Shown piece after piece: positions 1-24,081 of a stretch of DNA of 24,081 bases. Origin of the DNA: a virus (taxonomy: Duplodnaviria; Caudoviricetes). How positions within the stretch are numbered: the stretch's first letter is position 1; every line of letters begins with the position of its first letter. The notes under the pieces were generated by a model. That model saw nothing but the letters and a program-made list of their open reading frames with translations, searched no databases and was not told the origin of the DNA. Made by a program: the position numbers and the translations under genes. The DNA is taken from positions 1 through 24,081 of IMG/VR virus record IMGVR_UViG_3300025018_000526, one strand, 5' to 3'.

Positions 1-68
1 AAACAGAAGAATCAGTCGAGGCAAGATACGACTTAAAATTATTACTTAATAAATTTAAAAAAACATCT

Positions 69-407
69 ATGGAAAAGAAAACAAAAGAGTGTCGCTATTG
101 TGGCGAAGAAATCTTAATAAAAGCCATAAAGTGCAAACATTGTGGCTCAAACTTAACATTATCAGGCTACATATCTGATGATGAAAAGCCAACAAAAAAT
201 AATAATAAAGATAAAGTACTGGCAGGTTTATTAGCTTTATTTTTAGGCGGGATAGGGATACATAAGTTTTATTTAGGAGAAAATAAAAATGGACTACTTT
301 ACTTAATATTTTGCTGGACATACATACCGGCAATATTCGGGCTAGTAGAGGGAATACAGTATCTAGCTATGAGTAAGGAAAAATTTAACGAAAAGTTTAG
401 TAAATAA
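69..407 (+). CDS. Zinc-ribbon + TM2 domain membrane protein
   Basis: N-terminal CRYC..CKHC ribbon; C-terminal [24 protein letters not shown] is a TM2 signature. The frame is open to the window edge, so the start is not fully certain. Confidence 0.8.
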
Positions 408-419
408 CTTCCATAATAT

Positions 420-716
420 ATGAAAATAATAAAAGAAGACGGATATTTAATAATAAGCCATAAAGACAAAGAGCTATTCTTATGCTTAAGAAATGATTAT
501 TCTCAGTTAATTGGTAGTTGGAATTGGTATAACTTTACATTTATTGAGCTGAGTATAGAGAACGATTATCAATTAGGTGGAGTTGATTTTGATTTTATTA
601 TATTAGGACTTGGCATACATTTAAGATTAAACTATAAAAAAACAGAGATGACAGAAAGTCTACAAAATATGATCAACGAAATTAAGTCTGCATTAAAATT
701 ACCAAAGAAATTATGA
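420..716 (+). CDS. Hypothetical phage protein
   Basis: 98-aa ORF in operon-like spacing; stop overlaps the next start (ATGA). Confidence 0.6.
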   Translation: MKIIKEDGYLIISHKDKELFLCLRNDYSQLIGSWNWYNFTFIELSIENDYQLGGVDFDFIILGLGIHLRLNYKKTEMTESLQNMINEIKSALKLPKKL

Positions 717-877
717 AAATTATTAGGCACACAGCTGAACAAGACGTAGATAACGATGGAAATGTTACGACATTTTGCGGAATATGTGGCAAAGACTGGG
801 GATATTATAACCGTAAATATAAATTATTAAATTTTAGAATGTGGCTACACTCATTGAGATTTAAAATAATTAAATAG
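713..877 (+). CDS. Small hypothetical protein (54 aa, CGIC motif), not in the ORF track
   Basis: Read manually: MKIIRHTAEQDVDNDGNVTTFCGICGKDWGYY...KIIK*; ATGA coupling to the upstream gene; fills the gap before 889. Confidence 0.55.
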   Translation: MKIIRHTAEQDVDNDGNVTTFCGICGKDWGYYNRKYKLLNFRMWLHSLRFKIIK

Positions 878-888
878 TGTAATTATTT

Positions 889-1242
889 ATGAAACCGATA
901 CCATTAAAACATAGGAAGATAATAGACAGCGACCCGTACTTCAAGAAGAGCTGTCTGACAGGAAAGAAAGCAACATTAGATGATCGCATTGTTATTCATC
1001 ACAGTTTTTGCTACGCTCACGGGCAAATTAACGAGATGTGGAACTACTGCCCGCTCCTAGACAGCGAACACAGCCCCTACTCCAAGAAACCGAGCGTACA
1101 TAATAGCAAAGATATTGAAAATAGAGTACAATTGATAGCGATAGAGAAAGCCGGGCTAGATTATCTAAAAACAAACTTCCCAAAGAAAAACTGGGCTCAA
1201 TTGTATAAATACCTAAGTGAAAAATATGGCAAAGCAATATAA
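889..1242 (+). CDS. Degenerate HNH-like protein
   Basis: SCLTG...IVIHH...NEMWNYCPL..EH pattern resembles the beta-beta-alpha-Me fold of small phage nucleases. Confidence 0.45.
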   Translation: MKPIPLKHRKIIDSDPYFKKSCLTGKKATLDDRIVIHHSFCYAHGQINEMWNYCPLLDSEHSPYSKKPSVHNSKDIENRVQLIAIEKAGLDYLKTNFPKKNWAQLYKYLSEKYGKAI

Positions 1243-1585
1243 TTTAACAGCACTTGAAACAGAGGAACAAGAAAGCCTAGTGCAGTACCTAAAATTTAGA
1301 GGTTTAAAATTTTCTGCTATTCCAAATGGGATGTATACCAAAAGCTGGGCAGTCAAAAGAAAAAATAAAAGAGAGGGGGTAAATGCAGGAGTACCTGATA
1401 TGCTTGTAATACTTCCTAAAAAACTACTTTTTATAGAATTAAAAAGAGAAAAAGGCGGAACAGTAAGCCCAGAACAAAAAGAATGGATAGAAAAGCTAAA
1501 TGGGATAGGTAATCAGATCGAGGCGATTGTAAGTAGGGGATGTGGTGAGGCAATAGATAAAATAGAAAAAGAGCTAAAAAAATAG
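1217..1585 (+). CDS. VRR-NUC domain nuclease (putative resolvase); start may be 1226
   Basis: EEQ..., AIPNG, GVNAGVPDM, FIELKREKGGTVSPEQKEW: PD-(D/E)xK VRR-NUC motifs. Confidence 0.85.
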   Translation: MKNMAKQYNLTALETEEQESLVQYLKFRGLKFSAIPNGMYTKSWAVKRKNKREGVNAGVPDMLVILPKKLLFIELKREKGGTVSPEQKEWIEKLNGIGNQIEAIVSRGCGEAIDKIEKELKK

Positions 1586-1610
1586 CTTAAAAATAATTAA
1601 AGGAAATTAT

Positions 1611-2057
1611 ATGCATTATTTTGAAACATGCCACTGCTGTCGGCAGAAAAAAACAGCATACACATTGGCGATAAACGCCCCGCTAGTGAACGCTTTCATC
1701 AAATTCGCAGTACAATACCTAAAAGACGGTAAAGGCATCGTAAAGGGCGAAATTGGGCTCACAAACGCACAATACTCGAACTTCCAGAACCTAAGACACT
1801 TCGGAATAATAAGACAGTACGAAAAAGGCAATGAATGGTATTTAACTGATATCGGACTTGCCTTTTATTATGGAGAAATAGGGATAAAATCACCTATAGC
1901 ATTTATGGCAGGCGAAACTCTTCCAGATAACCATCCCTGCTGGGCTACAGAAAAGAAAAAAAGAGAAACAGTCTACATTAGAGATGTTATGCCCGGACAC
2001 TATAAAAAAAGACCAGAATATCAAAGAGAAAGCACAAGACAAACAAGTTTTTTATGA
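1611..2057 (+). CDS. Hypothetical protein, possibly DNA-binding (N-terminal CxxC, winged-helix-like end)
   Basis: CHCC at the N-terminus; NFQNLRHFGII...WYLTDIG resembles a wHTH wing. Confidence 0.55.
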   Translation: MHYFETCHCCRQKKTAYTLAINAPLVNAFIKFAVQYLKDGKGIVKGEIGLTNAQYSNFQNLRHFGIIRQYEKGNEWYLTDIGLAFYYGEIGIKSPIAFMAGETLPDNHPCWATEKKKRETVYIRDVMPGHYKKRPEYQRESTRQTSFL

Positions 2058-2236
2058 AAACACATCTAGTTAGATCACAAAGCGATAAAGATAAAATTTA
2101 TAAAGTCAGCATATATCATACTTTTGCCGAATGTGATTGCGAGGCTTTTAAATTTAGAAAGGACTGTAAGCATATCAGATACATTCTAGATAAATATTAC
2201 AGACCAAAAAACAACCCACAACTTATCAACAGATAG
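2054..2236 (+). CDS. SWIM zinc-finger protein
   Basis: YKV...CDCEAFKFRKDCKHI fits the CxCxnCxH SWIM signature. Confidence 0.75.
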   Translation: MKTHLVRSQSDKDKIYKVSIYHTFAECDCEAFKFRKDCKHIRYILDKYYRPKNNPQLINR

Positions 2237-2240
2237 TTAT

Positions 2241-2269
2241 TAGTCATATAACATCAGTTGTGGTAAAAT
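2241..2269 (+). promoter_or_regulatory. Putative promoter of the replication gene
   Basis: TAGTCA-N17-TAAAAT with extended -10 TG; DnaA-box-like TTATCAACA at 2223-2231. Confidence 0.4.
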
Positions 2270-2295
2270 AAAAATAAGAATTAAAAGAAATTATT

Positions 2296-3069
2296 ATGTG
2301 GCAACCAAAGGGGGCAATATTCTCTGCTAGAAAGACAATAGAAAGTGAAATATTTTTAAATAAACCTGATAAATGGTTTAAGATTTGGTTTTTTTTGCTA
2401 CACAGGGTAAATTTTAAAGACTATAAAGAATATAAGAAAGGGGAATGCCATACTTCATATGAAGAAATAATGCGGTATACAGGGGCTAGTAAGGCACAAA
2501 TAGACCATTGTGTACGTTACCTGAAATCGGCGACAATGATAGCGACACGAAAAGCGACAAGAGGTTTTTTTGTAAATGTGCTAAAATTCGCACAATATCA
2601 AGATAAAAATGAGATAAAAAAAGAAGTAAAAGCGACACGAAAAGCGACAACAAAAGCGAAAGAAAAGCGACACAAAAGCGACACTATAAAGAATAATGAT
2701 AATAATGATAATAATGAAAGTAATAATATATTACGGGCAAAGCCCGAGAGTGAAGTATTTACAGAAGAACAAATAAGAGAAAAAGAGTTAAATAAAAATA
2801 TTCAAGAAGTAATAGATTTATTTTATAACAGCATAAACCCAAATATAAACTATGGAAATAAAACAACGAGATCAGCATGTAAATTCTTAATCGATAAATA
2901 TGGAATAGATGCCACAAAGAAAGCAACCGAGTATGCAATAAGCATTCAGGGGCAACCATACAGCCCAACCATAACAACACCACACGAGCTAAAAGAGAAG
3001 ATGAGCAAGCTGATACTTTATAAACAAAAAGAGTCAAATAACAAAGGTAAAGATATAATAGGCTTATAA
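2296..3069 (+). CDS. Phage replication initiator (lambda O-like, N-terminal wHTH)
   Basis: ARKTIESEIF..WFKIWFFLLHRVNF..KGECHTSYEEI N-terminus typical of replisome organisers; low-complexity linker encoded by iterons. Confidence 0.75.
   Translation: MWQPKGAIFSARKTIESEIFLNKPDKWFKIWFFLLHRVNFKDYKEYKKGECHTSYEEIMRYTGASKAQIDHCVRYLKSATMIATRKATRGFFVNVLKFAQYQDKNEIKKEVKATRKATTKAKEKRHKSDTIKNNDNNDNNESNNILRAKPESEVFTEEQIREKELNKNIQEVIDLFYNSINPNINYGNKTTRSACKFLIDKYGIDATKKATEYAISIQGQPYSPTITTPHELKEKMSKLILYKQKESNNKGKDIIGL
2530..2730 (+). repeat. Iteron array plus AT-rich tract (putative replication origin)
   Basis: GCGACA cores, mostly preceded by AAAA, at 2530, 2542, 2554, 2632, 2644, 2656 (variant GCGAAA), 2667 and 2678, followed by AATAATGAT repeats. 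Confidence 0.7.
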
Positions 3070-3083
3070 TTAACAGAAAATAT

Positions 3084-3419
3084 ATGCAACAAGAAAAACC
3101 AAGAGCATTCATCGTTAAGATGAGTAATCTAGAAGTGAAAATTGACCAAGACGAGGTTAATTCAGTAGTCGCAGGGATAATGTCCGGGCGACCAATTAAA
3201 GTAAGGCAAGGGATAATAAACCCTAGCTACTACATCGGGATAGTTGAAGACAATGAAAGAATAAAAACTTATCTAGACGAGATGAACAGAGTGATAGCTA
3301 ATAATAAAAACTACGAAAGCTATCAAATAGGCGACAGACAGTCGTTGCCAGAATTTAAAAAACTATCTGATATTTTTGAGGGTATAAGTCTGCCGGCCGG
3401 GAGGAAACAATTAAATTAA
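3084..3419 (+). CDS. Hypothetical protein downstream of the initiator
   Basis: 111-aa ORF with tight spacing and normal codon usage. Confidence 0.65.
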   Translation: MQQEKPRAFIVKMSNLEVKIDQDEVNSVVAGIMSGRPIKVRQGIINPSYYIGIVEDNERIKTYLDEMNRVIANNKNYESYQIGDRQSLPEFKKLSDIFEGISLPAGRKQLN

Positions 3420-3426
3420 AAAATTT

Positions 3427-4224
3427 ATGAAATATTTTAGTACATTCTCTGGTATTGGAGGATTTGAACTAGGGATACAGCAGGCATATGAAAATTATAA
3501 TAGAAAACTTTTATATAAACAGGACTCCGAGAGTATATGCAAAAGTATGCCCAACGCTGAGGTCGGACAGGAGCGGGCTAATTGTATTGGATACTCAGAA
3601 ATTGATAAATACGCTATCCAAGTCTACAATAAAAAATTTAACCACAAAAATTATGGAGATATTACAAAAATCAACGCAGACGAGCTCCCCGACTTTGACC
3701 TACTCGTGGGAGGATTCCCTTGCCAATCTTTTAGCATCGCTGGTAAGCGGGGAGGATTTGAAGATACCAGAGGAACAATGTTTTTTGAACTTGCGAGAAT
3801 ACTGCGAGCAAAAAAACCTAGACTATTCATCTTTGAAAATGTTAAAGGACTTCTCAGCCATGACAGTGGGCGAACTTTTAAGACCATCATCCAAGCGCTT
3901 GATGAGCTGGGGTACGACCTACAATGGCAAGTGCTTAACAGCAAATATCACGGAGTACCGCAAAGCAGAGAGAGGGTGTTTATTGTCGGACATCTTAGAG
4001 GAACAAGTAGACCCCAAATATTTCCTATCAGAGAAGATGAAGAAATATCTAGTGAAACAACTGAGCCAAGAGAATCACAACCACAAACCAAACCTGCATC
4101 AACAATTAGAACAAAAGAGGGAACAAGATCAGACGACAACTTCGTTATTGTCAGAGAGGCAACCAGAAAAGGATATAGCGTTGCGGGGGGGCGACAGCAT
4201 AAATCTAGCAGTACCAAACAGTAA
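3427..4224 (+). CDS. DNA (cytosine-5) methyltransferase, N-terminal/alpha part (motifs I-VIII)
   Basis: FSGIGG (I), SEID (II), GDI (III), GGFPCQSFS (IV), FENVKG (VI), VPQSRERVFIVG (VIII); motifs IX and X absent. Confidence 0.9.
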   Translation: MKYFSTFSGIGGFELGIQQAYENYNRKLLYKQDSESICKSMPNAEVGQERANCIGYSEIDKYAIQVYNKKFNHKNYGDITKINADELPDFDLLVGGFPCQSFSIAGKRGGFEDTRGTMFFELARILRAKKPRLFIFENVKGLLSHDSGRTFKTIIQALDELGYDLQWQVLNSKYHGVPQSRERVFIVGHLRGTSRPQIFPIREDEEISSETTEPRESQPQTKPASTIRTKEGTRSDDNFVIVREATRKGYSVAGGRQHKSSSTKQ

Positions 4225-4480
4225 AACAAGACGAGGTAGAGTAGGAAAAGGAATAGCCCAAACACTAGATACCGGAATGCAACAGTACACGCTAACAGAC
4301 AGTGTAGTAAGAAAGCTAACACCAGTAGAATGTGAACGCCTGCAGGGATTCCCAGACGACTGGACAGACATCGGAACAGAGGGGAAAATATCAGATACGC
4401 AAAGATATAAAATGCTAGGAAACGCAGTGACCGTAAACGTGGTAGAGCATATACTAATAAAACTTGCCACCATTCTATAA
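3488..4480 (+). CDS. DNA (cytosine-5) methyltransferase, C-terminal/beta part in the +1 frame (motifs IX-X)
   Basis: RKLTPVECERLQGFPDDWT (IX), QRYKMLGNAVTV (X); frame open over 737 nt of the alpha gene. The true start is uncertain. Confidence 0.8.
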   Translation: MKIIIENFYINRTPRVYAKVCPTLRSDRSGLIVLDTQKLINTLSKSTIKNLTTKIMEILQKSTQTSSPTLTYSWEDSLANLLASLVSGEDLKIPEEQCFLNLREYCEQKNLDYSSLKMLKDFSAMTVGELLRPSSKRLMSWGTTYNGKCLTANITEYRKAERGCLLSDILEEQVDPKYFLSEKMKKYLVKQLSQENHNHKPNLHQQLEQKREQDQTTTSLLSERQPEKDIALRGGDSINLAVPNSKTRRGRVGKGIAQTLDTGMQQYTLTDSVVRKLTPVECERLQGFPDDWTDIGTEGKISDTQRYKMLGNAVTVNVVEHILIKLATIL

Positions 4481-4492
4481 ATTTGATATAAT
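4464..4492 (+). promoter_or_regulatory. Sigma70-type promoter
   Basis: TTGCCA(4464)-N17-TATAAT(4487) with extended -10 TG, upstream of 4514. Confidence 0.65.
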
Positions 4493-4513
4493 AAGACATA
4501 TAAAATAAATATT

Positions 4514-6598
4514 ATGCAAAACAAAGAATTTACAGCGGATGAAATAAAACCGTACCCAAAGAATGCGAAGAAACATCCGACAAAGCAATTACTGCAGATA
4601 GCCATGAGCATTAAGGAATTTGGCTGGCAACAACCGATCGTGGTAGACCAGAAAGGAATAATCATCGTAGGACACGGGCGATATTTTGCATATCAAAAAT
4701 TTAAAGACGAGCTAAGACTGGGAAAGCCAGAAATAAACGTATCAAAGCTAACAGAGGGGCAAGCCAGAGCCTACAGAATAGCCGACAACAAGCTCAACGA
4801 GAGCGAATGGGATGAAGATGTCCTGATCGAGGAATTGAAACAACTAGAGGCAGAACTATTCGCCCTAACAGGATTTGAAGAGGATATGATAACCGACAGC
4901 GACGTAGAAGATGACGAAGTGCCAGAGCTACCCGGAACAGCCACATCAAAACTAGGGCAAATGTACAAGCTAGGCGAACACGTAATCATGTGCGGAAACA
5001 GCACCTCGGAAGAAGATGTAAATAAGCTAATGGGGGGCGAGAAAGCTCAAATGTGTTTTACAGACCCACCATACAACATCGACTACAAAGGCGGAATGAG
5101 TACCCACAAACAGAATAAGCGAGAGGGAATCATGAACGACAAAATGAGCGATAATCACTTCTACGATTTTCTAGCAGAGGTAAGCAGACGAATCGTAGAC
5201 CACGTAAAAGGCGGGGTGTACATCTGCATGAGCTCCAGCGAACTGCCAAACCTAAAGAAAGCATGGGAGAGCAACGGAGGACACTGGCAGAGTTTTATAA
5301 TCTGGGTAAAGAACAACTTCACACTAAGCCGGGCAGACTACCAGAACACATACGAGCCAATGCTTTACGGATGGGCAGACGGAATTAAAAACCATTTTTT
5401 TATAGACCGTAGAGATATAGCAAACGTCTGGGAGGACTTAAGAGAAGTAAAAACGACATTTGACGGACAACACACCTCAATAAAATTTCAAGGCTTCGAG
5501 GTAAAGGTAGAGGGCAAGGCGAAAGGCGTAATCAAGAGGAAAAAACAGAGAATAGATATCTGGCGATACGACAAGCCGACCAAGTCAGTAGAACACCCAT
5601 GTCTACCAGCAGGAGAGTTAGTATTTATAAATAATAAATGGCAACCAATTGAAGTGGTGAAAAATGGGAAAAGTGGTTATGGTAAAATTATTGATACTAG
5701 CTCACATATTGCTAAAGAAATTATTGAAATAATGATTAAAGATGGTGTTAAAACAAGGTCAACGAGCAATCATCCATTTTTGGTATTTGAAGAAAAAAGT
5801 AATAGTATTTTTTGGAAAGAGGCTAGACTTATAAAAGAGGGAGATTTTATATTGACTAATAAAAAGATACTTGATACTATTAAACCAGTATGTATAAACA
5901 AGGAAAAGGATACATTACCAAAAAAGGGTATAAAAGAATATTCCATAACGGAAGACTCAGAATGGAACATTGTGTCGTCTGGGAGGAAAGATATGGAAAA
6001 ATACCAAAAGGTAAACAAATCCACCACAAAAATGAAAATAAACTCGACAATAGTATTGGAAACCTCCAAATTGTCAGTACGCTTGAACACAAACGGATAC
6101 ACTCTGGTTGCGAATTTAAAAATGGTAAATGGCACAAAAAGTGCAGTCAGTGTAAAGAAACAAAGCCAGTTACAAAAAAATATTGGTATTTTAGAAAAAA
6201 TGGATGGCTATCAAGCGGTGAATGCAAACAATGTGTTATCAAAAGAGTTTGTGAGAGAAGAAGAATTCGTATTGAGAGAGGTTGGAAACGTCCGAACTAT
6301 AAAAGAAAAAATAAAAGTATATAATTTAACAATTGATGGAATTCCAGCATTCGATACTTTAATAGGGGTAAGTCATAATACAATGAAACCAGTAGCCCTA
6401 TGCCTAGAGGCAGTAAAGAATAGCAGTCAGAAAGGCGACATCGTGCTAGACCTATTCCTAGGGAGCGGTAGCACATTGATAGCCAGCGAGAAAGCCGGGC
6501 GAAAATGCTACGGAATGGAGCTAGACCCAAAGTACATCGATGTGATCATAGAGAGATGGGAAAAGTACACCGGGCAGAAAGCAGAGCGAACCAACTAA
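4514..6598 (+). CDS. ParB-N-terminal domain + N6/N4 DNA methyltransferase (beta class), intein-containing
   Basis: PYPKNAKKH, FGWQQPIVVD, GHGR, YRIADNKL (ParB/Srx); FTDPPY, HP|TMKP, VLDLFLGSGSTLIA, GMELDPKY (MTase). Confidence 0.92.
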   Translation: MQNKEFTADEIKPYPKNAKKHPTKQLLQIAMSIKEFGWQQPIVVDQKGIIIVGHGRYFAYQKFKDELRLGKPEINVSKLTEGQARAYRIADNKLNESEWDEDVLIEELKQLEAELFALTGFEEDMITDSDVEDDEVPELPGTATSKLGQMYKLGEHVIMCGNSTSEEDVNKLMGGEKAQMCFTDPPYNIDYKGGMSTHKQNKREGIMNDKMSDNHFYDFLAEVSRRIVDHVKGGVYICMSSSELPNLKKAWESNGGHWQSFIIWVKNNFTLSRADYQNTYEPMLYGWADGIKNHFFIDRRDIANVWEDLREVKTTFDGQHTSIKFQGFEVKVEGKAKGVIKRKKQRIDIWRYDKPTKSVEHPCLPAGELVFINNKWQPIEVVKNGKSGYGKIIDTSSHIAKEIIEIMIKDGVKTRSTSNHPFLVFEEKSNSIFWKEARLIKEGDFILTNKKILDTIKPVCINKEKDTLPKKGIKEYSITEDSEWNIVSSGRKDMEKYQKVNKSTTKMKINSTIVLETSKLSVRLNTNGYTLVANLKMVNGTKSAVSVKKQSQLQKNIGILEKMDGYQAVNANNVLSKEFVREEEFVLREVGNVRTIKEKIKVYNLTIDGIPAFDTLIGVSHNTMKPVALCLEAVKNSSQKGDIVLDLFLGSGSTLIASEKAGRKCYGMELDPKYIDVIIERWEKYTGQKAERTN
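5852..5880 (+). promoter_or_regulatory. Internal sigma70-type promoter for the nested HNH gene
   Basis: TTGACT(5852-5857)-N17-TACTAT(5875-5880) with extended -10 TG; 9 nt before the ATG at 5890. Confidence 0.65.
5890..6324 (+). CDS. HNH homing endonuclease with C-terminal Zn finger, nested out of frame in the intein
   Basis: GYKRI..MEHCVVWE..GKIPKGKQIHHKNENKLDNSIGNLQIV..EHKRIH (HNH_3-type), then CSQC..CKQC. Confidence 0.88.
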   Translation: MYKQGKGYITKKGYKRIFHNGRLRMEHCVVWEERYGKIPKGKQIHHKNENKLDNSIGNLQIVSTLEHKRIHSGCEFKNGKWHKKCSQCKETKPVTKKYWYFRKNGWLSSGECKQCVIKRVCERRRIRIERGWKRPNYKRKNKSI

Positions 6599-6618
6599 TA
6601 AAATTATAAGCAACTAAT

Positions 6619-7026
6619 ATGAAAAAAAAGACAGCTGAAAAACAAAATAAAAAGAGAGCCGAAAAAAGAAAAAAGTTAAGAATTGAAACCCAAGCCAGAA
6701 GAATGACTAAAGCAAAACAACAAGAGGCTGTTGATCGAGCAAACAAAGTAAGAGAAATTAGAAAATACGAATTACTAGGACTAAGTGTTATTTTTAAACT
6801 TTTAAATGGCAGAGATATAAATGATAAAGATAAATTTAGCCCTGAAAGAATAGGTAAAATGTGTAAAGACTTTCTAGAAAAATACAAAAAGATGAGTAAA
6901 GAAGAACAAAAAGAATTCCACCCGCTAGTTGCTTTAGCTGAAAGAAAAGTAGATAGCCTGAAAAGATACAGAGAAATAAATAAAAAACTTTTGCAAGAAC
7001 AAAAAGAAAAAGAAGATAAAAAATAA
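6619..7026 (+). CDS. Basic, helical hypothetical protein
   Basis: 135-aa K/R/E-rich ORF. Confidence 0.6.
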   Translation: MKKKTAEKQNKKRAEKRKKLRIETQARRMTKAKQQEAVDRANKVREIRKYELLGLSVIFKLLNGRDINDKDKFSPERIGKMCKDFLEKYKKMSKEEQKEFHPLVALAERKVDSLKRYREINKKLLQEQKEKEDKK

Positions 7027-7028
7027 TC

Positions 7029-7057
7029 TTGTCTAAAGTGTCAAAAAATATTATAAT
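7029..7057 (+). promoter_or_regulatory. Sigma70-type promoter
   Basis: TTGTCT(7029)-N17-TATAAT(7052) upstream of the KH gene. Confidence 0.55.
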
Positions 7058-7085
7058 GAAATTATAAGAAACTTTTAAAAAAAAT

Positions 7086-7394
7086 ATGAATGAAGAACTA
7101 AAAACTCTAGAAGAATTCTTAACAGCAATACTAAGCAATATTGTAAGCCAACCTGAAAAAATAGAATTACACTTCTCAGATGTAGAAGATGAACAAAAGG
7201 GTGAAATGACAATTGTTAATATCAAGGTCGCCACAGAAGACATTCCAGTATGCATAGGCGCAGGTGGAACAGTAGCTGACTCAATAAGGCGATTAGCAGT
7301 ATTAGTATGTAGGAAAATAGGATACACGAGGAATTTATTCGTAAGAGTTGATGCCCCGAAGATGCCTAAAAATCATTTTGAATTTAGAAAATAA
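7086..7394 (+). CDS. khpA: KH-domain RNA-binding protein, KhpA/YlqC-like
   Basis: EFLTAILSNIVSQPEKI...IKVATEDIPVCIGAGGTVADSIR matches the KhpA pattern with a GxxG loop. Confidence 0.75.
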   Translation: MNEELKTLEEFLTAILSNIVSQPEKIELHFSDVEDEQKGEMTIVNIKVATEDIPVCIGAGGTVADSIRRLAVLVCRKIGYTRNLFVRVDAPKMPKNHFEFRK

Positions 7395-7397
7395 TGT

Positions 7398-7607
7398 ATG
7401 CAATTCAAGGTGGGGGATGAATGCCCTTGGTGTAAAAACGGAAGATTACTACAGAAGAATGGAAGATATGGTGAATTTTTAGGATGCGATATGTACCACC
7501 ACACTGGATGTATGTTTATAGCAAAAATACCAAAAGAGCAAAACACATTAGAGCAACAAGCCGATGACTTTTTAAAAGGTCATGGAGTAAGTATATTAAA
7601 AATATAG
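7398..7607 (+). CDS. Topoisomerase-type C4 zinc-ribbon protein
   Basis: CPWCKNGRLLQKNGRYGEFLGCDMYHHTGCMF matches the zf-C4_Topoisom pattern. Confidence 0.8.
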   Translation: MQFKVGDECPWCKNGRLLQKNGRYGEFLGCDMYHHTGCMFIAKIPKEQNTLEQQADDFLKGHGVSILKI

Positions 7608-7727
7608 CTATCAGAATTATACTGCCATATTCTGTAAATGATGGAGTCACGGATCTAGCCATAAATGGCAGTGACGACAAGAAGTGCTCTTGAAATACGT
7701 ATTGGCGGTAGAATCTTGGTAGCTATA
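7603..7727 (+). ncRNA. Putative structured RNA domain 1
   Basis: About 25-bp closing stem 7603-7627/7703-7727 with G-U pairs; inner GTCAC/GTGAC, GCCA/TGGC and CAAGA/TCTTG helices. Confidence 0.5.
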
Positions 7728-7729
7728 AT

Positions 7730-7854
7730 GTGGGGGTGGTAAATTTAATTTTAAAAATTGGCTCACCACCTTTCAAAACGGATTTACCCTGCGATAATTT
7801 TCTAGCGACAAGCTAAATACTTTAGCCGGTTAAGTAAGCAGTCCATACCCCCAC
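7730..7854 (+). ncRNA. Putative structured RNA domain 2
   Basis: GTGGGGGT/ACCCCCAC closing stem; inner GGTAAATTT/GGATTTACC, CTGC/GCAG and GCTAAA/TTTAGC helices. Confidence 0.45.
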
Positions 7855-7858
7855 CTCC

Positions 7859-7967
7859 TTTCTAAACATTCCCATCATCGAAAGATGGTGATTTGATTGT
7901 TTTCTTCATAGAACTCACTACTAAAAGCAGTATCGACCCTGCTTGCGGTGGTGGGAATGTTTAGAAA
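7859..7967 (+). ncRNA. Putative structured RNA domain 3 / metK leader
   Basis: 22-bp stem 7859-7880/7946-7967 with two G-U pairs; inner hairpins; ends 26 nt before the metK ATG. Confidence 0.5.
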
Positions 7968-7993
7968 AATTATAAGAAATTAACTACAAAACT

Positions 7994-8986
7994 ATGTTAA
8001 AAACAGCAGAGTGCGTAAGTCCACGTCACCCGGACAAAATGTGTGACAGAATATCAGATGCAATATTAGACTGGTATTTAAAACAAGACCCACAGGCAAG
8101 AGTAGCGGTAGAAACAATGGGAGGACACGGAAAGGTTTATATTCTTGGCGAGGTGACATCAAAAACTACGCCAATATATAAAACAGCAGTCGAGGGAATT
8201 GTAAGGGATATAACAGGCGAGGAGAATCAAGTAGAATTTAACATAGTAAATCAAAGCCCAGAGATAGCACAGGGCGTAGATACAGGAGGCGCAGGTGATC
8301 AAGGAATAATGGTCGGCTATGCTTGTAGTGAAAATGAGCAAATGATACCGCAGGAATTATATCTAGCGAGAAGTTTATGTAAATTTATATATAAACACTA
8401 CGAGTACGATGGGAAAACACAGGTGACAATAGACGAAAAAGGAACAATATACACGATAGTGGCTAGTTTTTGTAAAGTAGAGGCAAGCGAACTAAGTGAT
8501 TTAGTATACAGATGGATAGATAAAGAATTGCCAGAATATCTAAGCCCAGAGAATGATAGAGAAATAAAACTATATTGCAACCCAGCAGGAGATTGGAATC
8601 TTGGTGGGTTTTCTGCGGATACTGGACTGACAGGTAGAAAGCTAGCGGTAGATAATTACGGAACAAGAGTGCCAATAGGAGGCGGGGCATTTAGCGGAAA
8701 GGATGCAACTAAAGTAGACCGCAGTGGGGCATATATGGCACGTAAAATAGCAGTAGATATTTTAAAGAAAGAAAAGGCAGGGGAAGTGATAGTAAAGATA
8801 GCTTACTCAATAGGCGTAGCAGAGCCAGTAATGGTAACAGCCACGATAGACGGACAGGAGAAAGAGGTGACGTGCTATGACTTAAAACCGCAAGCGATCA
8901 TAGAGCAACTAAAACTAAGAAAGCCAGTATTTGAGAAGACAGCTGAATGGGGTAGCTTTGGAAATGGATTTGAATGGGATAAATAA
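7994..8986 (+). CDS. metK: S-adenosylmethionine synthetase (compact phage type)
   Basis: HPDKMCDRISDAILD, GAGDQGIMVGYA, DGKTQVT, DTGLTGRK, GGGAFSGKDATKVDRSGAY. Confidence 0.96.
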   Translation: MLKTAECVSPRHPDKMCDRISDAILDWYLKQDPQARVAVETMGGHGKVYILGEVTSKTTPIYKTAVEGIVRDITGEENQVEFNIVNQSPEIAQGVDTGGAGDQGIMVGYACSENEQMIPQELYLARSLCKFIYKHYEYDGKTQVTIDEKGTIYTIVASFCKVEASELSDLVYRWIDKELPEYLSPENDREIKLYCNPAGDWNLGGFSADTGLTGRKLAVDNYGTRVPIGGGAFSGKDATKVDRSGAYMARKIAVDILKKEKAGEVIVKIAYSIGVAEPVMVTATIDGQEKEVTCYDLKPQAIIEQLKLRKPVFEKTAEWGSFGNGFEWDK

Positions 8987-8990
8987 TTAT

Positions 8991-9254
8991 ATGGGCAAAG
9001 AAAAACAGCAACAATTTATAAAAGACCATCCGGAAGAGCTGGATGCCATACTAACCGACTACTCCGACTACCTAATGAAAAACGGATACATGGACAGCGA
9101 CTGGTACACGGAAGAGCCGAACACCGTGATAGACTTCCTAAACCTCCCAGTGAAAGAGAAGAGCAAATGCACCTGCGGATGCGAGGGCGACATGGAAAGC
9201 CACAAGATAGACGTAGACAATAAGCTGGGTCTGGAAAATGATTTAAAGTTTTAA
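8991..9254 (+). CDS. Hypothetical protein (start moved from 8931 to 8991)
   Basis: ATG 4 nt after the metK stop; acidic 87-aa product with CTCGC. Confidence 0.6.
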   Translation: MGKEKQQQFIKDHPEELDAILTDYSDYLMKNGYMDSDWYTEEPNTVIDFLNLPVKEKSKCTCGCEGDMESHKIDVDNKLGLENDLKF

Positions 9255-9258
9255 CAGT

Positions 9259-9723
9259 ATGGCGACAATAATAAAAATAAACGACAAGATATTTAAAACC
9301 AGAGTAGTAGTGATAGCCAACTGCAACCCGAAAGAATGCAACGAAGAACTAAAGGGAATGAAGAACAAATACTTCGTAGAAGATAAAGATAGCAACTTAG
9401 CCGGGAGGCTGGTACAGGCAAATCACGGGCTATGGAGAATACTATACATGCCGACCCTAAATTTAAGGCAAGAGAGCCGAGGTGTACTAGCACACGAGCT
9501 ATTCCATCTAGTGGTAAGGATATGCGAGGACAAGGGCGTACCGATAACCGCAAACATTCAAACGGGGCAATGTGGTGACGAAACAGGGGCATATATGCTA
9601 GAATATTACTATAACGAAATTATAGACCTTTATAAAAAAGCCACCGCTCGAAAGAGCAAGGGCGATAACGCAAGGACATATGTCAAAAGCAAAACCAGAA
9701 AGCGTAGCGGAAATAATCGCTAG
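9259..9723 (+). CDS. HExxH-motif protein (zincin-like)
   Basis: GVLAHELFHLV followed by DETGAY. Confidence 0.6.
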   Translation: MATIIKINDKIFKTRVVVIANCNPKECNEELKGMKNKYFVEDKDSNLAGRLVQANHGLWRILYMPTLNLRQESRGVLAHELFHLVVRICEDKGVPITANIQTGQCGDETGAYMLEYYYNEIIDLYKKATARKSKGDNARTYVKSKTRKRSGNNR

Positions 9724-10297
9724 GCGGAAAGCAAACGCAACAAAAAAAGAAACCGAGAAGAAACCTGCACCTAAAAAGGCAGGTGTTATTGTTGGAAAGA
9801 AAAAGAAAAAAGCAACTCCAATTAACTCCAATAAAAAGACACCTGACAAAAAGGCAAATAAGGACATAGAAAACCTACGCAACCCGGACTTATACCTAAT
9901 GTTTGTCGAGTGGATGGCAACCCCGGACAGATTTAGAGAGGTGCTGACTCAGAAAGAATTTGCAAAGGAAATTGGAGTAGGCGAAGATACTCTGTCAGAG
10001 TGGAAAAAACGACCCGGATTCTGGGATAGCGTAAGAGAAGAAAGAAGATCCGTAATAAAAGACAAGATGGTAAATAACGTGATATCAGCCCTATACCGAA
10101 CAGCCATAAGGGATGGACAGGCAAAGGAGGCAAAGCTACTCCTAGAGCTAGGCGGTGAATATGAAGAAAAGAGAGTAACCGAGAACACCCACACAATTAA
10201 AGAACTAAGCGAGGAAAGACAAAAAGAGATATCAAAGAGGCTAGACAACTGGTTTAGCCCAGAAGATGACGAGGAAGATGACGAGGTAAAAGAATAA
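9680..10297 (+). CDS. Terminase small subunit (HTH)
   Basis: TQKEFAKEIGVGEDTLSEWKKRPGF helix-turn-helix; directly upstream of TerL. Confidence 0.75.
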   Translation: MSKAKPESVAEIIARRKANATKKETEKKPAPKKAGVIVGKKKKKATPINSNKKTPDKKANKDIENLRNPDLYLMFVEWMATPDRFREVLTQKEFAKEIGVGEDTLSEWKKRPGFWDSVREERRSVIKDKMVNNVISALYRTAIRDGQAKEAKLLLELGGEYEEKRVTENTHTIKELSEERQKEISKRLDNWFSPEDDEEDDEVKE

Positions 10298-10298
10298 T

Positions 10299-11843
10299 AT
10301 GGCGAAAGCAAAAAAGATAACCAGACCGGACATCGTGGCACTAGAGCATAAGACCCCGCTGGGGCTAGGCGACACGATCCGTGACCATATATACTTTTTA
10401 ACAGGGGCGGATATTAACATACCCGCAGAGAGAATATTCCTAGCAAAAAAGAGCTTCATATATTTTTGCCTTATCTACCTAGGGCATTATTTTAATTTAA
10501 AGCCGGCAAACTTTCATAAGAAACTGGTCAAGATTTTAGAAGATGATACAGCTGAGGCAGTGGGCGTGATTGGTTTCCGTGGATCAGCCAAAAGCACATT
10601 CTGCAGTTTAGCGTACCCGATATGGTGTGCGGTTTTGAAAAAGTTTAACTTCATGGTGCTGATAAACGACACAACCCCACAGGTAAAACTAAACATCACC
10701 AACATCAAGGCAGAGCTAGAAGAGAACGAACTGATACGCTCAGACTTCCCGAACGCCTACAACAACAATAAAAACAAATGGACAGAAAACGAATTGCTAA
10801 TCGGGAAAGATGTTTTTTTAATCGGAAAGAGCCGAGGGCAAAAAGTCAGAGGTTTAAGGTTTAGGCAATACCGCCCGGAGCTGATGATAATCGATGACCC
10901 CGAGGACTTAGAATGGACTAGGAAGAAAGAAAACCGCAACAAGACCGAGCGGTGGCTAAATACCGAAGTAGTGCCAGCCCAAGAAGAAAACAAATGTAAG
11001 CTGATCATAATTGGTAACCTTTTGCATAAAGATGCCTTGATGGGCAGAATCAAGAAAAGAGGCACGTTCAAGATGTTTGAATTTAGTTTGCTAGACAAGA
11101 AAGGAAAGTGTACGTGGAAAGGCAAATACCCGACCCAAGCATCCATAGACAAACAGAAAGGTAGAGTAGGCAGTAATATAATTTGGCAGAGAGAATATCT
11201 GCTGAAGATTTTAGCAGAAGAAGAACAGGTAATAACTGAGGAAGATATAACCTATTATGATCCACAAAGACTAACCCTAAAAGGCGAACTAGGAATTAAC
11301 CCAGTAGATGCAGGAGTCGGCATTGATTTAGCTATAAGCGAAAAAGAAACAGCCGACTATACAGCTATGGTGGCCGGGTTAGTAGCAGTAGAATATAACA
11401 CGATAGGGCTAGATGGAAGTAAAGGGCAGGGCGTGAAAGTAGTCTACATCAAGCCAAACCCAGTAAACCTACGCCTAGACCTAGAAAAAACCATAAGCCA
11501 CGCCACAACAGTCCACAAAGCCCTACCATATGGTGCTAAGCTCTTTGTAGAGTCCGTAGCGTACCAATTAGCCTGTATTAAGGAAATGCGCAAGAAAGGG
11601 CTACCAGTGCGAGAAATGAGAGCCATAAGCGACAAGAGAGCCAGACTGGAAACAGTAGCAATGTACATCAAGCAGGGGCTGGTACGATTCCCTAAGACCG
11701 GATGCGAAGAACTGATAGAACAGCTCACAGGCTTTGGCGTAGAAGAACACGATGACCTAGTGGATGCCCTAGTTTATTTACTACTCGGTTTATTTAACAC
11801 GAAGAAAACAAGCGTGGGATTTGAAAAGGTGGGAGCTCTCTAG
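10299..11843 (+). CDS. terL: Terminase large subunit
   Basis: Walker A GFRGSAKST; GQKVRG; Walker B LMIIDDPE; nuclease motifs GIDLAIS..ADYTA and HDDLVDA. Confidence 0.93.
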   Translation: MAKAKKITRPDIVALEHKTPLGLGDTIRDHIYFLTGADINIPAERIFLAKKSFIYFCLIYLGHYFNLKPANFHKKLVKILEDDTAEAVGVIGFRGSAKSTFCSLAYPIWCAVLKKFNFMVLINDTTPQVKLNITNIKAELEENELIRSDFPNAYNNNKNKWTENELLIGKDVFLIGKSRGQKVRGLRFRQYRPELMIIDDPEDLEWTRKKENRNKTERWLNTEVVPAQEENKCKLIIIGNLLHKDALMGRIKKRGTFKMFEFSLLDKKGKCTWKGKYPTQASIDKQKGRVGSNIIWQREYLLKILAEEEQVITEEDITYYDPQRLTLKGELGINPVDAGVGIDLAISEKETADYTAMVAGLVAVEYNTIGLDGSKGQGVKVVYIKPNPVNLRLDLEKTISHATTVHKALPYGAKLFVESVAYQLACIKEMRKKGLPVREMRAISDKRARLETVAMYIKQGLVRFPKTGCEELIEQLTGFGVEEHDDLVDALVYLLLGLFNTKKTSVGFEKVGAL

Positions 11844-11844
11844 C

Positions 11845-11873
11845 TTTTCAAAAAAAAGGAATTATAGTATAAT
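11845..11873 (+). promoter_or_regulatory. Putative sigma70-type promoter
   Basis: TTTTCA-N17-TATAAT(11868) in the gap after terL. Confidence 0.45.
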
Positions 11874-11964
11874 TTAAATATGATAAGATTTATTAAAACC
11901 ATCAAAAATATAATACTAATAAGTCTAAGGCTTTTATTTAGAAAAATAACAGGCAAATATTAAT

Positions 11965-12273
11965 ATGGCTAATATTTTAAAAACAAAAAAGAGTGTTTTA
12001 AAAATGCGATGTGGATATTGCCCGAGGGTAATATTTAGATCAGACGAAACAGACGGGGAATTTAAAGAAATGGACAAAAAACCAATCTGCCCAGTATGCA
12101 GAGTTTTGAGGACTTCTAAATTTAAAGATGAAATAAAAGCCGACAAAGTAAAATATGATAATATTCAGATACAGAAATCAAAAGAAGATTCAGAAAAGGC
12201 TAGGCTCGAAACAATAGACGTAGCAGTGGCTAGTCAAATTAGAGCCGGGAAAAAATATAAACTAAAAAAATAA
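11965..12273 (+). CDS. Zinc-binding hypothetical protein
   Basis: CGYC...CPVC pair. Confidence 0.6.
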   Translation: MANILKTKKSVLKMRCGYCPRVIFRSDETDGEFKEMDKKPICPVCRVLRTSKFKDEIKADKVKYDNIQIQKSKEDSEKARLETIDVAVASQIRAGKKYKLKK

Positions 12274-12290
12274 GTTTTTAGCACAAAAGT

Positions 12291-13670
12291 ATGATTATCA
12301 AAAATAACTTCCCGAATAATATTGAAAGAAAAAGAATACAAACACTTAGGAAGTACGAGAAACTGCATGATAATGACCAAGAGAGTGTTTTATTACTCCA
12401 CGATTTAATAAAAAAACAATTCAGCAAACAGACTGATATTATTTATTTAAGTCACGCAATTCCATCAAGAATAAGTGAATTTTATAGCGATTTTGTGCAA
12501 GGAGATAGCTACAGAATGGCTATAAATGTTATAAATGGAGAGGCGGAAGAAAAGATAATACAAGAAATTGTAGAAACTAACGATATAATCGAAAAAATAG
12601 GCGACTATGCATACAACCAAAGTGAATATGGCTTTGAAGTTTTATTAGGCTATATTGACGAAAAAGGAAAATTTAGAATTCAGATAGTGCCAAAAGAGCA
12701 ATACTTCCCTCAAAGTGATGGAAGTGTTATTTTTGCAACTTATATCTTTGACCCAACAGACTCTAACACAGCAACAGCAGAGAGAGCTAAACTTCTCTAC
12801 ACTCAGCATTACTACATAGATGGGGAGGATGTAAAGATAGAGCGCAAACTATGGGAAATCAATGACGAGGGCAGAGCAGAAAAAGAAACCAGTCTAGAGA
12901 GGGCAAACATAACAGCCGAGCCTTTAGAAACAATAGACGGGCTAGGAAGACTGCCAATACAGCAAATAGACAATGGCAGACAGACAAGCTGGGGCTTTGG
13001 AAAGAGCGACTACGCAGACATAATGCCACAGCTACAAGAAGTCAATGAACGCAGAACGCATATAAGCACACAGTTGCTTAAGAATTTAGATGCAAAAATG
13101 CAACTACCTGCATTAGATAGCTTAAAAACAGATGATGGCAAAATAAAACAATTCGAGTACTTAATGGTAGAAAAAGAAGATAAGGATGCTAAGTTTATTT
13201 TAAATGACAACCCATTAGTAGAGGCAACAGAAAAGCACGTAGAAAATCAGCTTAAATTTATAAGTTGGGTGACAGCTATTCCAATGTTTGAATTACTAAA
13301 ATCAGCAATGCCGGAGAGAGTAGATGCGATGAGAATTCAATTATTTGGCGCTATTAGAAAATCACAGAAAAAAAGAGCTAAGATATCAAAAGGTATAAAA
13401 GAAATGATTAAGATAGGTTATAAAATGCTACAAAACAAAGAACTAGAAAAAGATATCGAGATAAAGTTTAGCGATGTTATTCCGACAGATGAACAAGTAG
13501 AAGTAGAAGTAGAAAGCGCTAAAATAAATAATGGCTTATCAAGTAGACGTTCTGCCATGAAAAGACTAGACAACTTTACAGAGGAAGAACTAGATGCAGA
13601 GCTAGAATTGATTAAGGAAGAAAACATAAACAGCGGGGCTGTAAACCCAAATAACCCTCCGCAATTTTAG
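12291..13670 (+). CDS. Portal protein (SPP1 gp6-like)
   Basis: 459 aa, downstream of TerL; PIQQIDN...GKSDYADIMPLQ-like motif, IEIKFSDVIPTD, GLSSRRSAMKRL C-terminus. Confidence 0.85.
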   Translation: MIIKNNFPNNIERKRIQTLRKYEKLHDNDQESVLLLHDLIKKQFSKQTDIIYLSHAIPSRISEFYSDFVQGDSYRMAINVINGEAEEKIIQEIVETNDIIEKIGDYAYNQSEYGFEVLLGYIDEKGKFRIQIVPKEQYFPQSDGSVIFATYIFDPTDSNTATAERAKLLYTQHYYIDGEDVKIERKLWEINDEGRAEKETSLERANITAEPLETIDGLGRLPIQQIDNGRQTSWGFGKSDYADIMPQLQEVNERRTHISTQLLKNLDAKMQLPALDSLKTDDGKIKQFEYLMVEKEDKDAKFILNDNPLVEATEKHVENQLKFISWVTAIPMFELLKSAMPERVDAMRIQLFGAIRKSQKKRAKISKGIKEMIKIGYKMLQNKELEKDIEIKFSDVIPTDEQVEVEVESAKINNGLSSRRSAMKRLDNFTEEELDAELELIKEENINSGAVNPNNPPQF

Positions 13671-13691
13671 TTAATAAAATAATTTAACAAT

Positions 13692-13892
13692 ATGGACTTC
13701 CCAAGAGGCAATAAACTAGACAAAGGGCTACCAGAGCAGATAGAGAGTAGTGCTAAAATTTTAGAAGAACATCTTAAAAGGGTGGACTATAAGATTTTTA
13801 TTAAAGCCTATGCAATAGTGATAGGACTGATATCGTTAACAATTTTTAGTTTTATAGCAATGGCAAGACTAGCAATGTTTTTAATACCATAA
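13692..13892 (+). CDS. Small membrane protein
   Basis: 66 aa with a C-terminal hydrophobic helix. Confidence 0.55.
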   Translation: MDFPRGNKLDKGLPEQIESSAKILEEHLKRVDYKIFIKAYAIVIGLISLTIFSFIAMARLAMFLIP

Positions 13893-13893
13893 T

Positions 13894-14976
13894 ATGAAGA
13901 AACTAGGCGACATCGTATATCAAGACTCAAATATCCAAGAACTGCTAGATGTTATTGAAAGCATAGACAATAAAACTAAAGCGGTTATTTTAAAAGCCAT
14001 AAGTCAAAAACTAACACAATCAGGAAAGGCACAGGCAATAAAAAGTGTAAAAGAAATAATAGCATCAGGCGACCCGGCCATAAGAAAATGGATAAGCGAG
14101 GCAATACCAAAAAGCTACGCAGAGGGGCTAAACTTTGCCGATTATGAATTTAATAGCATAAAGATAAGACCAGTAGTAGCGCAAGATGCATTAAATAATA
14201 TAGCCAGAAAAGCAGGGATAACAAAACAAGTAAAAGGAATTAATACATCGACTATTTACAGCTGGGAAGATCTACAAAATAAAATAGGCAAGGCAGTAAA
14301 TTATGACACTAAGATAATGGGAGAAGTAAGGAGTCAGATAAGCCAAGAATGGGCAAAATATACTAATAACCCAAAAATAACAGTAGACTCACAAAAAATA
14401 GGTGCAGAATTTCAAAAAACAAAACTTAGGATAACACCAGATGAGATAAAAGTAGCTAGAGATTTGTCAATTCATTCAGGGGCGATAAACGCATTGCTAA
14501 GCGACACATATCTAGATTTTGCCAATGGAATGAATGGGCTAGTACGAGGGGCAGAACAAAAGATAAACGAGGCTTTTAAAAGGCAGATAAGGGCTCAAAT
14601 AATGGCAAGAGAGGTCACTGGAAAAAGTATAGATAAAGTTAAAAGAGAAATAGTGCAATTACTAGGTGATCAAGGATTTGCAGTTTTAAAGGACAGAGGC
14701 GGTCACACATGGACATTAAGACGATATAGCGAGATGTTAGCCCGTACGCACACCATAAGGGCTAGTAATGAGGCTCTAATAAACAGGGCTAACCAGTTTG
14801 AAATAGATATAGTGCAAGTAAGCACCCATTCAGGCGCTTGTCCGATATGCGTACCATATGAGGGTAAAATTTATAGCTTAAGTGGTAATAGTAGCGGATA
14901 CCCAAGACTAGACATTCAGCTACCTGTCCATCCAAATTGTAGGCACGTTTTACTCATGCGCCCTGACTTGATATAA
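13894..14976 (+). CDS. Minor capsid / head morphogenesis protein
   Basis: DRGGHTWTLRRYSEMLART, VSTHSGACPICVPYEGKIYS, HPNCRH. Confidence 0.85.
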   Translation: MKKLGDIVYQDSNIQELLDVIESIDNKTKAVILKAISQKLTQSGKAQAIKSVKEIIASGDPAIRKWISEAIPKSYAEGLNFADYEFNSIKIRPVVAQDALNNIARKAGITKQVKGINTSTIYSWEDLQNKIGKAVNYDTKIMGEVRSQISQEWAKYTNNPKITVDSQKIGAEFQKTKLRITPDEIKVARDLSIHSGAINALLSDTYLDFANGMNGLVRGAEQKINEAFKRQIRAQIMAREVTGKSIDKVKREIVQLLGDQGFAVLKDRGGHTWTLRRYSEMLARTHTIRASNEALINRANQFEIDIVQVSTHSGACPICVPYEGKIYSLSGNSSGYPRLDIQLPVHPNCRHVLLMRPDLI

Positions 14977-14997
14977 TAAAAATATAATCATAAAAAT

Positions 14998-15348
14998 ATG
15001 GCAGAAAAATTAACAATAATTAGAGGAGATAGCGCAGAGATAGATGTAACCTTTGAAGATGCAGACGGGGTAGCAATAAACCTAACTGGAAAGTCAGTGT
15101 TTTTTACTGTTAAAGAATTAGACGATATTGATGGAGGTGATGACTCAGAGGCAAAAATTAGTAAGAAAATAACCAGCCATTCAGACCCAACTGCAGGGAA
15201 AACACAAATAGCTCTGACAGCAGAAGATACTGATTTAACGCCAAAGGACTATTTATACGACTTACAAATAGTAAGTGGAAGTGAAGTAATTAGTACAACT
15301 AAGGACTTTATGGAAATAATTCAGGATGTAACTAAACGAATAGAATAA
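14998..15348 (+). CDS. BppU-N-like virion adaptor protein
   Basis: IIRGDS..INLTG..FTVK..G...LTAEDT..YLYDLQ beta-sandwich pattern. Confidence 0.65.
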   Translation: MAEKLTIIRGDSAEIDVTFEDADGVAINLTGKSVFFTVKELDDIDGGDDSEAKISKKITSHSDPTAGKTQIALTAEDTDLTPKDYLYDLQIVSGSEVISTTKDFMEIIQDVTKRIE

Positions 15349-15349
15349 T

Positions 15350-17431
15350 ATGTCACAAGAAATCATAGCAAAACTAACCGGAAATATTATAATGGCTAGT
15401 CCGTCCGGCTCAAATGGACAAATACAATTTAACAAAAATGGAGTCTTTGGTGGCTTTGGCTCTTATGATGAAGAAAATAATGAGCTAACATTATCTATTT
15501 TAAAATTAACAGGTGAAATAACAGAAGAAAGCCAAGCGATTACACTAGGATATTTAAATACTACTCCAGCAGGGGGAATATCTGCTCTTGATGTAGAAAA
15601 CTGGGATACAGCATTCGGTTGGGGCGACCACGCAGGGATTTATGATGCCCTAGGAGAGGCTGACAGCGTACTAGAGGCTCATAACCTAGAATATGACCAT
15701 TCACTCATAGAAACAGCCCTACAGAGCGAAACAGACCCAGTCTTTACAGCTTGGGATAAATCAACAGGGATTAGCATAACCGAAAGTCAAATATCAGACT
15801 TAAAGACTTATATTCAATCAAGCGAGAAAGGGGCAAATAATGGAGTAGCAACATTGGATGCAGGAGGAAAAGTGCCAAGCACACAACTTCCAGCGACACT
15901 TTTAATTTATAAAGGAGTATGGGATGCCGACACAAACACTCCTGAACTAACAACACCAGACATAACTAAAAAAGGATTTGTTTATAATGTCAGCGTAGCA
16001 GGAACTAAATTCGGAATTTCTTTCAGCTTAGGCGACTGGGCAATTTATAACGATGACGGAGTATTAGAGAAATCAGATAACAGCGATGACGTAACCAGCG
16101 TAAACGGACAGCAAGGGGCGGTAGTATTAAACGCCGATCATATCTCAGACTCAACGACGACAAACAAATTTGTCACTACAGCAGAAAAAGGGGTATGGAA
16201 TGGCAAACAGGATGCACTAGGATACACCCCAGAGAACGCTGTAAACAAAAAAACGACATTAACCGACTCAGATACCGACTATCCGACTACAAGGGCTGTA
16301 AACACCGCTTTGAACGCAAAAGTGAGTTGGGGTGGCGATAGCTTAGCTTCTAAAGGGCTAATTGGCACAACTTCCAACCAACCATTCGGCATAATAACCA
16401 ACAACACTGAGAAAGTAACTGTGTTAGCTAACGGCTTCGTCGGCATCGGAACGACGGCACCAGATAACGTTCTTACAGTAAAGGGCTCCAACGCCTTAGT
16501 TGATATTCAGTCTTCGGCAGACGGACAACTTATTGGGTTCTTGGCGAGGTATAGGAATCATGATACTTTAGGATGCAGGTTTTTATATTCTACGGGAACG
16601 GCTACCTTGTCAATTGATAACTTATTTACTGGAAATAATGCTAACCATAGTGATATATATTTTAGAAATGCCGATACGGGTGGTAATTTGAAAACCAGAG
16701 TAACCATAAAAGGTAGTACCGGCAACGTCGGGATTGGGACGACGGCGCCGGGTAAACAGTTGTCAGTAGTTGGAAATATTGAATCTTTGATTACTCTAGG
16801 TAGTGAGCTGATAACTAATGGCACTTTTGATTCTGCTTTAACGGGTTGGACAAATGGCAGCATGAATACTTTTGTCTGGGATAGCGGTTCTATGCATATA
16901 GTACAGACAGGAACCGGTTGGCCGAGCGTATATACAACTGTCCCTTTAACACCTGGTAATATTTATTATTATTCAATCGACGTGACTGTTAATAGCGGTA
17001 GTTTTCTATTTCTTCAGCAGGGCCCAAACACTACTATTGCTGAGCTTAGTACCAGTAATAGCTTTTCGGGATATTTTATTGCTTCTAGCGACTCTGCCAA
17101 CACAATACGTTTAAAGGGTAGTAATGCTCCAGGTGATTGGAATATTGACAACATATCTATCCAGCCTTATATCTCCGGCGGCATGACTACTCCATTTTTA
17201 GCAGTAAATGACTCTGATCTTTTTGCAGGATATGGAAAAGTTGGGATAGGCACCTCTGCTCCAACAGCTAAGCTAGATGTAGCCAGTGATATCCTCCGAC
17301 TCAGGACAGCTAAGACACCTGCCTCAAGTGGGGCGAGCGGAAATACTGGCGATTACTGTTGGGATGCAGATTATTTATATATTTGTGTTAATACCAACAC
17401 TTGGCGTAGAGTAGCACACGACACTTGGTAG
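15350..17431 (+). CDS. Modular fibre/adhesin with GxVGIGT repeats and a carbohydrate-binding-like module
   Basis: ETDPVF, KGANNGVATLDAGGKVP, YKGVWDA and VTSVNGQQGAVVL fibre motifs; three G(F/N/K)VGIGT(T/S)AP repeats; GSELITNGTFD...IDNISI CBM-like unit; C-terminal TPASS..GDYCWDADYLYIC..NTWRR. Confidence 0.8.
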   Translation: MSQEIIAKLTGNIIMASPSGSNGQIQFNKNGVFGGFGSYDEENNELTLSILKLTGEITEESQAITLGYLNTTPAGGISALDVENWDTAFGWGDHAGIYDALGEADSVLEAHNLEYDHSLIETALQSETDPVFTAWDKSTGISITESQISDLKTYIQSSEKGANNGVATLDAGGKVPSTQLPATLLIYKGVWDADTNTPELTTPDITKKGFVYNVSVAGTKFGISFSLGDWAIYNDDGVLEKSDNSDDVTSVNGQQGAVVLNADHISDSTTTNKFVTTAEKGVWNGKQDALGYTPENAVNKKTTLTDSDTDYPTTRAVNTALNAKVSWGGDSLASKGLIGTTSNQPFGIITNNTEKVTVLANGFVGIGTTAPDNVLTVKGSNALVDIQSSADGQLIGFLARYRNHDTLGCRFLYSTGTATLSIDNLFTGNNANHSDIYFRNADTGGNLKTRVTIKGSTGNVGIGTTAPGKQLSVVGNIESLITLGSELITNGTFDSALTGWTNGSMNTFVWDSGSMHIVQTGTGWPSVYTTVPLTPGNIYYYSIDVTVNSGSFLFLQQGPNTTIAELSTSNSFSGYFIASSDSANTIRLKGSNAPGDWNIDNISIQPYISGGMTTPFLAVNDSDLFAGYGKVGIGTSAPTAKLDVASDILRLRTAKTPASSGASGNTGDYCWDADYLYICVNTNTWRRVAHDTW
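16433..16461. repeat. Palindromic repeat site 1 (candidate recombination site)
   Basis: GGCTTCGTCG-GCATCGGAA-CGACGGCACC, with CGTCG/CGACG inverted arms. Confidence 0.55.
16719..16751. repeat. Palindromic repeat site 2 (candidate recombination site)
   Basis: CCGGCAACGTCG-GGATTGGGA-CGACGGCGCCGG; 10 of 12 arm positions complementary; 288 nt from site 1, direct orientation. Confidence 0.6.
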
Positions 17432-17432
17432 C

Positions 17433-17486
17433 TTGACAACTTAAAACCTTTGTAGTATTTTCTTTAGATTTTGGTATTAGCCAAAA
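17433..17486 (+). promoter_or_regulatory. Promoter and inverted repeat upstream of the recombinase
   Basis: TTGACA(17433)-N17-TATTTT(17456); TTTTGG-N6-CCAAAA at 17469-17486. Confidence 0.5.
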
Positions 17487-17502
17487 CATAATATAAAAAC
17501 AT

Positions 17503-18330
17503 ATGTCAAGGGAATTAAACCAGTTTGAAAAGTTTCTATTAGTCCGCAAGGGCATAGGAATGGTAACCTTAAAGGGCTACAACGATAGCGTAAGGCGATT
17601 AACAAAAGTATTAAAGACAGACGAGCCGAGTCACGAGCAGATAACCGACTACATCGTGGGAATGCACGAAAAGAAATATTCCTACAGCCACATAGTAAAT
17701 ACATCACTGGCGATAGAATGGTATATGCAGTTTATAGGGCGACCAATAAAATTAGGTAGACCGAAAAAACCAAAGCACATTATCAAAGATACGCTGACAG
17801 AGGCAGAGGTGACAATGCTGATAGCCTCGTCAAAAAACATAAGAGAAAAAGCAATCATTTCATTACTAGCCTATTCGGGAATTAGAAACAAAGAATTATG
17901 TGAGCTAAGAGTATGCGATGTAAACCTCGGCGACAATATGCTAAGAGTTTTAGAGGGCAAGGGGAAAAAGGATAGGCTAATAAATATAAGCGGTGACTGC
18001 TCGAGAATACTGATAAATTATTTAAACTATTATCAAAGACGACCGGACGATTATTTATTTACAACTTTAAGGGAAAATAAAAGGTACGGAACGAGCGACC
18101 TGCGAAAGCTAGTGAATGTTTTAAAAAATCGTGCTAAAATAAATAAGAGAATATATCCGCACCTTTTAAGACATAGCCTAGCAACCAACCTGCTAAAGCG
18201 AGGGGCAAATATATATTTAATAAAAGAACAGCTCGGGCATACATTTATAGAAACGACAGAAGTATATTTGAGGAGTTTTCCGATTGACATCAAACATCAA
18301 TATCAAATGTACGTGCCAAGCTATGTATAA
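17503..18330 (+). CDS. Tyrosine recombinase (XerC/D-like)
   Basis: Complete catalytic set: YSGIRNKEL (R), GKGKKDR (K), HLLRH, LGH, TTEVY; short N-terminal core-binding domain and no arm-binding domain. Confidence 0.93.
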   Translation: MSRELNQFEKFLLVRKGIGMVTLKGYNDSVRRLTKVLKTDEPSHEQITDYIVGMHEKKYSYSHIVNTSLAIEWYMQFIGRPIKLGRPKKPKHIIKDTLTEAEVTMLIASSKNIREKAIISLLAYSGIRNKELCELRVCDVNLGDNMLRVLEGKGKKDRLINISGDCSRILINYLNYYQRRPDDYLFTTLRENKRYGTSDLRKLVNVLKNRAKINKRIYPHLLRHSLATNLLKRGANIYLIKEQLGHTFIETTEVYLRSFPIDIKHQYQMYVPSYV

Positions 18331-18359
18331 AAATAAATACTTAATTTAATAAAAACAAT

Positions 18360-18590
18360 ATGGACTACAAAAATTATCTAGAGAAAAAAGCGAGTGGGAA
18401 TGCTGAGATTATAAAAGCCGGCGGTGGTAATGCTATCGCAGTAAAAAAGTTTGACGTGGATACAGGTGCTCCAGTAGCTCCGGAAATTACAGCAATTGAT
18501 TTAGAAAAGTTAAACGAGGAAAAAGCAGAGCTACAAAAAAAGATTGCTGATATTGATGCAATCATAATCGAAATTAATAAATTAAAATAA
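18360..18590 (+). CDS. Small protein with C-terminal coiled coil
   Basis: 76 aa; LEKLNEEKAELQKKIADIDAII heptads. Confidence 0.65.
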   Translation: MDYKNYLEKKASGNAEIIKAGGGNAIAVKKFDVDTGAPVAPEITAIDLEKLNEEKAELQKKIADIDAIIIEINKLK

Positions 18591-18595
18591 TTATT

Positions 18596-18787
18596 ATGAA
18601 AAACAAAGCAATTAAACAAGAAGTCAAAAAATCAGAGCTGGAAAAAGCTCAAGAAATTATTAAGAAAGAACAGCAAAAAAAAGTAGATAGTTTTATGAAA
18701 GATTATCGAGAAATTTGTTTAAAAAATGGAATGGAACTAACTGCTAATCCAAGAGTAGACTGGGGAGTAGCACCAATTCAAAAATAG
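18596..18787 (+). CDS. Hypothetical protein
   Basis: 63-aa ORF with tight spacing. Confidence 0.6.
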   Translation: MKNKAIKQEVKKSELEKAQEIIKKEQQKKVDSFMKDYREICLKNGMELTANPRVDWGVAPIQK

Positions 18788-18790
18788 CTA

Positions 18791-18819
18791 TTGTTAGAAA
18801 TAAAGAAAAATGTTATAAT
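18791..18819 (+). promoter_or_regulatory. Promoter of the scaffold-capsid operon
   Basis: TTGTTA-N17-TATAAT(18814) with extended -10 TG. Confidence 0.6.
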
Positions 18820-18927
18820 TTAAATATCTTTCTAGGTTCTCCATCCTAGACTCGAAAGAGTACAAGAAAATGGTATTTACAGGGTTTTAATTCCCTGACC
18901 AATTTAAAAAACATTAAAAGTAAATTT

Positions 18928-19647
18928 ATGGACAAGTACATCGTGATCAATGGCGTCAAATATCAAATTGACCCCAATGATAAAGAAAAAGCATTATTAG
19001 ACGATAAGGGAGAGCCAATCCCTTATACAGAAGATGATGACAAAGATAAGGATAAAGATAAGGACAATAAAGTTGACTTATCAAAAATCAGCCTAGACGA
19101 ACTAAAGAAAGCAAACCCAGACATCGCTAAAGCATTGAAAGATGCCGAAGATGCCAAAAGCGCCCTTGATAAGTTTAACAAGGACAGAGAGGATGCAGAA
19201 CGTAAAGCGAAAGCTGATCAAGGCAAGTGGCAAGAGCTAGCCGAGGAAGAAACAAAGAAAAGACGAGAGGCAGAGGCTCTAGCTACAAAGTCAGAAGAAA
19301 TCCTTAACAAGTATAAGAGTACAGTCAATGGAATTCTTGAAGAAACTATCAAGACAATTCCAGAGGACAAGCGTAATTTAATCCCTAGTGATTACAGCGC
19401 TAGAAAAAAACTTGAATACATCAATAATAATGCGAAAACCCTCGGTGTAACCATTGGTGGTAAAAAAGGCGGAGAAGTACCACCAAATGATAAGGACATA
19501 AATTTAGATGAAGAAAGCAAGGTACAAAAAGAGTATGATGAGCTATTAAAGAAAGGAAAAGACAGAACTCAAATTGAAATAGCTCAAATGCTACAACTTG
19601 CTAAAAAATTAAAGGAAATTAGACAGGCTAACGAGGATAAAAAATAA
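18928..19647 (+). CDS. Capsid scaffolding protein
   Basis: Charged coiled coil with QGKWQELAE motif, directly upstream of the capsid gene. Confidence 0.75.
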   Translation: MDKYIVINGVKYQIDPNDKEKALLDDKGEPIPYTEDDDKDKDKDKDNKVDLSKISLDELKKANPDIAKALKDAEDAKSALDKFNKDREDAERKAKADQGKWQELAEEETKKRREAEALATKSEEILNKYKSTVNGILEETIKTIPEDKRNLIPSDYSARKKLEYINNNAKTLGVTIGGKKGGEVPPNDKDINLDEESKVQKEYDELLKKGKDRTQIEIAQMLQLAKKLKEIRQANEDKK

Positions 19648-19676
19648 TTTACAAACTTTAATTTAAAAACAACCAT

Positions 19677-20846
19677 ATGAATCTTGGAATGCACACAACC
19701 TTAACTGATGCCAATTCAAAATTAGACCCGGAAGTGATTGCTATCGCAGATAGTATCTCTCCGTTAATGGCGAATGAATTCGGTAAGGTATGGGATCTGT
19801 TTAATAACAGACCAACTCCATTCATCACTGATGAATTCGAGGTATTAGTAAGAAACTACACAACCCCAGAAATTAGCGTACAAGCTAGTGGTGACGGGGC
19901 AGATTGGGATACTACCGATGACACTACTGCTTTACCAGTAGACTCAAGTTATATCGATAGAATCACTATCGGCGATGTTTTGAAAGTAGAAAGCGAAATC
20001 GTTGTAGTAAAAGCAGTAGACCGCAGTGGAAACACTATTGATGTCTACGAACGTGGCGCAGGCGAATCAACTGCAGTAGCCCACGGACATGCAAGCGCTA
20101 TTACCGCTAAGGTGGTAGGTAACGCTCATGAGGAAGGTAAAGTAGATGCAGAGGCAATGGCAGAGGGTACAACCAAATTTACCAATTACACTCAGTTAGT
20201 AGAAGAAGTCATTGATTTATCAAAGGCTGATACTGACCAAGCTCGTAAGGTAGGCTTAACAGCTGATATCTTAAGAACTGAGGCAGTAGATCGTGTAATG
20301 AGAGATTTGGCTCGTTCAGCTGTCGAGGGTGTAAGCAGAGCTCCTGCAAGTGGACAACCATCAATGACTAGAGGTTTATTGAGATGGTTAGGTCTAAGCG
20401 CAGGTATCAAGACTGCAGTTGGTGGCGCATTTAGTGAAACAGCTTTGAAAGCCATCATTCAAGACGTTAGATTAGCAGGTGGAACAGTCAACTACATCGC
20501 AATGAGTCCGGCTAATAAAGTATTATTTAATAACTTTAGCAGTGCAGATAGCATTACAGTAGATAACTCCGCTAGATATACTGGTAGGGTGTTAGATGGA
20601 TACTTAGCAGACGGATTCGGAATCATTCCAGTAGTCGTAGATTTAGATATGCCAAATGACCAAGTAGCAGTAGGTGATAGCAGAAAATTAGTCAAAGGAT
20701 GGAAGACTAACGATACCTTACGCTTTGTTAAGGAAACCAACACTGGATCACGTGAAAACAAAGAAACTCTACAAGGTAAATTCGGTTTAGCTGTAGAAAA
20801 TGTAGGACAAAGTCACGGTTTGTTAACTGGTTTAACAACTTCCTAG
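19677..20846 (+). CDS. Major capsid protein (DUF5309/SU10-like)
   Basis: 389 aa; NYTQLVEEVIDLS, MTRGLL, DGFGIIPVVVD, TGSRENKETLQGKFGL; position after the scaffold. Confidence 0.8.
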   Translation: MNLGMHTTLTDANSKLDPEVIAIADSISPLMANEFGKVWDLFNNRPTPFITDEFEVLVRNYTTPEISVQASGDGADWDTTDDTTALPVDSSYIDRITIGDVLKVESEIVVVKAVDRSGNTIDVYERGAGESTAVAHGHASAITAKVVGNAHEEGKVDAEAMAEGTTKFTNYTQLVEEVIDLSKADTDQARKVGLTADILRTEAVDRVMRDLARSAVEGVSRAPASGQPSMTRGLLRWLGLSAGIKTAVGGAFSETALKAIIQDVRLAGGTVNYIAMSPANKVLFNNFSSADSITVDNSARYTGRVLDGYLADGFGIIPVVVDLDMPNDQVAVGDSRKLVKGWKTNDTLRFVKETNTGSRENKETLQGKFGLAVENVGQSHGLLTGLTTS

Positions 20847-20854
20847 TATAATTT

Positions 20855-20884
20855 TCAAGGGGTAGCGTAAAACCTACCCCTTGA
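20855..20884 (+). terminator. Hairpin after the capsid gene (stabiliser or weak terminator)
   Basis: TCAAGGGGTAG-N8-CTACCCCTTGA perfect 11-bp stem; no U-tract. Confidence 0.5.
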
Positions 20885-20917
20885 TAAAATATTAATAAAT
20901 TAAATAACAGAAACAAT

Positions 20918-21337
20918 ATGTCTAAGAGCAAAAAAGACCTACTAGCCGAGGCTAAAGAACTCGGTATTGAATTAACTGGCGAAGAAAATGCTAGTGATAT
21001 TCAAGAGGCAATAAATATTAAAAAAGAAGAACTTGGAACAACCAACCAAGACCCAAAGTCAAATAAAAAAAGCAAAGAAGTATTCTTTTATCATTTAAAA
21101 GTTAAATGCTTTAAAGATGCAGAAAATCGTGTAGATATCGGTTTATATCAGACTGAGCAAAAAGTAGAACGCTTTGATAAGTTAAGCAATGAGTACGCTG
21201 AACGTTTTGATGGTGAAATTCCATCATATGAACTTCATAAAATTGCTGAAAAATACAGAGTGGCAGTCTACGAAAAGGGCGGAAAAAAGACTCGTTCTGA
21301 TGAAGATATCTTAGCTGAATTAATAAAGGAACTATAG
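20918..21337 (+). CDS. Hypothetical protein with N-terminal HeH/Rho-N-like motif
   Basis: KKDLLAEAKELGIELTGEENASDIQEAI. Confidence 0.6.
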   Translation: MSKSKKDLLAEAKELGIELTGEENASDIQEAINIKKEELGTTNQDPKSNKKSKEVFFYHLKVKCFKDAENRVDIGLYQTEQKVERFDKLSNEYAERFDGEIPSYELHKIAEKYRVAVYEKGGKKTRSDEDILAELIKEL

Positions 21338-21363
21338 GTTTTACAAACTAATTTTTTAAATCT

Positions 21364-22089
21364 ATGGAAAGACCAAACAGAATACGAAATAAGGTCGAAA
21401 TCGAGGGCAATAATGAAACGCCCGATACAACTGAGGTAGAAATCTTATTGCAAGATGATGCCGAAGATGTATTAATTGCCAGAGGAACAACTGTGCCAAG
21501 CGCTGAAAGCGGATACGCTAAAGGCTGTTTATTCATTAAAACCGATGCCAGTGATGGCACAAAAGGTTTATATGAAAATCAAGGCACAAACTCTGACTGC
21601 GATTTTAATCTTATTGGCGATATTTCATCTGCTGAAATAGCAGACGGGGCTATTACTGAGGCTAAACTGGCAAGTGGAATCGATGTAGTAAAATACACTG
21701 ATGTCCAATTATCAGCAACCGAATTAAAAGCTCTAGCAGGAACTAACATCGAGTTAGTACCAGCAACAGAGGCGGGGGCAGGATATGCTATTGTGCCAGT
21801 AGCAGTAAATTTAAGACTAACAGCAGGCAGTGAGGTGTTAGCAGAAGCTGCTGATAACTTAGCTCTTAAATATTCAGGTAGTACTGAATTACTAGCTATT
21901 GAAACAACCGGCTTTATTGATCAAGCAACTGACCAAAACAGATATCAGGGAGTACCTGAAACTGTAATGACTCCAGAAGAAAACGTAGCAATAGACTTAG
22001 ATAATAATGGAAGTGAATTTACTGGTAATGCCAGTGATGATGCTACATTAGACGTTAGAGTTTATTACAAAGTAGTACCAGTGTTATAA
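21364..22089 (+). CDS. Putative virion structural (head decoration-like) protein
   Basis: Acidic, A/G/T-rich; GYAKGCLFIKTD and EIADGAITEAKLA motifs; located in the head module. Confidence 0.55.
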   Translation: MERPNRIRNKVEIEGNNETPDTTEVEILLQDDAEDVLIARGTTVPSAESGYAKGCLFIKTDASDGTKGLYENQGTNSDCDFNLIGDISSAEIADGAITEAKLASGIDVVKYTDVQLSATELKALAGTNIELVPATEAGAGYAIVPVAVNLRLTAGSEVLAEAADNLALKYSGSTELLAIETTGFIDQATDQNRYQGVPETVMTPEENVAIDLDNNGSEFTGNASDDATLDVRVYYKVVPVL

Positions 22090-22116
22090 TCAATAGGTAA
22101 GGACATAACAGAAAAA

Positions 22117-22147
22117 GGAAATGCCAAATTTGGTGTTTCCCTTTTTT
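22117..22147 (+). terminator. Rho-independent terminator
   Basis: GGAAATGCCA-AATT-TGGTGTTTCC stem followed by CTTTTTT; A-tract upstream suggests it is bidirectional. Confidence 0.75.
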
Positions 22148-22155
22148 GTTAAAAA

Positions 22156-22164
22156 TGTTATAAT
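22156..22164 (+). promoter_or_regulatory. Extended -10 promoter
   Basis: TGTTATAAT immediately after the terminator, upstream of 22195. Confidence 0.5.
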
Positions 22165-22194
22165 TTAGGTACAAAATAAATCTTCAATAAAAAT

Positions 22195-22866
22195 ATGTAT
22201 ACAACTAAAACAACAATAGACAGCTATCTAGGCACAACTCTAGATTCAAGCCTAGCTGTTTTTATTAACTTAGCAATAAATAGCGTATCACGTTACATTG
22301 AAAATTATTGCGGTGAAGAAAGATTCGGTTCACGGATATTTGAAAAACCAGAAACAGATAGCGATGTAACTAAGTATTTTGATGGCAATGGTAGTAAAAG
22401 CCTCCCTATAGGCGATTTAAAGGCTATCACAAGCCTTACAGTGGACAATGTGGCACAAGTAGAGAATGAAGACTACTTTTTAAAACCATACAACGCCCCG
22501 GCCGAGGGAAAACCATATACTCACATCGAGCTAGTCCAACCAGATGGCAGACAGAGTAGCCGTGGTTATACTTTGTATGAATTTGATAAAGAGCAGAGAA
22601 ATGTAAAGGTAATAGGCAAATGGCGATACAGCGATACAGTGCCTGCAGACATTCAGCTAATAGCAACCCAGCTAGTAGCTAGTATTTTAAAAGAAAAAGT
22701 GGGTGACCAAACACTAAGAGAAATAAAGGCAGAAACTCTTGATGATTATAAGGTGGAATATTCTGATATTTCTGCTAAAGCAAAAACCTTAGGACTAACA
22801 GCAATTCTTGATCAATACAAGAGAAAGTCGGCAAATCAAAATGCCGGGATAATAACACTAGACTAA
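22195..22866 (+). CDS. Head-tail connector (gp6/gp15-like adaptor)
   Basis: MYTT..YLG..SRYIENYCG, YFDGNG, VPADIQLIATQLVA, ETLDDYKVEY, ILDQYKR. Confidence 0.8.
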   Translation: MYTTKTTIDSYLGTTLDSSLAVFINLAINSVSRYIENYCGEERFGSRIFEKPETDSDVTKYFDGNGSKSLPIGDLKAITSLTVDNVAQVENEDYFLKPYNAPAEGKPYTHIELVQPDGRQSSRGYTLYEFDKEQRNVKVIGKWRYSDTVPADIQLIATQLVASILKEKVGDQTLREIKAETLDDYKVEYSDISAKAKTLGLTAILDQYKRKSANQNAGIITLD

Positions 22867-22867
22867 T

Positions 22868-23194
22868 ATGAGCTACGAAAGCCTATTAATTTTAACAGCC
22901 ACAATAAAATCAAAGACAGAAACCCAGAGCAACAGCGGTGCTAAGACTTTTACTTGGGCAGATAAGCTAACATCGGTAAAGACTAGAAAGGTTAGAAATT
23001 TACAGCCCAAGATTTATAATGAATTAGCAAAGACATATATTGATGACTATGTGTTTTATTTTTTATTAGGAACAAATATAGAAGTAGGCGAGAAAGTAGC
23101 ACTAACCGATAGTAGCGAATACGAAATCTTAAGCGTAGATAATGATAGTCACGAACACCATGTAAAAGTTTATGCTAAAAAAACAAGCCTATGA
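22868..23194 (+). CDS. Head closure / stopper protein
   Basis: 108-aa beta-rich protein after the adaptor; YEILSVDN..HH. Confidence 0.7.
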   Translation: MSYESLLILTATIKSKTETQSNSGAKTFTWADKLTSVKTRKVRNLQPKIYNELAKTYIDDYVFYFLLGTNIEVGEKVALTDSSEYEILSVDNDSHEHHVKVYAKKTSL

Positions 23195-23487
23195 AATTAA
23201 TAAAAAACGAGGCAGTACGCAAAGAGGTAAAAGCTAAGCTAGACCAAGATATAAGAAAAGTGACAGCCCTTTTAGAAACAGCGGTTAGAAATAGAACGCC
23301 AGTAAAAACAGGTTTATTAAAAAGTAGCATAGCAGGGAGAAGAACAGGCTGGGCGACTGGTGAGGTAGCTACTCTAACTGAATACGCTGAATTCGTAGAA
23401 TATGGAACATCTAGATTTAGTGCAAGGGCGATGTTTAGGAGGGGGGCAAGTGATATTGAAAAAAGAGGCTTGTCAGTTTTCAAATAA
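23191..23487 (+). CDS. HK97 gp10-like neck/tail completion protein
   Basis: TPVKTGLLKSSI, EYAEFVEYGTSR. Confidence 0.85.
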   Translation: MKLIKNEAVRKEVKAKLDQDIRKVTALLETAVRNRTPVKTGLLKSSIAGRRTGWATGEVATLTEYAEFVEYGTSRFSARAMFRRGASDIEKRGLSVFK

Positions 23488-23505
23488 AAGTAAAAATGTT
23501 ATAAT
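23477..23505 (+). promoter_or_regulatory. Promoter giving a probably leaderless transcript
   Basis: TTTTCA-N17-TATAAT(23500) with extended -10 TG; ATG at 23512 falls at the expected +1. Confidence 0.5.
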
Positions 23506-23511
23506 AAAAAT

Positions 23512-23904
23512 ATGGATAATTTGGAAGAAGGCTTATACAATGAGCTGAAAAACGATACAACGCTAGCCAATAAAGTTAAAGACGGAAGTATTTATAATAT
23601 TTACCCATTGGTAGTGCCTGAAAACACAAACTTTACTAAAGCAATAACATATCAAGAAATAACACAGAGTTTATCATATCCAAGCGCCCGGACATCAATA
23701 TTCCAAATCAACTGCATAGCCGACACATACGATGAGGCGCTAGATTTATCAAGGGATATAAACAGAATATTTGACGATAAGCACGAGTATAAACTAGGCG
23801 GACTGCAGGGAGTAAAGTGGACACAATTTTATGGGAGAACAGCAATTAAAGACTGGGAAATGAAAAAATATATCTACATAGTAGAAATAGCTATTAAATA
23901 TTAA
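23512..23904 (+). CDS. Tail terminator (DUF3168-like)
   Basis: LYNELKNDTTL, IYPLVVPE..AITYQEI, FQINCIADTYDEA. Confidence 0.75.
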   Translation: MDNLEEGLYNELKNDTTLANKVKDGSIYNIYPLVVPENTNFTKAITYQEITQSLSYPSARTSIFQINCIADTYDEALDLSRDINRIFDDKHEYKLGGLQGVKWTQFYGRTAIKDWEMKKYIYIVEIAIKY

Positions 23905-23914
23905 TTTAAAAAAT

Positions 23915-24081
23915 ATGAGTAAGAACAAAAACAACAAAAAAATAGAAATTAAAGAGGAAAAAATAGAAATTAAAACAGATAAAAAAGCGGAAAAAGTAAT
24001 TTTAACCGCTACCAAGAACACATTCCTAGCAGATGGCACATTCGTTAAGCAAGGCGATAAGGTCGAATTGTCAAGGGAATA
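23915..24081 (+). CDS. Partial hypothetical protein running off the window
   Basis: MSKNKNNKKIEIKEEK...KQGDKVELSRE, open to the window end. Confidence 0.55.
   Translation, partial: MSKNKNNKKIEIKEEKIEIKTDKKAEKVILTATKNTFLADGTFVKQGDKVELSRE

Follow-up and report, generated by a model that had tools for sequence, protein, structure and literature searches.

A class-1 intein and a conserved frame-3 HNH endonuclease gene within one phage DNA methylase gene

The window is the whole stretch of DNA analysed (24,081 nucleotides, positions 1 to 24,081 of the Caudoviricetes record IMGVR_UViG_3300025018_000526). It contains a DNA methylase gene split by an intein, and the features of the gene and the intein are the following.

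4514–6598, + strand: host gene, precursor with a ParB-like domain and a beta-class N6/N4 DNA methyltransferase (PF01555, 100 bits)
5600–6379, + strand: class-1 intein of 260 aa, C1...H259 N260 / T, at HP/TMKP
5600–5872, + strand: N-terminal Hint half, residues 1–91, including block B T55xxH58 (5762–5773); pLDDT 95–98, pN/pS 0.34 in 13 pairs
6257–6379, + strand: C-terminal Hint half, residues 220–260; last 18 codons pN/pS 0.17

The precursor ORF encodes 694 aa, or 434 aa minus the intein, and its ParB-like part gives a weak match to TIGR00180, under the cutoff of that profile. The intein possesses the class-1 residues C1, T55-S-N-H58 of block B, H259-N260 and T+1, as well as the Hint fold of this class; about 124 of its residues match the canonical Hint core. 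The initial annotation had described a complete C1...HN/T intein splitting the methylase motif HP/TMKP, with coordinates and frames that proved right, and the Pfam Intein_splicing profile scores 40.1 bits (cutoff 35.8). Across the family, C1 is found in 51/51 inteins, and the C-terminal junction is HN-T in 50 and HN-C in one. The block F position is occupied by Asn242, invariant in 47/47 inteins; Asp is the usual residue in the block F consensus. The intein-less product aligns without gaps, at 81–87%, to eight intein-free homologs, which fixes the intein boundaries. The intein is likely to splice autocatalytically, restoring the 434-aa methylase. A group I or II intron carrying an HEG was rejected: no Rfam match was found to E 1 in 4400–6800, the host frame is open and the intein motifs are under selection. 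The in-frame middle between the splicing halves contains no known endonuclease, the endonuclease ORF being located in another frame, and the AlphaFold model of the intein is disordered at residues 97–147 and 176–215.

Upstream of this gene, a C5 cytosine methylase at 3427–4480 is represented by two ORFs in different frames with an overlap of about 740 nt.

3427–4224: C5 methylase ORF 1, PF00145 profile positions 1–181
3488–4480: C5 methylase ORF 2, PF00145 profile positions 176–321

The pair resembles the two-polypeptide C5 methylases M.AquI and M.EcoHK31I, or else a single gene with a frameshift in which neither frame is closed. The window also encodes a tyrosine integrase amid the head-gene region, a SAM synthetase (MetK) near the phage's two methylases and a KhpA-like KH protein (17503–18330, 7994–8986 and 7086–7394).

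The second gene of the element is nested in the intein.

5890–6324, + strand: nested frame-3 (−1) ORF, HNH_3 nuclease (residues 1–72, I-HmuI-like), zinc finger and basic tail
6142–6234, + strand: CxxC-CxxC zinc finger of the nested HNH

The ORF encodes 144 aa, starts with ATG and ends with TAA; its translation shares no alignment with that of the intein. Intein codons V240-Y241-N242 provide the TAA stop, and the tail of the HNH shares its DNA with the first 22 codons of the C-terminal Hint half, including the intein strands V228–Y241. The HNH_3 profile matches at 54.6 bits (cutoff 24.8), so that the reading of the −1 frame as an HNH and a zinc finger with their own ATG and a stop inside block F is borne out, and in profile searches of both frames each frame matched its expected domain above cutoff. 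Residues H46, N58, H67 and H71 and the four zinc cysteines are invariant in 34/34 members; H45 and N54 are present in at least 90% of the 34. The beta-beta-alpha-metal motif is intact, the model has a pLDDT of 91.6 and the top fold match is I-HmuI (reference structure PDB 1u3e). An EndoVII-like subtype was rejected, as all 34 aligned members match HNH_3 only and the top fold is I-HmuI; the PHROG 'endonuclease VII' match is limited to residues 83–136, which are the zinc finger.

A search with the intein region yielded 50 full-length homologs among 2008 candidates, 31–61% identical, all of them in methylases at H[PS]/C...HN/[TC]. Sixty loci were fetched, of which 40 with full-length intein matches were examined and 20 partial ones left out (the window is locus L032). 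The frame-3 HNH is present in 40/40 of these loci, two of them (L009 and L054) with a truncated copy, and 39 have an open intein frame; the openness of both frames, first noted in the window, is thus shared by homologs. After removal of six duplicates, 34 loci remain; an ATG lies upstream of the conserved KGY motif in 32 of them, and the HNH stops at the same V-Y-N codons in 19. Several members are decaying: L009 has a premature HNH stop, L054/P0050 has lost the HNH start and N-half, the HNH active site of L059 is changed from HH to PH, and L038 has one stop in the intein frame. A mini-intein of 168 aa is P0051, and the VGSV strand is lost in P0052 and P0053.

Selection was studied in 27 loci (three broken and four near-duplicate ones left out) as 13 disjoint pairs. 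Across the overlap, pN/pS is 0.34 for the HNH frame, 1.03 for that of the intein and 1.38 for the third; in the Hint halves it is 0.34 (N-terminal) and 0.17 (C-terminal). When synonymous codons were redrawn holding the HNH protein, 7.4 intein-frame stops were expected in the window gene and 0/1000 draws were stop-free. Over the 27 loci, 0 intein-frame stops were observed versus 151 expected, a count favoured by the loci having been found via the intein frame; the third frame contains 369 stops versus 361 expected. The HNH is a separate gene under purifying selection, which answers which of the two frames in the collected inteins is so constrained, and the open intein frame is beyond chance.

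The distribution of the intein is patchy. It is present in one of the 120 closest exteins (the best 120 of 256) and absent from 119; the motif HPTxK is uninterrupted in 117 of the same 120. The GC-content of the intein is 31% versus 45–49% in the exteins. Hint and HNH identities correlate with each other (rho 0.62) more than with C-extein identity (0.38 and 0.37). Run X1 also has an empty allele, 87% alike, in which exactly the remaining 223 N-extein bases lie before the join to 6380. X2, a contig of a different study, has 41 differences from the window in 5000–5596 (summed over records 8–10), the last being 3 nt before the intein, and none in 5597–6900. The patchy distribution and junction-bounded identity are consistent with recent homing; the X2 boundary could also be ordinary phage mosaicism, because identity continues for more than 500 nt downstream. 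The HNH is likely to nick the empty allele near the insertion site, driving homing. The nicking HNH homing endonucleases I-HmuI and I-BasI have been described as nicking 3 nt downstream of their insertion sites (PMC3017599).

Since these loci had been found via the intein frame, a search was also run from the HNH side, giving at least 524 viral relatives. Among the best 80 of them, 12 are intein-nested (loci already known), 55 are nested, again in this frame, within a host ORF that is open and gives no Hint match, and 13 have a closed host frame. An HPTxK-like motif then follows in 42/44 non-redundant nested loci, and 11 of the 13 free HNHs adjoin a methylase gene, as judged by eye from motifs. 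The HNH family appears to be specialised on methylase genes and to occur in three states: intein-nested, intein-less nested and free. A quick unrooted tree places 24 intein-nested and four free HNHs on one branch (SH-aLRT 99), with L008, L013 and L014 elsewhere; a single origin is not rejected (AU p 0.385), and the tree gives no definite order of events. The four free HNHs within the intein-nested clade (L064, L072, L077 and L087) are possible escapes from an intein; three retain the GWKRK tail overlapping intein strand VGSV and two retain the upstream element. In the intein-less nested loci (55 of the 80 loci L061–L140), the HNH lies just upstream of HPTxKP. Often these loci have sigma70 promoters that are close to perfect, 12/12 in five, and that are spelled by host codons such as GLDxxxTVKYN. 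In L079 and L118, the host methylase ORF stops right after HPT, the intein insertion site in other genes.

One part of the intein middle coincides with the active site of the nuclease.

6047–6115, + strand: dual-coding block, intein residues 150–172, [LF]x4Lx3Lx3GxTx[VI], over HNH residues 53–75 (N58, H67, H71)

The block spans 23 codons conserved in both reading frames, and its motif is found in 51/51 intein proteins. Shortened inteins of 184 and 168 aa lack most of the middle and keep the block, which is modelled as beta-alpha-beta with pLDDT 93–96. The middle had been described as carrying no endonuclease motif, which stands, and as featureless between blocks B and F, which does not, given residues 150–172. 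Among 128 HNH columns with a free wobble base, nine are near-invariant: six in the block, two in the Hint overlap and one elsewhere. The block has a synonymous difference of 0.28, compared with 0.26 for the Hint overlap and 0.46–0.48 elsewhere. The six wobble bases of the block, which belong to HNH codons 56, 61, 65, 69, 71 and 73, are fixed in 29/29 intein loci. They vary in 43 intein-less relatives that share the HNH motif, where the third base of Arg69 is G in 9/43, that of codon 73 is T in 2/43 and that of His71 is C in 18/43.

The expression of the HNH was considered from two signals upstream of, and just inside, its reading frame.

5852–5880, + strand: predicted internal sigma70-type promoter TTGACT-17-TACTAT for the HNH (9/12; geometry in six related loci; family enrichment)
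5920–5926, + strand: slippery heptamer A AAA AAG in the intein frame (window and 9 other loci of 28)

The promoter ends 9 nt before the HNH ATG; the predicted transcript start, 5887, is 3 nt upstream of this codon, and there is no Shine-Dalgarno (SD) sequence. Taken alone, the window promoter is within chance (8 sites versus 6.4 ± 2.3 in shuffles). In six loci (L032, L001, L002, L033, L034 and L035), the −10 box is followed by xAAACC with a purine at the expected start and by the ATG 6 or 9 nt past the box; SD pairing is absent in five of the six. Many loci without the promoter segment have strong SD sites instead. Scored as at least 9/12 within 40 nt upstream of the HNH ATG, promoters occur in 8/29 intein loci versus 5.8% of control windows, the other 21 scoring lower, in 18/44 intein-less nested relatives versus 2.6% of controls (two starts mis-picked) and in 0/11 free HNH loci. 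The HNH probably has a promoter and start of its own, so that it could be expressed without reliance on splicing. This agrees with one part of the proposal that overprinting uncouples homing from host translation and splicing, namely a separate, selected gene. The two genes are not simply uncoupled: intein and HNH are interlocked in DNA, because the selected intein block lies exactly over the active-site codons of the HNH, whose tail overlaps V228–Y241.

The −10 box of this promoter is overlapped by a sequence resembling the downstream splice junction.

6378–6394, + strand: downstream splice junction and C-extein start (TMKPV), presumed 3′ half of the homing site; HPTMKP is intact in intein-free alleles, and the target role is putative
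5874–5890, + strand: copy of 6378–6394, 15/17, overlapping the −10 box; candidate operator

The next best match to the junction within the window is 13/17, and the copy matches the empty site at 13/17. An internal xxKP copy is present in 34/51 inteins and tends to follow the M/Q/E codon of the extein: with TMKP exteins, the copy residue is M or I (5/5); with TQKP, it is Q (18), L (7), H (1) or M (1); with TEKP, it is E (1) or L (1). In an 11-base test with at least 9/11 required, 10/28 inteins carry the copy (own versus permuted target p 0.011, for a motif noticed before testing and in related loci); in intein-less relatives the same test found no enrichment (2/42, permutation p 0.20). In a TQKP subgroup (L004, L036, L037, L043, L046, L055 and L072), the junction-like copy, 40–60 nt upstream of the HNH ATG, forms the 3′ arm of a hairpin predicted with no shuffle control; a −10-like hexamer in or beside its loop recalls T4 endonuclease regulatory hairpins.

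Several explanations of these observations were compared. That the two frames result from an assembly or sequencing artefact, or from a decayed in-frame HNH intein with compensating frameshifts, is hardly credible: X2 spans 5548–6512 with no gaps and three substitutions, all in the N-extein, no indels relative to the window were found in X1 or X2, the frame relation is identical in 40/40 loci, and selection acts on the HNH and on intein-frame stops. The block is read as the result of protein-level selection on an intein piece recruited from the shadow frame of the HNH. Its bases could also be fixed as a signal in DNA or RNA or through inheritance of codon choice, leaving the intein middle as pure filler; the intein-frame pN/pS of 1.03 over the HNH as a whole, the relatedness of the loci and the fact that AlphaFold confidence can track alignment conservation are in line with this. 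We consider it unlikely, as the fixed wobble bases are the middle bases of intein codons, and the residues are held while the codons change: Leu162 is retained via TTG, CTG, TTA and CTC, Gly166 via all four codons, Leu158 and Leu162 switch from TTG to CTG where the HNH residue changes, and L/F and V/I are swapped. Moreover, third-base identity across the whole HNH is just 0.51, the pattern is lost in the four free-standing HNHs of the same clade, and there is no Rfam match. The recruited piece is more likely to be accessory or stabilising than to be a strand of the core, because a match to the Hint core is possible in its absence; as the core of about 124 residues could come from the two Hint halves by themselves, splicing need not require the block.

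The route by which the HNH is made has an alternative as well. A programmed −1 frameshift from the methylase/intein frame would yield the HNH as a fusion: A AAA AAG is a classical bacterial slippery heptamer, it lies in the right frame at HNH codons 11–13 of the window, and nine other loci share it at the same site. This route is very improbable, since 18/28 loci, including the closest relative L001, have no heptamer there, K-K-G codons in AT-rich DNA yield it by default, and an ATG is found just upstream in 32/34 loci with a promoter or an SD site. As for its regulation, the HNH might repress itself in the style of I-TevI by binding the junction copy at its −10 box; we rate this slightly below even odds because the motif was noticed before testing and the loci are related. 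A little better than even is the chance that the copy has no operator role and is a relic of the original HNH insertion or a by-product of the −10 box and discriminator. The copy is missing in 17/51 inteins and not enriched in intein-less relatives, a similar duplication is described at the ShiLan insert (PMC11855218), and in one subgroup the copy is the hairpin arm mentioned above; on the other hand, it persists across inteins just about 40–60% identical and follows the TMKP/TQKP/TEKP codon of the extein, with the p value of 0.011 for own versus permuted target. For I-TevI, autorepression was demonstrated experimentally, with a homing-site copy (15/20) overlapping its own promoter (PMC2988022). 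The placement of the copy over the endonuclease's own promoter is alike (15/20 there, 15/17 here), but I-TevI is a GIY-YIG enzyme that has a T4 late promoter and resides in a group I intron, and the parallel here is a sequence match alone.

The overprinted design, initially regarded as a departure from the in-frame norm, has precedents (10.1101/2025.01.02.630785; 10.64898/2026.09.14.751524). Gosselin, Arsenault and Gogarten described non-canonical inteins of actinobacteriophages, hosted by DNA polymerase, minor capsid, terminase and thymidylate synthase genes and encoding an endonuclease VII-like HEN in frame 3, as well as antisense LAGLIDADG/VSR endonucleases in inteins (10.1101/2025.01.02.630785). 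As described there, these share with the window a full intein, an unstructured in-frame middle, an endonuclease in frame 3 on the same strand and a proposed origin by invasion of a free-standing HEN; the window differs in its HNH_3/I-HmuI-like enzyme with a C-terminal zinc finger and its N6/N4 methylase host. The cyanobacterial dnaX intein with a +2-frame LAGLIDADG HEN (Phillips, DeSimone and Gogarten, 10.64898/2026.09.14.751524) is alike in its overlapping frames, omega (dN/dS) < 1 in the HEN frame and coexisting intein-free, mini and full alleles, and unlike in its LAGLIDADG enzyme, SD motifs and bacterial chromosome; its main text mentions no internal promoter, and the covered parts report no intein-frame element conserved inside the HEN. 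The ShiLan domain is a hidden frame-3 HNH in phage methylases (Arsenault, Gosselin and Gogarten, PMC11855218), with an HNH and zinc finger in frame 3, an open host frame, proposed leaderless initiation and an insert start resembling the downstream flank. It has no splicing domain as described, unlike the window, where a complete Hint domain surrounds the nested HNH; a ShiLan-type insertion was rejected for this reason. In their layout, the 55 relatives of the best 80 (of at least 524) that are nested and intein-less resemble ShiLan. The word 'promoter' is absent from the main texts of all three reports (10.1101/2025.01.02.630785, 10.64898/2026.09.14.751524 and PMC11855218), and 'operator' from that of the first. 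Out-of-frame intein endonucleases are known, and the additions made here are the dual-coding block over the HNH active site, the likely promoter with the junction copy across it, and the finding that this HNH family also exists without an intein, both within methylases and free next to them.

Taken together, the locus is best read, with a probability of roughly 0.75, as a two-gene mobile element in a phage methylase, composed of a likely splicing class-1 intein and a conserved frame-3 HNH with a predicted promoter of its own, likely homing into empty HP/TMKP sites. The host mRNA would be read through the element, and splicing of the intein would restore the methylase. The promoter at 5852–5880 would give a near-leaderless HNH mRNA, and relatives without it would mostly use an SD site on the host mRNA. 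Near the insertion site of the empty allele, the I-HmuI-like HNH would make a nick, the repair of which would copy the element. As to its origin, a methylase-targeting HNH gene of the wider family may have settled in an intein, which may then have taken the shadow-frame product of the active-site codons of the HNH (residues 150–172) into use as a folded accessory piece; self-repression of the HNH through the junction copy on its −10 box is the less certain step. A more far-reaching version, in which the piece built from the shadow frame is needed for the intein to fold or splice, so that mini-inteins must keep it, and the HNH is transcribed near-leaderless from the intein-internal promoter and self-repressed via a copy of its homing half-site, is rather doubtful. 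If true, it would show protein structure emerging de novo through overprinting in a case that can be dated, with a series from free HNH through intein-less nested HNH to intein-locked HNH.

Out-of-frame intein endonucleases were first reported in 2025–26 (10.1101/2025.01.02.630785; 10.64898/2026.09.14.751524). The present family is a small testable case with a predicted promoter, start site, operator and target. To our knowledge, nobody has shown an expression route for such an enzyme. These overlaps need not stay passive, as the intein frame has gained its own constraint exactly on the catalytic codons of the nuclease, for which the 43 intein-less relatives are a natural control. Standard annotation sees these inteins as endonuclease-less, and active homing elements in phage methylases are therefore missed. 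The HNH family, with its at least 524 viral relatives, may be a source of small nickases.

Follow-up and report, generated by a model that had tools for sequence, protein, structure and literature searches.

An armless tyrosine recombinase beside a modular phage fibre gene, and a clade of such enzymes linked to repeat-containing genes

The stretch of DNA analysed here (hereafter the window; 24,081 nt) is a 24-kb tailed-phage fragment that encodes terminase, portal, minor capsid and major capsid proteins. It carries a fibre gene, the product of which has PHROG matches to tail and tail-fibre proteins and no match in Pfam, and next to it the gene of a tyrosine recombinase composed of core-binding and catalytic domains only, with no arm-binding domain (Table 1). 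The recombinase gene starts 71 nt past the fibre stop codon and has the minor capsid gene on one side and the scaffold and major capsid genes on the other, in agreement with the original prediction, which had described an intact, armless, Xer-like enzyme at this distance from the fibre gene and within the head module. Two palindromic direct sites 288 nt apart had also been proposed, and a pattern search confirmed that CGTCG-N9-CGACG occurs in the window only within sites 1 and 2, at this spacing and in frame. The degenerate pattern, with up to two mismatches allowed, has two matches in the window, a number reached in none of 100 shuffles, and there is no inverted copy of the motif in the window. 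The GTC and ACG codons found at the sites are indeed rare, the other window genes using GTA at 58% and GTC at 9%, and ACA at 52% and ACG at 7%.

Table 1. Features of the fibre gene and of the adjoining recombinase region (window coordinates)
Feature	Position	Strand	Remarks
Fibre gene	15350..17431	+	693 aa; modular, MAT-like; three GxVGIGTxxP capping-loop repeats
Fibre N-terminal part, constant	15350..16432	+	Phage-type A-rich codons; four-fold sites A 89 / T 35
Site 1 (GFVGIGTT)	16433..16456	+	Gapped palindrome 16438-16456; L394 terminates within the site
Module 1	16457..16720	+	T-rich codons; probably one beta-helix-type unit between two capping loops, judging from a PDB match
Site 2 (GNVGIGTT)	16721..16744	+	Palindrome 16726-16744; extended arms 16719-16751; junction point of L082
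Module 2	16745..17233	+	T-rich codons, AT skew -0.11; identical in L082
Site 3 (GKVGIGTS)	17234..17257	+	Non-palindromic; L001 starts within the equivalent site
Fibre C-terminal tip, constant	17258..17431	+	Homologous tip in L001 and P0123
Promoter-like site	17433..17461	+	Consensus match only
Imperfect 11+6+11 palindrome 5' of the recombinase gene	17464..17491	+	9/11 pairs, barely above shuffles
Armless tyrosine recombinase	17503..18330	+	275 aa; PF00589; member of a distinct clade

Residues 345-476 of the fibre protein match PDB 8OJN, which we take to be the structure of the MAT fibre Bd3182, across two repeats (E 7.6e-8), and the GxVGIGTTxP motif corresponds to the capping loop of that structure. 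With the match extending over two repeats, the repeat is a structural joint and module 1 likely a single unit. According to the accessible part of the MAT fibre paper, Bd3182 is a trimeric beta-helix whose two capping loops are identical and spaced by about 96 residues (PMC10769870). Capping-loop repeats bounding beta-helix units, a feature of the MAT superfamily, are found in the window protein as well, as indicated by the 8OJN match and by a motif like the one in that part of the paper. On these sequence matches, the 693-aa gene product is a Bdellovibrio-MAT-like fibre. Besides the capping-loop repeat, the two have in common a spacing of about 96 residues and a chimeric architecture; unlike the Bdellovibrio MAT fibres, as far as the accessible part of the paper describes them, the window fibre is phage-encoded and lacks an S74 chaperone. 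A single-chain model of the window fibre, made without an alignment, had a pLDDT of 38 and was unusable. Neither a recombinase nor a mechanism for the mosaicism is named in the accessible part of the MAT paper (PMC10769870), and the literature examined, itself accessible in part, names no mechanism for the mosaicism of MAT fibres or of the giant surface proteins of Patescibacteria.

The fibre gene is a mosaic in its codon usage. The four-fold sites of modules 1 and 2 comprise A 30 / T 52, whereas the 28 other genes of the window that were scored have A 1057 / T 426 (P 3e-10), and because of this skew relative to the rest of the window both modules are likely foreign to the phage. Their codons appear host-like: host repeat genes, relatives of the N-terminus of L082 that is described below, have T at 41% and A at 22% of four-fold sites and are thereby T-rich like the window modules. 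No close relatives of modules 1 and 2 were found among viral contigs, and of 251 genomes belonging to one Patescibacteria order, 9 have relatives of module 1, all of them weak. Module 2 could possibly contain a carbohydrate-binding (CBM_4_9-like) domain, a lead given by Atlas models that match CBM_4_9-containing clusters at a TM of about 0.5.

In-frame variation of modules at the repeats had been predicted, and relatives do differ there by whole in-frame modules. P0122 and P0123 are 93% and 86% identical to the window over residues 150-365 and diverge in their modules beyond site 1; a single module is present in P0123, which keeps both constant ends and has a tip of the same type as the window. 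The contigs that terminate in site 1 and start in the last site (L394 and L001) share a dataset number in their names. A switch inside the motif, with near-identity on one side, was observed between the window and L082, L008 and L084, L016 and L088 (at two sites) and L098 and L173, and at lower identity between L003 and L004 and between L162 and L163. Three other candidates were set aside: the breakpoint between L177 and L179 falls in a low-complexity repeat away from the motif, the L092 junction is a tandem duplication and L178 is an in-frame motif variant, the latter two being left out of the count. The position of the switch is not constant. L008 and L084 differ at motif positions 19-21 while their downstream DNA is identical, which requires a crossover after position 21; L098 and L173 differ from motif position 12 while their upstream DNA is identical, which requires one before position 12. 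These breakpoints are incompatible with one fixed crossover point. Such scattered crossovers exclude a strict site with one core and would fit a relaxed enzyme, subclade-specific cores or added homologous exchange. At 16 of the 21 swap-like pairs, the loci have no recombinase of the clade described below in the DNA in view. At the level of aligned sequences, these comparisons show the repeat-coding DNA to be an exchange point of fibre modules between relatives.

Several of these switches join phage-type and host-type genes. L082 and the window share about 770 nt of identical sequence, which starts at window position 16730 (position 10 of site 2) and extends across the intergenic region; the recombinase of L082 is 99.9% identical to that of L001 and about 90% identical to that of the window. 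Upstream of site 2, L082 carries a signal-peptide-like N-terminus joined in frame to a window-type block. This N-terminus has relatives in the Falkowbacteria order (45 of 251 genomes; best matches 57-60%), where the open frames reach 4,524 codons. Some giant host fibres have integrase-type DNA-binding domains fused to them. L082 would thus represent a Patescibacteria chromosomal-type gene fused to a phage fibre block, though it could be an assembly chimera, and the host of the phage, judging from L082, would belong to the Patescibacteria. In L162 and L163, which come from two genomes of a single Patescibacteria family, different host repeat genes are joined, inside the motif, to the same recombinase-bearing segment, which in L162 is followed by inovirus-like genes; a free form of the L162 element had no exact match in viral contigs. 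The first 26 residues of L004 are 92% identical to part of the L162 host gene. L082, L162 and L163 offer candidate attL-type junctions beside the enzyme, all of them from assemblies. Neither an attR nor the displaced end of a host gene was found in two draft genomes, the incompleteness of which makes this a weak test. The observed junctions look more like phage-host joins than like cassette excision, and the integron-like array within a single gene that had been put forward in the original prediction found no support in them.

The recombinase matches PF00589 with an E-value of 7.6e-32. An alignment of 80 sequences shows no variation at R128, K153, R223, H246 and Y255 and a conservation of at least 90% at H220, and the window enzyme has the catalytic set R-K-H-R-H/W-Y of the tyrosine recombinase superfamily. 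It scores below all NCBIfam cut-offs, XerA being the closest (183/220 bits, as compared with 131/330 for XerD and 117/335 for XerC), and its closest solved relatives are archaeal XerA. It belongs to a clade with a support of 99 in a quick tree, the loci of which were drawn from the best 80 of each of three alignment scans. Among the loci listed, a gene encoding G.[VI]G[IV]G was present within 3 kb in at least 46 of 102 loci of at least 40% identity (duplicates and the window included), as against 1 of 140 more distant ones. With the listed loci clustered at 95% identity, a repeat gene lay within 3 kb in 38 of 48 assessable clusters and in none of 58 outgroup loci with full flanks; the remaining 10 lacked a repeat although 2 kb was available on either side, and another 40 had flanks too short to be scored. 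The link is present in all five multi-member subclades, which comprise phages, Patescibacteria, Bdellovibrionota and Acidobacteriota, so that the co-occurrence anticipated for the recombinase and the repeat genes holds as a tight linkage. The enzyme is located at the 3' end of the repeat gene in 39 of 46 listed loci, not dereplicated (33 co-oriented and 6 tail-to-tail), and in 27 of these 39 it lies within 300 nt of the stop codon. In each listed clade locus, all motif copies are on one strand. The Bdellovibrionota copies of the recombinase lie up to 2 kb from the repeat gene and show no prophage sign. A full-text search, covering mostly papers outside subscription, found no description of a link between recombinase and repeat genes. 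The observation is real and widespread, and apparently undescribed; the role given to the enzyme is a proposed one.

The clade recombinase is accessory. Seeds aside, it was not found in the 300 Patescibacteria and 215 Bdellovibrionota genomes searched, about 65 and 62 of which, respectively, carry the repeat; in one family of 148 genomes, the 2 that have it are both seeds. (The 301 genomes tallied include the unpublished G159, on which alone no claim is based.) In two records, 90% and 99% complete, the clade enzyme is the sole tyrosine recombinase found; one complete phage record has a second one. A conserved site 5' of the recombinase gene was considered and rejected: the best scores with 11-bp arms averaged 8.2, against 7.4 for shuffled DNA, and the sequences are unrelated, the palindrome upstream of the window recombinase not being conserved in sequence across the clade. 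The flanks of acidobacterial recombinases have only a conserved leader and terminator-like hairpins. The low family scores, the lack of a conserved upstream 11+6+11 site and the absence of the clade from most genomes searched set the enzyme apart from Xer-dif systems.

Dyad symmetry had been proposed to define the recombination site and to be independent of the encoded peptide. The second part of this claim stands insofar as site 3 encodes the repeat without a palindrome, but three of the five arm pairs, read from the sequence, are dictated by Val, Gly and Thr codons, and the palindrome therefore rests on four free bases only. At site 2, where arms of 12 bp had been claimed, pairing extends to only 10 of 12 positions (z -3.0), and site 1 does not stand out from shuffled DNA in its folding (z -0.1). 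Over 408 sites, covariation was no greater at paired than at unpaired positions, and we rejected dyad symmetry as a selected feature; with no excess covariation and no single crossover point, it does not define the site as had been claimed. The original prediction had also staked itself on the palindromic codon choice being less common away from the recombinase. It was contradicted in part, since the palindromic form occurs at 34 of 222 GNVGIGTT sites of clade-less Patescibacteria, spread over 14 genomes, as compared with 15 of 54 sites beside the clade. At AT-rich loci, 9 of 34 GNVGIGTT sites beside the clade are palindromic, against 1 of 154 in the viral background; at GC-richer loci the figures are 6 of 20 and 15 of 100, which is not significant. 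The DNA itself is the signal in part; it takes the form of a shared master string, the left half of which is strongest near the enzyme, and not of a palindrome under selection. Among viral loci with full flanks that carry the strict motif, 1 of 80 had a clade enzyme within 3.5 kb; beside those with the general motif there was none in 152, of which 80 had full flanks.

In integrons, a tyrosine recombinase lies beside a run of direct sites that separate foreign DNA. The window differs from them in that its units are domains within one ORF, not separate gene cassettes, and in that attC-like long hairpins appear to be missing, site 1 folding no better than shuffled DNA. Nor is the enzyme an IntI-type integrase with the extra patch: TIGR02249 gives 89.9 bits in two pieces, for a cut-off of 265, and the span from K153 to H220 is 67 residues, as compared with about 100 in IntI. 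The Rci/sfx shufflon has an armless recombinase beside a receptor-binding gene and a crossover repeat within that gene. The window has the armless recombinase adjoining a variable gene (275 aa, 71 nt) and lacks the inverted sites and silent C-terminal cassettes, all motif copies being on one strand. SSV1-type phages and phages with integration-dependent immunity carry an integrase beside an intragenic att site, and their integration remodels the gene product. In the window the target would instead be the code of a many-copy protein repeat, with both products in frame; a matching attR and a fixed crossover core were not found (two incomplete draft genomes; crossovers vary). Tail-fibre swapping bounded by motifs was reportedly described by Tetart in 1998. 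As presented in the accessible part of another account, such swapping of tail fibres and tailspikes, with the DNA conserved at the motif, is explained by homologous recombination and involves no dedicated enzyme (PMC10408124). The window has in common with it that coding motifs of conserved DNA mark the exchange points, and differs in that such genes have a recombinase clade linked to them and in that phage genes are found joined to host-type ones. The Rin shufflon of Bifidobacterium prophages, as far as its description is accessible, also has an armless XerD-like recombinase beside a receptor-binding gene, a short crossover repeat within the coding sequence and a constant N-terminus with variable parts (PMC6109161). 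According to the same part of that description (PMC6109161), Rin acts by inversion between rix sites of opposed orientation and has a store of silent C-termini, whereas the window has direct repeats only, varies its internal modules, has no silent store and apparently obtained its modules from other genomes.

We see about an even chance that a relaxed, integrase-like enzyme uses the repeat as an attachment core and that fibre modules are exchanged in this way between phage and host. The recombinase would read the repeat as a loosely specific core, and the phage would integrate into a giant fibre gene of Patescibacteria, the host N-terminus becoming fused to the phage tip as in L082. Excision at another repeat would then leave or gain whole modules with the frame intact; module pick-up of this kind may have given modules 1 and 2 their host-like codons, and successive exchanges would disperse one master 24-mer among the modules of a shared pool. 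Alternatively, modules may be swapped by homology-driven recombination at the structural repeat, in the manner of T-even tail-fibre motifs, the exchange homogenizing its DNA, while the recombinase has a different target site or is a hitchhiker in a hypervariable locus. The scattered crossover positions agree with this explanation, as do the co-occurrence of master bases, which is greatest between near neighbours and shows no excess at paired positions, and the recombinase allele, which between the window and L082 also switches in the first codons of its gene, away from any repeat. The master 24-mer is, moreover, common without the clade: by hand count, 26 of the 34 palindromic Patescibacteria sites are one exact string, GGCAACGTCGGCATCGGGACGACG. 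We nevertheless regard homology-driven swapping as somewhat unlikely, because it leaves unexplained why the recombinase clade sits at 3' ends, in both orientations, across phyla, and why AAC-GTC is in excess beside the enzyme (11 of 18 sites on the Bdellovibrionota branch, by hand count, against 19 of 150 in a background made of the first 150 of 457 sites listed; P 1e-5), and because the shared junction sequence is only about 13-24 nt long.

In the original prediction, module circles were excised and reinserted between palindromic direct repeats of one gene, as in an integron of domains. The presence next to site 1 of a different module in each of the window, P0122 and P0123 (the last with both ends kept), the constant ends and variable middles of acidobacterial loci, and the opening of four of five phage records inside the fibre gene all accord with such shuffling in cis, although these five records were selected for ending near the recombinase and one of the four was assigned through an open signal-peptide ORF. 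Yet there is no silent store of cassettes, the clade loci include no circular contig and no terminal-repeat circle of 20 nt or more, and the 288-nt deletion or circular junctions that the prediction led one to look for were not seen in the contigs examined. The spacers are unlike between the sites, the palindrome is not under selection, and shuffling within one gene cannot provide foreign modules; we consider this scheme improbable. Another explanation, that the junctions are assembly chimeras formed at short repeats and the recombinase link reflects shared ancestry only, draws on the metagenomic origin of every junction and on L082, which ends where the window and L001 diverge. It is very improbable, given that the shared stretches are shorter than reads, that the junctions come from several independent datasets, and that no single junction underlies either the codon mosaic of the window gene or the linkage across phyla.

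Adding the chance of in-cis shuffling to that of integrase-like exchange, the enzyme probably acts on the repeat, by whichever route. It is tempting to speculate that the clade is a dedicated mobile recombinase family whose site is the code of a structural repeat, and that the fibres of phages, Patescibacteria and predators form, in an integron-like manner, one shared library of in-frame adhesion modules; this wider reading is tentative, and we put it at clearly less than an even chance. Now that an enzyme can be put forward, along with a site of 24 nt and actual junctions, a mechanism for the mosaicism becomes testable. If the proposal is true, phage and ultra-small host would trade adhesion domains via integration, and the enzyme would be a scarless tool for in-frame domain shuffling. 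Even if the enzyme is uninvolved, it is a real feature, in need of explanation, that unrelated genomes retain a single DNA string in spite of local codon bias. In each of the four sets, those lacking the enzyme included, the master codons are 2- to 5-fold above flanking usage at most positions.

The recombinase gene of the window is itself mosaic (17496–17546 and 18205–18330). Its 3′ end diverges from that of L001, a related contig, and in L082, the contig that joins the fibre end of the window in frame to a Patescibacteria-type gene, a switch from window-type to L001-type sequence falls at the start of the recombinase gene. The recombinase gene of the window is followed by a coiled-coil-like ORF of 76 aa (18360–18590), which is absent from this position in L001.

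In three acidobacterial loci with recombinases of the same clade (L098, L112 and L169), a short N-terminal ORF terminates right past the motif, the 24-nt DNA coding for the GxVGIGTT capping-loop repeat; the region concerned lies ~1.2–1.6 kb past the recombinase start. A new gene follows this short ORF in L112, and its C-terminal end is the constant C-terminus of the other alleles. At L162, where an inovirus-like prophage lies behind a clade recombinase, the join to the host fibre gene falls within the motif.

Two of the giant Patescibacteria fibres (Table), those of L600 and L606, from genomes G064 and G008, carry at their N-terminal start two integrase core-binding (Phage_int_SAM_1) domains, and the catalytic domain is absent; Peptidase S74 is found close to the C-terminal end. 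Both fibres might be binders of the repeat DNA. The repeat fibre of L601 (genome G305) opens with a MerR helix-turn-helix. Six of its 16 sites carry the exact master 24-mer, the string shared by most palindromic sites in Patescibacteria without the clade, and GC at four-fold sites is 0.75 within the motifs as compared with 0.40 elsewhere.

Features of the window and of compared contig loci
Feature	Position	Strand	Remarks
DNA methylase with intein	window 4514–6598
S-adenosylmethionine synthetase	window 7994–8986		phage-encoded
Inovirus-like prophage	L162:2614–9633		coat, Zot/pI-like and rolling-circle Rep genes
Giant GNVGIG fibre protein, Patescibacteria	L600:6672–14381	−
Giant GNVGIG fibre protein, Patescibacteria	L606:5799–13172	+
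Repeat fibre	L601:3709–15600	+	3,964 aa

Immediately upstream of a clade recombinase in a Doudnabacteria genome stand parts of a diversity-generating retroelement: a gene for reverse transcriptase together with a bAvd-like gene (L174:6013–7385). Six loci of the Bdellovibrionota branch (L164, L177, L179, L180, L185 and L093) have a cysteine-rich ORF of 135–149 aa, with CxxC pairs, upstream of the recombinase and between it and the fibre gene, and at L034:4802–5827 (−) a second tyrosine recombinase stands head-to-head with the clade member.

Within the window, the S-adenosylmethionine synthetase gene is located near two methylase genes. The intein-bearing one is overlapped, in a different frame, by an ORF that is HNH-like by its motif (5890–6324). 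The other, which we take from its motifs to be cytosine-methylase-like (3427–4480), appears in the form of two long ORFs overlapping in different frames.
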